Shown piece after piece: positions 1-64,000 of a stretch of DNA of 64,000 bases; the first letter of the stretch is position 1, and every line of letters begins with the position of its first letter. A program made the position numbers and the translations under genes. This DNA is from Pseudomonadota bacterium (lineage in GTDB: Bacteria; Pseudomonadota; Alphaproteobacteria; Rhizobiales; Aestuariivirgaceae): NCBI GenBank assembly GCA_020161855.1, contig JAIUNJ010000009.1, forward strand, positions 47,644 through 111,643, written 5' to 3'. The notes under the pieces are model-generated. The model was not told the origin of the DNA. It saw only the letters and a list, made by a program, of their open reading frames with translations, and did no database searches.

Positions 1-342
1 TTACTTCGGGGCCTTGATGCCGAAAGCGGCGAAGCCGGCTTCGTAAGGCTTGTAAGCTTCCTTGGCGGCGCTGGCGTAGATCTCGCCAACCTTGGTCGCC
101 TGGGCTACGAAAGCCTCGTAGGCGTCCTTGGCGTAGCCCTGCTGCACTTCGAGGATACGCTCGAAGGAACGGGCGGCAGCGGCCTTCTCGACCGTCGCGG
201 TGTTCAGTTCAAACGCCTTCTTGGTGTAGTCGGCGAGTTCCTGGGCAACAGCCTGATAGCCTTTGGTGAAAGCGGCGGCAGAAGCCATCGCGGCTTCATA
301 ACCTTCTTTGCCGAAGGTCTGCATGTCATCAAACGTCTTCAT
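1..342 (-). CDS. phaP: Phasin (PHA granule-associated protein)
   Basis: 113 aa Ala/Lys-rich helical protein with the typical alphaproteobacterial phasin pattern (FDDMQTFGKEGYEAAMAS...LEVQQGYAKDAYEAFVAQATK); divergent from dac as in rhizobia. Confidence 0.8.
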   Translation of the reverse strand: MKTFDDMQTFGKEGYEAAMASAAAFTKGYQAVAQELADYTKKAFELNTATVEKAAAARSFERILEVQQGYAKDAYEAFVAQATKVGEIYASAAKEAYKPYEAGFAAFGIKAPK

Positions 343-395
343 TTCATTCTCCCGTTGGCACGAGTCGCTGACGCCGTGCTGATGTGTCTAATATG

Positions 396-438
396 TGCAC
401 TGCAACATGAATGTCAACTTCTTTTTGCGTTGCAACAT
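396..438. promoter_or_regulatory. Two PhaR/AniA-like boxes at the putative phasin promoter
   Basis: TGCACTGCAACAT (396-408) and TGCGTTGCAACAT (426-438). On the minus strand TTGACA-N17-ATATTA encloses most of the first box. Resembles the TGC-N3-GCA PhaR motif. Confidence 0.55.
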
Positions 439-581
439 CAGAGAAGCTTCGCCTAAATCCGAATCGGGTTTACCCAATCGTAATCGCGTCTCCGTAGGAA
501 GTGTTAACAAGTGACGTCGCCATCGGGGGATGGAGGCAAAATTCGGTGCCTGGCACCCCGGTTATCTAGCAGGTGGGATAG

Positions 582-1961
582 TTGCGTATGTTGTTTCTGA
601 AGAGATTTTTGGCGCTGGCCCTGGTGCTGATTGTCTTGCCGGCAGGCTTGTCGGCAAATGCCTTTGCCAACCCGAAATTTGCCGCGATCACTGTTGACGC
701 GCGCACGGGCGCTGTAATTTATGACAGCAATGCCAATGACATAAGGCACCCTGCGTCGCTAACAAAGATGATGACGCTCTATCTGGTCTTCCAAGACCTG
801 AAGGCCAAGCGCATCACCCTCAAGACCCCGCTGAAAGTTTCTTCCCGGGCCGCCGGCATGGCGCCTTCGAAGCTGGGCCTGAAGCCCGGTTCCACAATCA
901 CGGTCGAGCAGGCCATCAAGGCCTTGGTTGTCAAATCGGCCAATGATGCCGCCGCGACCATCGCCGAAAACCTCGGCGGCTCCGAATCGGCCTTTGCAGC
1001 TCGCATGACCAAGACGGCGCGCAGCATTGGCATGAACCGGACGACTTATGCCAACGCCTCGGGCCTGCCCAATCCCCGCCAGATCACCACGGCCAAGGAC
1101 CAGGCCACGCTGGGCCTGCGCCTGATGCGCGATTTCCCGCAGTACTATCCCTATTTCCGGCTCACGAGCTTCAGCTTCCAGGGCCGGGATATCCGCGGCC
1201 ATAACCGCCTCGTCAGCAAATTCCAGGGCACTGACGGCATCAAGACAGGTTACATCAATGCGTCGGGCTTCAATCTGGTAAGTTCCGTGCGCCGTGGCGA
1301 TCGCCGCCTCGTTGGCGTGGTGCTCGGCGGCCGGACCGCCGCCCGCCGCGACGCCTACATGATGCAGATGCTGACCAACGCCTTCCCCAAGGCCAAGAAT
1401 GGCAGCACGATTGCCGCCGTTGTCGGCTCGAGCAAGGGCGCCATCGATCCGCTCAAGAACCTCACGAAGAAAGCCGACGGCAGCGACCCAACCGCGGTGC
1501 CGAACCTCAACGATGACGACAAGGACGGCCTCGCCGCCGCTGCCGCCGACGCTGCGGGCACGGACGAAGAGGAAGCCGAGGCCCAGGGCAGCAACAACAC
1601 CACGGTCATCGAAGCCACGATGGATGATGACCAGGCTGCTGCTCCCGGCAAGCCCGCAAAACTTCCCTTCGCCGTGAAGAAGCCGAAGACTCAGGCCGAT
1701 GTCGACGCGATGGCCGTGAGCTCGGTGTCGCCACCATGGACGGTCGAGATCGGTGATTTCACCACCAAGCAGAGCGCTGAACAGATCGCGCGGAAACTGG
1801 TCGCGCAGGACATCGATTCCAAGACCGTGCCGCTGCAACGCAATGGCAAGACCATCTATCGCCTGCTTGTGTCAGGTTTTGACGAGATGGCAGCCAAGCG
1901 TTCCTGCGCACAGGTTGCCAAGCTCGGCAAGGACTGCGCTGTTCTCGGCCCTCAGGGCTGA
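582..1961 (+). CDS. D-alanyl-D-alanine carboxypeptidase (peptidase S11) with C-terminal SPOR-like domain
   Basis: Signal peptide, PASLTK (SxxK), SAN (SxN), KTG motifs; acidic linker; C-terminal WTVEIGDF... SPOR-like segment. Confidence 0.9.
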   Translation: MRMLFLKRFLALALVLIVLPAGLSANAFANPKFAAITVDARTGAVIYDSNANDIRHPASLTKMMTLYLVFQDLKAKRITLKTPLKVSSRAAGMAPSKLGLKPGSTITVEQAIKALVVKSANDAAATIAENLGGSESAFAARMTKTARSIGMNRTTYANASGLPNPRQITTAKDQATLGLRLMRDFPQYYPYFRLTSFSFQGRDIRGHNRLVSKFQGTDGIKTGYINASGFNLVSSVRRGDRRLVGVVLGGRTAARRDAYMMQMLTNAFPKAKNGSTIAAVVGSSKGAIDPLKNLTKKADGSDPTAVPNLNDDDKDGLAAAAADAAGTDEEEAEAQGSNNTTVIEATMDDDQAAAPGKPAKLPFAVKKPKTQADVDAMAVSSVSPPWTVEIGDFTTKQSAEQIARKLVAQDIDSKTVPLQRNGKTIYRLLVSGFDEMAAKRSCAQVAKLGKDCAVLGPQG

Positions 1962-1965
1962 GCTT

Positions 1966-2661
1966 TCACGCTCCGAGCAGAACGTCCTTGGCCGCGTTGA
2001 TCTTCGCGGCGAGGTAGTCCGATCCCCCTTTGTCGGGATGGTAGTCCTTCATCAGGCGCCGGTGGGCGGCCCTGATCTCTTCAGACGTGGCACCGGCCTT
2101 GACGCCTAGGATTGCGCGCGCCTCATCGGCTGACATGGGACCATCCTTGGTCGCCGGTGGTGCAGCACCTCTGCCCCAGCCTGTCCGCCACCCCGAACGC
2201 TGCCGGTCCAGCCAGGCTTCGAGCAGTGTCTGGCTCTGGTCGGTCGCCTTCGAGCAAAGCTGATGCAGCGCCAGCAGCTCATCGGGGGTGAGGCTCGACA
2301 GCGGCCTGCCTTTCAGTGGCCCGGCCAGCACTTCGCCGTCCATGCCTCCGGAATCATGATCGAGTTCCATGGCGACGACGGACGTCGCAACCCTGCTCTT
2401 CTGGCCGGATGAGCGCGAACCCGGCCAGCGAAAGCCGCCGGGAAACACAGCGCCCTTGCCGAAGAGCCCAAGCCCGAAAACGAAAAGCGCGGTGGCCACG
2501 TTCATTTGCCCGCGCATCGCCATGAGCCCTGCAAAAGCGATGATACCGCCACCCGCAATCTTCTGGATCATGGCTGCAGACTGGCCGGGCTTCAGCCGTG
2601 CGAACTTGCGGATCAGCCAGAGCCCTCCGAAAACGACGACCAGCGCGATGATAAAATTCAT
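1966..2661 (-). CDS. Membrane-anchored protein with C-terminal J-domain (Pam18/Tim14-like)
   Basis: N-terminal hydrophobic helices; C-terminal EARAILGV...HRRLMKDYHPDKGGSDYLAAKINAAKDVL. Confidence 0.85.
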   Translation of the reverse strand: MNFIIALVVVFGGLWLIRKFARLKPGQSAAMIQKIAGGGIIAFAGLMAMRGQMNVATALFVFGLGLFGKGAVFPGGFRWPGSRSSGQKSRVATSVVAMELDHDSGGMDGEVLAGPLKGRPLSSLTPDELLALHQLCSKATDQSQTLLEAWLDRQRSGWRTGWGRGAAPPATKDGPMSADEARAILGVKAGATSEEIRAAHRRLMKDYHPDKGGSDYLAAKINAAKDVLLGA

Positions 2662-2667
2662 GATCCG

Positions 2668-3360
2668 CTACTTCATCTGCTGCAGAAGGATCTGGCTCGT
2701 GCGCCCGCCACGCTGCTCCAGCGCGGCAACACCGCCGGTGGCATAGGCTGCCACAGCCCCAAGAAGCTCCGCCAAGATCTGAGGGCTGGTGGAATCGAGC
2801 CTGAAATAGGCGCCGCGGGTCAGGCGTGCGATCTCGCGGAAAGCAGGCTCCGCCATGCCGTCCTGCCCCTCCTGAAACATGAAGACCGGAACGCCGAGAA
2901 GTCCGATCTCGCCTGCCGTCTTGCACACGGCATCGACATTCTCCTCGAAGGCGTCACCGACATAGACTGCGGCATTGATCTTCGCGACTGCTCCTTCCGC
3001 CTTGATATGGCTGAGCACGCGGCCAATCTGGGTGTTGCCGCCCCTGCACTCGACCGCCGTCATAAGGCGCGCCAGCGCGTCAGGATTGGCCACCCAGCGC
3101 GACGCGCGGCATTCGTTGAAGCCGCGGAAATACACGAGCTGCACCTGCAGCGCGGCCGCGCGCTTGGTCTCCTGGAACATCTGCGCCTGAATGGAGAGCG
3201 CCCGGTCCCAGGTGGGCTTGCGGCTCATCGTGGCATCCATGGCGAAGACAAGCCGGCCCGCGCCGCCTGTGGCCGCGGGCATCGCCTTCACCTTGTCCAG
3301 AAAGGACCGGACATCCTGCTCGTTCGAAACAGGGCTTCCGGCCTTGCGCACTTCATTCAT
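2668..3360 (-). CDS. von Willebrand factor A (VWA) domain protein
   Basis: MIDAS-like LVFAMDATMSR, GGNTQIG, YVGDAFEE; 6 bp upstream of the J-domain gene. Confidence 0.75.
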   Translation of the reverse strand: MNEVRKAGSPVSNEQDVRSFLDKVKAMPAATGGAGRLVFAMDATMSRKPTWDRALSIQAQMFQETKRAAALQVQLVYFRGFNECRASRWVANPDALARLMTAVECRGGNTQIGRVLSHIKAEGAVAKINAAVYVGDAFEENVDAVCKTAGEIGLLGVPVFMFQEGQDGMAEPAFREIARLTRGAYFRLDSTSPQILAELLGAVAAYATGGVAALEQRGGRTSQILLQQMK

Positions 3361-3442
3361 CGCGATGCGAACTCCTCAGCGCCAGTCTGCCTGAACTGGG
3401 GCCGCGCATAAATAGGAAGCCTTCGCCGGATTTAAAGAAGAT

Positions 3443-4273
3443 TCAGTTGCAGGGTTCGGCCTTCAGCAGCTCGATCTTCGACAGTTTGCCGCTCAGCGCA
3501 TAGGTGCCGTAGTCCAGCACCAGATCGGTGGAGATGCCATTCTCAAGCATCTTGAAGCTGGCCTGGTAGACCGGCTGCTCGTCTCCGGTGCTTTTTGCGT
3601 TGTAATAGCTGATGGAGACAGGCCACGACGGCACCTTGCCGAGCGATGCGAGGTCGCTCGATGAGGCTTCGGCGGTGAATGATCCCGCAGCCTGGCGCGG
3701 ACCGATAAAGCTGATGACGCGCATGGACTGATCCTCGTCCGAGCCCTCAAAAACAAGCGAGTCATCCCGGGTCGAGCCCTTCGTTGCCGCATCCAGCAGC
3801 CTCATCTGGAATGCCGTCGGAAAAATAGCGCTGGCATCCGTCTCAAACTGCTTGGGCTTGGGCAGGACAATCTCGGCCTGCCCCGGCGTTCCGGCAGCCT
3901 TCTTGATCACCTTCACCCGATTCTCGCTCGACAGCCGGGAATCGAGAAATTGCTTCTGGGTGACATCCATCTGCAGTCCATCGCCTGACTCCCAAGACGC
4001 AAGCTGGGTGTCGATCACCTGCGCGCCGCCCTCGGAATAGCCAATGCGGTTGGCGATGCGATAGGTCACCGCATAACCCTCGCAGGAGGAGCCGGTGATC
4101 TCATAGGCGAGCTTGCCCTTGATCGTCGCGATGCCGCTGGCCGAGTCCAGCCGCTTGACCTCGAGATCATAGTAAGCGCGGTGCGGTGCCAGCGTGGCAG
4201 CATGGCATCCCAGCGAAAACGCCAGAAGGAAGAAACTGGCACTGGAAAGACGAAGAGCTTTGGAGGAAAACAT
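3443..4273 (-). CDS. eipB: Cell envelope integrity protein EipB (DUF1849)
   Basis: Signal peptide, LAPHRAYYDL, ITGSSCEGY, ENGISTDLVLDYG, C-terminal Cys. Confidence 0.85.
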   Translation of the reverse strand: MFSSKALRLSSASFFLLAFSLGCHAATLAPHRAYYDLEVKRLDSASGIATIKGKLAYEITGSSCEGYAVTYRIANRIGYSEGGAQVIDTQLASWESGDGLQMDVTQKQFLDSRLSSENRVKVIKKAAGTPGQAEIVLPKPKQFETDASAIFPTAFQMRLLDAATKGSTRDDSLVFEGSDEDQSMRVISFIGPRQAAGSFTAEASSSDLASLGKVPSWPVSISYYNAKSTGDEQPVYQASFKMLENGISTDLVLDYGTYALSGKLSKIELLKAEPCN

Positions 4274-4314
4274 GACCGAAAATCAAACGCCGCAAAGATT
4301 GAGATAGTCATAAC

Positions 4315-5289
4315 ATGAACAATGGCGAAAAAACGCCCAAGATCCTGCTCACCCGGAAACTGCCGGAAGCCGCTGAAAAGGCTTTTGCCAACACCTTCGA
4401 CTGCACTTTCAATCCGGCAGACAAGCCAATGACATCGCAGGAGATTTTAGCTGCAGCGGAAGGCTTTGACGGGCTTGCCGTCACCTCCATGGACAAATTC
4501 CCGGCAGAAATCATCAAGGCCCTGCCCGGGTCTGTCCGCATCATGGCGACGGTTTCAGTGGGGCACGAACACATTGACCACCACGCTGCCCGGTCGCGCA
4601 ACATCGCCACCACCAACACGCCAGACGTGCTGACCGATGCTACAGCCGACATCGCGCTGCTGCTGTTGCTGGGGGCCGCCCGTGGTGCCCATTGGGGCGA
4701 ACGCATGATCCGTGAGAACCGCTGGCCGCCGCCTTCCATGGTCACGCCGCTGGGCTCCGATGTTTCGGGCCAGCGCCTTGGCATTCTCGGCATGGGCCGC
4801 ATCGGCCAGGCAGTCGCCAAGCGGGCAAGCGCTTTCGGCATGACGATCCACTATCACAACCGCAAAGCCGTCGATGACTCACTGGCGCCTGGCGCGACAT
4901 TCCACGCCAGCTTCGAGAGCATGCTGCCGCATTGCGATTTTCTGTCGGTCAACTGCGCGATGACACCGGAGACCAAGGGGCTCATCAATGCCCGCACCCT
5001 GGCCCTCCTGCCGCGCGGCGCCATTGTGGTGAACACCGCCAGGGGCGGCGTTGTTGACGACGACTCGCTGATTGCGGCACTCCAGTCAGGCCATATCGCT
5101 GCCGCCGGCCTCGACGTGTTCGCCAATGAGCCCAATCTCGATCCGCGCTATCGCACCCTCGAAAACACCTTCCTCCTGCCCCATCTAGGCAGCGCCACCT
5201 TGAACACGCGCACCAAGATGGCGCTCAAGGCGCTCGATAACCTGAAAGACTTCTTCTCGGGCAAAAAGCCCCGGGACCAGTTCAACTGA
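4315..5289 (+). CDS. D-isomer-specific 2-hydroxyacid dehydrogenase (glyoxylate/hydroxypyruvate reductase-like)
   Basis: GILGMGRIG Rossmann motif, NTARG, GLDVFANEP, LLPHLGSAT. Confidence 0.9.
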   Translation: MNNGEKTPKILLTRKLPEAAEKAFANTFDCTFNPADKPMTSQEILAAAEGFDGLAVTSMDKFPAEIIKALPGSVRIMATVSVGHEHIDHHAARSRNIATTNTPDVLTDATADIALLLLLGAARGAHWGERMIRENRWPPPSMVTPLGSDVSGQRLGILGMGRIGQAVAKRASAFGMTIHYHNRKAVDDSLAPGATFHASFESMLPHCDFLSVNCAMTPETKGLINARTLALLPRGAIVVNTARGGVVDDDSLIAALQSGHIAAAGLDVFANEPNLDPRYRTLENTFLLPHLGSATLNTRTKMALKALDNLKDFFSGKKPRDQFN

Positions 5290-5302
5290 GGATACTGAAA
5301 TC

Positions 5303-5767
5303 ATGGCATCTCCCGAACGCCGTCTGAAGGAGCTGGGCATCCAGTTGCCGAAGCCCGCCAAGCCCGTTGCCAACTATGTTGGCTGGGTCCGAACCGGCAA
5401 CCTTATCTATGTGTCCGGACAGGTGCCTGTCGTAGACGGCAAGATTCTTGTGACCGGCCACCTCGGCGCTGGCGTCTCCATCGAAGATGGCGCCAAGGCT
5501 GCGCGCCAATGCGCAATCAACATCATGGCGCAACTCAATGATGCCACCGATGGTGACCTCACCCGCATTGCCCGGATCGTGAAGGTCACCGGCTTCGTGG
5601 CCTGCACAGCCGAATTCACCGATCATCCCAAGGTCATCAACGGTGCCTCCGATCTTTTCGGTGAGGTCTTCGGCGACCGCGGCAAACATGCGCGGGCAGC
5701 CGTTGGTGCGCCTTCCCTGCCGCTCAACGCCGCCGTTGAAGTGGAAGCGATTGCCGAGGTCGAATGA
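5303..5767 (+). CDS. RidA/YjgF family protein
   Basis: PVANYV, VSGQVP, HPKVINGASDL, HARAAVG, LPLNAAVEVE. Confidence 0.85.
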   Translation: MASPERRLKELGIQLPKPAKPVANYVGWVRTGNLIYVSGQVPVVDGKILVTGHLGAGVSIEDGAKAARQCAINIMAQLNDATDGDLTRIARIVKVTGFVACTAEFTDHPKVINGASDLFGEVFGDRGKHARAAVGAPSLPLNAAVEVEAIAEVE

Positions 5768-6525
5768 TGCGTTTTTCGCCGCAGATGCGGGATCTGTCCT
5801 GGCTTGTGGCGCGGCCGATTGCGCATCGCGGCCGGCACGACTGGAAGAATGGCCTGGTCGAAAACAGCCAGAGTGCCTTTGCCGCCGCCATCAGCGGCAA
5901 CTATGCCATCGAATGTGACCTGCAGATCACCCGTGAAGGCGAGGCAGTGGTTTTCCATGACGAGACGCTCGACCGGGTGATGCAAGCCAAGGGCTGGGTC
6001 AATCAGCACAGCGTCGCAGAACTCAAGGCGCTGAGCTACCGCCATGGCAAGGATCGCATCCAGACTCTGGCCGAAATGCTGACACAGGTCGCCGGCAAGG
6101 TGCCGCTGGTGATCGAGCTCAAGTCTCATTGGAACGGTGATGAAGCGCTCGCCTTGCGGGCCCTGAAGGTGCTTGAGCCCTATGATGGGCCCTATGCGCT
6201 GATGTCCTTCGATCCGGACGTCATCGCAACCGTTGCGACCTATTCACCGCAGACCGTGCGCGGCATTGTCGCCGACCGCGTCGTCGACAGCTACTACGCA
6301 GGTCTCTCTTTTGACCGCCGCATGGAGATGCGCCACTTCTCGCATCTGTCACGCACACGGCCGCATTTCGTTTCGTTCAACTATATGGAACTGCCCTTCC
6401 AGCCGGTACAGAACATCCGGGCTGCCGGTCATCCCGTGATCTCCTGGACCATCCATTCGCAAGCCGCTGCCAATCAGGCCCGGCGCTATTCGGACCAGAT
6501 CACCTTCGAGGATTTTGCGGCCTGA
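5764..6525 (+). CDS. Glycerophosphodiester phosphodiesterase family protein
   Basis: IAHRG, ENS, IECDLQ, VFHDETLDR, IELK. Confidence 0.9.
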   Translation: MMRFSPQMRDLSWLVARPIAHRGRHDWKNGLVENSQSAFAAAISGNYAIECDLQITREGEAVVFHDETLDRVMQAKGWVNQHSVAELKALSYRHGKDRIQTLAEMLTQVAGKVPLVIELKSHWNGDEALALRALKVLEPYDGPYALMSFDPDVIATVATYSPQTVRGIVADRVVDSYYAGLSFDRRMEMRHFSHLSRTRPHFVSFNYMELPFQPVQNIRAAGHPVISWTIHSQAAANQARRYSDQITFEDFAA

Positions 6526-7670
6526 TGAGCCAGGCCCTGCGCACGCTGGGTTCCATTACGGATATACCCGCAGCGGCATGGGACGGGCTTGCCAATCCGG
6601 CCGGGTCACCGTTCAACCCGCTCGTTTCGCACGCCTTTCTGAGAGCACTGGAAGAATCCGGCTCGGCCGCCGCCAAGACCGGATGGGCGCCGCTCCACCT
6701 GGTGCTGGAGGAAGATGGCGCCATCACCGGAGCAGCACCCTGTTATCTCAAGTCCCACTCCATGGGCGAATACGTCTTCGACCACGGCTGGGCCGATGCC
6801 TTCCAGCGCGCCGGTGGCAGCTACTACCCCAAGCTCCAGGTTGCGGTGCCGTTCACGCCGGTCACCGGCCCGCGGCTGATGGCGGCAACGCCCGAGCGTA
6901 GAAGCCGTTTGGCGCATGGCCTTGTCGCCCTCACCCGGCAAAGCGGCGCCTCCTCTGTTCATCTCACCTTCCTGCCCGAGGCAGACTGGGAGGCCCTGGG
7001 CGGCAGTGGCTTCCTGCAACGACAGGACATCCAGTTCCACTGGCACAACAACGGATACCGAACCTTTGATGATTTTCTTGCGAGCCTTTCCAGCAACAAG
7101 CGCAAGAACATCCGCAAGGAGCGCCGCGCGGTCGCAGACGCAGGCATCACCTTCGAACATGCAACCGGCGATGATCTTCGGGAGGGACATTGGGATCACT
7201 TCTTCGCCTGCTACATGGACACGGGATCGCGCAAGTGGGGCCGCCCCTATCTGAACCGCCGCTTCTTCAGCCTGCTTCACGAAACAATGCGCCAGCATGT
7301 GTTGCTAGTGCTGGTGCGGCGCGGCGGCAAGCTGATCGCAGGCGCCATCAACTTCATTGGCAGTGAAACCCTCTACGGCCGCAACTGGGGCTGCCTCGAG
7401 GATCACCCGTTTCTCCATTTCGAGGCCTGCTACTATCAGGCCATCGACTTCGCCATCGCACGTGGCCTAAAGGTCGTCGAGGCCGGGGCGCAGGGCGAAC
7501 ACAAACTGGCGCGGGGCTACCTGCCGGTGAAGACCTTCAGCCTGCACCACTTCGCACACAAGGGCCTGGCGCATGCAGTGGCCGACTATCTTGAATCAGA
7601 GCGCGCTGCGATTGATCATGACCAGGAAGCGCTGGCCGAACATTCGCCTTTTCGCAAGGAGACTCCATGA
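6525..7670 (+). CDS. DUF482 FemAB-like GNAT-fold protein
   Basis: HSMGEYVFDHGWADA, YYPKL, PFTPVTGPR, LHFEACYYQAI, EAGAQGEHKLARGY. Confidence 0.85.
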   Translation: MSQALRTLGSITDIPAAAWDGLANPAGSPFNPLVSHAFLRALEESGSAAAKTGWAPLHLVLEEDGAITGAAPCYLKSHSMGEYVFDHGWADAFQRAGGSYYPKLQVAVPFTPVTGPRLMAATPERRSRLAHGLVALTRQSGASSVHLTFLPEADWEALGGSGFLQRQDIQFHWHNNGYRTFDDFLASLSSNKRKNIRKERRAVADAGITFEHATGDDLREGHWDHFFACYMDTGSRKWGRPYLNRRFFSLLHETMRQHVLLVLVRRGGKLIAGAINFIGSETLYGRNWGCLEDHPFLHFEACYYQAIDFAIARGLKVVEAGAQGEHKLARGYLPVKTFSLHHFAHKGLAHAVADYLESERAAIDHDQEALAEHSPFRKETP

Positions 7671-8086
7671 CTGCCTATGACAGCAACAACATCTTCGCCA
7701 GAATCCTGCGGGGCGAGATTCCCAGCCACAAGCTTTATGAGGACGAAACAGCGCTCGCCTTGATGGACGTGATGCCACAATGCGATGGCCACTGCCTCGT
7801 CATCCCGAAACAGCCGTCACGTGGCCTTCTCGATACCGACCCCGCCGTTCTCGGCGCCATCATGCCCGTTGTGCAGAAGGTGGCGCGCGCGGCAGTCAAG
7901 GCCATGGGGGCCGATGGCTTCCAGCTCCGCCAGTATAACGGGGCGGCGGCAGGCCAAACCATATTCCACCTGCATTTTCACATCATGCCGATCAAGGATG
8001 GTGCAACGCTCAAGGCGCACGCCGGGCTGATGGCCGATCATGCGATCCTGGCGAAGCAGGCTGAGGCCATCCGCGCCGCGTTATGA
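7667..8086 (+). CDS. HIT family protein
   Basis: NIFARIL, GHCLVIPK, GQTIFHLHFHI histidine triad. Confidence 0.9.
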   Translation: MTAYDSNNIFARILRGEIPSHKLYEDETALALMDVMPQCDGHCLVIPKQPSRGLLDTDPAVLGAIMPVVQKVARAAVKAMGADGFQLRQYNGAAAGQTIFHLHFHIMPIKDGATLKAHAGLMADHAILAKQAEAIRAAL

Positions 8087-9280
8087 CGCGATAGCCTGCC
8101 TGATGTCGTCGAGGATATCCTTCACGTCCTCGAGGCCGACGGAGAGTCGCACCATGCCTTCGGTGATCCCCATCATCTGACGGGCTTCTTCACCAATGTT
8201 GCGGTGGGTGGTCGAGGCCGGATGCGTCATCAGCGATTTCGCATCGCCAAGATTGTTGGAGATGTCGACAAGGCGCAACTGCCGCAGAAGATCGAAGGCC
8301 TGAGCCTTGCCGCCTTCAAGCTCGAACGTCACCATCGTGCCACCCTTGCTCATCTGCCGCTTGGCCAGATCATATTGCTTGTGGCTCGGCAGGTGCGGAT
8401 AGATCACGCGCTTCACGCCACGCGTGGCAGCCAGTGTCTCGGCAATGGCGAAAGCCGCCTCGGACTGCGCTTCAACGCGCAATTTGAGGGTCTCCATGCC
8501 TTTAAGCAGAACCCAGGCATTGAAGGGCGAAAGCGATGGGCCGGTATGGCGCAGGAACGGCTTCAGCAACTCGTCCTTGAACTGCTTGGTCGACACAATA
8601 GCACCGCCGAGAACGCGCCCCTGCCCGTCCATGTGCTTCGTTCCGGAATAGACGATGACATCGGCGCCCATGGTGAGCGGCTTCTGCAGAATGGGCGTGG
8701 CAAAGATGTTGTCCACGACGAAGCAACAGCCGGCTCGCTTGGCGATCTCGCCGACGGCGGCGATATCGATGATTTCCAGCGTCGGGTTGGAGGGCGTTTC
8801 GAGGAAGACAACCTTGGTCTGCGGGGTGATAGCTGCAGCCCAGGCCTTCAGGTCGCCACCATCGACCAGCGTGTGCGTGATACCGAAGCGCGGCAGGATC
8901 GCCGTGATGATCTGGTAGCAGGAGCCGAACAGTGCGCGCGACGACACGATATGGTCGCCGGCCTTCAGCTGGCAGGCAAGAGCGCCCCAGACAGCAGCCA
9001 TGCCAGAGGCAACGCCATAGCAGGCCTCCGCCCCGTCGAGCAGCGCCAGGCGCTCCTCGAACATGGTGACGGTCGGATTTCCGTAGCGGCCATAGACGTA
9101 GCCGTCGTCCTTATTGGCGAAACGGTTCTCCGCCGTTTCCGGCGCGTCATAGACGAAGCCCGAGTTGAGATAGAGCGCTTCCGCTGTCTCGCCATAAGGC
9201 GTGCGGTCAAGCCCGCCACGCACGAGCTTGGTGGCATCGCCCCATTTCGGCGAATTCCGGGTGCGGGATTTCTTGGTCAT
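8081..9280 (-). CDS. metZ: O-succinylhomoserine sulfhydrylase
   Basis: Cys/Met PLP enzyme: YVYGRYGNPTV, ETPSNP, YSGTKHMDGQGR, RLSVGLED. Start placed at ATG 9280, just after the rhodanese stop (ORF track starts at 9328). Confidence 0.85.
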   Translation of the reverse strand: MTKKSRTRNSPKWGDATKLVRGGLDRTPYGETAEALYLNSGFVYDAPETAENRFANKDDGYVYGRYGNPTVTMFEERLALLDGAEACYGVASGMAAVWGALACQLKAGDHIVSSRALFGSCYQIITAILPRFGITHTLVDGGDLKAWAAAITPQTKVVFLETPSNPTLEIIDIAAVGEIAKRAGCCFVVDNIFATPILQKPLTMGADVIVYSGTKHMDGQGRVLGGAIVSTKQFKDELLKPFLRHTGPSLSPFNAWVLLKGMETLKLRVEAQSEAAFAIAETLAATRGVKRVIYPHLPSHKQYDLAKRQMSKGGTMVTFELEGGKAQAFDLLRQLRLVDISNNLGDAKSLMTHPASTTHRNIGEEARQMMGITEGMVRLSVGLEDVKDILDDIRQAIAS

Positions 9281-9287
9281 CAGTGTC

Positions 9288-9689
9288 TCAGCTTTGAACC
9301 CAGGGGAGGCCGTGGAACTTCCAGCCATTCATGTGGGCACGATGTCCCTGTGGGTCCTTGTCGCCTTCAAAGCCCTCGGCGATGTTCCAGCAGTTGCTGT
9401 AGCCCGCCCGTGCCAGCGCCGTCGCTGCAGAGGCAGACCGCGCGCCGGACCGGCAGATACAATAGATTTCCGTATCCTTGGGCAGCGACATCGCCTCCAC
9501 TTCCTCAACGAAGCGGGCGTTCACTTCCATCTGCGGGTAAACCTGCCACGACAGGCGCAGCAGCCGGTCCACCTGTGGCACGCCCACAAAGGTCCATTCC
9601 GGCTGGGTGCGGACATCGATGAGCACCGCGTTCGGGTTCTTCTTGAGTTGCTCATGGGCCTCCGGCGGCCGCACATCGCCCTTGTACAT
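9288..9689 (-). CDS. Single-domain rhodanese (sulfurtransferase)
   Basis: LIDVRT.PEW, active-site CRSGARS, GFEGD...GWK..GLPW.Q. Confidence 0.85.
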   Translation of the reverse strand: MYKGDVRPPEAHEQLKKNPNAVLIDVRTQPEWTFVGVPQVDRLLRLSWQVYPQMEVNARFVEEVEAMSLPKDTEIYCICRSGARSASAATALARAGYSNCWNIAEGFEGDKDPQGHRAHMNGWKFHGLPWVQS

Positions 9690-9860
9690 TGCATCACCCT
9701 TAACTTGTGTAAGTGGGGCCTCTTAGCCGAGTTGGCCCGCCCCCGCAAATGCACTGCCGAAGCCAAGGTTGAGTTTTTGGCAGGGCCAGTGCAGCGATCT
9801 GGCTCTTGGCCCGCCCCCGCCATTTGCTAGTTTCTGCCCGACAGAACGAGGATTCCCCAT

Positions 9861-12320
9861 ATGCCCGCCTCCAAGCTTCCCGCCCGCGCCGATGTCGTCA
9901 TTGTCGGTGGTGGCATCGTCGGCAGTTCCATTGCCTACCACCTCACCAAATTCGGCATCCGCAATGTTGTGCTGCTGGAGCGGAAGCAGCTGACCTCGGG
10001 CACGACATGGCATGCTGCGGGCCTCGTCGGCCAGTTGCGCGCCACCCGCAACCTCACCGAACTGGCCAAATACACAACCAGCCTCTTTGAGGGCCTTGAG
10101 AAGGAAACAGGCCAGGCCACCGGCTTCAAGCAGAACGGCTCGATTTCGCTCGCCCTGTCGGACGGCCGTTATGAGGAATTGCTGCGCGGCGCCTCCATGG
10201 CCAAGAACTTCGGCCTTGAAGTCAATGTCATTCCACTGAGCGAGATCAGGGAGCGCATTCCCCACTACAATCTCGATGGCGTGAAGGGCGGCGTCTTCCT
10301 GCCGAAGGATGGCCAGGTCAATCCGATCGACGTCACCCAGGCGCTCGCGGCGGGTGCCCGCTCGGGTGGCGCCAAGGTTTTCGAGAACACCAAGGTTACC
10401 CGCATCATCGTCGAGAATGGCAAGGCCAAGGGCGTCGAGACAACGGCTGGAACAATCAAAGCCGACAAGATCGTCGTCGCCGGAGGCATGTGGAGCCGCG
10501 AACTTGGCCGCTCCGCCGGTGTCAGCATCCCGCTCCATGCCTGCGAGCATTTCTACATCGTGTCCGAGCCCATCGAGAAGCTGCCGCGCAACATGCCGGT
10601 CGTCCGCGTGCCGGATGAATGCACCTACTACAAGGAGGACGCCGGCAAGCTCATGGTCGGCGCCTTCGAGCCCAAGGCCAAGCCTTGGGGCGGTGGCGGC
10701 ATTGATGACGAGCATGCCTTCGTCACTCTGCCCGAGGATATGGATCACTTCGAACCCATCCTCGCCAACGCGATCAATCGCGTGCCTCTGCTTGAAACCG
10801 CAGGCATCCAGCTCTTTTTCAACGGGCCGGAAAGCTTCACACCCGATGTGCGCTATTTCCTTGGAGAGGCGCCGGAGGTGCAGGATCTCTTCGTCGCCTC
10901 GGGATTCAACTCCATCGGCATCCAGTCGTCCGGGGGTGCTGGCCTCGTCTTGTCGCAATGGATCAAGAACGGCCATCCGCCGATGGATGTGAGCGGCATC
11001 GATATCCGCCGCATCCATCCGTTCCAGTCAAACCGCAAATACCTGCATGATCGCGTGTCCGAAAGCCTCGGGCTGCTCTATGCCATGCACTGGCCTTACC
11101 GCCAGGCCGAGACCGCGCGCGGCGTGCGCCGGTCACCCATCCATCAGTACACAGACAAGCTCGGTGCGGTCTATGGCGAAGTAAATGGTTGGGAGCGTCC
11201 GAACTGGTACGCCCGGGATGGCGTGGCCCGCGCCTATGACTACTCCTACGGACGTCAGAACTGGTTCCCTTGCGCGCAGTATGAGGCTGATCGGCTCAAG
11301 AACGACGTGGTCTTTTTCGACCAGGCCTCCTTTGCCAAGTACAAGGTGGCGGGCAAGGATGCGCTCAAGGTCCTGAACCAGGTTTCTGCCAACGACGTCG
11401 ACGTGCCCGCCGGCAAGGTTGTCTACACGCAGTGGCTCAATGACCGCGGCGGCATCGAAGCCGACCTGACTGTTACACGGCTGGGCGAACAGGAATTCCT
11501 CGTTGTCACGGGCGCAGCACCCCAGGTTCGGGACATGGCATGGCTCAAGCGTCACAGCGGCGACAAGAATGTCGTGGCCGTCGATGTCACTTCGGGCCTG
11601 CCCATGATCGCCCTCATGGGACCGAAGTCGCGCGCCCTCCTGCAGAAGATCTCGCCCAATGACTTCTCCAACGAGGCTTTCCCCTTCGGTACCTCACAGG
11701 AGATCGAGGTCGGCTATGCCAAGCTGCGCGCCACCCGCCTCACCTATGTCGGCGAATTGGGCTGGGAGCTTTACATCCCGGCGGAATTTGCGGCGCATGT
11801 CATGGAGACCATTCTGGCCGCCGGGCCGGAATTCAACCTGGCCCCCGCCGGTCTTCATGGCATGAACAATGCCCGTATGGAAAAGGGCTATCGCCATTGG
11901 GGCCATGACATTGCGGACGAAGACACGCCGCTGGAAGCGGGTCTCGGCTTCGGTGTCGCCTGGGACAAGAAAGGCGGCTTCATCGGAAAGAAGGCGCTCG
12001 CCAAGCAGCGCGAAAAGAAGCTTCTCCCGAAGCGCATGGTGACGATCGCCCTTGAGGCTTCAGGCGAAGATGCGCCCATGATGTATCATGAGGAGCCCGT
12101 CTACCGCGATGGCGTGATCGTTGGTTCCACCACCTCGGGCGCTTGGGGCCATCGCGTCGGCAAGTCGCTAGCCCTCGCCTACGTCAAGAATGATGGCGGC
12201 GTGAATGCGGATTGGCTGGCTTCAGGCAACTGGGAGGTTGAGATTGCCTGGAAGAAGTATCGCGCCAAGATGCAATTCGCGGCCTTCTACGATCCGAAGG
12301 GTGAGCGTATCAAAGCGTGA
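9861..12320 (+). CDS. GcvT-family FAD-dependent oxidoreductase (dimethylglycine/sarcosine dehydrogenase-like)
   Basis: VIVGGGIVG, SGTTWHAAG, NGPESFTPD, GWERPNWY, RMEKGYRHWG; substrate not determinable. Confidence 0.85.
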   Translation: MPASKLPARADVVIVGGGIVGSSIAYHLTKFGIRNVVLLERKQLTSGTTWHAAGLVGQLRATRNLTELAKYTTSLFEGLEKETGQATGFKQNGSISLALSDGRYEELLRGASMAKNFGLEVNVIPLSEIRERIPHYNLDGVKGGVFLPKDGQVNPIDVTQALAAGARSGGAKVFENTKVTRIIVENGKAKGVETTAGTIKADKIVVAGGMWSRELGRSAGVSIPLHACEHFYIVSEPIEKLPRNMPVVRVPDECTYYKEDAGKLMVGAFEPKAKPWGGGGIDDEHAFVTLPEDMDHFEPILANAINRVPLLETAGIQLFFNGPESFTPDVRYFLGEAPEVQDLFVASGFNSIGIQSSGGAGLVLSQWIKNGHPPMDVSGIDIRRIHPFQSNRKYLHDRVSESLGLLYAMHWPYRQAETARGVRRSPIHQYTDKLGAVYGEVNGWERPNWYARDGVARAYDYSYGRQNWFPCAQYEADRLKNDVVFFDQASFAKYKVAGKDALKVLNQVSANDVDVPAGKVVYTQWLNDRGGIEADLTVTRLGEQEFLVVTGAAPQVRDMAWLKRHSGDKNVVAVDVTSGLPMIALMGPKSRALLQKISPNDFSNEAFPFGTSQEIEVGYAKLRATRLTYVGELGWELYIPAEFAAHVMETILAAGPEFNLAPAGLHGMNNARMEKGYRHWGHDIADEDTPLEAGLGFGVAWDKKGGFIGKKALAKQREKKLLPKRMVTIALEASGEDAPMMYHEEPVYRDGVIVGSTTSGAWGHRVGKSLALAYVKNDGGVNADWLASGNWEVEIAWKKYRAKMQFAAFYDPKGERIKA

Positions 12321-12322
12321 GA

Positions 12323-12359
12323 TTGACGGGCATCGGTAATGCGCATAGGCTATGCGCAT
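12323..12359 (+). promoter_or_regulatory. ccdAB promoter with palindromic operator
   Basis: TTGACG (12323-28)-N17-TAGGCT (12346-51); perfect inverted repeat ATGCGCATAG-G-CTATGCGCAT (12339-12359) covers the -10 element and start codon. Confidence 0.7.
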
Positions 12360-12588
12360 GAATATTCAACGCCCTGCTCCCCGCAAGAGGTCTGTCAACC
12401 TCACGGTAAACGCCGAGCTTCTCAGTGAGGCTAAGGCTAAGGGCTACAATCTTTCGCAGCTTCTTGAAGAGGCCCTGCGGCAGAAACGCACCGATGAGTG
12501 GCAGGCCGAAAACGCCGAGGCCATCATGGCGGCACATGAAAGGGTCGAACGCGAAGGCTTGTGGTCAAGCAAGAAACGCGTCTGGTGA
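12358..12588 (+). CDS. ccdA: CcdA-family antitoxin
   Basis: KRSVNLTVNAELL..AK..GYNLSQLLEEAL...W.AENAEAI...VEREGL; start 12358 preferred over 12352. Confidence 0.8.
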   Translation: MNIQRPAPRKRSVNLTVNAELLSEAKAKGYNLSQLLEEALRQKRTDEWQAENAEAIMAAHERVEREGLWSSKKRVW

Positions 12589-12899
12589 TACGGCAGTTCG
12601 ATGTTGTCCACAATCCCGATGTGAGCACCAGGCATCGCATTCCCTATCTGATTGTCCTGCAAGCCGACGTTCTTGGACGGCTGCCGTCCGTGGTGGTTGC
12701 GCCACTGTACCGCGCGGCCTCAGCGGAGGCCTTGACCCGCATCACTTTTCCGCTTCGGATCAATGATGAAGAAGTGCATTGCCTCGTCCATGAACTGGCG
12801 GCAGTGCAACCAGGCGAACTCGGTGCCCTTGTCGACAATTTCAGCCAATGCCGTGATGAAGTCATCCGTGCAATCGACATGATCTTTTCCGGAATCTGA
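12585..12899 (+). CDS. ccdB: CcdB-family toxin
   Basis: GTG overlaps the ccdA TGA; QFDVVHNP, PYLIVLQAD, VVAPL, C-terminal AIDMIFSGI. Confidence 0.8.
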   Translation: MIRQFDVVHNPDVSTRHRIPYLIVLQADVLGRLPSVVVAPLYRAASAEALTRITFPLRINDEEVHCLVHELAAVQPGELGALVDNFSQCRDEVIRAIDMIFSGI

Positions 12900-13049
12900 G
12901 TCGGCGCAGGCTCTCTGAACTCGCTAAGTCATTGCCCTGACACGAGAACACGCTATTCCCTGGCCGTTCGCCAGATATGCGTATTTGTTCTTTATTCCGA
13001 ACGCATGACGCGCTATATCTGTCTCATAGCGAAAGACAAGGAGGCCAAC

Positions 13050-13706
13050 ATGACACTTCAACTCGGCGATATTGCTCCGGATTTCGAGGCCGACACCACC
13101 GAAGGCCGCATCAAGTTCCACGACTACATTGAGGGTGGCTGGGCCGTCCTCGTGTCCCACCCGAAGGATTTCACGCCCGTTTGCACCACGGAACTGGGCG
13201 CCATGGCGCTCAAGTCAGGTGAATTTGCCAAGCGTGGCGTCAAGCTCATCGGCATCTCGGTAGACAGCGTTGATGACCACCTGCGCTGGAAGCAGGACAT
13301 CAAGGACGTCACCGGCGGTGAGGTTCACTACCCGATGATTGGTGACAGCAACCTCACGGTTGCCAAGCTCTATGGGATGATCCACCCCAATGCTTCGGGC
13401 GATGCCAAGAGCCGCACGGCGGCTGACAACCAGACCGTCCGCAACGTGCTCATCATCGGGCCGGACAAGAAGATCAAGCTGATCCTCACCTACCCGATGA
13501 GCACCGGCCGCAACTTCGATGAAATTCTCCGGGTGATCGACTCGCTCCAGCTCACTGCAACCAAGTCGGTGGCGACACCCGCAGACTGGAAGCAGGGCGA
13601 CAAGGCCATCATCCTCGCCTCTATCTCCGACGAAGCCGCCAAGGAGAAGTTCCCCCAGGGCTGGCAGGCGAAGAAGCCTTATCTCCGCCTCGTCGACGTC
13701 AAGTAA
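13050..13706 (+). CDS. 1-Cys peroxiredoxin (Prx6 type)
   Basis: SHPKDFTPVCTTELG, YPMSTGRNFDEI, ATPADWK; AAGGAGG RBS before ATG 13050. Confidence 0.9.
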   Translation: MTLQLGDIAPDFEADTTEGRIKFHDYIEGGWAVLVSHPKDFTPVCTTELGAMALKSGEFAKRGVKLIGISVDSVDDHLRWKQDIKDVTGGEVHYPMIGDSNLTVAKLYGMIHPNASGDAKSRTAADNQTVRNVLIIGPDKKIKLILTYPMSTGRNFDEILRVIDSLQLTATKSVATPADWKQGDKAIILASISDEAAKEKFPQGWQAKKPYLRLVDVK

Positions 13707-13739
13707 TTCTCCCTGACCTTGCCAAAGGTCGAACTTTGA

Positions 13740-13774
13740 AACCCGGACCGGGAAACTGGCCCGGGTTCTTCTTT
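13740..13774 (+). terminator. Intrinsic terminator between prx and gatA
   Basis: AACCCGGACCGG-GAAA-CTGGCCCGGGTT hairpin followed by CTTCTTT. Confidence 0.6.
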
Positions 13775-13805
13775 GCTCCGGAGAAAATGCAGCTCTGCCC
13801 GCGCG

Positions 13806-15278
13806 TCACCACCACTGCGGCGCGGTGAATTTCCCGGCGGCCTGCTCGATGGCAAAGGCCGTCTGAAACAGTGTCTCTTCATCAAACGGCTTGCCGATAA
13901 GCTGCAGGCCCAGGGGCAGCCCCTGCTCCGAAAATCCTGCCGGAACGGCAATGCCAGGCAGGCCGGCCATGTTCACGGTCACGGTGAAGACGTCGTTCAG
14001 ATACATCTCGACCGGATCTGTGATTTCGCCCGGCGCGAAAGCGGCAGACGGCGTCGCCGGCGTCAGCACCACATCAACCTTGTTCCAGGCCTCGTCAAAA
14101 TCACGCTTGATCAGTGTGCGGACCTTCTGCGCCTTCACGTAGTAGGCATCGTAGTATCCGGCAGAGAGCACATAGGTGCCGATCAATACCCGGCGCTGCA
14201 CCTCGCGGCCAAAGCCAGCCGCCCGCGTTCTTTCATAGGTGTCGATCAGGTCGTCGCCGGGAACACGAAGGCCGTAGCGCACCCCATCATAGCGGGCGAG
14301 ATTGGAAGAAGCCTCGGCCGGCGCCACGATATAGTAGGCGGGAAGCGCGTATTTGGTATGCGGCAGCGAAATCTCGACAATCTCGGCGCCCTGCTCCTTG
14401 AGCCACTGCGCGCCCCGGTTCCACAGGGCGTCGATCTCGGATGACAGGCCCTCCGGCCGGTATTCTTTGGGAATGCCGACCCGCAGGCCCTTGATGGACT
14501 TGCCCAACACCGCCTCATAGTCGGGAACCGGGCGGTCCACGCTCGTCGTGTCCTTGGGATCAACACTGGCCATGGCCTTGAGCATGATCGCGGCATCGCG
14601 CACATCGCGGGCGATGGGCCCGGCCTGATCAAGTGAAGACGCAAAGGCCACGATGCCCCAGCGTGAACAACGGCCATAGGTCGGCTTGATACCGACCGTG
14701 CCCGTGAGTGCTGCCGGCTGGCGGATGGAGCCACCTGTGTCCGTCGCCGTTGCCCCGGCACAGATATGAGCCGCCACAGCCGCAGCCGAACCGCCGGACG
14801 AACCACCAGGCACAAGCGTGGCGTTGGAGTTCTTGCGCCGCCACGGATTTGCGACAGGCCCGTAATAGCTCGTCTCGTTGGATGAGCCCATGGCGAACTC
14901 ATCCATGTTGAGCTTGCCCAGCATCACCGCGCCCGCATCGAAGAGATTGGCCGTCACAGTCGATTCATAGGTCGGCTGGAACTTGTCGAGGATGTGGCTG
15001 CAGGCCTGGGTATGCACGCCCTTGGTCGCAAAGAGATCCTTGATGCCGAGTGGAATGCCCTCCAGCGCCCCACCCTCGCCCTTGGCCAGCTTGGCATCGC
15101 TGGCCCTGGCCCGCGCCCGGGCGAGCTCCGGCGTCTCCACCACATAGGCATTCAGCGTGCGCGATTTCTCGATGGACGAGATATAGGCGTCGGTCAGTTC
15201 AAGGGCGGAAAATTCCTTGGCGCGCAGCTTGGCGCGGGCTTCCGCGATGGTCAGTGAGGTGAGCTTTGTCATCGTCAC
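13806..15278 (-). CDS. gatA: Asp/Glu-tRNA amidotransferase subunit A
   Basis: Amidase signature [35 protein letters not shown]. Confidence 0.97.
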
Positions 15279-15562
15279 TCCACCACCTTGGGCACCATGA
15301 AGAAATCATCTTCGGTGGCAGGCGCATTCTGGATGATGTCTTTGGGCTTGTGCCCATCCGTGACGACATCGTCACGCATCTTCATCTTAGTGGCGACAAC
15401 GGACGTCATCGGCACCACGCCGGAAACATCCACCTCGTTCAGCTGTTCCACGAAGGCGAGGATGGCATTCAGCTCGCCGGCAAGCTGCGGCACGTCCTCG
15501 TCCTTCACCTTGATCCGCGCCAGGCGCGCGACGCGCCGCACGGTCTTTTCGTCAACCGACAT
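15275..15562 (-). CDS. gatC: Asp/Glu-tRNA amidotransferase subunit C
   Basis: [27 protein letters not shown]; overlaps the gatA start. Confidence 0.95.
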
Positions 15563-15609
15563 CGAAGATTCCCGAATTTCAACAACTGTCGGCGGGGGAT
15601 AGCAAAGGG

Positions 15610-16305
15610 TCAGTTGACCTGCAACTTGGCTTTCTGCCGTCCCTCTTCATCGAAATTGGAGGGGTCCAGCCAGGCCTCGAAGGCGGCCCGCACCTTGGGC
15701 CAATCCTTGTCGATCATAGCGAACCAGGCCGTGTCCCGGTTCCGCCCCTTGACGATGAAATGCTGGCGGAAAAGGCCCTCGAATGTGAAGCCGAAACGCT
15801 TCGCTGCAGCCTGCGAGGGCTCGTTGAGGGAGTCACATTTCCATTCCAGGCGCCGGATGCCAAGGTCGTCGAAGGCATGGCGGATCATTAGGTAGATCGC
15901 TTCCGTTGCTTCCCTGGTCCTTTGCAGGGACGGCGACATCCAGATATGGCCGATCTCGATCACGCCATTGGCAGGGTCTGCCCGCATGAAGGCGCCCATG
16001 CCGCGCGCCTCGCCGGTTGTCCGGTCCACGAAGGCATAGAACCAGGGGTCGCGGGATTCCTCCCGGCCCTTGAGCCAGGCGGCGAAACTGTCGAGATCGG
16101 TGAACGGGCCATAGGCCAGCCAGGTCCAGACTTGGCCCTCGGGGTCCTTGCCATCAAAGGACTTGAAAAGCGACTGGGCATGGCGGGCGACGCTCACCGC
16201 GTCGAGCCTGATCCAGCGTCCATGCAGGGGCCGGAGATCGGGGGTCGTCCCCGGCGGCAACGGATCGACGACGGCACCAACCTTGCGAACGGCTTTCTTG
16301 GCCAT
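15610..16305 (-). CDS. RimJ/RimL-type GNAT N-acetyltransferase
   Basis: [41 protein letters not shown]; GGAGA RBS before ATG 16305. Confidence 0.85.
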
Positions 16306-16357
16306 GACACTCTCCAAATCAGTTTTCTGCTCAAACCATTCCGGATAAGCCCTGTCC

Positions 16358-16825
16358 ATGACCAGTTTTCGCGAGACGGCCCAAGCCGCTGTATCTGCCC
16401 TGCAGCCACAGGAGCGCCTCCTGGGGCTCGATCTCGGCACCAAGACCATCGGCCTCGCCACCTCCGACCTCACCCGCCAGATCGCCACCCCGCGCGAGAC
16501 CATTCTCCGCAAGAAATTCACGCTGGATGCCCAGGCCCTGATCGCCTTCGCTCAGAAGGAAAACATCGGCCTTCTGGTCCTCGGCCTGCCCCTCAATATG
16601 AACGGTTCAGAGGGCCCCCGCGCGCAGGCCACACGGGCCTTTGCCCGCAATCTCGCCAAACTCACCCCGCTTCCCCTGATCTACTGGGATGAACGCCTGT
16701 CCACCGCTGCCGTCGAGCGCACCATGCTGGAGGCTGATCTCAGCCGGGCCAAGCGCAGCGAGAATGTCGACAAGCTGGCCGCCGCCTACATCCTGCAGTC
16801 GCTGTTGGATGCCTTGCGCGGCTGA
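16358..16825 (+). CDS. ruvX: RuvX/YqgF pre-16S rRNA processing nuclease
   Basis: [45 protein letters not shown]. Confidence 0.93.
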
Positions 16826-16828
16826 CGC

Positions 16829-19009
16829 CTAAGGGCGCTCGCCTGCCCGGCGCGATCTCGGCTGCCATGTCCAGGGCCTGTATCCTTGTGTGCCGCGCAC
16901 CGTTTCCACCGACACATCTTGCGCGATGAACACGGCATAGGCGCCATGCCGCCAGACATCGAAACGGTCCACCGTCAGCAGCGCCCCACGGCAGCTGCGC
17001 CGCAGAGGGTATTGCGCAATCAGGATGTCTGAGCGCGGGCATGGCTTTGCCAGCTCCGCCGATGACTGCAGGAAGGTCACACGCTTTCCTCTGACCTCGG
17101 CGCTGCATACCGAACCGGTGCAGTTCCAGAGCGCGCGTTTTGCGGCCACGCCGACCCGCTCCGGCTGACCTGCCTCCCGCAGCCAGCGCGTTACTGGCAG
17201 ATACCGCGCCTTGACATCAAGCGGCACCAGATGTCTTCCGGCGTCGCGCGCCGCCACGGTGCGGGCGCGCTCGTCGATCAGGAGGTCGGGTGTTGCCCGG
17301 GTGGCGCCAAACACTGCCGCCAGAACAAGCGCGGGGATACAAAGCCAGCGCAAGGCAGATTGGGCCATGCAGGCAAAAGCCGCCGCAAGGGCAAGCGCAG
17401 CCGCAACTGGCGCCGGAAGCAGCGGCAGCGTGAGACTGGCATGCGGCCAGCTTGCCACCCAGTCCGATATCCACATCACCACCTCAAGGCCCCGACCCAT
17501 GGCCCAAAGGAAGGGATAGTCGAGGCCCAGCGGCATGAGCAGCGTCGCCGCCAGCGCCGAAGGCATCACCACGAGCGAAACCACGGGCAGCGCCAGGGCG
17601 TTTGCGGCGATGCCGTAAGGTGCGATGCGCCCGAAGTGATGGGCCGCGGCGATACCGGACAGTCCTCCGGCAATGAGCGAGGTCAGAAGCGAGGCAATGA
17701 CGAGCAAGACCAACCAGCGGCCGCCGCGGGCGACCCAGCCACGTCCCGGCCGGTATTCGCGCGCCGCCCGTCCGTTCCACCACTCGAAGAAGGCCGCCAG
17801 ACCCATCACCGCGAGGAAGGACATCTGAAAGCTCGCAGCAACGGCCTGTTCCGGCGCAAGAACCAGAATGAAGATCGCGGCAATGGCCAGATTGTGCAGC
17901 GACAGGGCCGGCCGGTTCACCATGACCGCGAAAAGCACGATCGCAACCATGATGAAGGAGCGCTCGGTGGCAGCACCTGAGTCGGCCAGCAACATGTAGA
18001 ACAGTGCCACCAGCAACGCGGCGCCCGCCGCCCAGGCCTTGATCGGCCGCGTCAGCGCAAGCGTAGGCGACAGCGCCAGAAGCGCCCGGATAAACCAGAA
18101 GGCACCACCCGCCACCAGCGCCATGTGCAGCCCGGAAATCGAGAGGATATGAAACAGGCCAGACGCCTGCAGGCTGTCGTTCATGCTGCGCGGAATCTGC
18201 GCCCGCTCGCCGGTGATCAGGGCATCCGCAAATGATCCCAGTGGCCCCTCGATCACACTCCGGATGCGCATGCCGATCAGGCCACGCAGCGCATGGAAAC
18301 TGCGCCGCAGCTGATAGCGAAGCGGTGCTGGATCGTCATTGATGACAATCCCACCCTTGAAACTTCCTGTCCCGCCGATCGACTGGAAGAAGAGGCTGCG
18401 CCCAAAATCAAAGCTTCCCGGCGAAACAGGCATCGGATTGGGAAAGAGCCGCGCTGTTCCAGAAATGCGGTCGCCGATCTTCGGCAAGTCCGCGCCGCCA
18501 AAGAGATCAAGACGCAGCCGGCGTGGCCTTTCCCCGTCGGGAAGGCCGGAGGCACTTATCACATCCACCACCAGTTCGGCCCGCCTCGCACTGCGGCGAT
18601 CGACATCAGCCACCCGGCCCTCGATCTGCGTTTGAGGCACATAGGCCCGCAACAATGGGGTCGCCACCCAATGTGTCCGCACCTGCGCCAGCACGAAACC
18701 GGCCGCAATGATGCAGATGAGCCTGATCATCAGGCTCCCCGGCTTGCGCCAGAGCAAGACAGCGGCCACCACAATGAGAATGACCGGCAGCGCCAGAGGC
18801 GGCTCGCGCGTCAGCGCAAAGTAGCTCCAGATGCCACACACCAGCAGGAGCGGCGCCCAGACCGTGAGGCGGTGGCCTTCCTGCTCGCCGATCTCCGTCA
18901 GCAGGCCTCCGGCACGGCGCAGAAGCGGCACACCATCCCCTTTGACGGCCTCCGCCCCTGTGCTATCCGCGCCCCACACGGCCATTTGCGCCTTCCCCTG
19001 ACCCATCAC
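16829..19009 (-). CDS. comEC: ComEC/Rec2 competence membrane protein
   Basis: [40 protein letters not shown]; start uncertain. Confidence 0.9.
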
Positions 19010-19030
19010 GCTACAAGGATTTCGGCGTTC

Positions 19031-20455
19031 ATGTCATCGCCCGTCGTCACGCGCTTTGCGCCCTCGCCCACCGGCTTCCTGCACATCGGCGGAGCCCGCA
19101 CCGCCCTGTTCAACTGGGCCTACGCGAAGCACACCGGCGGCAAGATGCTGCTCCGCATCGAGGACACGGACCGCGAGCGCTCGACTGATGCCGCAGTCAC
19201 TGCCATTCTCGATGGCCTCAGGTGGCTGGGTCTCAACTGGGATGGCGAGGCCGTTTCGCAGTTTGCCCGTGCCGGGCGGCATCGTGACGTTGCCCAGGAG
19301 CTCATCAAGCGCGGCAAGGCCTACTTCTGCTACTGCACGCCCGAAGAGCTTGAGGCCATGCGCGCCAAGGCCGAGGCCGAGAAGCGGCAGATCCGCTATG
19401 ACGGCACATGGCGTGACCGCGATCCGGCGACCGCACCTGCGGGCGTCAACCCGGTCATCCGTTTCAGGGCGCCGCAGGAAGGCGAGACCGTCATCAACGA
19501 TCACGCCCAGGGGCGCGTCGTTATCCCCAACAAGGATCTGGACGATCTCATCATCCTGCGCTCGGATGGAAACCCGACATACAATCTGTCCGTCGTCGTT
19601 GACGATCACGACATGGGCGTCACCCACATCATCCGCGGCGTCGATCACCTGACCAACGCGGCCCGCCAGACACAGATCTATCTCGCCATGGGCTGGGATG
19701 TGCCATCCATGACCCATGTGCCGTTGATCCATGGTCCCGATGGCGCGAAGCTTTCCAAGCGCCACGGTGCTCTTGGCGTGGAGGCCTATCGCGAGATGGG
19801 CTATCTCCCGGCCGCCCTGCGCAACTACCTTGCCCGCCTCGGCTGGAGCCATGGCGACGACGAGATCTTCTCGACCGGGCAACTCGTCGAATGGTTTGAA
19901 CTGGACGGTATCGGCAAGTCTGCCTCGCGCTTCGACTTTGCCAAGCTCGAAAACCTGAACGGTCATTACATCAGGCACACGCCGGATGCGGAATTGCTCG
20001 CCCACTGGCTCGCCGTCCTGCCTTACATCGAAGGCGGCTCCGACCGGCTTTCGCAGATCGATGAGCAGATGAAGGGCAAGCTCCTGAAGGCCCTTCCCGG
20101 CCTCAAGGAACGCGCCAAGACGCTCAAGGAGCTGAATGCCAGCGCGGCATACCTCTTCGCACAGAGGCCCCTTCCGTTGGACGAGAAGGCCCGGCAGATC
20201 CTGGCCGACGGTGGCACGCAGGCTCTTGCGGGGGTGCTCCCCGTCCTCAAGGCCGCAACAAACTGGTCGGCGCATGATCTGGAGGCCGCCGTGAAGGTCC
20301 ATGCCGAAGCGGCGGGTCTCAAGCTCGGCAAGCTCGCCCAGCCACTGCGCGCGGCCCTCACAGGCACAAGCACCTCACCAGGTATTTTCGATGTGCTCGA
20401 GGTTCTGGGCCGCGAGGAAAGCCTTGCGCGCATCGCAGATCAGGCATCAGCCTGA
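19031..20455 (+). CDS. gltX: Glutamate--tRNA ligase
   Basis: [15 protein letters not shown] (HIGH), KLSKRHG (KMSKS); start placed at ATG 19031. Confidence 0.97.
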
Positions 20456-20525
20456 GATAAGGCACTTGTGATCAGTCTGTCGCGGTCCATCGTCTATGGT
20501 CTGACAGTCAAATCAGGCAGCAACA

Positions 20526-20554
20526 TTGACCTTTTTGCTGCGCTGCAATACCCT
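20526..20554 (+). promoter_or_regulatory. Putative gltA sigma70 promoter overlapped by a PhaR-like box
   Basis: TTGACC (20526-31)-N17-TACCCT (20549-54); TGCGCTGCAATA at 20539-20550. Confidence 0.45.
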
Positions 20555-20582
20555 CAATCGCAAATAATGGGAGTCTTTCGCC

Positions 20583-21881
20583 ATGACCGCGAGCACGAAA
20601 ACCGCAAAGCTTGAGCTGAATGGAAAGACCGTAGATCTGCCCGTAAAGGCGGGCACAATCGGCCCCGATGTGATTGATATCGGCGCGCTCTACAAGGAGA
20701 CCAAGTCCTTCACCTTCGATCCGGGCTTCACGTCGACGGCGGCCTGCGAGTCACAGATCACCTACATCGACGGCGACGAAGGCATTCTGCTGCACCGCGG
20801 CTATCCCATCGAACAGCTGGCCGAGCATGGCGACTTCCTCGAAACCTGCTACCTGCTGCTCTACGGTGAGCTGCCGAATGCCGCCCAGCGCCGCAAGTTC
20901 GATCACAACATCACCTACCACACGATGGTGCATGAGCAGATGGCCCTGCTCTTCCGCGGCTTCCGCCGCGATGCCCACCCCATGGCGGTGATGGTTGCCG
21001 TGGTTGGCGCCATGTCGGCCTTCTATCATGACTCGACCGACATCAACGACCCGCGCCAGCGCGAAGTGGCTTCGCATCGCATGATCGCAAAGCTGCCGAC
21101 GATTGCCGCCATGGCCTACAAGTATCACATCGGCCAGCCCTTCGTTTACCCGCAGAACAACCTGTCCTACGCCGCAAACTTCCTGCGCATGTGTTTCGCC
21201 GTGCCGTGCGAGGACTATGTGGTGAACCCGATCCTGGCGCGCGCCATGGACCGCATCTTTATCCTTCACGCCGACCACGAACAGAATGCCTCGACCTCGA
21301 CCGTGCGCCTGGCAGGTTCATCTGGCGCCAATCCCTTTGCCTGCATTTCGGCTGGTATCGCCTGTCTCTGGGGTCCGGCGCACGGCGGTGCCAACGAAGC
21401 GGCTTTGAAAATGCTCACCGAGATCGGCCGGCCCGAGAACATTCCGTCCTTCATCGAGAAGGTAAAGGACAAGAACTCCAATGTCCGCCTCATGGGCTTC
21501 GGCCACCGCGTCTACAAAAATTACGATCCGCGCGCCAAGATCATGCAGCAGACGGCACATGAGGTCTTGCACGAGCTCGGCGTCGACAACGATCCGCTGC
21601 TCCAGGTGGCGCATGACCTTGAAAAGGTCGCCCTCTCGGACGACTATTTCATCTCGCGCAAGCTCTATCCGAATGTCGATTTCTATTCAGGTATCATCCT
21701 GCGCGCCATGGGCTTCCCGACGTCGATGTTCACCGTGCTGTTCGCATTGGCGCGCACCGTCGGCTGGATCAGCCAGTGGAAGGAAATGATCGAGGAGCCG
21801 AACCAGCGCATTGGCCGTCCACGCCAGCTCTACACCGGCCCGGCGCGCCGCGACTATGTGGCCATGACCAAGCGCACCTGA
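20583..21881 (+). CDS. gltA: Citrate synthase (type II)
   Basis: [54 protein letters not shown]. Confidence 0.97.
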
Positions 21882-21889
21882 TGGGATTG

Positions 21890-21913
21890 GGGCGCCGTCT
21901 CAGGCGCCCTTTT
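21890..21913 (+). terminator. gltA terminator overlapping the last codons of the convergent fabZ
   Basis: GGGCGCC-GTCTCA-GGCGCCC-TTTT. Confidence 0.6.
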
Positions 21914-22373
21914 CGTCCATCAGCATCGCGCCGATCTCGGCTTCCGCGACCTTCTTTCCATCGACATGGGCCTCGGCCCAGTATTTCCAGACGGGCGGTC
22001 GCTTCTGCGACAGCTTCACGTGGAAATGCACCGTATCGCCAGGCACCACCGGACGGCGGAAGCGCGCCTTGTCGATCGACATGAAGAAGACCAGCTTGCC
22101 AGCGTGAGCATCACCCAAATGCTCGAGAACGATGGCTCCTGCCGCCTGGGCCATGGCCTCGACCAGCAGAACCCCCGGCATCACCGGACGGCCAGGGAAG
22201 TGCCCCTGGAAGAAGGGCTCGTTCATGGTCACGTTCTTGATCGCGGTGCCACTCTCCTCGCCGTTCAGGTCAACCAGCTTGTCGATCAGCAGGAAGGGAT
22301 AGCGGTGCGGCAGCAGCTTCAGAATCCGGGTGATATCAACCGACTTCCCGGTCTTTGGGGTTGTTTCGTTCAT
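21900..22373 (-). CDS. fabZ: 3-hydroxyacyl-ACP dehydratase
   Basis: LPHRYPFLLID, FFQGHFP, MPGVLLVEAMAQ. Confidence 0.96.
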   Translation of the reverse strand: MNETTPKTGKSVDITRILKLLPHRYPFLLIDKLVDLNGEESGTAIKNVTMNEPFFQGHFPGRPVMPGVLLVEAMAQAAGAIVLEHLGDAHAGKLVFFMSIDKARFRRPVVPGDTVHFHVKLSQKRPPVWKYWAEAHVDGKKVAEAEIGAMLMDEKGA

Positions 22374-22435
22374 GGCTGTCTCCGGAAAAGCAAAGGGCGG
22401 GTTTCCCCGCCCTCTTAGCCCATTCTTGATGCTGA

Positions 22436-24811
22436 TTAGAAGCGGGTCCCGAGCGAGAAGGCAAAGCGCTCGGCCACGTCGGTATCTTTCTTGAGCAGCG
22501 GATAAGCCACATCGAAGCGCAGCGGCCCGAAGGGTGAATTCCAGACGAGGCCGGCACCGATCGACAGGCGGAATGCCGCCTTGTCATAGACGTCGCAATC
22601 ATACTGCTTTGTCGGATGGCTAGCCTGGTTGGCAACCGAACAGTTGCCAGAGCCATATGCGACGGAATCCGTGTCAGCACCAAACACCGTACCGAAATCG
22701 GTAAACACCGCACCACCCAGGCCAAGTGTTTCGGGAACGAACGGCAGCGGGAAGAACGCCTCGACAGTACCGATCGCATAGCTCTGCGCACCAATGGCGT
22801 CGAGCTTGCCATCATTGCCGCGCTGGAACGGACCGACGCCCAGCGGAGCAAAGCCGCGGAACGAGTTACCACCCTTGAAGAAGCGGTCCTCGATGGCAAT
22901 GTCCTTGCCGAGCGGCTGCATGTATCCGGCGTTGCCTTCGAACTTCAGGATGACCTGATCCTCAAAGAGCGGCACGAAGAACCAGCCACTGCCTTCGATG
23001 GAGGCATAGCGCGCGTCACCGCCAAGGCCCGCAACCTCCGCATCAATCACACCCTTGAAGCCGGTCGTCGGCACCTGCGGATGATCGAGGGCGTCATATG
23101 AAATCTTCATGCCAAAGGAGGATTTGATCGTCTCGCCCGACTGCTCGATGATCGCCGGCGAAGCATATTTCGGATTAACAGCGTCCACGTCGCGGTAGGC
23201 GAGCGTGTATTTCATGATGACCGAGGTATCCTCGTTCAGCTTGAAGCCGGCGCGCAAGGCGCCACCGATCTGCCGGCTCTTGTAGGAATTGGACGATACG
23301 GTGTCAGCCTTGTTGGCGAAAATGTCGAAGCCTGCTGCAATCGGCATGTCCAGGAAATAGGGGTCAGTGAAGCTGGCATCGATCGCCTGCTTCTTGAAGC
23401 TCGCGGAAACCGCCAGCTTGGCCTGATAGCCGCGGCCGAAGAGATTGCGTTCCGCCAGCGTCACGGAACCGATCACCGTCTCGACCGAGGAATAGCCGGC
23501 ACTGAACGACAGGCTGCCCGTCGATTTTTCGACGACCTTCACAACCAGCACGACCTTATCAGGCGCCGAGCCCGGCTCGTCGGCAAAGTCGATCGACTGG
23601 AAGAAGTCGAGTGCCACAAGGCGGCGGCGGGCGCGTTCGACCAGCGCCTTATTGTAGGCATCGCCTTCGTAGAGCAGCAACTCACGACGGATGACGTAGT
23701 CAAGCGTGCGGTCATTGCCCTCGATGTCGATGCGCTCGATATAGGTCCGCGGCCCTTCGGTGATGTTGTACTGGATGTTGAGCACACCGCTGCCCGCCGT
23801 CTTGTCCAACTGCGGGTCGACCTTGGCAAAGACATAGCCCTGCTTCGCTGCTTCCAGCGTCAGCTGTTCGACCGTCTTGTCGACCTTCTCCGCATTGTAG
23901 CGGCGGCCTGTCGGCGTCTTGACGGCGCGTTGCAGCGGAACCGGGTCGAGGTTCGCATCGCCAATGTTGACGGCAACATCGCCTACTTCGTAGCGCTGGC
24001 CTTCGTGAATCCGGAAGGTCACGACAAAGCCGTTGCCATCTTCGGTGGATTGCACGTCAGCACCGAGGATTTCCACGTCGGCATAGCCGTATTTGAGATA
24101 GAAGCGGCGCAGAAGCTCCTTGTCGGCCTCGATGCGTGCCTCGTCGTAATTCGTGTTGCGGGCGAAGAAGCGGTACCAGGAATACTGCTTGGTCGTGATC
24201 GCATCCCGCAGGCGCCAGTCGCTGAACGACTCGTTGCCTTCAAAGCTCACCTGCCGCACGCGCGTCTTCACGCCCTCGTTGATCTCGAACACGAGGTTGA
24301 TGCGGTTCTCCGGCAGGCGGATCAGCTTCGGCACCACAGTGACGTTGTAGTAGCCCTGCCGCTGGTACAGTTCGATGATGCGGCGGTTGTCCGAGGCGAC
24401 GCGCGCCTTGGTGAAGATCATTCGCTCGCGGACCTGCACTTCCTTGGCCAGCGTCTGATCGTCGATGACGTCGTTGCCTTCGAAGTTCACCACATTGATG
24501 AGCGGGTTCTCGACAACGGTGATGACCAGTGTCGAACCGCGCAGGTTCATGCGCACGTCGCGGAACAGGCCGGTCTGGAAAAGATCCTTGATAGCATCGT
24601 CGATCGTCTGGTCGTCGACGTTGTCGCCCGGGCTGATGGGCATATACGAGAAGATGGTTTCGTTCTCGACGCGCACATTGCCTTCAATGGCAATGTTGTT
24701 GACCGTCTGGGCAAAGGCCGGACGCGAAAAAACAGCAGGCTGCAGAACGGGCGCAACCGCAAAGGCAAACAACGCAAGAACGCAGATGACTGAGAAACGA
24801 ATACGCATCAA
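22436..24811 (-). CDS. bamA: Outer membrane protein assembly factor BamA
   Basis: POTRA repeats, FRGFAPLGVGP loop-6 motif, WNSPFGPLRFD, C-terminal Phe. Confidence 0.96.
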   Translation of the reverse strand: MMRIRFSVICVLALFAFAVAPVLQPAVFSRPAFAQTVNNIAIEGNVRVENETIFSYMPISPGDNVDDQTIDDAIKDLFQTGLFRDVRMNLRGSTLVITVVENPLINVVNFEGNDVIDDQTLAKEVQVRERMIFTKARVASDNRRIIELYQRQGYYNVTVVPKLIRLPENRINLVFEINEGVKTRVRQVSFEGNESFSDWRLRDAITTKQYSWYRFFARNTNYDEARIEADKELLRRFYLKYGYADVEILGADVQSTEDGNGFVVTFRIHEGQRYEVGDVAVNIGDANLDPVPLQRAVKTPTGRRYNAEKVDKTVEQLTLEAAKQGYVFAKVDPQLDKTAGSGVLNIQYNITEGPRTYIERIDIEGNDRTLDYVIRRELLLYEGDAYNKALVERARRRLVALDFFQSIDFADEPGSAPDKVVLVVKVVEKSTGSLSFSAGYSSVETVIGSVTLAERNLFGRGYQAKLAVSASFKKQAIDASFTDPYFLDMPIAAGFDIFANKADTVSSNSYKSRQIGGALRAGFKLNEDTSVIMKYTLAYRDVDAVNPKYASPAIIEQSGETIKSSFGMKISYDALDHPQVPTTGFKGVIDAEVAGLGGDARYASIEGSGWFFVPLFEDQVILKFEGNAGYMQPLGKDIAIEDRFFKGGNSFRGFAPLGVGPFQRGNDGKLDAIGAQSYAIGTVEAFFPLPFVPETLGLGGAVFTDFGTVFGADTDSVAYGSGNCSVANQASHPTKQYDCDVYDKAAFRLSIGAGLVWNSPFGPLRFDVAYPLLKKDTDVAERFAFSLGTRF

Positions 24812-24999
24812 AAAACCAATCTCAAAAGTCTGCGCCGACCCATCCGCGTGAACGCCATGTCCCTGCCCGACTCAGCTTGATCCCGCACTTTGCCCTCAAC
24901 TGTGTCAGTTTAGAGATGCTTGATCCCGCAAATCACGTCCCGCGCAGCCTTTTAACCCGTTTCCCTTTCAAAGCAAATGAAATGAAAGATAAGGGAAAT

Positions 25000-26136
25000 T
25001 CAGCTTCCCATCACCGTATTGATGACCCTGATGACGTCGTTCCAGACACCCACCAGCATCAGCATCACAACGAATGAAAAACCAATCCGGAAACCCCATT
25101 CCTGTGCCACCGGGCCGAGCGGTTTTCCGCGCACGGCTTCGAGTGCATAGAAGACGAGATGCCCACCATCGAGCATAGGAACAGGAAATAGGTTAATAAG
25201 TCCGATACTGACACTGAGCAGTGCCAGGAAACTGATGAAAGCCAGGGGGCCGTTTGAGGCCGTGTCGCCCGCCCCGCGGACGATGGTGATCGGGCCGCTG
25301 ATCTGGCTGGTGCTCTCCGTGCCCCTGAACAGCTTGCCGATGTACTTGCCGGTCGTGGCAACGATGTACCAGGTGCGGTCGATGCCCTTCATGAAGGCCT
25401 GCGGCAGGGTGTAGCTCTGGAACCGCGCGCCATCGGCCTGCGGAATGTGCCTCACGCCGAGCAGGCCGACGCGCATGGTGCCGCCATAGCCGTCAGGCAT
25501 TTCCTGCAGTTTCGGCGTCAGCGGCAGGGTCATCAGGCTGCCGCCGCGTTCCACGGTCACCAGCAGCTCCTCGCCGCCACGCATCCACACGGCTTCCTGA
25601 ACATCGGGGAAGCTCTTGGTTTCGGCCCCGTCGACCTTGCGGATGAAGTCGCCCGGCTTGAGGCCGGCAACCTCGGCGGCCGAACCCGGCAGCACCTCGT
25701 CCACACGGGGCTCCGAATAGGGTGCGCCGATCAGCCAGAAGGCCGCCGTGAAAATGAAAATTGCCAGCAGGAAATTCGCAATTGGCCCCGCCGCCACGAC
25801 AGCGGCCCGCTGCCACACGGGCTTGCCATGGAAATTGCCGCTCTCGAGCTTGGTGCCTTCCGGCACAGCCTGCGGCGCACTTGCGGCATTGGCGTCGCCG
25901 GCAAACTTCACATAGCCACCGAGCGGCAGCCAGCAGAATTTCCAGCGCGTGCCATGGCGATCGGTCCAGCCGAAGATCTCCTTGCCGAAGCCGATCGAGA
26001 AGACATCGACCTTCACGCCGCACCAGCGCGCCACCTTGAAGTGCCCGTATTCGTGAACGAACACGATCACGGTGATGGCCACCAGGAAGGGCAGCGCATA
26101 ACTCAGCGGGTAATGCAGAAGATCAGAAAATTGCAT
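25000..26136 (-). CDS. rseP: RIP metalloprotease RseP/MmpA
   Basis: VFVHEYGH, PDZ domain, NLFPVPMLDGGH. Confidence 0.95.
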   Translation of the reverse strand: MQFSDLLHYPLSYALPFLVAITVIVFVHEYGHFKVARWCGVKVDVFSIGFGKEIFGWTDRHGTRWKFCWLPLGGYVKFAGDANAASAPQAVPEGTKLESGNFHGKPVWQRAAVVAAGPIANFLLAIFIFTAAFWLIGAPYSEPRVDEVLPGSAAEVAGLKPGDFIRKVDGAETKSFPDVQEAVWMRGGEELLVTVERGGSLMTLPLTPKLQEMPDGYGGTMRVGLLGVRHIPQADGARFQSYTLPQAFMKGIDRTWYIVATTGKYIGKLFRGTESTSQISGPITIVRGAGDTASNGPLAFISFLALLSVSIGLINLFPVPMLDGGHLVFYALEAVRGKPLGPVAQEWGFRIGFSFVVMLMLVGVWNDVIRVINTVMGS

Positions 26137-26166
26137 GGCGTGCCCCGCAGTCCCAGGTTGTTTTCG

Positions 26167-26182
26167 TTAAGGCTTTCTTAAC
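26167..26182 (-). promoter_or_regulatory. CtrA-type binding site upstream of rseP-bamA-fabZ
   Basis: Minus strand reads GTTAA-GAAAGCC-TTAAC, a full TTAA-N7-TTAAC match, next to TTGACG-N17-GGTTAA. Confidence 0.65.
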
Positions 26183-26222
26183 CACAAAGCGGGGCTTTTG
26201 CGTCAATATTTCGGCAAGATGG

Positions 26223-27065
26223 TTACCAGAGGAAAAGTCCTGCCGCGGGTTCCAGCGGATTGCGGAAATATCCAACGATTCCAGCAACAACCACAACCGC
26301 GATGAGGCCATCGACACGGTCCATGATGCCGCCGTGCCCGGGGATCAGGTGGCCTGAATCCTTCACGCCGTAGTGGCGCTTGAAGGCGCTCTCCAGCATG
26401 TCGCCCGCCTGCTCCACCACGGCCAGGATACCGGCCAGCACAACCAGCGGCCAGATCGAGGGAACGAGATAGGAAGCGAAGATGCCGCTCGCCAGCGCGC
26501 TGCCAGTTATTGCCCCTGCGAGTCCCGCCCAGGTCTTCTTGGGGGAGATGCGTGGCGCGAGCTTTGGCCCGCCGATCAGCCGGCCGGCGAAATAGGCGAG
26601 AATGTCGGCGGCCCAGACAATGGCCACGAGCCAGATGATGGCGTGAAGCCCCCAATGCTCATTGCCGCGCAACACCACGAGGGCAAGCACAGGAAACGCC
26701 ACATAGGGAACGCCCACGTAATTCCACCACGACTTGGCGCGCGGGCCAAAAGCCACGCCCGCATAGGCAACGGCAGCGATCATGAGGATCGCGCCAAGCG
26801 CCACATGGGCGCCCGCCTCCCGCGGGATGAACGCGGCACAAAGCGCTGCAAGCGCATGCAGGGCAAACTGGCTGGTGCTGCGGCCATGGGCGATGACCGT
26901 CCACTCATGCGCCATCAGGATGCCGAGGAAAGCCGCGAAGATCTCAAACCAGATGCCGCCATACCAGATGTCGATGAGCACGGCAGGCGCGAGAAGCACC
27001 GCCGAAAGTGTTCTCACGCCGACATCGGCCCATTTGGGGTTGGACGGGGATTGCGGATCAGCCAT
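26223..27065 (-). CDS. cdsA: Phosphatidate cytidylyltransferase
   Basis: DILAYFAG, ISPKKTWAG, GDMLESAFKR, KDSGHLIPGHGGIMDRVD. Confidence 0.95.
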   Translation of the reverse strand: MADPQSPSNPKWADVGVRTLSAVLLAPAVLIDIWYGGIWFEIFAAFLGILMAHEWTVIAHGRSTSQFALHALAALCAAFIPREAGAHVALGAILMIAAVAYAGVAFGPRAKSWWNYVGVPYVAFPVLALVVLRGNEHWGLHAIIWLVAIVWAADILAYFAGRLIGGPKLAPRISPKKTWAGLAGAITGSALASGIFASYLVPSIWPLVVLAGILAVVEQAGDMLESAFKRHYGVKDSGHLIPGHGGIMDRVDGLIAVVVVAGIVGYFRNPLEPAAGLFLW

Positions 27066-27799
27066 CAGGCCGTCTGGGCCTTGAGCCCGCCGAAGCGGCG
27101 TTCACGCGCCGCATAGGTTTGGACTGCGCGGGCCAGGATCTCGGCGTTGAAGTCGGGCCAGAACTCGGGAACGAAAACGAACTCGGCATAGGCGCACTGC
27201 CACAAGAGGAAATTGGAGATACGTTCCTCGCCACCCGTCCGGATGAGAAGATCAGGCTCCGGCATGCCCGAAGTGTCGAGCAGCCGGTCCAGGATCGTGG
27301 CCGTCACCTCGGATGACTTGAGATTGCCCTGCTCCACCTGCTCCGCAATCCGGCGCGCAGCCCGTGCGATTTCCTGGCGGCTCCCATAGTTGAAGGCGAC
27401 GACCAGCGTGAAGGCCGTGTTGCCTTGCGTCAGCCGCTCGGCCTCATCGAGCATCGACAGGATCGACGGATCGAGATTCTCGCGATCACCGATCACCCTG
27501 ATGCGCACGCCGGACGCATGAAGCTCCGCCACATCCTGCCGGATGAAGCGCTTGAGCAGGTCGAGCAGAAAGGCAACTTCAGTCCGAGGCCGCGACCAGT
27601 TCTCGGTGCTGAAGGAATAGATCGTCAGGTATTCGATGCCCATGTCGGCCGCCGCCCGCACCGCCCGCCGCAAGGCATCGATGCCGGCCTTGTGCCCGGC
27701 CGACCGGGGAAGCCCGCGCGACGTGGCCCAGCGCCCGTTACCATCCATGATGATGGCGACATGACGCGGCGGCTTGCTGACCGGTAGGGGCTGCGACAC
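27065..27799 (-). CDS. uppS: Undecaprenyl diphosphate synthase
   Basis: HVAIIMDGNGRWA, YSFSTENWSRP, IRTGGEERISNFLLWQ. Confidence 0.96.
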   Translation of the reverse strand: MSQPLPVSKPPRHVAIIMDGNGRWATSRGLPRSAGHKAGIDALRRAVRAAADMGIEYLTIYSFSTENWSRPRTEVAFLLDLLKRFIRQDVAELHASGVRIRVIGDRENLDPSILSMLDEAERLTQGNTAFTLVVAFNYGSRQEIARAARRIAEQVEQGNLKSSEVTATILDRLLDTSGMPEPDLLIRTGGEERISNFLLWQCAYAEFVFVPEFWPDFNAEILARAVQTYAARERRFGGLKAQTA

Positions 27800-27806
27800 G
27801 GCTGGA

Positions 27807-28373
27807 TCAGACCTGCATGATCTCGGCTTCTTTGGCCTTCAGCGTGGTGTCGATTTCCTTCACCGTGTCATCGGTGAATTTCTGCACTTCCTCGGACTTC
27901 TTCTTGTGCTCGTCCTCGCTGATGGCATGGGCCTTTTCCAGCGCCTTGAGCTGTTCCATGCCGTCACGGCGCACATTGCGCACGGCGACACGGGCCTTCT
28001 CGGCATATTGATGGGCCACCTTCACCAGTTCCTTGCGGCGGTCCTGCGTCAGGTCCGGCATGCGCAGGCGGATGACCTGGCCCTCTGTCTGCGGCGTCAG
28101 CCCGAGATTGGAGGCGTGGATTGCCTTTTCGACGGCGATCACCAGCCCGCGATCCCACACGCTGATCTGCAGCATCCGAGGTTCCGGCACGCTCACCGTA
28201 CCCACCTGTGACAGCGGCATGCTGGCGCCATAGGCATCGACATGGATGGGATCGAGCAGGCTCGATGATGCACGGCCGGTGCGCAGGCCGCCGAAATCAT
28301 GCTTGAGGGCATCAACGGCGCCGCTCATGCGGCGCTTGATGTCCTGGGAGTTATAAGGGGCTGGAGCAGCCAT
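27807..28373 (-). CDS. frr: Ribosome recycling factor
   Basis: [23 protein letters not shown]. Confidence 0.96.
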
Positions 28374-28376
28374 GGT

Positions 28377-29093
28377 TCAGTCCTTTGAAATTGTCGTGAA
28401 GCGGCCTTCGCCGTTGAGCACGCGCGCAACGTTACCGGCCTCCCGGATTGAAAATACAACGACCGGAACGCCATTGTCACGCGCCAGCGCAATGGCGGCG
28501 GCATCCATGATCTTGAGGTTGCGGGCCAGCACATCATCGAAGGTGATGTGCGCGAAGTGCTTGGCGGAAGAGTCTTTCTTGGGATCGGCGGAATAGACAC
28601 CGTCGACGCTGGTTCCCTTGAGCAGCGCGTTGCACTTGAGTTCGGCCGCGCGAAGCGCAGCGCCTGTGTCGGTCGTGAAAAACGGAAGCCCGGTGCCCCC
28701 GGCGCAGATCACCACCCGCCCCTTTTGCATGTGGTGAATACCCTTCGCAGCCGAATAGGTTTCGCAAACCGTCGGCATCGCAATGGCTGACAGCACGCGC
28801 GCATCCACTCCCTTGGAGCTGAGCACGCCCTGCATGGCCAACGCATTCATGACGGTCGCCATGATCCCCATGTGGTCCGCCGAAACGCGATCCATGCCCT
28901 TGGCGGCACCCGCCATGCCGCGAAAGATATTGCCGCCGCCGATGACCAGGGCGAGCTCTGCGCCGGCGGCCTTGGCGGCAATGACTTCGTCGGCGACGCG
29001 CCCCACTGTGCCGAGGTCGATGCCGAAGGCCTGCTCGCCCATCAGCACTTCCCCTGAAATCTTCAGCAAGATCCGCTTGTGTTTCAGCGCCAT
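28377..29093 (-). CDS. pyrH: UMP kinase
   Basis: [32 protein letters not shown]. Confidence 0.96.
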
Positions 29094-29239
29094 TCCGAAC
29101 CCCTGCGTGGCTTTCCTGGAAATTTCCCTAGCACTTTCAAAATGATTCGCGCCGGATGCCGAAGCTTCGCCCGGAAGCTCTTTACGTGGCGTTAGAGCCT
29201 CCGTGTGCAGTCTTCCTGCATTGCAGGGAGCTTAGGCCC

Positions 29240-29773
29240 ATGGGCGTTTTCTTCGGATTTGCAGGCCGCATCGGCCGCGGCACGTGGTGGCTGGGCCAGT
29301 TGCTGATCCTCGGCATCATCGCCGTCCTCATTCTCGCGATGATCATCACATCGGATTATAGGCCCGGTGCCGCACCTGACCTTTCCCCGGCTTTTGTCAT
29401 CCTGCTCCTGATTTCGGTGGTGCTCGTCTACGTCATCAGCCTCTGCACGACGGTGAAACGCTATCATGATCGCGGCAAGAGCGGCTGGTGGTATTTCATT
29501 GCGTTCGTTCCGTTGATCGGAGGGATCTGGCAGTTGATCGAGCTTGGCTTCTGTGCCGGTGACGACGCTGACAACGACTATGGTCCGCCGCCGGGCGCGG
29601 CCCGTCGCAAAGCGGCGCTTGAGCGCGAAATTCAGGAGATGAGCAACGGCCGCATGGCCAATAGCGTTGATGCCGGCTTGATCGCCGAGGAGGCCCGCCG
29701 TGCTGTGCATATAGCCGCGGCTCCCCGGCAAAGCGGAGCCCAGCAAGGGCCGGTCTTCGGCAAGAGAACCTAG
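29240..29773 (+). CDS. DUF805 (YhaH-like) membrane protein
   Basis: FFGFAGRIGR..WW, VKRYHDRGKSGWW, G....NDYGPPP; start placed at ATG 29240. Confidence 0.85.
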   Translation: MGVFFGFAGRIGRGTWWLGQLLILGIIAVLILAMIITSDYRPGAAPDLSPAFVILLLISVVLVYVISLCTTVKRYHDRGKSGWWYFIAFVPLIGGIWQLIELGFCAGDDADNDYGPPPGAARRKAALEREIQEMSNGRMANSVDAGLIAEEARRAVHIAAAPRQSGAQQGPVFGKRT

Positions 29774-29834
29774 TCTAATATAGCGCTATTTCAATTCCTT
29801 AAGATCAAATCCTGATCAAGACCATGAAACCGGC

Positions 29835-30578
29835 TCAAGACTTCTCGTTGAGCAGGAAAACAACGTAGCCTTTGAAGAGGCTGTTGCCCTCCAGAGCCGC
29901 TGGAGGCTGCCAATCTCCGCCCTGCAGCAGGCCGATCCGGAAGGGAACGCGCATGCGGCCAAGCTTCGCCAGATAGGCCTGATAGCCCGCTATCACCCGC
30001 CTGCCCTGATAGATTTGCAGCACCACTTCGTCGACCACGCCCGCCAGTGCATCCAGCCCCGTCGGATCGCCATTGGCGCTCCAGTCCAGGAGGCCGGTCA
30101 CGCTCAGCCGGTACCGGTCCGGCAGTCTTGAGCGGATGCCCGAGAGAAACGCGGCATAGTGGTGGAGGTTCCGTGTACCCGCATCGAAATCGATCTGCAG
30201 CCCGGCGATGTCACTTCCGGCTCGCCGCCAGGCTTCGATCCGCGCCATCACATGATCGGTCACGGTGTCGTCCCAGGCGATCGTCTGGGCCCGGTAAACG
30301 ATCCAGACCTTCTGACCCTTCACGCGTGGCGTGGCACTGCGCTGCGCAACAATATGCGGAGCCCTGTCGCCACGAACTTCTCCGGCGAGGATGTAGAGCT
30401 CTTCTGCCGTGTTCATGGCAGGCTGTGGCTTTACCCCCGCCCAGAGCCAGAAGGCCTTATAGCCACCGGCCTCGACCGGCGCAGCGACCGCACAATCACC
30501 CCACGCGATCAGGGCAAACAGCAGTCCGGCAAGCCTACCAGTAGATATCAACCTGCTTGGCCCAGCTCGTGTCGCCAT
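29835..30578 (-). CDS. DUF3142 protein (GH18-like TIM barrel), probably exported
   Basis: FWLWAGVKPQP, AGLQIDFDAGT, LSVTGLLDW, VDEVVLQIYQGR, FKGYVVFL; N-terminal hydrophobic segment; start uncertain. Confidence 0.75.
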   Translation of the reverse strand: MATRAGPSRLISTGRLAGLLFALIAWGDCAVAAPVEAGGYKAFWLWAGVKPQPAMNTAEELYILAGEVRGDRAPHIVAQRSATPRVKGQKVWIVYRAQTIAWDDTVTDHVMARIEAWRRAGSDIAGLQIDFDAGTRNLHHYAAFLSGIRSRLPDRYRLSVTGLLDWSANGDPTGLDALAGVVDEVVLQIYQGRRVIAGYQAYLAKLGRMRVPFRIGLLQGGDWQPPAALEGNSLFKGYVVFLLNEKS

Positions 30579-32535
30579 ATTTGCCCTTGAGCTCCCGGAA
30601 CCACTTCCGCCGTTGCGACGAATCCACGGCTTCGCCGCCGCAGGCGTTATTGCCGACCGACTGGTAGCAATGGATCGCCCGGAACAGGGCATAGGCCTTG
30701 TCCTGCCGGCTGGCTGCGGCGCTTTTCATGATGTCCTGATAGAAGTCGTGCCGCGCCAGTATCTTCCCGGCAAACAGCGTCCCCGTGCCGCCGAGTTCGT
30801 CGCTCTTCACGGGCTCGATAGGATCGACGCCATTCACCCGGAAGAAATCGCCGAGGCACAGCCGGCCCTTCACATCATTGGCCTTGGCCACAAGCCGCTT
30901 CACGATCTCTGTCAGGCCCGGGCAGTCATAGCCGTCATCGCTGCCACCGGCCCAGCGGAAAGCTTCGAAGCGGTCGCCGGAGCCATCGCCATAGGGCACC
31001 GGATCCTTGGGCACGAGTTGAATGTCATCGAGAAAGCCCTTGAACCTTCCTTGCGTCAGGTCGCGCACCAGCAGGCGGTAAAGCGCCGTATGGCGTTCCT
31101 CGTCCGGCGCCTTTGCCGACATCGCCTGCATGCGCAGGATGATCGGGCCCGCCACATGGTCAAGGAGCCGCGCACGGACATCGGGGTCGGTGATCGGCGA
31201 GCCGTCTTCGAACACGGCGGAGATGTTCTTGTGCCGCTCGTCGTGCTTGGCCAGTGCCAGCTCCAGCGTGGGGCGTTGATAGAGCCGCGTGGCGAGCGGC
31301 AGCAGCGAGACATAGAGTTCGCGCACGCCGGCTTCCCCCTTGGCATCAAGCGCGGCCGCCCGCAGCATCTGGCGGCTGAAGCCGAGATAGTCCTGCTCAC
31401 CCGCTGGGGCCGCGTCACCCGTCAGCTTCAGCACCGCCTCCGCATCCCGGTCGACAAACCAGGCACGCGCCGCCAGCAGATAGTCGAACAGCGCTTCCTG
31501 CCCGGCGAAGCGGCTGCGCTGTGCCTCCAGCACCTCCACGGCCATGCCCGGAGCAGGCTTGCCCCGGGCATCCGTCTGCGGACGCATCAGGCGCAGGTCC
31601 TGCACCGCAAGCAGCAGCGGATCCGCGGCGGCATCGGTGTAGGCCTCTTCCGGCAGCTTGTGATCGATCTCATTGGCCAGCGCCACGCCGGCGGGGTCGA
31701 CCTCCGCCGCAAGTGCCGCTTTTGAATAGGTCGCGGCCAGCACCGCAGGCTCGCCTGCCAGCCAGTCGGCCCGGCGCAGCAGCCCCCGGGCCGAAGCCGC
31801 ATAGGTGCCTGTGGGATAGTCCTTCAGATAGGCGTTGAGCCCGTCATAGGCGGCCGTCACCTGGGCTTTGCTGATGCCGCTGCGCTCAAGCGTGCCGTAG
31901 TCGTCGAAGGCCGTCGCTTGGGCTGCCAGTAGCGCCACGCGCGCCGCCATATAGCGGGAAGCTTCACGGACCCAGGGCTGCGCAGCATTCCCCAGGGTGG
32001 AGAAGCTCGAGCCATCAAAATGGCTGTCCCGGTAGAAGCGGTCGACGGCGGTGAGATAGGCGGCGAATTCCTTGCCAGCAGGCGACTGCACGGCAACAGG
32101 CGGCGCGGGCTCATATGGCTTAGACGTGTCGGGATAAGCTTCGCAGGCGATGGCGCCACGCGCTTCCTGCAGCAGCTTCTTCTCGCTGTCCGGCAGCGCG
32201 GCATCGGCGGCAACGGCAGCCTTGAAGCCAGCCGCGCCCGAAGCGTCACTGACGCAGATCGTGCCTTCGCCATAGGCCACATAGATCTGCGTGGCCGGAT
32301 CATCGGTGACCGGCCAGGCGGTCAGCTTCTGTTTCTTGTGGTCGGCGATCAGGAAGATGAGGTTGTCGCGCGTGTCATTGCCCGGCACCAGCGTTCCAAG
32401 CACATCGCAGTTGAAACCGCTGGCCAGCGCGGCGAGGTCGGGCACGCAGCTCATGTCAAAGCTCGCCCGCGCGGACGGGATTGAGAATGTCAGCGCCGAG
32501 GCGAGACAGGCTAGTCCGAGTCTGAGGTGTCGCAT
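30535..32535 (-). CDS. Large secreted Cys-containing helical-repeat protein, partner of DUF3142
   Basis: Signal peptide MRHLRLGLACLASALTFSIPSARA; PGNDTRDNL, YPTGTYAASARGLLRR, C-terminal FRAIHCY..VGNNACGG...WF..LK.KY..TSWA...IYW. Confidence 0.7.
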   Translation of the reverse strand: MRHLRLGLACLASALTFSIPSARASFDMSCVPDLAALASGFNCDVLGTLVPGNDTRDNLIFLIADHKKQKLTAWPVTDDPATQIYVAYGEGTICVSDASGAAGFKAAVAADAALPDSEKKLLQEARGAIACEAYPDTSKPYEPAPPVAVQSPAGKEFAAYLTAVDRFYRDSHFDGSSFSTLGNAAQPWVREASRYMAARVALLAAQATAFDDYGTLERSGISKAQVTAAYDGLNAYLKDYPTGTYAASARGLLRRADWLAGEPAVLAATYSKAALAAEVDPAGVALANEIDHKLPEEAYTDAAADPLLLAVQDLRLMRPQTDARGKPAPGMAVEVLEAQRSRFAGQEALFDYLLAARAWFVDRDAEAVLKLTGDAAPAGEQDYLGFSRQMLRAAALDAKGEAGVRELYVSLLPLATRLYQRPTLELALAKHDERHKNISAVFEDGSPITDPDVRARLLDHVAGPIILRMQAMSAKAPDEERHTALYRLLVRDLTQGRFKGFLDDIQLVPKDPVPYGDGSGDRFEAFRWAGGSDDGYDCPGLTEIVKRLVAKANDVKGRLCLGDFFRVNGVDPIEPVKSDELGGTGTLFAGKILARHDFYQDIMKSAAASRQDKAYALFRAIHCYQSVGNNACGGEAVDSSQRRKWFRELKGKYGDTSWAKQVDIYW

Positions 32536-32585
32536 GGCGGCACAGGCTATCGTAAGCCCGCACGAAGGCAAGCGCCCTGCCCGGC

Positions 32586-32614
32586 AAAGAAAAAGGCCCC
32601 GTCTCCGGGGCCTT
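32586..32614 (-). terminator. rpsB-tsf terminator
   Basis: Minus strand AAGGCCCCGGAGACGGGGCC-TTTTTCTTT. Confidence 0.8.
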
Positions 32615-32639
32615 GTCTCAAGGCGTGGGCGAAGAAGTC

Positions 32640-33563
32640 TCAGCTCTGGCCGGACATCTTGGCGACTTCGGCCGCGAAATCGTCGGCTTCCTTCTCGATG
32701 CCTTCGCCAAGCTGCATGCGGGCATAGGCCTTGAGCGCCACGGCAGCGCCTGCCTTGTTGCCCATTTCGGAAATGACCTGGGCCACCGTCTTGGCGCCGT
32801 CATGCACATAGGCCTGCTCGAGGAGGCAGTTCTCCTTGGCGTAGGACTTGAGGCCCGAGGCGATGATCTTCTCCATCACGTTGGCGGGCTTGCCGGCATT
32901 CTTCTCTTCCAGGATCGCCTTCTCGCGGGCCAGCACATCGGCGGGCACCGAGGCAAGGTCGAGCGCCACCGGATTGGTCGCGGCAATGTGCATCGCCAGC
33001 ATGCGGCCGAAGCTGTTGAGCTCGTCCTTGCTGCCGGTCGATTCCAGCGCCACCAGCACACCGATCTTGCCCATGTTGGGCGCAACCTGGTTGTGCACGT
33101 AGCTGGCCACCACGCCGTCCTTGACCGACAGCGCCACGGTGCGGCGCACCGTCATGTTCTCGCCGATGGTCGCAACCATCTCGGCCACATAGGCCGCCAC
33201 TTCATGGGTCGAGCCCGGGAACTGCGCGGTCTTGAGCTTCTCGGTCGAAGAGTCGGAATCGAGCGCCAGCTTGGCGATCTCGGCCACCATGGCCTGGAAC
33301 TTTTCGTTGCGGGCCACGAAGTCGGTCTCGGAGTTGACTTCGACGAGAGCCCCGGTCGTGCCGCGGGTGGCGGCACCGACGAGGCCTTCGGCGGCCACGC
33401 GGGTTGATTTCTTGGCGGCCTTGGCCAGGCCCTTGGCGCGCAGCCAGTCGACTGCTGCTTCCATGTCGCCATTGGTTGCAGCCAGCGCGGCCTTGCAGTC
33501 CATCATGCCGACGCCCGTCTTCTCGCGAAGGTCGCGCACCATTGCAGCTGTGATCTCAGCCAT
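32640..33563 (-). CDS. tsf: Elongation factor Ts
   Basis: VRDLREKTGVGMMDCK, EVNSETDFVARN, QLGEGIEK. Confidence 0.97.
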   Translation of the reverse strand: MAEITAAMVRDLREKTGVGMMDCKAALAATNGDMEAAVDWLRAKGLAKAAKKSTRVAAEGLVGAATRGTTGALVEVNSETDFVARNEKFQAMVAEIAKLALDSDSSTEKLKTAQFPGSTHEVAAYVAEMVATIGENMTVRRTVALSVKDGVVASYVHNQVAPNMGKIGVLVALESTGSKDELNSFGRMLAMHIAATNPVALDLASVPADVLAREKAILEEKNAGKPANVMEKIIASGLKSYAKENCLLEQAYVHDGAKTVAQVISEMGNKAGAAVALKAYARMQLGEGIEKEADDFAAEVAKMSGQS

Positions 33564-33632
33564 GTTCGTCTCCTGAATGGATATGGGTCCGTGCCGGTGG
33601 CACGGACCCTTGAAGGTTTTGTGTCGAAAGCC

Positions 33633-34391
33633 TCAGGCCGTGGCGGCCAGAGCCTCTTCGAGCGGCGCTTCGGCAGCGCCGGTATCAACGCCCGAGGCGG
33701 TCTGCGACTGCGAGATGCCTTCGATCACCGCCTTGGTGATGAGATCGCAGTAGAGGGCGACGGCGCGCGCTGCGTCGTCATTGCCCGGGATCGGATAGGT
33801 GATGCCGGCCGGATCGGAGTTGGTGTCGATGATGGCGACGACCGGGATGCCGAGGCGGTTGGCTTCCTTGATGGCGATCTGTTCCTTGTTCGTGTCGATC
33901 ACGAACAGGATGTCGGGCGTGCCGCCCATGTCCTTGATGCCGCCCAGCGCCTTTTCCATCTTGTCGCGCTCGCGCGTGACGGAGAGGAGTTCGCGCTTGT
34001 TGATGCCCACGCCCTGCTTGGCGATGATCTCGTCGAGCGAGCGCAGATGCTTGATCGAGTTCGAGATCGTCTTCCAGTTGGTGAGCATGCCACCGAGCCA
34101 GCGCGAGTTCACGTAATACTGGGCCGAACGCTTGGCAGCCTCGGCGATCGGCTCCTGGGCCGAGCGCTTGGTGCCCACGAAGAGCACGCGGCCGCCCTTG
34201 GCGACGGTGTCCGAAATGGCGTTGAGCGCCTGGTGCAGCAGCGGAACTGTCTGCGACAGGTCGACGATGTGAATGCCATTGCGCGAGCCGTAGATATACG
34301 ACTGCATCTTGGGATTCCAGCGATGTGTCTGGTGGCCGAAATGAACGCCCGCTTCAAGCAGCTGGCGCATGGTAAAGGGTACCGTGCCCAT
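33633..34391 (-). CDS. rpsB: 30S ribosomal protein S2
   Basis: [34 protein letters not shown]; start placed at ATG 34391. Confidence 0.97.
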
Positions 34392-34515
34392 GTCTTTTAC
34401 TTCTCCGGTTGATCCGCCACGAGGGGAAGTAACCGGGAAATCCGGCACCGGAAGGACTGACCCTATGTGGGGAACTTGCGTTCCCGTGGGACAATCCAAC
34501 CCTCGTGTGAGTGTT
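34392..34515 (-). promoter_or_regulatory. Structured rpsB 5' leader (S2 autoregulatory / t44-like)
   Basis: Position directly upstream of rpsB; TTCCGGTGCCGGA and CCGG...CCGGAG stems. Assignment rests on position and known rpsB leaders. Confidence 0.4.
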
Positions 34516-34656
34516 GAACGGGCGGGCCTATAGCTTCGCAGATGCGGAATGTCAAACTGGCCGGTTTATGCCTTAAGCCTTGCTCCGCTGCCGCTCGTTG
34601 TTGCAGGCCGGCACCTCCCTCGTTATCAATGCCACGCAATCAAGGGACGACGGGAA

Positions 34657-35043
34657 ATGCGCAAATATACTGTTCTGGCAGCCACTGTCTGCGCCGTCTT
34701 TGCCGGGACCGCTCCGGTACGGGCCGCCGAGGTTCTTATCGCCAATATCGCACCGGGAACAACCGAATGGTTCATCGACGGTGCGCCCTTCATGTCTGTG
34801 CCCACAGGCCAGCACGGTATCAAGAAGCTTGCCGCTGGCAGCAGAAGCGTCGAGGTTCTCGACTATGCGGGCGGCAAGGCCGGCAAGCAGGTGAATTTCG
34901 ATCCGGCACAAACCGCACAAGTTGGCGGCCGCGAGTTCTGGTGCCTCGCCAGCCGTCCCGCAGCGGCAGGCGGCCCCGAACTTCTGGTCCTTGAGCGCGA
35001 AATCTGCCTGCAGTTCCTGGGCAACCAGCCGCCGGGCAACTAG
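34657..35043 (+). CDS. Small secreted hypothetical protein (possible PEGA-like beta sandwich)
   Basis: Signal peptide MRKYTVLAATVCAVFAGTAPVRA; WFIDG motif; two C-terminal Cys. Confidence 0.55.
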   Translation: MRKYTVLAATVCAVFAGTAPVRAAEVLIANIAPGTTEWFIDGAPFMSVPTGQHGIKKLAAGSRSVEVLDYAGGKAGKQVNFDPAQTAQVGGREFWCLASRPAAAGGPELLVLEREICLQFLGNQPPGN

Positions 35044-35056
35044 CCCCCCTTCTGCA

Positions 35057-36868
35057 TCACGTCAGGATCGTCAGGTCCCCTCCGGCGAGGTTGATCGTGT
35101 TGATGGCCGAGACGTTGGACAGCTGCACCACCACGTCATTGGCGCTGGCCCCGGCCAGGCCATCCGAGATGAAGAGATAATAGGCACCCGCCTTGTTCAC
35201 CTTGAAGAAGGCGAACTCGCCGGCCTGCGTCCCGCCGGCGTTGATCCGCCCGGCAATGTCCTTGACGCAATCTGCCATCGTCGTGCCTGAGCCTGCCGCA
35301 AAGGTCGCAACGCCGTTGGCGGCTTTGATCGAGGCCTGCGATGCCGAGGCCCCGGCCGCCGTGCCGCCGACCTTGAGAGCGGCGGTGAAGTCGAACTTGT
35401 CACCCACATTGAGCGCGCCCTTCTGGTAGTCCTTCACCATGTCGAAAGCCGTGTAGGCCGAATCTCCCGCCGCGAACTTGAAGATATCGCGGCCCGTGCC
35501 GCCATAGAGCGTGTCCTTTCCCTTGCCGCCGGACAGCGTATCGCTGCCGCCGAGGCCGCCCAGGATGTTCATGCCCGCATTACCGGTGATCACCTGCCCC
35601 AGCAGATCGTTGCCGATGAGATTGATCGCCGCCGTGCCGCCGGGGTTCTCCGCCTGCATGATCTCGATGTGATCGTCGGCGTCGAGCGCGAAACTCTCGA
35701 AAGCCTTTACGCGGTCTGCCGTGCCGCCACCTGCATCCTCGATGATGATGTCCTCGCTCCTTACGAGGTAGGTGTCGTTGCCAATGCCGCCCTCAAGGAA
35801 ATCCGCTTCCGAATCCTGGCCTCCAAACAGGGTGTCGTCGCCCTCCCAACCCCACAGGATATTGATGGCGAAGTCACCGGAGAGCCAATCGTTGTAAAAG
35901 GACCCTTCAAGGTTCTCGAAGCCGGAAATCGTATCGACTCCGGCACCCAGCGTATCTTGCGGATCTGTGAAATCCAGATCGACCACGACGCGCGCTGGTG
36001 CAAAGTAGTAGCTGACCGTATCTCCCTGCGGACCGTGGCTGCCACCGGTGAGAAAGTCGTTGCCAGGCCCGCCGTGAATCAGGTCATCGCCATCGCCGCC
36101 ATCAAGAGAATCTTCTCCAGAATAGCCATCCAGAATGTCGTCGCCATCGCCGCCAAATGCGGTCTCTCCCGTATCCGGATCGTCGGCGCCGAAGTAGCTG
36201 TCCTCACCACCGCCGAGATAGACAACCCCAGCAATCACCCCGTTGTTATCGAAGATATCCGCCCCAGAACCAAGGACGATATCGCCCTCGATAAGTCCAT
36301 AGTTATTGAAATCGGAGGACGTATCTCCTTCCACGAATATAGCGACCCGGTCCTGACTGTTCGTGAAAATCTTTCCGGTGTTCCAGAAAGTAAGCACCGG
36401 CACGTCAACGAGATGAATGGCCCAGCTGCTGTGGCTGAAAATCACACCATCATTGTCGATCCCGACCTTTGCACCATTGATCTCGATCGCGCCACTTGTT
36501 CCAGCGGCTGCGTCCGTCGAAATCGAACCGCGATTGTTTACGTAGAAGAAGTTGTCATAGGGGCTGTCTTCAACTCTTATGGCGCCGAGATGTCCGGAGA
36601 TTGCACCGCCTGACAGCACGAACAGATTGTTGGTGCCTCCGGCTGGATTGCTGTTGTTGAAAACAAGCGCGGCGGAAGACGTGCCATATCCAAAGACCAT
36701 CCCGCTGATGTTCACCAGGTAGTCTATGCCCGTGCCACCAAACCGAAGCACTCCGCTCCCGGCGCTGCCGTAGACAAGCGCGTTCGCCTGAACCGTTACA
36801 TAGTCGGGTTGCGCTGTCGTAAACGCTGCTGGATTCTCTGTAACCGTACCGCTGAGAAAAACTGCCAT
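35057..36868 (-). CDS. RTX/hemolysin-type Ca-binding repeat protein (likely T1SS substrate or surface protein)
   Basis: GGxGxDxLx nonapeptides (GGDGDDILD, GGDGDDLIH, GGPGNDFLT, GGKGKDTLY, GGTGRDIFK); no N-terminal signal peptide; GGGGAG RBS before ATG 36868. Confidence 0.85.
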   Translation of the reverse strand: MAVFLSGTVTENPAAFTTAQPDYVTVQANALVYGSAGSGVLRFGGTGIDYLVNISGMVFGYGTSSAALVFNNSNPAGGTNNLFVLSGGAISGHLGAIRVEDSPYDNFFYVNNRGSISTDAAAGTSGAIEINGAKVGIDNDGVIFSHSSWAIHLVDVPVLTFWNTGKIFTNSQDRVAIFVEGDTSSDFNNYGLIEGDIVLGSGADIFDNNGVIAGVVYLGGGEDSYFGADDPDTGETAFGGDGDDILDGYSGEDSLDGGDGDDLIHGGPGNDFLTGGSHGPQGDTVSYYFAPARVVVDLDFTDPQDTLGAGVDTISGFENLEGSFYNDWLSGDFAINILWGWEGDDTLFGGQDSEADFLEGGIGNDTYLVRSEDIIIEDAGGGTADRVKAFESFALDADDHIEIMQAENPGGTAAINLIGNDLLGQVITGNAGMNILGGLGGSDTLSGGKGKDTLYGGTGRDIFKFAAGDSAYTAFDMVKDYQKGALNVGDKFDFTAALKVGGTAAGASASQASIKAANGVATFAAGSGTTMADCVKDIAGRINAGGTQAGEFAFFKVNKAGAYYLFISDGLAGASANDVVVQLSNVSAINTINLAGGDLTILT

Positions 36869-37015
36869 TGGTCTCCCCACTCACTGACGCCTATCAAAGG
36901 CACAACGTGACACACCCCCAACGTGCATCAACAAAAGCCTGCCTATTGCAGCGTTTACAGTCAATGGTGAATCTGAATGGCCTATGCACAACTTAAGAGT
37001 GCCGTTGATCAGCCC

Positions 37016-37474
37016 TCAGTAGCTGCGCCCCATGGCGCCATCCAGCGACAGGCGGCCCGGTCCCAGTGCGATCACGCCTGCTGCCATCGCCGCCCAGGTG
37101 ATGTGGATGGGCCAGCCCGTGGGGATCGTCAGCTGGATCAGGGCGGTCATCAGCAGGAGTCCGAGTCCGGAAAGCCGCGTGAACAGTCCGATCACCAGCA
37201 GCACCGGCAGGATCGTCTCGCCCAGCGCCGAAAGATAGGCCATCACCGCCGGGTAAGGGTAGTCATAGACCTTGCCGAAGACGTGCAGCTTGAATTCATC
37301 CGTGAACAGAAGAATATCGGTATCGTTGAGCTTGAGGAATCCATCCCACTTGGTGATGCCCGAGCGGAAGAAGGGCACGGCGAGGCCCACGCGCAGCGCC
37401 AGGCTCACCAGCCAATGGGGCAGAAGCCCCGCGCCCAGGTCTTCCAGCCTTCTCAGCAATGCAATCGGATTCAT
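37016..37474 (-). CDS. DoxX-family membrane protein (BufD-like)
   Basis: LRVGLAVPFFRSGITKW, ETILPVLLVIGLFTRLSGLGLL, GPGRLSLD. Confidence 0.85.
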   Translation of the reverse strand: MNPIALLRRLEDLGAGLLPHWLVSLALRVGLAVPFFRSGITKWDGFLKLNDTDILLFTDEFKLHVFGKVYDYPYPAVMAYLSALGETILPVLLVIGLFTRLSGLGLLLMTALIQLTIPTGWPIHITWAAMAAGVIALGPGRLSLDGAMGRSY

Positions 37475-38244
37475 GCCTCTTCCCCTGTCTTGATCCGCGT
37501 GAAGGCCCCGGCTTCGATCGCCAGCATCAGCGCTGCGCCAAGATCGAAGTCCACGTCCACCCGCGCGCCCTCTTCTGCCGCCAGGCCAAGAGTGGCACCG
37601 CAGCTCAGTGTGTTCAGGAAGGCAAATGTGCCGCCTGAAACGCGACGCACGTCGACCATGAGTCCGGGCCGCGACACAAGGCCAAACTCCGGCTGTGAAA
37701 GATCAAGCCCGTCGAGGCCCTCGCCCGTGCGGCTCCGCGCAAAGATCGAGACGACGGCAAACCTGCTGTTCATGAGCCGCATGGCCGGATGAGCCACGAA
37801 GCGGACAGAGCCCAGTTCATCCGCCGCCACCTGCGCCAGTGCTGAACCCGGCAGCGGCAGCGCGTCGGCTTCATGGAAGCTGTCGAGCCACAGGCGTTCC
37901 AGCCGCGCCACGTCCGCCAGATAGGGATAGGCGGCGAGTGCCGCATCGCCCTCGATCTCAGGGGCCAGATCGCGCCCGTATTCGAACAGCAGCTTGCTCA
38001 CCGGCGGGCAGCGCCGCACATGGTCGAGCGCCAGCGCCAGAAACGCCTCGCCGCCCAGCAACCGCCGCAACGCCGGGAAGTTCGCTTCCAGAGCCTCAAC
38101 GAGGCTCAAGGTCACATTGTTGCGATAGACGGCAAAGCGCTTGGGCAAATGCGCGCTGGCGCCTTCCGGCACCGGCAGGTCCGGCCGCAGCAGCGCCTGC
38201 GAGAAACTCCCGGCCAGCTGGGTCCAGTCAGCTTGCACGGGCAA
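37471..38244 (-). CDS. DUF2063 MNIO partner protein (BufC/HvfC-like)
   Basis: RFAVYRNNV...L..NFP...[17 protein letters not shown]; start codon overlaps the DUF692 stop. Confidence 0.85.
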
Positions 38245-39103
38245 GCTCCTGCTTCAACTGGCGCGCAACAATTCTGTCTGCCGCCGTGGCTTCCGCCTTG
38301 AGAACAGGCCAGGCCGGAACATCACCATCCCATTCGATGAGCGTTGGAATAGGCCCGGACGCGGCGATCACGTTTTCATAGAGCGTCCAGACGCCGTCCG
38401 AAACAGGCCGGTCGTGCGAGTCGATGAGCAGCGGCTCGCCGGCATCATCCCAGTCCATGTCATGCCCGGCCAGATGGATCTCGCGCACCCGGTCCATCGG
38501 GAAGCTGGCAAGATAGTCACCCGCGCTGCTGCCATGATTGGTCGCAGAAACGAAAACATTATTGAGGTCGAGCAGAAGCCCGCAGCCCGTGCGCCGGGCG
38601 AGCTCCGCAATGAAATCCGTCTCGCTCATGGTCGATTGCGCGAAGGCAACATAGGTGGAGGGATTCTCGAGCAGGATCGGGCGGCGCAATGTCTCCTGCA
38701 CTTCGTTGATATGCGCAGCGACGCGCTCCAGCGTCTCGCGCGTGTATGGCAGCGGCAGAAGGTCGTTGAAGTAAGTGCCGCCATGGCTGGACCAGGCGAG
38801 GTGCTCGGAAACAATCAGCGGCTCGTAGCGCTCCACCACGGCCTTGAGGCGCGACAGATGCAATTGATCGAGCGGCTGCGGCGCGCCGATGGAAAGCCCC
38901 ACGCCATGCACACAGAGCGGAAAGCGTTCCCGGATCCGGGTCAGCGCCGCATGTGGCGCGCCACCCTTCCCCATGTAGTTTTCGGCATGGACCTCGAAAA
39001 AGCCCACGGCGTCGCGATCATTCAGAATGTCGTCGACATGCTCGGCCTTCAGGCCCGCGCCTGCGCGCAAAGGGGAGTAAAATTGTGGAAAGTGCAGCGT
39101 CAT
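38228..39103 (-). CDS. DUF692 multinuclear non-heme iron oxidase (MNIO; BufB-like)
   Basis: [57 protein letters not shown]. Confidence 0.92.
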
Positions 39104-39234
39104 GGATTGCTCCCGGTGCCCGCTTAATGAAGTGCCCGGGCGAGGCCTGCGCGGGGTGGAGCCGCAAGTGGCAACTCCACCCTCGCGCCATTTGCGCGCC
39201 CTTCCTGCAAGGGAGGAAGAACGCCTGAGGCAGC

Positions 39235-39543
39235 TCAGGCCGGCAGGTCGCGGGTCAGCGGCTCAAGCGAGCCCTTGCGGCCGCCGTCGACATCCATCGA
39301 CATGCAGGTGCCCTTGTCGACATACTTCCAGGAATTGCCCTGATAGTTGATCGTGCTCGTGCCCTTACAGGTGGTTCCGGCGCCCGCGGCGCAGTCATTC
39401 TGGCCGGCCAGTGCCACGCCGAAGCACTTTTCCTTGTCGGCGGCGGCTGCCGTGTTCGAGGTTGCGATGGCCATCGCGGAAACGGCGGCGGTGACAGCGC
39501 TCGCCAGCATGGCAGCGGAAAAAGCGCGGCGTGTGGTGTTCAT
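39235..39543 (-). CDS. DUF2282 bufferin-type RiPP precursor (BufA1-like)
   Basis: Signal peptide then [15 protein letters not shown]...TTCKG...WKYVDKGTC (four Cys); GAGGAG RBS. Confidence 0.85.
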
Positions 39544-39683
39544 GGGTATCTCCTCTTTCGGTTTGCGGCTGATCTCCAGCCCGCATCCCGTGTCCCACGC
39601 ACCGGCCCGTTTGGGAAATAAACAGCCGCCGCAAACTGCTCACTTTGCCGTAAGGCAAGTCTCACCCGCGCCTCACGCCGCCG

Positions 39684-40343
39684 TTACAGCTTGCGCGCCA
39701 GCGTCAGGCCATCACCCAGTGGCAGCATGGCGATTTCGACGCGGGAATCCGCCAGCACCTTTTTGTTCAGCGCCTTCAGGGCAGCCGTGTCGGCGTCATT
39801 CTTTGCCGGGTCCGCCACGTCACCACCCCACAGCACATTGTCGATCATCACGAGCCCGCCCGCCCGCAGCAGCTTGAGCGCACCCTCATAGTAGCGGTCG
39901 TAGTTTTCCTTGTCGGCATCGATGAAGGCCAGGTCGAAGGTTCCGGCCTTCCCGGCCTTCAGCAGCTCGGCAATGCCATTTTCGCCACCGTCGAGCCTGA
40001 GCGTCACACGGTCCGCCACACCGGCTTTGGCCCAGAACGTGCGGGCAATCGCCGTGAACTTCTCGCTCACATCGAGCGTGGTGATCTCGCGGGCGCCTGC
40101 CAGCGCCATGGCGAGTGACGAGTAACCGGTGAAGCACCCGAACTCGACCACGCGCTGCGCGCCCGTGAGTTTCACCATGAGCGCCATGAAAGCCCCCTGC
40201 TCCGGCGCAATCTGCATCACGGCGTCGCCGCCGAGCTTGGCCGTGGCATCGCGCAGTTCTGCCAGGATGGCGGGCTCCCGGCCTGCATGGGCGCGATAGT
40301 AGTCATAGACGGCAGGCGTCAGGTTGAGGGTTGAACTGGCCAT
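39684..40343 (-). CDS. Class I SAM-dependent O-methyltransferase (caffeoyl-CoA OMT-like)
   Basis: MQIAPEQG, VVEFGCFTGYS, FDLAFIDADK, GGLVMIDNVLWGG, LPLGDGLTL; start placed at ATG 40343. Confidence 0.88.
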   Translation of the reverse strand: MASSTLNLTPAVYDYYRAHAGREPAILAELRDATAKLGGDAVMQIAPEQGAFMALMVKLTGAQRVVEFGCFTGYSSLAMALAGAREITTLDVSEKFTAIARTFWAKAGVADRVTLRLDGGENGIAELLKAGKAGTFDLAFIDADKENYDRYYEGALKLLRAGGLVMIDNVLWGGDVADPAKNDADTAALKALNKKVLADSRVEIAMLPLGDGLTLARKL

Positions 40344-40449
40344 GGCGAACTCCGTAACAAAAAAGCTGAAGATGATTGCGGCGAGGCGGAAGATGGATAA
40401 CACGAGGCGACTCCTTTCCTGCCCAAGATAGGAGTTTTGTCTGTTCGTG

Positions 40450-43143
40450 TCAAGGATTATTTTCTAGTTTTGGATTTTCTTGCACATACCTCGTGTAGAG
40501 CCATCCCACCCCGATCAGGCACAGGCCGAGCCCGATGATGCTCGCGATCCGCCACAGGCCGCCGATTTCAAAGAGGTCGAGCGCGAAGACCTTGAGCACC
40601 GCCAGCACCAGCACGGCAAGCCCGCCATAGCGGATCGCCTGCCGGTCGAGCCGGATGCCGGCCACGAAGATCGCGATGGCCGTCACCACCCAGGCCGCCG
40701 AAACCGCATAGGATTCGGCGTCGCTCAGGAAGGCGGCATCGATCGTGAAGTCCTGGAAGAGCCGCTTCACCTGCAGCGTCACGAAAGCCATCAGCAGCAC
40801 CAGCGCGAACACCCCAAGCCCGCTGCGGTACTCGCCAAGGCCAAGCCCGTCGAGCTTGCGCGCCATCAGCGCCAGAAGCGGCACGGGCGCAAGATAGGCG
40901 AGCCACAGCGCGTTGATGTAGCGCCCACCCTCCACGATGTCGCCGGTCACCACCGGATTGCGGACGGTGAGAGCGAGGAAGAACATGGCACAGGAGGCCA
41001 CCAGCAGGATGCGGGCACCCCACTGCGACACGAGCGATGAGAACAGCTGTTGCCGGTAGGCAAGCCCATAGGCCGCCCCCATCCAGGCAAGGCCATGTGC
41101 CGCCAGTTCCAGAAGCCCGACGTTTTCGCGGGTGATGCCACCACCGATCAACACGCGCAGTTCGAGCGACACGAGCGAGATGGCGAGGCCCAGCGCCAGC
41201 CCTTCCAGGCCCACGCGCTGTTTCGTGAAAGCCTCACCCTTGAGCCAGCGCGAAGCCTGCCAGAACAGCACGGCCGGAACGCCATAGCCGTAGAGCACCC
41301 AGTGCGGGCCGAGCGGCACATCCGTAGGTTCGCTCCAGAATTCGCGGCCGAGGAAAAGCCGTGCCGAGGCAAAGGTAGCAAGCGCCGCCGCGATGGCACC
41401 GAGCCACGGCAGGGGCAGCCTTCGCGTTGCAAAGGCGGCAAGGGCTGCCAGCACAGCGAGCGCCAGCGTCATCCACACGCCGTCGAAGAGGCGGTCGACG
41501 GCAAAGACAGCAAGCAAGGCTGTTCCCACCAACAGAAGCTCCGCCGCCCGCGAGGCGCTCTCCTTCACCCGGTCAGCAACGGCAGCAAGCACAACAGCGA
41601 GCACCGCGCCGGTCACGGCCCAGGCCGTATTTGAAAGTGTGAAGTCGGCGCGCGCCCAGGCCCCGAACAGGAACAGCAGCCCTGCCCCGGAAGCCAGCGC
41701 TGCCCAGGGCCGCTTCTCCTGGCGCTGCCAGGTGCCCGCGATACCGACCGCCGTGAAGGCCGCCATCGCCGCCAGCATGGCGTTGCGGAAGCGCGGCGGT
41801 TCGACAAGCCCCGGCACCGTCGTCCAGAAGCCGCGCTCGTCCATGGCCCATTCGTGGAAGCCCACATCCTTCCAGGCCATCAGCACGATGAAGGAACCGG
41901 CCGCAGCCGCAAGGGGGGCTGCCACCATGCCGTCGCGCCACCAGCCGAAGCCCACGATCGCCGCCATGCCGATGGTAAAGGCAACCAGCGTGCGCCCGTC
42001 ATGACCCGACCGATACACAAGTGCCGCAAGGATGACGCCTGCCACCGCGAGCCCGACGACGGCCAGTTGCATTGCAGGCTTCATCTCCGCCGGGTCGGCG
42101 AGCGAGCCCATTTCCGGCAGGAGGATCGCCCGCCCCGCTGGCAGGAACACGGATGCCGCCCCCACGGCCAGTGCAAACAGCGCGATCGGCACGATCTGGT
42201 CAGTGGCAAAGAAGCCGTTGAGCCACAGCGTCGGCCAGATCAGCGAACCGGCCAGCGCCAGGAAGCCGAGCCACCACCAGATCCGCACGCGCAGCAGCGT
42301 GAGCACGGCAACGAGGATCACCAGCAGATAGATGAAGAAGCCCCAGACATTGGGAAACTCGGAGGGCACCAGCGCCGGCGCCACATAGGAGCCGACAAGC
42401 CCGAGCAAGGCAAGGAACGGCCCCTGCCGCAGCGACAGCCACAGGCCGGCGAGGCCCACGAGCACCAGCAGCGGGAAACAGGCCGTGGGGCTCAGAATGT
42501 CGTAAAGCGCATAGGCCGCGTAGATTACGCCGAAGCAGATGGCGAGGCCCGCCGCCGACAAAGCCGCGGGCACATAGCTCTTGGCCACGGCATCGTCGCG
42601 GCGGCGTACCCATTCGCCACCGGCCACAAGCCCGGCGCCGAACAGCAGGCCGATGATCACGCGCAGGATCGGCGGAATGAGGCCGTTGTCGTGGGCGTAT
42701 TTGACGAAGAGCAGACCTCCGAGTGCGATGGCAACGCCGCCAACCCAGACGAGCCAGCGCGAAGCCAGCGCCTGCTCCACATTGCGTACCTCGGCGGCAG
42801 GCGCCGGAGCCACAACACTTTCAGACACTGTTTCTTCCGCAGCCTTGGCCGTAGCTTTTGCCTTTGCTGCAGCACCCCAGTTGTCCGGTGCCGCTTCGGG
42901 CTTCTCTTCGCTCCCGCTCCACGCCTTGGCGGAAGCATTGGCAGTCGCCTCAGCCACAGGTGCTGCCGGAACGGGCTTGTCGGCAACAGGTGCCGGTTGC
43001 ACGCCCGCACCCGCAAGGCGCGCAAGCTCTTCCTTCAGTTTTCTGACGCGCACATTCAGGTCGGAAATCTTGACGAGTGCGATGATGCCGAGAACGGGAC
43101 CGGCGAGAAACAGGACAAGCGCGAGGATCAGCAGGGATTCCAT
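40450..43143 (-). CDS. DUF2339 large polytopic membrane protein
   Basis: EQALASRWLVWVGGVAI, LFVKYA, many TM helices, KVFALDL..GGLWRIAS.IGLGL.L. Confidence 0.85.
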   Translation of the reverse strand: MESLLILALVLFLAGPVLGIIALVKISDLNVRVRKLKEELARLAGAGVQPAPVADKPVPAAPVAEATANASAKAWSGSEEKPEAAPDNWGAAAKAKATAKAAEETVSESVVAPAPAAEVRNVEQALASRWLVWVGGVAIALGGLLFVKYAHDNGLIPPILRVIIGLLFGAGLVAGGEWVRRRDDAVAKSYVPAALSAAGLAICFGVIYAAYALYDILSPTACFPLLVLVGLAGLWLSLRQGPFLALLGLVGSYVAPALVPSEFPNVWGFFIYLLVILVAVLTLLRVRIWWWLGFLALAGSLIWPTLWLNGFFATDQIVPIALFALAVGAASVFLPAGRAILLPEMGSLADPAEMKPAMQLAVVGLAVAGVILAALVYRSGHDGRTLVAFTIGMAAIVGFGWWRDGMVAAPLAAAAGSFIVLMAWKDVGFHEWAMDERGFWTTVPGLVEPPRFRNAMLAAMAAFTAVGIAGTWQRQEKRPWAALASGAGLLFLFGAWARADFTLSNTAWAVTGAVLAVVLAAVADRVKESASRAAELLLVGTALLAVFAVDRLFDGVWMTLALAVLAALAAFATRRLPLPWLGAIAAALATFASARLFLGREFWSEPTDVPLGPHWVLYGYGVPAVLFWQASRWLKGEAFTKQRVGLEGLALGLAISLVSLELRVLIGGGITRENVGLLELAAHGLAWMGAAYGLAYRQQLFSSLVSQWGARILLVASCAMFFLALTVRNPVVTGDIVEGGRYINALWLAYLAPVPLLALMARKLDGLGLGEYRSGLGVFALVLLMAFVTLQVKRLFQDFTIDAAFLSDAESYAVSAAWVVTAIAIFVAGIRLDRQAIRYGGLAVLVLAVLKVFALDLFEIGGLWRIASIIGLGLCLIGVGWLYTRYVQENPKLENNP

Positions 43144-43201
43144 TGCTGCAAACTAGGGCACTTGCATGGCTTTGTCGAAGGGTGGCAAAGGACCCGCCAT
43201 C

Positions 43202-43882
43202 ATGGCCGACCGCGCCTCGCTGAAAACCCATCTGGCCAGCTCCGCCCCGGTTCGCTGGGAGGTTGCCCCGCAACCGGTTGCCTACCCGGACGCCATCGCC
43301 CGCATGGATCACGAGGTGGCCGAGATCGCGGCAGGCCGGGCCAGCGAACTCGTCTGGCTGCTTGAGCACCCGCCCCTCTACACAGCAGGCACCAGCGCCG
43401 ACCCGAAGGACCTCATCGCGCCTGACCGCTTCCCTGTCTTTGCGACAGGCCGCGGCGGCCAATACACCTATCACGGGCCGGGCCAGCGCGTGGCCTATGT
43501 CATGCTCAACCTGCATAGCCGAGGTAACGATGTGCGGGGCTTCGTGGCCGGGCTCGAACAGTGGATCATCGCCACGCTGGCGGCCTTCGGCATCGTCGGC
43601 GAACGCCGCGAGGACCGCGTCGGTGTCTGGGTGCGCCGCCCCGGCCGCGAGGACAAGATCGCAGCCCTCGGCATCCGCGTGCGGCGCGGCATCAGCTTTC
43701 ACGGCATCAGCATCAACCTCAACCCGGTGCTCGAACATTTCGGCGGCATCGTGCCATGCGGCGTCAGCGACCACGGCGTGACGAGTTTCGCCGATCTTGG
43801 CCTGAAAACCACCATGGCAGAGCTCGACGGAGCCCTGCAGCAGACATTCGGGCAGCTATTCCGGATTCGCACGGAACAGTGA
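43202..43882 (+). CDS. lipB: Octanoyltransferase LipB
   Basis: [50 protein letters not shown]; start may be 43166. Confidence 0.95.
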
Positions 43883-43937
43883 CTTGATCCGTCACAGTTA
43901 GCCGCCAGGCCTCCGCCCTCATCGAGGAGGATGAAAC

Positions 43938-44540
43938 ATGAAACTCTACTTCACACCGAACACCTGCGCCCTGGCCCCGCTCATCGCGCTCAAGGAACTG
44001 GACGTGACGGCCGATCTTGAGAAGGTGGACCTTGGCGCCAAGAAGCTCTCGACGGGAGCTGACTATCGTGGTGTCAACACCAAGGGCTATGTGCCCGCCC
44101 TCGACACCGGCAAGGACGGCGTCCTCACCGAAGTCTCGACGATCCTGCAGTATCTTGCCGACAACAATCCGGCCAAGAACCTGCTGCCCAAGTTCGGTGA
44201 CATGAAGCGCTATCGCGCCATGGAGATGCTGAACTTCGTCGCCTCCGAATTGCACAAGACCATCGGCAGCCTCTTCAACAAGGCCTTCAACGACGACGCC
44301 CGCAAGGCGGTCTTCGATCGCCTCGACAACCGCATCGGCTGGCTCGATGCCCAGCTTGCCAAGAAGCCCTATCTTCTGGGCGAAGACTATTCGCTCGCCG
44401 ATGCCTATGCCTTCACGGTTCTCGGCTGGTGCAAGGTCGTAGGCTACGATCTCGGCAAGTTCGCCAATGTCACCGCCTATCTTGAGCGCGTCGGTGCGCG
44501 CCCGGCGGTGCAGGCAGCACTGGCAGCCCAAAGCGCCTGA
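43938..44540 (+). CDS. Glutathione S-transferase (beta class-like)
   Basis: MKLYFTPNTCALAP, NTKGYVPAL, SELHK, YSLADAYAF. Confidence 0.9.
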   Translation: MKLYFTPNTCALAPLIALKELDVTADLEKVDLGAKKLSTGADYRGVNTKGYVPALDTGKDGVLTEVSTILQYLADNNPAKNLLPKFGDMKRYRAMEMLNFVASELHKTIGSLFNKAFNDDARKAVFDRLDNRIGWLDAQLAKKPYLLGEDYSLADAYAFTVLGWCKVVGYDLGKFANVTAYLERVGARPAVQAALAAQSA

Positions 44541-44547
44541 TTTTCCC

Positions 44548-44577
44548 GAGGCCGGGAGCGCATCCCGGCCTCATTTC
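44548..44577 (+). terminator. Hairpin/terminator after GST
   Basis: GAGGCCGGGA-GCGCA-TCCCGGCCTC followed by ATTT. Confidence 0.55.
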
Positions 44578-44669
44578 CCTTGCTGTTAAGGACACCGGGC
44601 GGTTTCCCACATTTTTGCCGCGCATCGCCCTTGCGGCCCCGCCAGACTCCCCCTAAAGCCGCGCCCTTG

Positions 44670-45629
44670 ATGACCTCGACGCCTGCACGGCCTCCCCTCT
44701 TCAAGGCCCAGCACCTGCTGGCCATCAATGATTTTTCCCCCATCGAGATTCAGGAACTGCTCGACCTGTCGCAGTTCTATGCCGAGCACGGCAAGAGCCT
44801 GCCCGCCAACCGCCGCTTTCTCGGAGGCCAGACCCAGGTCAATCTCTTCTTCGAGAACTCGACGCGCACGCAGAGCTCGTTCGAGATCGCAGGCAAGCGC
44901 CTCGGCGCCGATGTGATGAACATGGCGGTCTCCACCTCGTCGCTCTCCAAGGGCGAGACCGTTCTCGACACTGCCGTCACGATCAATGCCATGCACCCGG
45001 ATTTTCTGGTGGTGCGCCACCAGTCGTCCGGCGCGGTGGAACTGCTCGCCCAGAAAGTAAGCTGCGCCGTCATCAATGCCGGCGACGGCCAGCATGAACA
45101 TCCGACACAGGCCCTGCTCGACGCGCTCACCATCCGCCGCCACTACGGCAAGCTGGAGGGCCTCACCGTCGCCATCTGCGGCGACATCCTGCATTCGCGC
45201 GTGGCGCGTTCCAACATTCACCTGCTGACCAAGATGGGAGCCCGCGTCCGCTGTGTGGCCCCGTCCACTCTGCTGCCCTCTGGCATCGGCAACTTCGGCG
45301 TCGAGGTCTTCCGCCGTATGGAAGATGGTCTCAAGGGCGCTGACGTGGTGATGATGCTCCGCCTGCAGGTGGAGCGGATGTCAGGTGCCTTCGTGCCCTC
45401 GCTTCGCGAATATTACCAGTTCTATGGCCTCAGCGAAGCGCGCCTGCGAATTGCCAATGACAAGGCGCTTGTCATGCATCCCGGCCCGATGAATCGCGGC
45501 GTCGAGATCGACTCCAGCGTGGCCGATGGCATGCAATCGGTGATCCGTGAGCAGGTGGAGATGGGCGTTGCCGTGCGCATGGCGGTGCTCGACGGCCTTG
45601 ATCGCGTGCGTCAGGGAGATGCGGCATGA
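44670..45629 (+). CDS. pyrB: Aspartate carbamoyltransferase catalytic subunit
   Basis: [47 protein letters not shown]. Confidence 0.96.
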
Positions 45630-46939
45630 TCGGCGATCCGGCCCGCTCCCGCAGCCGCAAGGCCTATCTCAACGCCCATGTGCTTTCACCAGCACAGGGG
45701 CTGAACGGCAAAGGCGGCGTCCTCATCGAAGACGGCTGGATTCTGGCCGCAGGCACTGGCGTCACAAAGGAAAGCGCCGGCGCATCGGCACAGGTCATCG
45801 ACTGCAAGGGGCGCATCATCGCCCCTGGCCTCGTCGACATGCGCGTCTTCACCGGCGAACCCGGCTCTGAGTACCGGGAGACGCTGGCCAGTGCCTCGCA
45901 GGCGGCAGCGGCGGGTGGTGTCACCACCATGATCATCATGCCGAACACACAGCCGGTGATCGATGATGCTGCGATCGTTGACTATGTGCTGCGGCGCGCC
46001 CGCGACACCGCCACTGTGCGGGTCTTCCCCATGGCTGCCATCACCAAGGGCCTTTCCGGCGAGTTGCTCGCCGAGATCGGCCTGCTCAAGCAGGCGGGTG
46101 CCGTTGCCGTCACCGACGGGGTGAAGTCCGTTGCCAATGCCAATCTGTTCCGGCGGGCCCTCACCTACGCCCGCGACTTCGATCTGCCCGTCGTGGCCCA
46201 CGCTGAAGAACCGAGCCTCGCGGGCGGTGTAATGAATGCCGGCGAGACCGCCTCGCGCCTCGGCCTCTCCGGCAATCCGGCCATGGCCGAGGTCATCATG
46301 ATCGAGCGCGATCTTCGCCTCGTCGAGATGACCGGCGCGCGCTACCACGTCAGCCAGATTTCCTCCGCCCTCTCCGCCACCGTCATCAAGGCGGCCAAGG
46401 CGCGCGGCCTTCCTGTCACCTGCGGCGTGTCCATCAATCATCTCGTGCTCAACGAAAACGACATCGGCGCCTACCGCACCTTCTTCAAGCTCTCGCCGCC
46501 GCTGCGCACCGAAACGGACCGCCGGGCGCTTGTCGAGGCTCTCGCCGATGGCACAATCGATGCCATCGTCTCATCCCACGATCCGCAGAGCGACGACACC
46601 AAGCGCCTACCCTTCGCCGAGGCGGCCTTTGGCGCCGTTGGCCTCGAGACCATGCTTTCGGCGGCGCTCTCGCTGCACCACAATGATGGTGTGCCGCTGG
46701 CCCGCCTGGTCGAAGCCATGAGCCAGACACCCGCCCGCATCCTCGGCCTCGAAACCGGACGGCTGGCTGCCGGTGCCCCGGCCGATTTCGTCGTGATTGA
46801 TCCAACCTTGAGCTGGAAGGTCGAAGACCAGTCGCTGCGCTCCCAGTCGAAGAACTCGCCTTTCGAGTACCGCACGCTGGAAGGCCGCGCCGTTGAAACC
46901 GTCGTTGCCGGGCGCACCGTTTATGCCTACTCTGCCTGA
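45626..46939 (+). CDS. pyrC: Dihydroorotase-like protein (PyrC/PyrC')
   Basis: [27 protein letters not shown] and SSHDP substitutions as in alphaproteobacterial PyrC; follows pyrB. Confidence 0.88.
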
Positions 46940-46951
46940 CAGGGGAGAGCG

Positions 46952-47560
46952 ATGTCGGAACTGATCTTTGCCATTGCCGGGTATCTGCTGGGGAGCATTC
47001 CCTTCGGCCTTCTGCTGACGCGCGCGGCGGGCCTCGGCGACGTGCGCAACATCGGCTCCGGCAACATCGGGGCAACCAATGTGCTACGCACCGGCAACAA
47101 GAAGATTGCCGCACTCACCCTCCTCTGCGACGGCCTGAAGGGCTTCTTTCCGGTCCTTGCGGCAAAATACTGGGGCGGCGGCTACGCTGAACTGGCTGCA
47201 GGCTTCGGCGCCCTCGCCGGTCACATCTTTCCGGTGTGGCTTGGCTTCAAGGGCGGCAAGGGCGTGGCCACCGGATTGGGCGCCCTTTTTGGCTGGTCAT
47301 GGATTCTGGGTTTGGTCTTCATCGCCAGCTGGATCGGCACGTTCCTCGCCCTGCGCATCTCCTCCGCCTCGGCCCTCACCGCCGTGTTGATTGTGACCAT
47401 CATCGCCGCCACCGGAGTCGCTGACAGCGCAGACGGCATCTTCAGGCTGGTCTGGCCTGCCGCCCTTCTGGCGGTCGTGATCTGGATCATGCACCGCGCC
47501 AACATCGCGCGGCTTCTCAAGGGCCAGGAGCCCAAGTCGTCCTTCTCCAAAAAGCCATGA
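46952..47560 (+). CDS. plsY: Glycerol-3-phosphate acyltransferase PlsY
   Basis: [47 protein letters not shown]. Confidence 0.95.
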
Positions 47561-48663
47561 GCGCCACGCGCCAGCTCGACGACACCGAGCGGGTGAGCTG
47601 GCTGCAACTGAGCCGCACGGAGCGGATAGGCCCTGTTACGTTCAACGGCCTGCTGCAGCGCTACGGCACAGCCTCCAGGGCGATCGAAGCCCTGCCCGGA
47701 CTCAACAAGGCTGGTGGCGGCCGCGGTGTCAGTCTGTTTCCCCGCAAGGCTGCCGAAGAGGAAATCCTCAAGGCCGAGCGGCTGGGCGCGCGTTTCGTTG
47801 CCATCGGGGAAAATGGCTATCCGGCCTACCTTCAACATATTCAGGCGGCACCGCCGCTCGTGTGCATTCTCGGCCGCCGCGAACTTGCGGCAGTCGATGC
47901 CGTTGCCATCGTCGGTGCCCGCAATGCTTCGGCCAACGGCGCGCGCTTTGCCCGTATGGTGGCCCGCGCACTTGCGGAAGCGGGGCTTGCCGTCGTCTCC
48001 GGCCTCGCACGCGGTATCGACACCGCAGCTCATGAAGGCTCGCTCGCGCATGCCACGCTGGCCGTCATGGCAGGCGGCATCGACTACATCTATCCGCCCG
48101 AGAACGAACGCCTCTATCATCAGATCGCAGAGAAAGGCCTCGTGGTGAGCGAGATGCCGCCGGGCTTCGTTCCCAAGGCAGAGCATTTCCCGCGGCGCAA
48201 CCGCATCATCTCCGGCATGGCCCGCGCCATCGTGGTGGTCGAGGCGGCAATGCGTTCGGGCTCGCTCATCACCGCGCGCTATGCCGCCGACCAGGGGCGC
48301 GATGTCTTCGCCGTGCCGGGCTCACCGCTCGACCCACGCTGCGAAGGTTCAAACAGGCTGATCCGTGACGGCGCGCTGATCCTCACATCGGTCGATGATG
48401 TTCTGGAAGCGCTGCGCGCCACAGCCCGCCCGCAGCGCGATGCCTTTCTTGACGCCGCACCTGCAAGCGCAGCCGTGAACGATATCGGCGGCAGTGAACG
48501 GCAGAAGGTCATGGGCCTGCTGTCGCACAGTGAAACCGAGCTCGACGAGATCATCCGGGCCAGCGGCCTTGCCCCGGAACAGGTGGCCGCCGTGCTTCTT
48601 GAGCTGGAGATCGCCGGGCGCGTGTCGCGCACGCCCGGCGGCCGGATTTCCTTGCTGGGCTAA
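47557..48663 (+). CDS. dprA: DNA-processing protein DprA
   Basis: [53 protein letters not shown]. Confidence 0.95.
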
Positions 48664-48675
48664 GGCGAGCCGCCG

Positions 48676-49329
48676 TCAGTCAACGGCGAAACAGTAGAAC
48701 AGTCCTGAACCGCCGGTCTTCACCAGAGCGTCCTGGCTGCAGCCGGCAGAACCGTGCGAGGAGTTCCAGGCCGTCATGTGCCGCGTATCCTTCAGGCCGA
48801 TACGGTCGCTGTGACCGACGATGGCGGAGCCTTCGGCATTGCTCGTCCAGTTCTTGCAGGTCGTGTCACCGCCAGCGGTCGAATACATGCCATTCGGATC
48901 GGAACCCGTCAGGATGTCATGGGTGTTCGGTGTGTCGCCGCGCCCCTTCACCACCTCGCTCTTTTCAGTGAGGGCGGTTTCCTTGGTGAGATTGTTCTTG
49001 TCGGAGTGAAGCTCATCGACGGAATTTGCGATGACGACTCCCTTGGCGTTTTTCCACGGACCAGCGCCGATACGATCGCGCGCATTGACACCCGCATCAC
49101 CGCCCGGCGCCGTGGTGCTCAGATAGGCATGCCATGTGGCCTTTGTTGACCCGGCCGCCTTGGCCAGTTCGCCGCAATAGGCATCGGCCCCTTCCAGGCC
49201 GCCAAGATTTGCGCCGTCACCCTTGCCGGCACTTGTGACGAAGAACGACATCTCCGCATCCGCCGCCATCGCAGGCGACAGCGTAAGCAACGCTGCACCG
49301 GCCGCTGCCAGGATAAAATGTTTGCGCAT
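48676..49329 (-). CDS. Secreted Cys-rich lectin/endostatin-like fold protein
   Basis: Signal peptide; FFVTS.G.G.GANLGGLEGADAYC, W.AYLST, HDILTGS, CKNWTS, WNSSH...GCS, FYCFA. Confidence 0.7.
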   Translation of the reverse strand: MRKHFILAAAGAALLTLSPAMAADAEMSFFVTSAGKGDGANLGGLEGADAYCGELAKAAGSTKATWHAYLSTTAPGGDAGVNARDRIGAGPWKNAKGVVIANSVDELHSDKNNLTKETALTEKSEVVKGRGDTPNTHDILTGSDPNGMYSTAGGDTTCKNWTSNAEGSAIVGHSDRIGLKDTRHMTAWNSSHGSAGCSQDALVKTGGSGLFYCFAVD

Positions 49330-49461
49330 GATTGGATCCTCCCTTGGATATGCCGTCAACGGAGAGTTACACGCGACATCGCCCACGCCATCCAATCACG
49401 ACTGCGCGAGCACCATGTGCCTTACCAAAGTTTCATCTTGGGCACGGCGGCCGGAATCCGC

Positions 49462-50124
49462 TCAGTCCGCCTCGTCTTCCGGCACGATCCACGGTTCTTT
49501 CAGGCCATCAGCCTTCCAGGCCTTGAAGGCTTCCGTTCCCAGAACGGCATCCATATAGGCCTTGGTCTCCTTGCCCACGGGTATGGCGTAGGTCTCAAGC
49601 CGCGTGACAACCGGCGCATACATGGCATCGGCGGCGGAGAACGCGCCGAACAGGAACGGCCCGCCGCGCCCATGGGCTTTGCGGCAATCGGACCAGAGCT
49701 GCTCCAGCCGGGCCACGTCCTTCAATGCGGCTTGCGGTGTGCCCCCCTTCAACGGCCTGTGCGGGCGGCGCAGGTTCATCGGACAGGCATCGCGCAGGCC
49801 GCGAAAGCCGGAATGGATCTCGGCGGCAGCCGATCTTGCGAGAGCCCGGGCCTTTGCGCTCTTTGGCCAGATCCCCTTCGAGGGCCATGTCTCGGCCGCG
49901 TACTCGATGATGGCGAGGCTGTCCCAGATCGCCTGCCCTTTATGCAAGAGCACCGGAACCAGGCCTGCGCTGGAGATCTTGCGGATTTCCCGGCCGAAGC
50001 GCGGCTCGCCGAAACGGATCATTTTGAGTTCGAAGGGCACGCCCGCCATGGCAAGCGCCATGTAGGGCCTGAGCGACCACGACGAATAGTTCTTGTTGCC
50101 GACCACAAGCACAGGTTTTGCCAT
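49462..50124 (-). CDS. Glutathione S-transferase family protein
   Basis: VGNKNYSSWSLRP, VPVL, WDSLAI.EY, FSAADAMYAPV. Confidence 0.88.
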   Translation of the reverse strand: MAKPVLVVGNKNYSSWSLRPYMALAMAGVPFELKMIRFGEPRFGREIRKISSAGLVPVLLHKGQAIWDSLAIIEYAAETWPSKGIWPKSAKARALARSAAAEIHSGFRGLRDACPMNLRRPHRPLKGGTPQAALKDVARLEQLWSDCRKAHGRGGPFLFGAFSAADAMYAPVVTRLETYAIPVGKETKAYMDAVLGTEAFKAWKADGLKEPWIVPEDEAD

Positions 50125-50153
50125 GTTGGAATCTCCCCTTCTCGATCCTGAAT

Positions 50154-51353
50154 CTAAAGCGACTTCGGCAGGAATTTCCAAGCGACAAAGGCCATCACCA
50201 GTGCCGCAAAGGAGATGACAATGAATACAGCCGACGTCGGCGCGAAGCTGAGTACCAGGGAGAAGATGAAACCCGGGATGATCTCCGAAGACTCAAGGAA
50301 GGTCCGGTACACGCTGGTCATGCGCGAACGGTCGCGCGGGCGCACCGCGCGCATATAGGGGATCGCCCCCACACCATCGAGGCCGGAGGCCGCAAGCGCA
50401 CCGATCAGCAGGAAGGCAATGGTCCAGTAGGGTGTGTCGCCCCCGCTGATCCCGGCGGCAATGGTGGCCAGCGCCATCGATACAAAGCAGGCCGTGATCA
50501 CCGGGCGCACGCCTGTGCGAATGGCGACCCAGCCAAAGACCAGCGCCGAGGGCAGAATGATCTGGCTCGCAGAAACCACTATCCCGGCCGACGCCTTGCT
50601 GAGCCCGCTTTCGATCATCAGCAGCGGGCCATAAGTGAAAAGCCCTGACCAGAAGACGGATCGCATGAAGGCAATGAACCAGGCCAGACGCAGGCGCGGC
50701 TGCGAAAAGAAATACCAGGCATTGGCCAGCGGATTGAAGTTGGTCAGGTTGCCTTGCGGCAGGGTCACGGGATCGGCAAGCCGGAGGATCCAGAACACCG
50801 TCGCCAAGGTCACCGCCGCAGCCATCACGGCAATCTGCGGCGCCCAGTAGCCATATTCCTGATAGAGCCAGACGCCCAGCATCGGCCCAAGCGTCCAGGA
50901 GATGGTCGAACTGGAAAGCCGGATCGGCTCGCTGCGGGCGTAGTCGGCCCTGTTAATGTGGTCGAGAATATAGAGCGACAGCGCCACATTCATGATCGAA
51001 GCGCCGGTCTGCCGGAAATAGTAGCCGGCCACCTGCCCCGTGATCGTATGACTGGCCAGGAACAGCGCCGCCGCCAGCGAGCACGTGATGCCAAGGCTGT
51101 AGGCCCAGCGCCGCCGCATGTGGCCGAAGGCCAGCGGCAGCATGAGCGTGGTGATGAGGACGGCGAGCGCCACGCCCGTGGACAGCACGCTCACGTTGCG
51201 GCTCGATCCCAGCAGCTCATAGGCCTGAATCGGGATGACGCTGGCATTGAGCGCGCGAACGAAGGACTCGAGCGAGAAAATAGCCGCAAAGGTCCACGCC
51301 CCGGCCTTTCGGCCTTCGAAATTGGGGATGGCGGCGGAGATATCGGAGGGCAT
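50154..51353 (-). CDS. MFS transporter
   Basis: About 12 hydrophobic segments in 399 aa; substrate unknown. Confidence 0.75.
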   Translation of the reverse strand: MPSDISAAIPNFEGRKAGAWTFAAIFSLESFVRALNASVIPIQAYELLGSSRNVSVLSTGVALAVLITTLMLPLAFGHMRRRWAYSLGITCSLAAALFLASHTITGQVAGYYFRQTGASIMNVALSLYILDHINRADYARSEPIRLSSSTISWTLGPMLGVWLYQEYGYWAPQIAVMAAAVTLATVFWILRLADPVTLPQGNLTNFNPLANAWYFFSQPRLRLAWFIAFMRSVFWSGLFTYGPLLMIESGLSKASAGIVVSASQIILPSALVFGWVAIRTGVRPVITACFVSMALATIAAGISGGDTPYWTIAFLLIGALAASGLDGVGAIPYMRAVRPRDRSRMTSVYRTFLESSEIIPGFIFSLVLSFAPTSAVFIVISFAALVMAFVAWKFLPKSL

Positions 51354-51556
51354 TTGAGGGAAGATTCGCTACGCAGCTTCTCCCATATCTGCCTGGTATT
51401 TGACCACGCCCACCCGCCGCATTCCGGCTGATCCAGATATGCATGGGGGGCCTGTCATTGGCCCGTCGCTTGCCTTCCGAAAAAGATGCCTATATAGGCC
51501 CGGCCCGCCCCAAGAGGCCGCGAAGGCTCCTGAGGGAGCCAGTCAGAAAGAGTTAA

Positions 51557-54211
51557 ATGACTGTTGTTGTTGTAGAATCCGCCGCTAAGGCGAAGACCAT
51601 CAATAAGTATCTGGGCAAGGACTATACGGTCCTCGCCTCCTATGGTCATGTCCGCGACCTGCCCCCGAAGGACGGATCGGTGAAGCCCGATGAGGACTTT
51701 GCCATGTCCTGGGAAGTGGATTCCAAGGCGCAGAAGCGCGTTTCCGACATTGCCTCGGCCCTCAAGGGTGCCAACCGCCTGATCCTCGCCACCGACCCCG
51801 ACCGCGAAGGCGAAGCCATTTCCTGGCACCTGCTCGACGTGCTCGGCAAGAAGGGCCTGCTCAAGGGCAAGGAAGTGAAGCGCGTCGCCTTCAACGCCAT
51901 CACCAAGTCGGCGATCCTCGATGCCATGGCGCATCCGCGCGATGTCGACATGGCGCTGGTGGATGCCTACCTCGCCCGCCGCGCCCTTGACTATCTCGTC
52001 GGCTTTTCGATTTCGCCGGTGCTCTGGCGCAAGCTGCCGGGCGCACGCTCGGCCGGCCGCGTGCAGTCGGTGGCGCTCCGCCTCGTCTGCGACCGCGAAC
52101 TCGAGATCGAGGCCTTCCGGGCCCAGGAATACTGGACGATCGACGGCAAGTTCGTCACGCCGCAGGGCGCCGCCTTCGAGGCAAGTCTTGCGCAGGTCGA
52201 CGGCAAGCGGCTTGAAAAGCTGTCGCTCCCCAACGAGCAGGCAGCAACCGCAATACACACCGCGGTGAAGGGCCAGCCCTTCAACGTGGATACCATCGAG
52301 AGCAAGCCGGCGAAGCGCCATCCCTTCCCGCCCTTCCGGACCTCGACGCTGCAGCAGGAAGCCTCGCGAAAGCTCGGCTACTCCTCTTCGCGCACCATGC
52401 AGATCGCCCAGCGCCTCTATGAAGGTGTCGATATTGGCGGCGAGACGGTGGGCCTCATCACCTACATGCGTACCGACGGTGCCGACATGGCGCCCGAAGC
52501 CGTGGCCTCGTCGCGCAATGCCATCCTCAAGCACTTCGGCGAACCTTATCTGCCGTCCGTTCCGCGCCGCTACACCAGCAAGGCGAAGAACGCACAGGAA
52601 GCCCACGAGGCCATCCGCCCTACCGATCCCGGCCGCCATCCCGACTATGTGCGCCGCGCCCTCGATGCCGACCAGTTCGCCCTCTATGAACTGATCTGGA
52701 AGCGCACCATTGCAAGCCAGATGGAAAGCGCCGAGCTTGAGCGCACCACCGCCGACATCGGCACGACCGGCACCGACGGCAAGCACTACAGCTTCCGCGC
52801 CACCGGCTCGGTCGTGAAATTCGATGGCTTCCTGCGCATCTACAACGAAGACATCGATGACGGTGAAGACGAGGATTCACGCCGTCTCCCGCACATGTCG
52901 CGCGGCGACACCATCGGCGTTACGTCGATCACACCCAATCAACATTTTACCGAGCCGCCGCCGCGCTACTCGGAAGCTTCACTCACCAAGAAGCTGGAAG
53001 ATCTCGGCATCGGCCGCCCGTCGACCTATGCCTCGATCATGTCGACGCTGCGCGACCGCGGCTATGTCCGCATGGACAAGAAGCGCCTCATTCCGGAGGA
53101 CAAGGGCCGCATCGTGACGGCGTTCCTCGAGTCCTTCTTCAAGCGCTATGTCGAATATGACTTCACCGCCGATCTGGAAGAACAGCTCGACAAGGTCTCG
53201 GCCGGCGACATCGCCTACAAGCAGGTGCTGCGCGATTTCTGGGACAAGTTCACCGCCTCGATCGATGACGTGAAGGATTTGCGCGTCGCCCAGGTGATCG
53301 ACGCCCTCAACGACCTTCTCGCCCCGCACATCTTCCCGGCCAAGGCCGATGGCGGTGATGCCCGCGCCTGCCCCTCCTGTGGCAATGGCCAGCTTTCGTT
53401 GAAGCTCTCGAAGTATGGAACCTTCGTCGGCTGCACCAACTACCCGGATTGCAAATACACCCGCCAGATGACGATCCCGCTGGAAGGCGCGCCAGAAGCC
53501 GTGCCGGCTGAAGGAATCCCGCTTGGCACCGACCCGGAAACCGGCGCCACCGTGACCCGGCGCATCGGCCGCTTCGGGCCCTATCTGCAGCTGGGCGAGG
53601 CGACGGAAGAAGGCGAGAAGCCCAAGCGCGCTTCGATCCCCAAGGGCCGCGATCCTGCCGCCATCACCTTCGAGGAGGCCATGCGGTTGCTATCCCTGCC
53701 GCGCGAGGTGGGCCTGCATCCCGAGACCAAGACGCCGATCATTGCCAACAATGGCCGCTTCGGTCCCTTCATCCTCCATGATGGCACCTACGCCAACCTG
53801 AAGGATCCGGACGATGTCTACACCATTGGCTTGAACCGTGCCGTCGACCTCCTGCACGAGAAGCGCTCCAAGGGTCCGAGCAACCGGGCACGGCCCGGCG
53901 CGCTCCGCGATCTCGGGGCCCATCCCGATGGTGGCGGGAACATCTCCGTTATGGGCGGGCGCTACGGTGCCTATCTGAAATACGGCAAGATCAACGCCAC
54001 GCTGCCCAAGGATGTGACACCGGAATCGCTGACCGTCGATCAGGCAGTCGCCCTGATTGCAGAACGCGCCAGCAAGACCGGTGCGAAGCTCAAGCCGGTC
54101 AAGGCCGCCAAGACGGCAAAGAACGCTTCCAAGGCTCCGGCCGCAAAGAAAGCGGCCAAGAAGCCGGCAGCCCGTAAGGCCCCCGCGAAGAAGGTCGCGC
54201 CCGCGGCGTGA
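51557..54211 (+). CDS. topA: DNA topoisomerase I
   Basis: VVESAAKAKTI, ATDPDREGEAI, SAGRVQS, ITYMRTD, GIGRPSTY; Lys/Ala-rich tail. Confidence 0.97.
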   Translation: MTVVVVESAAKAKTINKYLGKDYTVLASYGHVRDLPPKDGSVKPDEDFAMSWEVDSKAQKRVSDIASALKGANRLILATDPDREGEAISWHLLDVLGKKGLLKGKEVKRVAFNAITKSAILDAMAHPRDVDMALVDAYLARRALDYLVGFSISPVLWRKLPGARSAGRVQSVALRLVCDRELEIEAFRAQEYWTIDGKFVTPQGAAFEASLAQVDGKRLEKLSLPNEQAATAIHTAVKGQPFNVDTIESKPAKRHPFPPFRTSTLQQEASRKLGYSSSRTMQIAQRLYEGVDIGGETVGLITYMRTDGADMAPEAVASSRNAILKHFGEPYLPSVPRRYTSKAKNAQEAHEAIRPTDPGRHPDYVRRALDADQFALYELIWKRTIASQMESAELERTTADIGTTGTDGKHYSFRATGSVVKFDGFLRIYNEDIDDGEDEDSRRLPHMSRGDTIGVTSITPNQHFTEPPPRYSEASLTKKLEDLGIGRPSTYASIMSTLRDRGYVRMDKKRLIPEDKGRIVTAFLESFFKRYVEYDFTADLEEQLDKVSAGDIAYKQVLRDFWDKFTASIDDVKDLRVAQVIDALNDLLAPHIFPAKADGGDARACPSCGNGQLSLKLSKYGTFVGCTNYPDCKYTRQMTIPLEGAPEAVPAEGIPLGTDPETGATVTRRIGRFGPYLQLGEATEEGEKPKRASIPKGRDPAAITFEEAMRLLSLPREVGLHPETKTPIIANNGRFGPFILHDGTYANLKDPDDVYTIGLNRAVDLLHEKRSKGPSNRARPGALRDLGAHPDGGGNISVMGGRYGAYLKYGKINATLPKDVTPESLTVDQAVALIAERASKTGAKLKPVKAAKTAKNASKAPAAKKAAKKPAARKAPAKKVAPAA

Positions 54212-56466
54212 GAAAGCCGCGCAAGAGCAAAGCCACTCGCAAGCCCACAGGCTCGGGGCTGCCGTCGGAAGCTGAACTTCTCGACTTCATCGCGTCCTCG
54301 CCCGGCGTCATTGGCAAGCGGGAGATAGCTCGCGCCTTTGGTCTGAAAGGCCAAAACAAGATTGGCCTCAAGACCTTACTCAAGGAACTTGAGGAAAAGG
54401 GTACACTCTCCCGCAAGGGCCGAAAGGTTGCGAGCACGGCGGGCCTGCCGCCCGTCACAGTTCTCGAAGTCGATGGTATCGACGAAGATGGCCATGCCTT
54501 CGGCATCCCCGTCGAGTGGGATCAGGAAGCCAACGGCGAGGCGCCACGGATCCGCATCCGGCACGAGCATGGTGGACAGGCGGCCCCTGGTCCCGGAGAT
54601 CGCGTGCTGGTCCGCATCGAGGCACTGCCGGGTGGCGAGACTTACGCCTACGAGGGCCGGGTCATGCGGCCCCTGTCGCGCGATGCCCTGCGGGTTGTCG
54701 GCATCTTCCGCCGCAGCCCCGGTGGACAAGGCCGCATCATCCCGTCAGGCAAGAAGGACCGCTACGATTATCATGTGCCTCACGGCGATGATGGCGGTGC
54801 CGAGGACGGCGAACTGGTTGCAGCCGAAGTGACCCGCCCGGCAGCCCGTGGGCTGCCGCAAGCCCGCATACGGAACCGGCTTGGCGACGCCGCGGACCCG
54901 CGCAACACCTCCCTCATTGCCATCTTCACACACGGCATTCCCGACCGTTTCCCCGACTCGGTCGAAGAGGAGACGCGCAAGCTCCGGCCCTTCAGCCACG
55001 AGGGCCGCGAGGACCTTCGCCATCTGCCGCTTCTGACCATCGATCCCCGCGACGCCCGCGATCACGACGATGCGGTCTGGGCCGTGGCTGACGACGATGC
55101 AAGGAACCCGGGGGGCTACGAGGTGATTGTCGCCATCGCAGACGTAGCCGCCTATGTGCGGCCTGGGACAGCGCTCGACCGGGAAGCCCGCAAGCGCGGC
55201 AACTCGGTGTACTTCCCCGATCGCGTCGTGCCGATGCTGCCGGAGCGCATCTCCAATGACCTCTGCTCCCTGCGCGAAGGCGAGGACCGCCCGGCGCTGG
55301 CCTGCCACATGATTTTCGATGCGCGGGGCAAGAAGCTGTCACACCGCTTCACCCGCGCCATCATGCGCTCCGCCGCCAAACTCGCCTACGAGGACGCGCA
55401 GGCAGCGATCGACGGCAAAGGCTCGCCCAAGGCCCGCGACCTGCTGGAGCCCGCCCTGAAGCCGCTCTGGGACGCCTATGCCGCTCTCAGCCGCGGCCGC
55501 GAGAAGCGCAACCCGCTGGAACTCGATCTGCCCGAAAAGCGGGTCGTCCTCGACGACAAGGGCAATGTGACGGGCGTGATCGTGCCGCCCAGGCTCGATG
55601 CCCATCGCCTGATCGAGGAGTTCATGATCCAGGCGAACGTCGCCGCCGCCGAACAACTGATCAAGGCAAGAACGCCCCTGCTCTTCCGCGTCCATGAGGA
55701 GCCTTCGCAGGAAAAGCTCCGCGCCCTCGCGGATTTCCTCAAAACCGTGCAGATCTCTTTCGCGCTGGGCGAGGTGGTGCGCTCGAGCCACTTCAACCGC
55801 GTGCTTGAGGCCGCAGCGGGAACACCACACGAGCGGCTGGTGCACGAGGTGGTCCTGCGCTCGCAGGCGCAGGCCGTGTACAGCCCCGACAATGCCGGCC
55901 ACTTCGGGCTGTCACTCGCCAACTATGCCCACTTCACCTCGCCCATCCGCCGCTATGCCGACCTCATCGTCCACCGCGCGTTGATCACCGCGTTGAAGCT
56001 GGGCAGCGACGGCCTGTCGCCGCAGGACATATCGGACCTGAAGGAAACCGCCGAGCTGATCTCGGCCGCCGAGCGCCGCGCCATGATTGCCGAACGCGAA
56101 ACGGTGGACCGCCTGATCGCCGCGCATCTTTCAACGAAGCTTGGCACCACCTTCCGCGCCCGCATCAGCGGCGTGGTCGGTGCCGGGCTTTTCGTGACAC
56201 TCGATGACACAGGCGCTGATGGCTTCGTGCCCGTCTCGACCCTTGGCCGCAGCTTCTATGTGCTCGATGACATCCGCCACGCACTTGTCTCTTCGGAGAC
56301 CGGGGAAACCTATCAGCTTGGCGACACTGTCGATGTGAAGCTCGCTGAAGTGGCCCCTGTCCGGGGTGGGCTGCGATTCGAGATGGAATCGGATGGCAAG
56401 AAAGGCCCGAAGCCGCCACGCGTTGGCCGCCACCGGGTGCGCCGACCGAACCGCCCGCGCCGCTAG
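54208..56466 (+). CDS. rnr: Ribonuclease R
   Basis: TIDPRDARDHDDA, HFTSPIRRYADLIVHR, S1 domain. Confidence 0.96.
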   Translation: MRKPRKSKATRKPTGSGLPSEAELLDFIASSPGVIGKREIARAFGLKGQNKIGLKTLLKELEEKGTLSRKGRKVASTAGLPPVTVLEVDGIDEDGHAFGIPVEWDQEANGEAPRIRIRHEHGGQAAPGPGDRVLVRIEALPGGETYAYEGRVMRPLSRDALRVVGIFRRSPGGQGRIIPSGKKDRYDYHVPHGDDGGAEDGELVAAEVTRPAARGLPQARIRNRLGDAADPRNTSLIAIFTHGIPDRFPDSVEEETRKLRPFSHEGREDLRHLPLLTIDPRDARDHDDAVWAVADDDARNPGGYEVIVAIADVAAYVRPGTALDREARKRGNSVYFPDRVVPMLPERISNDLCSLREGEDRPALACHMIFDARGKKLSHRFTRAIMRSAAKLAYEDAQAAIDGKGSPKARDLLEPALKPLWDAYAALSRGREKRNPLELDLPEKRVVLDDKGNVTGVIVPPRLDAHRLIEEFMIQANVAAAEQLIKARTPLLFRVHEEPSQEKLRALADFLKTVQISFALGEVVRSSHFNRVLEAAAGTPHERLVHEVVLRSQAQAVYSPDNAGHFGLSLANYAHFTSPIRRYADLIVHRALITALKLGSDGLSPQDISDLKETAELISAAERRAMIAERETVDRLIAAHLSTKLGTTFRARISGVVGAGLFVTLDDTGADGFVPVSTLGRSFYVLDDIRHALVSSETGETYQLGDTVDVKLAEVAPVRGGLRFEMESDGKKGPKPPRVGRHRVRRPNRPRR

Positions 56467-56538
56467 CGGCCCCGGCTTGCGTCCTGTTGCCGCTGCGACC
56501 AATCCCGGCGTTCACGGCGTCTCGGAGATGCCTCACAG

Positions 56539-56937
56539 ATGAGCGCCATGGAATTGCAGTATGACGAGAGGAGCTGGAAACAGGCGCTGGTGCGCGGCGC
56601 CATGAAGCGCTGCCCGGCCTGCGGCCAGGGCCGTCTTTTCAGCGGTTTCCTCACCACCAACAACGCCTGCGCGCATTGCGGCACCGAACTGCATCATCAC
56701 CGCGCCGACGATGCGCCACCCTATTTCACCATGTTCATCGTCGGCCACATTGTGGTGCCGGGCCTGCTCGTGGTCGAAAAACTGTGGCACCCGGAACTCT
56801 GGATTCACTTCTCGATCTGGCTTCCGCTGACACTGTTCCTCAGCCTCTGGCTGCTGCCGCATGTCAAGGGCGCCCTCATCGGCCTGCAATGGGCCTTCCG
56901 CATGCACGGCTTTTCCGGAACGGCCGACCATCCTTGA
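56539..56937 (+). CDS. DUF983 Zn-ribbon membrane protein
   Basis: RCPACGQGRLF, CAHCG, RADDAPPY, KGALIGLQW. Confidence 0.85.
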   Translation: MSAMELQYDERSWKQALVRGAMKRCPACGQGRLFSGFLTTNNACAHCGTELHHHRADDAPPYFTMFIVGHIVVPGLLVVEKLWHPELWIHFSIWLPLTLFLSLWLLPHVKGALIGLQWAFRMHGFSGTADHP

Positions 56938-56991
56938 CTTTGCGGGCCTTTTCAGGTCTATCCCGGCCAAATCCCGCATTCGGAGAGCATT

Positions 56992-57159
56992 ATGGCCAAG
57001 GGCACAGTCATCAAGATCAAGTTGGCGTCAACCGCCGACACCGGTTACTTCTACGTGACGAAAAAGAACTCGCGCACGAAGACCGACAAGTTTTCCATGA
57101 AGAAGTATGATCCCGTCGCGCGCAAGCACGTCGAGTTCAAGGAAACCAAGATCAAGTAA
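56992..57159 (+). CDS. rpmG: 50S ribosomal protein L33 (Cys-free form); not in the ORF track
   Basis: Hand translation: [55 protein letters not shown]. Confidence 0.96.
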
Positions 57160-57183
57160 CTGGCCTTCCAGGCTAGGCATGAG

Positions 57184-57207
57184 GGCGCCGCTTCGACGGC
57201 GCCTTTT
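57184..57207 (+). terminator. rpmG terminator
   Basis: GGCGCCG-CTTCGA-CGGCGCC-TTTT. Confidence 0.75.
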
Positions 57208-57225
57208 GCATTTTGAGGGAAAGGT

Positions 57226-57392
57226 GCCGGTCCAGGCTTGTCGGAATCGAGGAGGCCACTCAATTCACGCCCGGACCGGCGGACCCGTGATCTCAGGAGA
57301 TGCGGCGGGCCTGAGATCGCCAGGCCATTGATATGCAGCACAAGGGCTGCCGAAACTCAGACGCGGCAGGGGAATTACCGAAGCACCCTGCC
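57226..57392 (-). ncRNA. Candidate structured small RNA
   Basis: Four adjacent hairpins with no credible ORF; a G-U pair forms only on the minus strand; CCUCCU in a loop. Confidence 0.3.
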
Positions 57393-57554
57393 CTCATGCC
57401 GGATAGGGCAATGGTGATCGCCGCCTCCAGCCTGTTGCCTAAAATTCTATGAAAATTGCGCCCCGACGGCCAGCATAACCTATGGTAAATGCAGGACATT
57501 CAGCTGGTAAGCTGAATCGTTAGGGTAAAACGGTGTGGCTAACGCCGGCCCTGT

Positions 57555-58031
57555 TCAGCGCTTGCGGATGGCAAGCCACTCATTGATGGCACGTGAAGCG
57601 TCACCGGCGACCCGGCCGCTTTTAAACAGGGCCGAAACCGGCAGACGGCTACCATCCGACCATTCGAGCACAACGCGCTCCGTGGGCTTGTCGAACGCCT
57701 TCTCCGCCGGCCGTGCCTCAAGGCGGGCGCCGGTGAGACCCGCCAGCGGCCGAATGGTTTTCCTGCGCCCAAGAACCGAAACACTGCCGATCGAGACCTG
57801 CCCCGCCGGTCCGTCGAAGATAGCGCTCTCATGCCGGACAAAGACGGCGCCCACCACAGCCAGCATCAGCGCCACGAGGCCGAGTAAAGCCGCCTGCTTC
57901 AGATCTCCCGAGAGCAGCGCACGAAAGGCAACAGCAATGAAGACGGCGAGAAAGGCGCCAACGATGATGCCCATCATCCAGGCGCTGCCTCCCAACTCCA
58001 GACGCTCTGCAGTGTTCTTCACAACGCGCAT
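57555..58031 (-). CDS. Hypothetical membrane protein (two N-terminal TM helices plus soluble domain)
   Basis: GGGAG RBS; two hydrophobic segments; downstream of scpB. Confidence 0.6.
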   Translation of the reverse strand: MRVVKNTAERLELGGSAWMMGIIVGAFLAVFIAVAFRALLSGDLKQAALLGLVALMLAVVGAVFVRHESAIFDGPAGQVSIGSVSVLGRRKTIRPLAGLTGARLEARPAEKAFDKPTERVVLEWSDGSRLPVSALFKSGRVAGDASRAINEWLAIRKR

Positions 58032-58088
58032 CAGATCTCCCGTTCGTGGGCCTGGCTGAGGCGCGCCTGGCGCGCGGCTGCGGACGTG

Positions 58089-58850
58089 CTAGCCGTTTCC
58101 TTCGGGCTCGCCTTCCGGCAGGTGCATCTCGAGCGGAATCTGCTCCGAGCCGTCGAGCGGATCTTCTTCCGGCGTGAGGTCATCGGACATCTTCGGCACA
58201 GGCACGTCAAAGCCCGGTGGCACATTGGCATCGAGCAGGCCTGCGGCCTTGAGCTCCTGCAGGCCTGGAAGATCGGTGATCTCATTGAGACCGAACTGCT
58301 GCAGGAAGGCTTCCGTCGTGCCGTAGGTAACGGGGCGCCCCGGCGTCTTGCGGCGGCCGCGCATCTTCACCCAGCCGATCTCGAGCAGATTGTCGAGCGT
58401 GCCCCTGGAAATGGCGACACCGCGGATGTCCTCGATCTCGGCGCGGGTGACAGGCTGGTGATAGGCGACGATCGCCAGCGTCTCGAGTGCTGCCTTGGAG
58501 AGCTTCTTCTGCTCGGTCATCTCCTTGCGGAGAACGAAGCCCATGTCATCCGCAGTGCGGAACATGTACTTGCCGGCAAGCTGCACAAGATTGACGCCAC
58601 GGTTGGCGTAGTTGTCGCGCAGGTCACCGAGGAGCGCGTCGATATCCGCCGACTCCGGCAGATGCTCCTTCAATTGCTCCGCACTGACCGGCTCCGTCGC
58701 CGCGAAGAGAATGGCCTCGAGAATGCGCAGGTGCAGGCTTCTCTCCGCATGGGGATGCATGGTGACAACCGCGCTCTCGACGGTGACGGTGATGTCACCG
58801 TCCTCTTCCGTGGTTTCAGTGATGGAAATGGCAGTCGAAGATGCAGTCAC
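58089..58850 (-). CDS. scpB: Segregation and condensation protein B
   Basis: LEAILFAA, LSKAALETLAIVAYHQPVTRAEIE.IRGV, GRP..YGTT..FL..FGL. Confidence 0.95.
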   Translation of the reverse strand: MTASSTAISITETTEEDGDITVTVESAVVTMHPHAERSLHLRILEAILFAATEPVSAEQLKEHLPESADIDALLGDLRDNYANRGVNLVQLAGKYMFRTADDMGFVLRKEMTEQKKLSKAALETLAIVAYHQPVTRAEIEDIRGVAISRGTLDNLLEIGWVKMRGRRKTPGRPVTYGTTEAFLQQFGLNEITDLPGLQELKAAGLLDANVPPGFDVPVPKMSDDLTPEEDPLDGSEQIPLEMHLPEGEPEGNG

Positions 58851-58869
58851 GTTCGGGTTCCGTCAATAA

Positions 58870-59691
58870 TCAGGCCGCAGCGGTGCGGCGGCGCAGGTAA
58901 AGGGGTTTGAAGGCATCGTCCTGGCGGATTTCCAGCACGCCCTCGCGTACGAGCTCAAGGCTCGCTGTAAAGCTTGAGGCGCGCACCGAGCGGCGCAGTT
59001 CAGGCGTTGCCAGATATTTTTCCAGCCAGCCATCGAAGACGCCCCAGTCGTCCATGCGGCCCACAAGGCGCTCCAGCGTCTCACGGGCTTCCTTGATCGA
59101 CCAGACCGGCTGCCGCTTGATGGTGTAGGTCTGGCGGACCATTTTGCGGGCGCGCCGCTCGGCATAGGCCTTGAGAAGATCGATGAGCGTGTCGGAGTAC
59201 TCACGCTGCTTCTCGATCACGAGTGGCTCAGGGGCGCCCCGGAAGAGAACGTCCCGTCCGAGCTGCGGGCGCGCCAGAAGGGCCGCCGCCTGTTCGCGCA
59301 TCGCCTGAAGGCGTTGCAGCCGGAAGGCCAGGCGGGCCGCCATGTCCTGCGGCGTGGCCTCGCCTTCCTTCGGCGGCGTGGGAATGAGAAGACGCGACTT
59401 GAGATAGGCAAGCCATGCCGCCATCACCAGATAGTCTGCAGCCACTTCGAGGCGCCGCGTACGGGCCTGCTCGACATAGGCAATGAACTGGTCAGCAAGA
59501 GCGAGAATTGAAATCTGCGCGAGGTCGACCTTGTGCTGGCGCGCGAGATCAAGCAGCAGGTCAAGCGGGCCTTCGAAGCCTGCCACATCGACGATCAGCG
59601 TTTCGTCCATGGCCTGTCCGGCGCGGCGCGGATCGCTGCCGCCATCGGGCCAATCAGTGCTGGCAACGGCCGGTTGGGATGATTCAGACAT
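58870..59691 (-). CDS. scpA: Segregation and condensation protein A
   Basis: FEGPLDLLL.LAR, AADYLVMAAWLAYLKSRLL, F.A.LELVREG. Confidence 0.95.
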   Translation of the reverse strand: MSESSQPAVASTDWPDGGSDPRRAGQAMDETLIVDVAGFEGPLDLLLDLARQHKVDLAQISILALADQFIAYVEQARTRRLEVAADYLVMAAWLAYLKSRLLIPTPPKEGEATPQDMAARLAFRLQRLQAMREQAAALLARPQLGRDVLFRGAPEPLVIEKQREYSDTLIDLLKAYAERRARKMVRQTYTIKRQPVWSIKEARETLERLVGRMDDWGVFDGWLEKYLATPELRRSVRASSFTASLELVREGVLEIRQDDAFKPLYLRRRTAAA

Positions 59692-59766
59692 GATGTTCTT
59701 CTAGCTGTTCAGCCGCGCCCTGCCCATCCTGAAGGCTTGGCTATCAACGGCAAAAATGCGGCCAAC

Positions 59767-60795
59767 TTAAGCCGTTGGCGTCTGTTCCAGCACAAGGCCG
59801 AGGTCACGCAAGGCCATCTTCTCGTCGAAGGGCAAGGGCTTACGGCGCGAGCGCAAGGCGGCCTTGGCGCGGGCCAGCGACTTGCCCTTGAGGGCACCGG
59901 ATGCTGCCGCCACTTCTTCCATCTCCGACAGCACGCCGCTGCAATAGAGAACGATGTCGACCCCCGCAGCAAGCGAAGCCGCAGCGCGATCGCCCAGGCT
60001 GCCCCTGAGTGCCTTCATCGAAAGATCATCGGTCATCAGGAAGCCGTTGTAACCCAGCTGCTTGCGGATGACGTTGCGGATCACGTCGCGCGATTGCGTG
60101 GCCGGGCGGTTCGGGTCGATGTTCTCGTAGATCACATGGGCAGTCATCGCCATCGGGCAGTCGCCGAAGCCCGCAAAGGGGTAGAAGTCGTGCGCCTCCA
60201 GCATCGACCGGCTGGCCTTGACGACCGGAAGCTCGTGATGGCTGTCCACGGTTGCGCGGCCATGGCCTGGAATATGCTTCATGACCGGGATGACCCCCCC
60301 CTCCATGAGACCCGCCGTATGCGCGCGCGCCAGGGCAAGCACCGCATCCGGCTTGCTGGAATAGGCCCGGTCGGAGATGACGGCACTGCTGCCCGGCTGC
60401 GGCAAGTCGAGCACCGGCAGGCAATCGGCAGAGATCCCCACGTCGAACAGGTCACGCGCCATCAGGCGGCCGACAAGCCGTGCGGCACGCAACGCCAGCA
60501 TGGGGTTTCGGTCGTGCAGAAGTCCGAACAAGGCGGCAGAAGGATATCTGCGCCATTCAGGCACGGGCGGCCCCATGCGCTGCACCCGGCCACCCTCCTG
60601 ATCGATAAAGACAGGCGCGTCCTTGCGCCCGACAGCCTGCCGGAATGACTCGGTCAACTTGCTGACCTGCTCCGGCGATTCACAATTGCGCTTGAAGAGA
60701 ATGAGGCCAAAAGGATCAGTGCGGTTGAAGAAAGCTTCTTCTTCCGGGGATAAACTGTAACCGGTACAACTGCCGATAAATGCGCCGATGGCCAT
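59767..60795 (-). CDS. nagZ: Beta-N-acetylhexosaminidase (GH3)
   Basis: IDQEGGRVQR, KHIPGHG, DSH, MTAHV, MTDDLSM. Confidence 0.95.
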   Translation of the reverse strand: MAIGAFIGSCTGYSLSPEEEAFFNRTDPFGLILFKRNCESPEQVSKLTESFRQAVGRKDAPVFIDQEGGRVQRMGPPVPEWRRYPSAALFGLLHDRNPMLALRAARLVGRLMARDLFDVGISADCLPVLDLPQPGSSAVISDRAYSSKPDAVLALARAHTAGLMEGGVIPVMKHIPGHGRATVDSHHELPVVKASRSMLEAHDFYPFAGFGDCPMAMTAHVIYENIDPNRPATQSRDVIRNVIRKQLGYNGFLMTDDLSMKALRGSLGDRAAASLAAGVDIVLYCSGVLSEMEEVAAASGALKGKSLARAKAALRSRRKPLPFDEKMALRDLGLVLEQTPTA

Positions 60796-60840
60796 GATTC
60801 GTGCCCCTGGTTGATTGTATTACACCAAGTGCAAACCGGG

Positions 60841-63288
60841 TCACAACTTACGAACGAGGCAGTCCCGCTCACCGCCAGCGAATAGCTGGGCGCAGACGGC
60901 GCTCGCCTGCTCGCGGCTGGGCATGGTGCCCGCAGCCAGCCGGTAGCGTGTGCTGCCACCGACAACTGCCTCGCTGATGATCGGGCTCAGCCTTCCAAGA
61001 ACGCCGTGCTTGGCCTGCAGGCGCCGGAATTCCGTCGAAGCTTCATCGCGCGTACGGAAAGAGGCGAGCTGCACGGCAAAGCCGCCAGCGCTGGCCACCT
61101 GCTGCTGGACAACCGGCTGTGGCTCAGCCTGCACCTGCTTCTTTGCAGGGGCAGGCTCAGTCACAGCATTATCAAAGGACGAGGACGAGGTCGCGTCGGA
61201 CTGCTGCTCGCCACGGAACAGGTCAGCGAGCGTCTTGCGCTTCTTCTGTGTTGCAGGTGGGGTGGCCTGCGCAGGAGGTGAAGCCTCGGGTGTGACGATG
61301 CCATCGCCGGCATAGAGCCCGCCACCGGCACTGCCGGAACCGAAGGCGGAGTTTTCCGTTTCCTCCGCCAGTGACTGGCCACCCGCAGGCGGAACAAGAA
61401 CAACCGGCTCGGCACCCAACTCGGGCTGCTTCGGTTTCTTCTGCGCCACCTTCTTCGGCTTCTCGACGATGGCAACGTCTTCTTCGCCGTCATCGCTTTG
61501 GACAACCGCCTTCTTCGGCTTGGCGGCAGGCGCCGGGCTTGAGTCGGAAATCGCCTCGGAGTCATTGTCCGTCAACACGTCATCCGCAGTTGAAGGAGCA
61601 CCGGCGCTATTCGCATTGCCAGACGCCGATGTTGCTGCCGGTGGTGTGGGAATGCCGCCATCGCTCTTCTGACCATCAAGTGCGGCTACCTGAGGCGTGC
61701 CATCACCCGGCACTGGCGGCACGGGAGGCTGCGACTTGCCTGGCGCTGCATAGACGTCTTCACCCGGCAAAGGTGGGTACAAAGGCGAACCTGCCGCCTG
61801 GCTTTCGCCGGCGGCAGGGATGATTTGAGCAGAATCTTGTTTTCCGGTCGGAGTGAGCGAACCTTGCTGATCCCCCGTTCCATCACCAGGCGGTGGCGGT
61901 AAAGGCAGCGGCGTCAGTTCCTCGCCACCTGTGCCGGACTGCGGCGCAGCGTCCGAGGGTGAGACCGGAGGCTCCTCGCTCTGCATCACATCGCCGCCGA
62001 GCACCTCGCGGTCCCCAACGATGCGGTCATAGATCAGCTTGCGCGATGCGGGCTGCTGGCCCTGCTGCTGGTCGGGTTGCGACTTGGCGGGCTGCGCAGG
62101 CGCCGTGACGACCGGGGTGTTGGCCCCCTGCTGGCCAGACATCTGCGGCTTGATGTTGTTGTAGTAGAACCAGATGCCGCCCAATGCCACGAGGGCAAAA
62201 AGGCCAAGCAGCAACAGCCACAACAGCGGACCGCGCGAGCGGCCCACGTCATCGTCGTAGCCCATTTCATAGTCGCGATAGGCCTGGCTGTATTCGCCAG
62301 CCGTGGCCCGGCGCTGGCCGCTGCGCGGATCCTCAAAAAGTTCGCCTTCGCCGTAATCCTGGCGATAGCCCTGCTGGCCGCCACGCGGCGGCACGCGCAG
62401 GCCAGCACGCCCGGCTGACGGATCGTTTCCGTAGCCGTAGTCCGTTTGCTGGCCATAGCCACCTGCCTGTGGCAGCGGCGGCACATTGAGGCGCGGCTGG
62501 CCGGCATAGCCACCAGCGCCACCCGTGTAGCTGCGCGGTGGCGTGGGCTTCAGCGGCGGCGCATAGCGGTTGTTTGGATCAACGGAACGATAATTCGGCA
62601 TAGGGGGGACATAACCGCTATTGTAGCGCGGCGGAGGTGGCGGCGTGGTCTGCGAAAAGTTGCCACGCGGCGGCATGATGGGACCGCTGCTGCCAAGCGG
62701 CTGGCGCGGCGGGATGATGCTGGGCGCGCCACCTGTGCGGAGCGGCGGCGTCAGGGGCTTTGCTGTTGAGCCAAGCGACGGCCGGATGGACGTGCCCGGG
62801 ACAACCGGCGGCGGAGGTGGCGGCAAAGGCGTGGTGGCCTTGGGCGGTGGCAAAGGTGCCGCCGCGGCCTCTGGCTTCGGGGCCTCGGGCGGCTGCGGGC
62901 GGGCCTGCACCGGTGCGGGCTTTTCGGCTTCCGGTTCCTCAGCGAAGGTGAACTTCGGCTTGCCGCTGCCATTGCCATTTACGGCCGGCTGTTCGGCCGC
63001 GGCCTTGCTTTCTGTGCGCTGGCGCGCGGCAATTGCGCGCTGTTCGGCAAGCTTCTCGGCTGCATCGCGCTGGCCTTGCAGCTTGTCGGCAATCGGCGGA
63101 GCGGCCTTGGTCGGCGTGCGCGGCGCCATCGGCGCGGGCCTGGCGACGGCGCGCGCTTCGGGTTGCGGCGGTGTATTGCTCACGGGCTTGAACTCCTCCG
63201 AGATACGGGGGAGTTCCCTGGACGCACCGATGCCAAGGCGCTCGCGCCAACTGCGCTTGTCAGAGCCATTTGGTGTCTTCTGGTCCAT
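60841..63288 (-). CDS. Bitopic SPOR-domain protein (FtsN-like), unusually long
   Basis: Pro-rich N-terminal region, single TM LLWLLLLGLFALVALGGIWFYY, RKLIYDR, C-terminal FAVQLASF...YRL..G...A..VC SPOR domain; lies between argS and nagZ. Confidence 0.8.
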   Translation of the reverse strand: MDQKTPNGSDKRSWRERLGIGASRELPRISEEFKPVSNTPPQPEARAVARPAPMAPRTPTKAAPPIADKLQGQRDAAEKLAEQRAIAARQRTESKAAAEQPAVNGNGSGKPKFTFAEEPEAEKPAPVQARPQPPEAPKPEAAAAPLPPPKATTPLPPPPPPVVPGTSIRPSLGSTAKPLTPPLRTGGAPSIIPPRQPLGSSGPIMPPRGNFSQTTPPPPPRYNSGYVPPMPNYRSVDPNNRYAPPLKPTPPRSYTGGAGGYAGQPRLNVPPLPQAGGYGQQTDYGYGNDPSAGRAGLRVPPRGGQQGYRQDYGEGELFEDPRSGQRRATAGEYSQAYRDYEMGYDDDVGRSRGPLLWLLLLGLFALVALGGIWFYYNNIKPQMSGQQGANTPVVTAPAQPAKSQPDQQQGQQPASRKLIYDRIVGDREVLGGDVMQSEEPPVSPSDAAPQSGTGGEELTPLPLPPPPGDGTGDQQGSLTPTGKQDSAQIIPAAGESQAAGSPLYPPLPGEDVYAAPGKSQPPVPPVPGDGTPQVAALDGQKSDGGIPTPPAATSASGNANSAGAPSTADDVLTDNDSEAISDSSPAPAAKPKKAVVQSDDGEEDVAIVEKPKKVAQKKPKQPELGAEPVVLVPPAGGQSLAEETENSAFGSGSAGGGLYAGDGIVTPEASPPAQATPPATQKKRKTLADLFRGEQQSDATSSSSFDNAVTEPAPAKKQVQAEPQPVVQQQVASAGGFAVQLASFRTRDEASTEFRRLQAKHGVLGRLSPIISEAVVGGSTRYRLAAGTMPSREQASAVCAQLFAGGERDCLVRKL

Positions 63289-63303
63289 AACTCTATGCCC
63301 GCC

Positions 63304-64000
63304 TCACATTTCCTCGACCGGGGTCAGTCCGAGGAGGTTGAGCCCGTTAGCCATAGAATAGCGGATTGCTGTCAAGAAAGCGAGCCGCGTTATTGTCAAT
63401 AGCCTTTGGGCGGGAAGGATGAAGCGCAATTGCGGCGCTTCTTTGCCCTTGTTCCAAAGGGCATGGAATTCACTAGCTAGTTCAAATAGATAAAACGAAA
63501 TCCTGTGCGGCTCATGGGCCAGCGCAGCTGATTCCAGCAGCCGTGGGTAAGCCGCCAGGCGCCGGACCAGGGCCATTTCGGCCTCGTCCTGCAGCAGGGA
63601 AAAATCCGCCGTATGCGGATCAATGCCGTCAAAACCTTCCGTTCCGGCATTGCGAAGTACAGAGCAAATACGGGCATGCGCATATTGCACATAGAACACC
63701 GGATTATCTTTCGACTGCTCGGTGACCTTGGCAAAATCGAAGTCGAGAGGCGCCTCGTTCTTCCGGTGCAGCATCATGAAACGGACCACGTCGGGGCCGA
63801 CTTCATCGACCACGTCGCGCAGCGTCACGAACTCCCCTGCCCGCTTCGACATGCGCACGGGCTCACCGTTGCGGAAGAGCTTCACCAACTGGCAAAGCCT
63901 CACAACCACATCGACCTTGCCTTCGCCTGCGAGCGCCGTCGCCACCGCCTGCAGGCGCTTCACATAGCCACCATGGTCGGCGCCCAGCACATAGACAAGT
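63304..64000 (-). CDS. argS: Arginine--tRNA ligase, 3' part (5' end lies beyond the window)
   Basis: [34 protein letters not shown]. Confidence 0.95.

Follow-up and report, generated by a model that had tools for sequence, protein, structure and literature searches.

Clean excision of the lipid A genes at the bamA-fabZ-gltA junction in a clade of uncultured Hyphomicrobiales, and a possible sphingolipid cargo for its Lpt system

Introduction

Natural loss of lipid A in diderm proteobacteria has so far been known mostly from the sphingomonads. In particular, Sphingomonas is without LpxC, LpxB and WaaA and has kept the Lpt system, and in S. wittichii the sole LptFG pair is encoded within the sphingolipid locus (bioRxiv 10.64898/2026.04.12.717747). 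The same preprint describes Caulobacter LptF2 and LptG2, which are encoded in the sphingolipid locus, are required for sphingolipid export and bind LptB. In Caulobacter, anionic sphingolipids make lipid A dispensable (PMC9393093), and genes for ACP and acyl-ACP synthetase are described in PMC9386255 as co-occurring with spt, the gene for serine palmitoyltransferase. Here we analyse a locus in uncultured Hyphomicrobiales, for which an earlier note had proposed the loss of the lipid A genes, and compare it with these systems.

Results

The window, i.e. the whole stretch of 64,000 nucleotides that was analysed, belongs to a soil-type alphaproteobacterium whose genome, metagenome-assembled like the other source genomes, comprises 3.36 Mb in 19 contigs and is 91.9% complete. 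The order at the locus is gltA (plus strand), 18 bp, fabZ, 62 bp, bamA and rseP (all three on the minus strand), with the following features:

16829..19009, minus strand: comEC (TIGR00361/TIGR00360 matches), outer flank of the conserved block, in the same place in relatives
19043..20455, plus strand: gltX, glutamate-tRNA ligase (TIGR00464, 505 bits), start approximate
20583..21881, plus strand: gltA, citrate synthase (TIGR01798, 786 bits), convergent with fabZ
21882..21899, no strand: the 18-bp junction, site of lpxA-lpxI-(lpxB) in relatives
21889..21913, plus strand: GC-rich 8-bp hairpin with a U run, found by folding, likely the gltA terminator
21900..22373, minus strand: fabZ (TIGR01750, 192 bits, cut-off 155)
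22374..22435, no strand: the 62-bp junction, site of lpxD in relatives, with a putative hairpin GGGCGGG...CCCGCCC
22436..24811, minus strand: bamA (TIGR03303, 722 bits)
25000..26136, minus strand: rseP (TIGR00054, 283 bits)
26223..27065, minus strand: cdsA, upstream flank of the conserved block
27065..27799, minus strand: uppS, upstream flank of the conserved block

The start of gltX is given as approximate because the longest open reading frame begins at 18293, yet the GltX match begins only at residue 251. The two gaps, measured exactly from the gltA stop to the fabZ stop (18 bp) and from the fabZ start to the bamA stop (62 bp), leave no space for lpxD, lpxA, lpxI or lpxB, just as the earlier note had claimed for this locus, and cdsA, uppS, gltX and comEC, all of them identified, flank the junction in the order it had expected. 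Its placement of the gltA terminator over the last fabZ codons was likewise borne out by folding. Namely, the hairpin spans the fabZ stop codon (21900-21902) and the final fabZ codons, with a dG of -26.7 kcal/mol (z = -5.3) that was equalled in none of 200 shuffles; a simple terminator scan did not have the hairpin at 21889-21913 among its calls. The hairpin in the 62-bp junction, which was spotted by eye, lies on the minus strand after bamA.

The order in relatives, which the earlier note had given as rseP-bamA-lpxD-fabZ-lpxA-lpxI-lpxB-gltA, is indeed seen across the sampled families of this bacterial order that possess LpxC. In particular, lpxD lies between bamA and fabZ in 13 of 13 such families, and lpxA-lpxI, mostly together with lpxB, between fabZ and gltA in all of those whose stretch extended past fabZ (12/12); one further stretch stopped at bamA. 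Measured against this ancestral-type order, rseP-bamA-lpxD-fabZ-lpxA-lpxI-(lpxB)-gltA, fabZ is the sole survivor of the former lpxD-fabZ-lpxA-lpxI-lpxB block. The bamA-fabZ-gltA junction is common to the genus of the window and to family f36, and its bamA-fabZ part is found also in family f30, where the contig stops.

The earlier note had read the locus as two local losses that spared fabZ. Both losses are real, only they are not confined to this place, and other genes have been excised just as cleanly elsewhere. Namely, ftsZ and bamD are 146 bp apart, where genome G004, one of the positive controls, carries lpxC; lptD comes immediately after holC-pepA, where both E. coli and G004 have lptF-lptG in between; and waaA-lpxK is cleanly gone from beside msbA.

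Searches of whole genomes agree with this picture. HMMs for LpxD_N (PF04613), LpxC (PF03331), LpxB (PF02684) and the WaaA N-domain (PF04413) gave no match in the genome of the window or in genomes G001 and G002, and the same four models matched the positive controls G003-G005 with E values of 1e-58 to 1e-105 (1e-90 to 1e-105 for LpxC). By tblastn, for which the queries came from Alphaproteobacteria and from E. coli (Methyloceanibacter and E. coli proteins for LpxA and LpxD, and a query confirmed as LpxK), no LpxA, LpxI, LpxK, LpxB, LpxC or WaaA was found in the assembly of the window, and LpxA and LpxD are missing at the syntenic sites beside fabZ as well. Weak tblastn matches to LpxD were rejected, being CysE and a small hexapeptide protein. 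Intact lpxA, lpxD, lpxB, lpxC and waaA elsewhere, named by the earlier note as what would speak against the loss, were thus found neither by HMM nor by tblastn. The gene content supports the suggestion of that note that the Raetz pathway to lipid A has been lost, and predicts cells without LPS.

One could argue that the lpx genes have moved, or that they lie in the approximately 8% of the genome that the assembly, with its 91.9% completeness and 19 contigs, is missing, and that ordinary LPS is made; relocation had been left open by the earlier note, which saw the window alone. We give this next to no credence: genome-wide searches by HMM or tblastn revealed none of seven independent lipid A genes, the excisions are clean at three syntenic sites, and LpxC (PF03331) is missing from all 61 species-level genomes of the genus (0/61), several of them 99-100% complete, including G002 with its 2.66-Mb contig. 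With so many genomes, some of them essentially complete, gaps in assembly are no explanation.

The clade in question consists of uncultured Hyphomicrobiales, namely this genus and at least four sister families. LpxC was found in 35 of the 40 other families of the order that were sampled and in none of families f4, f7, f17, f30 and f36. In a marker tree, the ten LpxC-less genomes sampled form one clade (SH-aLRT 99) and require one change, which fits a single old loss; with BamA removed, and for the genomes with enough remaining data, support for the clade is 87.

Serine palmitoyltransferase (Spt), which the earlier note had proposed as a substitute to look for, is present and lies above the curated cut-off (NF047599, 580.6 bits against 500). 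Its best match among solved structures is the Sphingomonas wittichii enzyme (2x8u, E 3e-129), and it exceeds the cut-off of the NCBIfam 'BetaP' model, whereas with the 'AlphaP' model it stays below (473 against 670 bits). The surrounding locus contains acs-cerR-acp-spt, a ceramide-kinase-like gene with a DAGK_cat domain, a candidate bCerS and lptF-lptG. The acp is an 84-aa PP-binding open reading frame overlapping the start of spt, and the spt group is adjoined by a fatty acyl-AMP ligase (784 bits on NF006624), assigned as the acyl-ACP synthetase. Two further assignments, made from domain family and position, are those of candidates: a putative CerR, a 322-aa protein of the epimerase/dehydratase family between acs and acp, and a putative bCerS, a 420-aa, weakly GNAT-like protein with 58% identity to its counterpart in the G001 locus and 37% to that in G087.

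The presence of Spt tracks the loss of LpxC. Spt exceeds the cut-off in 57 genomes of the genus, and two more carry truncated copies (59/61 altogether); it does so also in families f4, f17, f30 and f36. Three relatives (G073, G079 and G087) have both LpxC and Spt. Two members of the genus, G043 (identical with G002; 2 contigs, 99% completeness) and G045, have neither, yet keep lptFG, so not every member needs a sphingolipid in order to live without lipid A. In these two, the neighbours of lptFG are a CDP-alcohol phosphotransferase and two nucleotidyltransferases, and the head-group genes vary between members.

On one point the earlier note was mistaken. It expected that msbA, lptA-G and kdsA-D might be absent along with lipid A; instead, LptB, LptC, LptA, LptD, LptFG, an MsbA-like exporter and KdsA, KdsB and KdsD are retained. 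LptB (TIGR04406, 367 bits, cut-off 240) and LptC (TIGR04409, 42.2 bits, cut-off 38) are above their cut-offs, the latter being at the canonical lptC-lptA-lptB-rpoN site; LptD matches PF04453 with 220 bits, and LptA matches PF03968 with 58 bits and TIGR03002 with 45.5 bits, below the cut-off of 71.7. LptE is poorly conserved in Alphaproteobacteria. The MsbA-like exporter scores 409 bits against an MsbA equivalog cut-off of 602. BamA, BamD, LptD and SurA are all retained, which indicates that the cell is still diderm.

What is more, PF03739 has exactly two matches in the genome, the adjacent lptF and lptG, which are 1 kb from spt, and none at pepA-lptD. Their scores (206.8 and 219.8 bits) fall below the LPS-type equivalog cut-offs of 230 and 240, compared with 251-293 bits for the canonical pairs of LPS-positive relatives, and in trees they group with the sphingolipid-locus pair of G087 (SH-aLRT 85 and 90, long branches). 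They may be a paralogous pair of the sphingolipid type or the canonical pair moved to a new site.

Could the Lpt proteins have been kept for other work, such as the display of surface lipoproteins, with an outer leaflet of ordinary phospholipid? There are precedents, as two preprints report that a Borrelia LptD homologue helps to flip surface lipoproteins and that E. coli LptDE sorts some lipoproteins (bioRxiv 10.1101/2022.12.21.521298, 10.1101/2022.12.25.521893), and G043 and G045 do cope without Spt. However, what is kept is the full seven-part bridge from inner to outer membrane, including the lipid extractor LptB2FG and not just LptD, and lptFG is placed inside a lipid synthesis locus in the genome of the window, G001 and G087. 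We therefore find this explanation improbable.

The Kdo enzymes raise a different question. KdsA, KdsB and KdsD are genuine enzymes of this pathway, and throughout the clade they are well conserved (KdsA is 68-83% identical), and Kdo transferases of the known families were not found (no WaaA by HMM, no KpsC or KpsS by tblastn). Kdo synthesis kept without these transferases hints at another Kdo-bearing surface molecule beyond lipid A. On this reading the clade is free of lipid A, and what MsbA and Lpt mainly carry may be a different molecule, e.g. a glycolipid that bears Kdo and is anchored by ceramide or by a glycerolipid, with the sphingolipid as an optional anchor or minor lipid. The Kds enzymes kept clade-wide, the MsbA-like exporter, the variable head-group genes and the surroundings of lptFG in the two members without Spt all point in this direction, and we still judge it unlikely, given that Spt occurs in 59 of 61 genomes and is physically linked to lptFG, that no transferase of a known family was found, and that Kdo could feed an exopolysaccharide instead. 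One form that such a molecule might take, which we offer tentatively and with similarly modest expectations, is a hybrid 'sphingo-LPS', in which a ceramide-phosphate anchor (a glycerolipid in Spt-less members) would receive Kdo from an unrecognised transferase, be flipped by the MsbA-like protein and be delivered by Lpt. If true, it would account for Kdo synthesis, MsbA and the full Lpt bridge having long outlived lipid A.

The same retained genes could, indirectly, be taken as a sign that enzymes of another kind than those of the Raetz pathway still make something resembling lipid A. Yet all seven steps would have to be replaced, and what looks like a complete alternative, a pathway to a sphingolipid, is encoded in linkage with lptFG; as we know of no non-Raetz route to lipid A, we consider this highly improbable.

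Discussion

It is our belief that the bamA-fabZ-gltA junction is probably one of several clean scars of a loss of the Raetz pathway that is ancient and common to the whole clade, and in which a phosphorylated sphingolipid, carried by Lpt, took the place of lipid A, and we attach this degree of confidence to the loss and the replacement jointly. The outer-leaflet replacement would likely be a sphingolipid that is phosphorylated and probably anionic, synthesized by the products of the acs-cerR-acp-spt operon, together with the GNAT-like candidate ceramide synthase and the DAGK-type lipid kinase. LptB2, working with the LptF/LptG pair of the sphingolipid locus, the only one in the genome, would draw this lipid out of the inner membrane, and it would travel onward over the retained LptC-LptA-LptD bridge.

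A second independent, species-rich lipid A-free lineage, nested among LPS-making Hyphomicrobiales, would provide a natural replicate. From it one can read which envelope components are lost with lipid A (the Raetz enzymes, WaaA, LpxK and the lptFG at pepA-lptD) and which are kept (LptB/C/A/D, the sphingolipid-locus lptFG, the MsbA-like exporter and Kdo synthesis), and it lends comparative-genomic support to the idea, put forward only very recently, that sphingolipids are a cargo of Lpt. The order of events should be reconstructable, since living intermediates exist, namely relatives with both LPS and Spt and genus members with neither. It also raises the question of what uses CMP-Kdo when both lipid A and WaaA are gone. 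In practical terms, abundant soil bacteria of the clade should escape assays based on LPS or endotoxin, and they are likely to be unusual in how sensitive they are to polymyxin and LpxC inhibitors.

How does the clade compare with the systems described to date? The gene configuration is of the Sphingomonas type and fits the 2026 Caulobacter LptF2G2 model; we found no earlier report of the Sphingomonas configuration in uncultured Hyphomicrobiales. Sphingomonas is naturally LPS-free, with a glycosphingolipid in its outer membrane. Both it and the present clade are Alphaproteobacteria without LpxC, LpxB and WaaA and with Spt, and both keep LptA, LptD and LptB and have their only lptFG pair in the sphingolipid locus. 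However, the clade belongs to another order, Hyphomicrobiales, and because 35 of 40 other families there retain LpxC, the loss is independent of that in Sphingomonas. The Spt differs as well, being above the 'BetaP' and below the 'AlphaP' cut-off. Furthermore, Sphingomonas has glycosyl-ceramides, whereas the head-group genes here (a lipid kinase or a CDP-alcohol phosphotransferase) point, as far as genes can tell, to phosphosphingolipids. The clade is uncultured and retains the Kdo pathway.

With Caulobacter crescentus the clade shares spt, acp, an acyl-ACP synthetase and a DAGK/LCB5-type kinase resembling CpgB, and it has candidates for cerR and bCerS. In both, lptF and lptG are part of the locus, and the pair found here presumably uses the single LptB. 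The Caulobacter locus encodes LptF2/G2/C2 and the organism makes ceramide phosphoglycerate (CpgABC); an lptC2 copy was not seen in the sphingolipid locus studied here, nor were homologues of CpgA and CpgC identified in the genome. Caulobacter still makes LPS, has a second, canonical lptFG pair and tolerates the loss of lipid A only with fur inactivated, whereas the present clade is naturally without the canonical pair and the Raetz pathway. The Caulobacter-like dual state, LpxC together with Spt, is that of the relatives G073, G079 and G087.

Finally, Borrelia, Treponema, Thermus/Deinococcus and Thermotoga also have a double membrane without lipid A; control genomes of Thermus, Deinococcus and Thermotoga match the LptF_LptG and LptD_N models, and an LptD homologue is reported for Borrelia in a preprint. 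These bacteria are phylogenetically remote and rely on glycolipids or lipoproteins, not sphingolipids, and, unlike them, the clade described here has kept the complete proteobacterial Lpt set as far as LptB, LptC, LptA, LptD, LptF and LptG are concerned.

Results

The bamA-fabZ-gltA junction is a derived arrangement, judged by gene order

The genes of the window were named from the ORF listing, the raw sequence and NCBIfam scans, and the four that make up the junction, each assigned by NCBIfam scan, are as follows.

20583-21881, plus strand, gltA
21900-22373, minus strand, fabZ
22436-24811, minus strand, bamA
25000-26136, minus strand, rseP

In the window they are flanked by cdsA and uppS upstream and by gltX and comEC past gltA. 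As the earlier note had it, 18 bp separate the gltA stop from the fabZ stop and 62 bp the bamA stop from the fabZ start, and neither gap has room for a gene or a recognisable remnant. Right after the gltA stop, at 21889-21913, lies a GC-rich hairpin followed by a U run (-26.7 kcal/mol, z = -5.3 against shuffles), which, again as described before, covers the final codons of fabZ together with its stop; it was not among the results of a simple terminator scan. In G007, a genome of the same GTDB genus, an insert of about 2.9 kb lies between fabZ (5478-5951) and gltA (8872-10164) on contig C32 (locus L061), as against 18 bp here.

Marker and Lpx proteins were mapped onto the bamA neighbourhoods of 23 related genomes. 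In 13 of 13 LpxC-positive families of the order, lpxD lies between bamA and fabZ, and in the 12 whose stretch extends past fabZ the order is rseP-bamA-lpxD-fabZ-lpxA-lpxI-(lpxB)-gltA-gltX, with comEC next in some; in one further LpxC-positive family the fetched stretch stops at bamA. The genome that carries the window, five genus mates (including G001 and G002) and G100 of the LpxC-less family f36 all have rseP-bamA-fabZ-gltA, and G094 of family f30 has rseP-bamA-fabZ followed by its contig end. Set against the LpxC-positive relatives, the order in the LpxC-less genomes points to two deletions flanking fabZ that removed exactly the lipid A genes. In other words, on gene order across relatives the bamA-fabZ-gltA junction is the derived state, and the proposal of two separate losses that spared fabZ was correct.

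Lipid A genes are missing genome-wide

Relocation of the lpx genes to another part of the genome is ruled out by genome-wide HMM and tblastn searches of the assembly (3.36 Mb in 19 contigs, 91.9% complete, 0% contamination). Namely, Pfam models for LpxD_N, LpxC, LpxB and the WaaA N-domain found no match in this genome, G001 or G002 (the last of which includes a 2.66-Mb contig), and the same four models gave strong matches in all positive-control genomes (G003-G005). No real match came from tblastn of the window's genome with either Methyloceanibacter LpxD, LpxA, LpxI, LpxC, LpxB, WaaA and LpxK or E. coli LpxA, LpxB, LpxD, LpxK and WaaA as queries; weak LpxD-like matches at C13:297979-299578 belong to a serine acetyltransferase and a small hexapeptide protein. 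What is more, the removals are clean. The ftsZ-bamD spacing is 146 bp where Methyloceanibacter carries lpxC, lptD-surA-pdxA-rsmA comes straight after holC-pepA, at the place of lptF-lptG in E. coli and Methyloceanibacter, and, in comparison with Methyloceanibacter, waaA-lpxK is gone from beside the MsbA-like gene. Genome-wide absence and clean removals together support loss of the Raetz pathway, the interpretation put forward in the earlier note.

No LpxC occurs in any of the 61 genomes that make up the GTDB genus, of which several are 97-100% complete. It is likewise missing from five further families of the order (f4, f7, f17, f30 and f36) and present in the remaining 35. Two assemblies from these LpxC-less families, G068 (f4; 5.6 Mb, 3 contigs) and G100 (f36; 5.6 Mb, 30 contigs), seem to be of isolate quality. 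Maximum likelihood on concatenated RseP, BamA, FabZ, GltA and GltX unites the ten sampled LpxC-less genomes as one clade (SH-aLRT 99) with one state change, and after removal of BamA those with enough data (the genus and f36) still group together (SH-aLRT 87). A single origin of lipid A loss is thus probable: it is well supported, not proven, since the trees come from quick searches with five linked genes in one case and four in the other. Among the sampled genomes of the genus, BamA is 54-62% identical, GltA 80-87% and FabZ 76-91%; this within-genus comparison hints at unusually rapid evolution of BamA, and possibly of further outer-membrane proteins, in the lipid A-free lineage.

Transport and Kdo synthesis genes are retained

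It had been expected that the transport and Kdo genes would have gone as well, and here the expectation failed: Lpt genes, an MsbA-like exporter and KdsA, KdsB and KdsD are all present. Each of the six genomes in the first set looked at has an intact LptD, and lptC-lptA-lptB-rpoN is intact in the window's genome (LptB 367 bits, cut-off 240; LptC 42.2 bits, cut-off 38; LptA matches PF03968). The MsbA-like ABC exporter (C13:540638-542380; L023:4549-6429, minus strand) corresponds to the Methyloceanibacter msbA that adjoins waaA-lpxK. On its downstream side lies pssA-psd, for phosphatidylserine synthase and decarboxylase, and on its upstream side a gene for a LysM/Big_13 protein. Since it scores 409 bits against an MsbA equivalog cut-off of 602, its substrate may have changed.

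The Kdo genes lie outside the window, elsewhere in the same genome.

C14:56802-57620, kdsA
C8:130366-131115, kdsB
C2:41928-42929, kdsD

All three encode bona fide enzymes kept across the lipid A-free clade (KdsA 68-83% identical), and by gene content the whole clade keeps a complete, conserved CMP-Kdo pathway. Alongside this conserved synthesis, Pfam search found no WaaA, and there is no recognisable Kdo transferase; the neighbourhoods of kdsA, kdsB and kdsD in this genome, in G052 and in G045 hold no glycosyltransferase candidate for that role. Use of Kdo in a group 2 capsule was rejected, as tblastn of the genome with E. coli CFT073 queries found, at BLAST sensitivity, no KpsC, KpsS, KpsE or KpsM.

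A candidate sphingolipid locus carries the only lptFG pair

A search for the alpha-oxoamine synthase family returned three members in this genome. Serine palmitoyltransferase (Spt), suggested earlier as a substitute-lipid gene, is indeed present.

C13:461656-462843, minus strand, spt (NF047599, 580.6 bits against a cut-off of 500)

Among solved structures it matches the Sphingomonas wittichii SPT best (E 3e-129). The gene is the last of a minus-strand operon of fatty acyl-AMP ligase, epimerase-family reductase (a CerR candidate), 84-aa acyl carrier protein and spt, in which the acyl carrier protein stop overlaps the spt start. On the adjoining plus strand follow a 420-aa weakly GNAT-like protein, a weak nucleotidyltransferase, a metallophosphoesterase, lptF, lptG and a DAGK-type lipid kinase. 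The GNAT-like protein, which has conserved counterparts in the G001 sphingolipid locus and in that of the LpxC-positive genome G087, is a bCerS candidate, and the kinase resembles the Caulobacter ceramide kinase CpgB. These lptF and lptG are the sole such genes of the genome; that the canonical pair was deleted with nothing left is wrong, one pair standing at C13:458387-460665.

The gene after lptG varies within the genus. It is the DAGK-type lipid kinase here (locus L042, C13:450000-468000) and a CDP-alcohol phosphotransferase in G001 (L052) and G002 (L051, C1:1822000-1841000), with a partial match at the locus edge in G016 (L028). In G002 two nucleotidyltransferases also adjoin lptFG, and G001 has the CDP-alcohol phosphotransferase head-group module together with spt. 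Members of a single genus may, on this evidence, differ in their sphingolipid head groups. As to other lipids, the squalene-hopene cyclase signature (DxDD plus GGW repeats) is absent from six-frame translations of all contigs of the window's genome, which, as a motif-only test, argues weakly against hopanoids as the substitute lipid.

Spt scores above its cut-off in 57 genomes of the genus, a further two copies being cut short by contig ends, and also in f4, f17, f30 and f36, so that it tracks LpxC loss. That said, G043 (identical with G002, 99% complete) and G045 have neither LpxC nor Spt and keep lptF-lptG, and three LpxC-positive families match the Spt model too, above the cut-off in G073 and G079 and just under it, at 467 bits, in G087. 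The last (L053, C1:194000-212000) has a second, very divergent lptFG pair adjoining spt. Such a dual state, LpxC plus spt with a second lptFG, is Caulobacter-like and could plausibly be the state from which the lipid A-free clade arose.

Is the remaining lptFG pair a retained sphingolipid-type paralogue, or the canonical pair, relocated and diverged? It is 56-60% identical to the pairs of G001, G002 and G016. Identity is 23-26% with the pair from the G087 sphingolipid locus and only 20-28% with canonical pairs from relatives that make LPS. Canonical LptF/G pairs pass the NCBIfam equivalog cut-offs (251-293 bits), whereas this pair (207 and 220 bits) and that of G002 fail. In both halves of a joint LptF/LptG tree the clade's proteins fall with the paralogues from the G087 sphingolipid locus (SH-aLRT 85 and 90), on long branches. 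We lean, with some reserve, towards the retained paralogue.

Discussion

Taken as a whole, the observation made in the earlier note is confirmed and its interpretation supported, as far as the gene content of MAGs can carry it. A lineage of this kind is predicted not to respond to LpxC inhibitors. The literature searched yielded no earlier report of LPS-free Hyphomicrobiales. Two features, namely the kept Kdo synthesis and the members that have lost LpxC and Spt alike, leave room for something more novel.

In Caulobacter, production of anionic sphingolipid creates a need for LptF2/G2/C2, which the sphingolipid locus encodes and which bind the single LptB (10.64898/2026.04.12.717747, a 2026 preprint), and anionic ceramide phosphoglycerate renders lipid A dispensable (PMC9393093). 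Sphingomonas is without LpxC, LpxB and WaaA and keeps LptA, LptD and LptE, and S. wittichii has its sole LptFG within the sphingolipid locus (10.64898/2026.04.12.717747). Read against this published model, and by its gene content in MAGs, the lineage shares the Sphingomonas configuration and reached it independently inside Hyphomicrobiales. It is then probably a new, independent case within an already known class, that of LPS-free diderms with a sphingolipid envelope.

Follow-up and report, generated by a model that had tools for sequence, protein, structure and literature searches.

A bufferin-type bufABCD operon in a small-genome member of the Hyphomicrobiales and its putative upstream control elements

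Does a four-gene cluster in a small genome of the Hyphomicrobiales encode a bufferin system, and what would control it when no sigma factor gene lies beside it? The cluster was studied in a 64,000-nt stretch of DNA (hereafter the window). An ORF check of positions 39543-37016 found four co-oriented genes on the minus strand, bufABCD. The first, bufA (39235-39543), encodes a 102-aa DUF2282 precursor, bufB (38228-39103) a 291-aa multinuclear non-haem iron oxidative enzyme (MNIO), bufC (37471-38244, TTG start) a 257-aa DUF2063 partner protein of the PME family, and bufD (37016-37474) a 152-aa DoxX-family membrane protein. An alternative in-frame GTG of bufC is present at 38238. The overlap between bufB and bufC is 17 nt (11 nt with the GTG start), a 4-nt overlap (ATGA) couples bufC and bufD translationally, and a 131-nt spacer separates bufA from bufB. 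These ORF coordinates agree with the first-pass annotation, which had described four co-oriented genes with the last three overlapping. The same gene content and order was found in all 80 operons of relatives (80/80), and a BufA homologue in 16 of 24 congeneric species.

On its 5′ side the operon is flanked by genes for an O-methyltransferase and a DUF2339 membrane protein, and on its 3′ side by a gene for an RTX-repeat protein. Domain annotation of these neighbours revealed no copper gene or copper sensor adjoining the operon. No adjoining sigma or anti-sigma gene was found either, as had been noted earlier for an ECF sigma/anti-sigma pair. The O-methyltransferase is unlikely to be a tailoring enzyme, as it stands beside buf only in the window and in two relatives (L017, L112), through synteny with DUF2339.

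BufA, the sole DUF2282 protein of the genome, matched the family model (PF10048) with 78.9 bits for a cut-off of 22.4. Its residues 1-35 (MNTTRRAFS..., approximately 39543-39439) constitute a predicted signal peptide, with a predicted cleavage between AAA and D, and its core (residues 36-102) carries Cys40, Cys51, Cys59 and Cys80, which are invariant among 60 aligned precursors. The four cysteines of the exported-type precursor claimed at first are thus present, and its signal peptide is predicted from the sequence. AlphaFold modelled the signal peptide as disordered and the core with a block-mean pLDDT of mostly 72-89. Neither a PDB sequence search with BufA nor a Foldseek comparison of its model with the PDB gave a match or a meaningful match, respectively. 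The metal-binding cysteines and the surrounding core are near-identical to the family consensus, and the core ending in ...GTC and the tail ...GSLEPLxRDLPA represent the majority form among 80 relatives, common among those within the Hyphomicrobiales. The suggestion that this core and tail were a candidate new variant must therefore be withdrawn.

Read from the sequence, the N-terminus of BufA comprises a positive n-region, an Ala-rich and weakly hydrophobic h-region, and the AAA-D site. Its TRRAF fits T-R-R-x-F of the Tat consensus, the pair of arginines is kept in the closest orthologues (TRRVF in L017, L112 and L113, TRRIF in L030, TRRTL in L115), and TatC is encoded in the genome. The same bufferin operon could thus have changed route in the clade of the window, the folded precursor being exported via Tat and not Sec, a possibility also fitting the weak hydrophobicity of the h-region. 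However, most other aligned homologues have K, T, S or a single R in place of RR, with the same h-region, and a few more-distant ones, for example L116 and L119 (MSTRS), have one R. Also, F is followed by S or N where a hydrophobic residue is usual, and the characterised BufA1 uses Sec, with disulfide formation and copper loading after export (PMC11626156). We consider a change of route quite unlikely.

The identity of the enzyme was well supported. BufB scored 359.8 bits against MbnB_TglH_ChrH (PF05114) and 387.3 bits against the NCBIfam MNIO_BufB equivalog NF050167, above its cut-off of 310, and it matched PDB 3BWW with E = 5.6e-44. Among 63 homologues, residues H66, H101, E146, D179, N181/N182, H210, D228, H230 and E257 show either invariance or a conservation of at least 95%, in accordance with the earlier reading of intact metal-ligand motifs. 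The ligands of sites 1 and 2, assigned by motif and from what is known of MbnB rather than by structure, are presumably among them. The conserved residues also include the equivalents of the site-3 residues N175, D242 and H244 of HvfB, mapped through the 3BWW alignment; these are essential in HvfB (PMC13419390). With 240 bits BufB also matches the HvfB model, and it has weak matches to those of MbnB, ApyH and ChrH, as would be expected if the locus were an MNIO system of another RiPP class, of the oxazolin/HvfABC, methanobactin, pearlin or chryseobasin type. Nevertheless, these matches all lie far under their cut-offs (360 for HvfB) while the BufB model was passed, and the precursor is a four-Cys DUF2282 protein and not an EGKCG-repeat or MbnA-type peptide. 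The family scores and the precursor together refute another class, to which we leave practically no chance.

BufC matched DUF2063 (PF09836) with 73.2 bits and has the C-terminal RRE-like domain which counts, in a DUF2063 partner, as a membership feature. A PDB sequence search with BufC gave no match. Its model (pLDDT 94) consists of an N-terminal helical domain and a C-terminal alpha/beta domain, and the best structural matches to it were TglHI (PDB 8HI7/8HCI) and NGO1945 (PDB 3DEE), with E = 1e-6 and a TM score of 0.60 for TglI (8HI7_A) and TM scores of 0.53/0.65 for NGO1945. These matches between models and structures support a role of BufC as MNIO partner, although TglHI catalyses beta-carbon excision on a different substrate and the sequence identity is only 13-19%. 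Finally, BufD matched DoxX (PF07681) with 53.9 bits and the HvfX family weakly, and shares 57-67% identity with the DoxX genes in the operons of most relatives. A DoxX gene is a frequent but non-obligatory core member of Buf1 clusters.

Every sequence and fold test run was consistent with the complete bufferin-type MNIO operon proposed at the outset. The closest characterised counterpart is buf1ABCD of Caulobacter vibrioides (CCNA_03363-03366 / CC3254-CC3257), which encodes bufferin 1 (PMC11626156): it contains the same four genes in the same order, with a DUF2282 precursor bearing a signal peptide and four cysteines, an MNIO, a DUF2063 partner and a DoxX protein, and its mature peptide has 68 residues against about 67 in the window. 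The Caulobacter system differs by its adjacent sigF-nrsF, a genomic NrsF and a GTAACC-N16-CGAA promoter, whereas the window presents a twin-arginine n-region in the signal peptide and a structured 131-nt bufA-bufB spacer. An orthologous operon with the same order is also known within the Hyphomicrobiales, SMb20530-SMb20527 of Sinorhizobium meliloti, in the RpoE7 (ECF16) regulon (PMC6180224). Its precursor type and tail are similar to those of the window, but it has a mapped TGTAAC-N17-CGAAT promoter and a divergent rpoE7-ecfR7 pair; the window belongs to the other regulatory class. The gig (gold-induced genes) operons of Cupriavidus metallidurans and Legionella pneumophila (PMC11626156; PMC5413113) are of the same four-gene family; they are metal-induced, occur in Beta- and Gammaproteobacteria and have different regulators. 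The oxazolin, fontiphorin and gonophorin systems (HvfABC, FonABC; PMC11252979, PMC13097082) share the pair of MNIO and DUF2063/PME1 protein, often with DoxX. In the EGKCG-repeat captophorins of HvfABC and FonABC, 5-thiooxazoles are installed and copper is bound (PMC11252979, PMC13097082), but these precursors are repeat peptides while that of the window is a folded four-Cys DUF2282 domain.

We conclude that the locus is very probably a Buf1-type bufferin (captophorin) operon native to this small-genome organism and acting as follows. The thiooxazole chemistry, export and copper function of bufferins have been described (PMC11626156; PMC12452194), and we infer each step from the characterised Caulobacter system. 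BufA would be synthesised as a 102-aa precursor, of which Cys51 and Cys59 would be turned into 5-thiooxazoles in the cytoplasm by the iron enzyme BufB with its partner BufC. The signal peptide would then drive export and be cleaved near D36, a Cys40-Cys80 disulfide would form in the periplasm, and the mature peptide of about 67 residues would fold around copper and buffer the surplus metal, BufD being perhaps a redox helper. By homology, the product should be a periplasmic thiooxazole copper-binding peptide, the copper specificity being extrapolated from Caulobacter. Two observations count against this reading: the orthologous operon of S. meliloti was not induced by H2O2, Cd or chromate (PMC6180224), and no copper genes adjoin the operon of the window.

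The same peptide could have a main role other than copper, in defence against oxidants or hypochlorite, with another thiophilic metal, or, jointly with DoxX, in redox homeostasis. A response of orthologous operons to gold, cadmium, chromate and further stresses, and in Bordetella to BvgAS, is on record (PMC11626156), and MerC-bufferin fusions hint at other metals (PMC12452194). The neighbourhood free of copper genes and sensors fits such a role too, as does the upstream array described below, which by our reading resembles a LysR/OxyR-type layout of four half-sites. Against it, copper is bound in an ordered way and a copper phenotype is seen in the sole direct biochemistry of DUF2282 peptides (PMC11626156; PMC13097082), and the consensus-like cysteines and core speak for the family function. 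A main role outside copper thus appears rather unlikely, and a copper-buffering peptide remains our preferred reading.

The second question concerns transcription. The GTAACC-N16-CGAA promoter of ECF16 sigma factors (PMC3511200) was not found upstream of bufA. The genome contains four sigma-70-family genes only, and no NrsF was found anywhere in the assembly, which is 92% complete; SigF/NrsF acting in trans on the operon is therefore unlikely. Judging from the sequence, transcription of this operon is thus unlikely to use SigF/NrsF. It had first been remarked that regulation might differ from that of Caulobacter or act in trans. The difference holds, given the missing NrsF and ECF16 promoter, while an action of SigF/NrsF in trans is improbable. 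Such a layout without sigma factor is one of the major bufferin layouts already described, and sigF-nrsF with the ECF16 promoter accompany some Buf1 clusters without defining the family (PMC12452194). Also, NrsF is missing altogether from about half of the relatives' genomes.

Other candidates were rejected. A TGTAAC over the methyltransferase stop codon is not an ECF16 -35 element, as no CGAA follows at N16-17 and it is not conserved in L017. We also rejected as trans factor a module of the same genome comprising an ECF, a small anti-sigma and Metal_resist (PF13801) (C1:198148-199688); PF13801 does not track the box class described below, being found in about 15 of 30 box genomes and 11 of 20 ECF16 genomes. 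An ECF/RskA pair (C2:12339-13588) was rejected as regulator for this lineage: RskA_C is present in 18/30 box genomes against 18/20 ECF16 genomes, and no shared promoter motif was seen.

The upstream regions of 81 related loci fell into two near-exclusive classes. The ECF16-class promoter TGTAAC-N17-CGAA occurs in NrsF-bearing genomes, and a TTGATTTCC box in NrsF-less genomes. The box was found in 36 of the 81 loci, 35 of them in NrsF-less genomes, and is mutually exclusive with the ECF16 promoter except at one locus, L026. Its stringent form is found roughly once in each genome. Of 19 genomes scanned, most matched the stringent core TTGATTTCC-N2-KTGA at the bufferin promoter only; in two of the 19 it also precedes an orphan DUF2282 gene. 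A second element, the strict dyad TCAC-N6-GTGA, occurred 43 times in the 81 upstream regions against once in the reversed-sequence control, at constant distances from the promoter or box. This palindrome was found in both classes, including SigF-dependent loci. Since the dyad is kept even in the latter, a second regulator of bufferin expression may be at work, possibly LysR/OxyR-like. A literature search for TTGATTTCC gave unrelated matches only, and an Rfam scan of positions 36800-39800 (E ≤ 1) only a chance match to a human cis-element. In the genome of the window, a search for TCACG-N4-CGTGA gave one match, inside a coding region. A search of that genome with a loose 9-mer of the box was uninformative. 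The promoter region was also rejected as a repeat element, being unique in the genome.

In the window, all three upstream elements, the dyad, the box and a third GTGA half-site, are weaker than in the nearest relatives. The near-palindrome TTAC-GGCAAA-GTGA (39640-39653, minus strand) is a one-mismatch copy of the dyad, of which L017, L030 and L112 have perfect copies, and TTTATTTCC (39614-39622, minus strand), 79 nt before the bufA ATG, is a degenerate copy of the box. The changes are TTAC for TCAC, TTTAT for TTGAT and the loss of the third GTGA half-site. Transcription would probably start about 55 nt before the ATG, 3′ of a conserved operator array made of the dyad and the box and standing here in a weakened form; expression could thus be low or differently controlled. 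Taken further, these degenerated elements might mean an operon intact in its genes but decaying or silent in its transcription. However, the four frames are open, the family-invariant residues are intact, and the genes have kept their translational coupling and strong ribosome-binding sites. Moreover, TTTATTTCC is common to the window, L017 and L112, and represents a clade variant rather than a private lesion, and transcription may run through from the co-oriented methyltransferase gene upstream. We regard a silent operon as highly unlikely. The operon is real, intact and ordinary, a further example of a well-catalogued and very widespread family, and is unusual only in that a conserved upstream motif takes the place of the sigma-factor switch known from the model system.

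Two structured regions frame bufA. In the presumed 5′ UTR, a leader hairpin (39559-39590, minus strand; MFE -17.5 kcal/mol) precedes AAAC and the Shine-Dalgarno GAGGAG (39555-39550). Among 34 box-class leaders, 33 have a helix of 5 bp or more in the corresponding position, and their stem sequences vary. The bufA-bufB spacer (39104-39234, minus strand) folds into about four hairpins, of which the first lies at the bufA stop codon, with a terminator-like stem at 39240-39223; its MFE is -74.2 kcal/mol (z = -2.2), and an equally good fold was reached by 4 of 200 shuffles. It is unique in the genome and was rejected as a repeat element. The gap in L017 measures about 57 nt from match coordinates only, so that the window spacer appears longer; the automated gap lengths in relatives being unreliable because of start-codon choice, only the spacer length of the window is reported. 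The strong bufA Shine-Dalgarno and the structured spacer suggest that the precursor is made in excess of the enzyme.

Taken together, these data lead us to a tentative joint reading, plausible but somewhat doubtful as a whole: two regulatory regimes for Hyphomicrobiales Buf1 operons, a second, dyad-linked regulator, and a possible shift to Tat in the clade of the window, whose precursors have a conserved twin-arginine motif. The first regime, already known, uses the SigF/NrsF (ECF16) promoter. The second may be an undescribed, NrsF-independent one which includes the window and may be marked by half-sites on one DNA face, TCAC-N6-GTGA, N7, TAAC-N6-TTGATTTCC, N2, GTGA.

Bufferins were described in 2024 and more than 21,000 captophorin precursors are catalogued (PMC13097082), so that the cluster itself adds little, and only the cis-elements merit following up. 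Roughly half of the relatives' genomes are devoid of SigF/NrsF and yet have sharply conserved upstream elements, near-exclusive to bufferin genes in their stringent form. The protein reading these elements would reveal the signal that induces bufferins in many soil, plant-associated and marine alphaproteobacteria, and its identification would also show whether this signal is copper.

The four co-oriented open reading frames are on the minus strand, at precisely the position given by the first-pass annotation: bufA (39543-39235, 102 aa), bufB (39103-38228, 291 aa), bufC (38244-37471, 257 aa, with a TTG start and an alternative in-frame GTG at 38238) and bufD (37474-37016, 152 aa). In the sequence, the overlap of bufB with bufC is 17 nt counted from the TTG or 11 nt from the GTG, bufC and bufD share an ATGA, and a strong ribosome-binding site (GAGGAG) stands 6 nt 5' of the bufA ATG. 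The GC content of the operon (0.63-0.66) was the same as that of its flanks and thus gave no sign of recent import. Directly upstream of bufA and co-oriented with it are genes for a DUF2339 membrane protein (897 aa) and a class I O-methyltransferase (PF01596; 39684-43143, minus strand). Both are also found at this place in the related locus L017, and the 3' end of the methyltransferase alone is visible in L112; they probably represent local synteny outside the cluster. Directly downstream of bufD, an RTX calcium-binding repeat protein of 607 aa is encoded (35057-36880, minus strand).

The assignment as a bufferin-type MNIO operon was upheld by matches to DUF2282, MNIO_BufB, DUF2063 and DoxX and by conservation of the cysteines and metal-motif residues. 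In Pfam, the bufA product scored 78.9 bits against DUF2282 (cut-off 22.4), the bufB product 359.8 bits against MbnB_TglH_ChrH, the bufC product 73.2 bits against DUF2063 and the bufD product 53.9 bits against DoxX. BufB also passed the NCBIfam equivalog MNIO_BufB (387.3 bits, cut-off 310) and fell far under the cut-offs of the HvfB, ApyH, MbnB and ChrH models. C40, C51, C59 and C80 of BufA were invariant in an alignment of 60 precursors, and the BufB metal-motif residues H66, H101, E146, D179, N181/182, H210, D228, H230 and E257 were invariant or at least 95% conserved among 63 homologues. Alignment to 3BWW mapped N181/182, D228 and H230 onto the site-3 residues of HvfB, which are essential in that enzyme (PMC13419390). 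A PDB sequence search with BufC gave no match; its AlphaFold model (pLDDT 94), with the expected N-terminal helical and C-terminal alpha/beta domains, matched the MNIO partners TglI (8HI7_A; E = 1e-6, TM 0.60) and NGO1945 (3DEE). The BufA model, with a core folded at reasonable confidence and a disordered putative signal peptide, had no neighbour among solved structures. The operon is real and intact, an ordinary cluster of the Buf1 bufferin type that Leprevost et al. (PMC11626156) defined and PMC12452194 surveyed; the 'captophorin' class of PMC13097082 covers it as well.

A scan of species-representative genomes yielded 586 relatives, the best 80 of which (BufB identity 62-69%, mostly Hyphomicrobiales) formed the comparison set. 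Within these best 80, bufA was always present, bufC adjoined bufB in all but one locus, which ends at a contig edge, and 45 carried the same DoxX family as the window. The proposal that the precursor core and C-terminal tail represent a candidate new variant was not borne out, as the precursor alignment showed both to be the majority form among relatives (tail consensus ...M.LPGGR.GSLEPL.RD.P.), several of which end exactly in RDLPA. The nearest syntenic relative, an Aestuariivirga MAG, has the same order of DUF2339, O-methyltransferase and bufABCD, with a BufA identity of 78-80%. A BufA homologue occurs in 16 of 24 other species of the window's own genus, and the exact proteins of the operon are already deposited in public collections.

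It had also been remarked that no sigma/anti-sigma pair is adjacent, so that regulation may differ. This was correct: genome search found no NrsF in the strain's own assembly (3.36 Mb, 92% complete), which holds one DUF2282 and one MNIO gene, and the ECF16 motif, GTAACC-N16-CGAA (PMC3511200) or TGTAAC-N17-CGAAT (PMC6180224), was not found upstream of bufA. The sigma-70 family is represented in this assembly by just four detected genes, RpoD-like and RpoH-like frames and two ECF-sized genes. Two ECF modules were noted there. One (G000:C2:11592-13588) encodes an ECF sigma, an RskA-type anti-sigma, a fasciclin (FAS1) protein and a cytochrome b561-like protein, recalling, in an alphaproteobacterial host, the mycobacterial SigK-RskA-Mpt70/83 cassette. 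The other (G000:C1:197668-199688) combines an exported EF-hand protein, an ECF sigma, a presumed anti-sigma of small size and a Metal_resist (PF13801) protein of the periplasm. It may serve as an envelope switch that responds to metal or calcium, and its occurrence does not follow the bufferin box class described below.

Comparison of 81 upstream regions revealed two nearly mutually exclusive classes, with either an ECF16 promoter (22 regions, about 80 nt before the ATG) or a TTGATTTCC box (36 loci, including the window). Whole-genome searches placed 21 of the 22 ECF16-promoter loci in NrsF-bearing genomes and 35 of the 36 box loci in NrsF-less ones, a split whose Fisher p overstates independence because the genomes are related. 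Both regimes are present within the window's own genus. In most loci the distance from the box to the ATG is 77-107 nt; outliers are at -131 and at -19/-28, the latter probably reflecting miscalled start codons. In 19 genomes the stringent box was unique or almost so; two of its five extra matches stood in front of orphan DUF2282 genes. Such genes in two Rhizobiaceae MAGs (L097:1501-1810, L098:1501-1850) carry a CTCTCACACAGGCTTGATTTCC..TTGAT box upstream, as in full operons. A literature search gave nothing on the TTGATTTCC box. Metal_resist and RskA_C were considered as clues to a trans factor reading it and set aside, since the occurrence of neither tracks the box class. On the Rhizobium sp. 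SYY.PMSO plasmid pSYY.PMSO-B (locus L007), an NrsF gene about 3 kb upstream of the operon (G004:C3:793822-794333) seems to be a pseudogene, since its matches are interrupted by in-frame TAA and TGA stops; bufA there still has its ECF16-type promoter, and the chromosome carries another, intact NrsF.

A TCAC-N6-GTG(A/T) palindrome had 43 occurrences in the 81 regions and a single one in the reversed control. Both classes have it, at a fixed offset of 24-25 nt before the ECF16 -35 or 32 nt before the box. Dyad and box (39614-39653 of the window, minus strand; seen upstream of Hyphomicrobiales buf1 operons among loci L003-L082) together place half-sites at 0, 10, 21, 31 and 42 nt in the box class, a layout that, in our reading, resembles LysR/OxyR-type operators. 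The array of the window is weaker at three points (TTAC for TCAC, TTTAT for TTGAT, last half-site lost), and its TTTAT variant is shared with L017 and L112. A leader hairpin 5' of bufA (39590-39559, minus strand) recurs in 33 of 34 box-class leaders with differing stem sequences. The 131-nt bufA-bufB spacer (39104-39234, minus strand), unique in its genome, folds into some four hairpins (-74.2 kcal/mol, z = -2.2). At about 57 nt, as judged by match coordinates, the spacer of the nearest relative, L017, appears shorter. Such structure may act by attenuating transcription or by making the bufA message more stable.

The putative BufA signal peptide starts MNTTRRAFS, with a twin-arginine-like TRRAF (codons T4-R5-R6, 39526-39534, minus strand). 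The closest orthologues (L017, L030, L112, L113, L115) retain the RR pair, which the wider family lacks. The genome encodes TatC, and the precursor could conceivably leave the cell through Tat; export in the characterised bufferin system is Sec-dependent (PMC11626156).

The operon is thus a further member of a well-described kind, and the cluster itself is of low interest; modest leads come from the conserved upstream elements, from the regime without NrsF and from the RR motif, none of which amounts to an established finding. By homology, BufB and BufC would act in the cytoplasm and turn Cys51 and Cys59 into 5-thiooxazoles, the precursor would then be exported and cleaved near AAA|D36, a Cys40-Cys80 disulfide would form, and the mature peptide of about 67 residues would bind copper in the periplasm.
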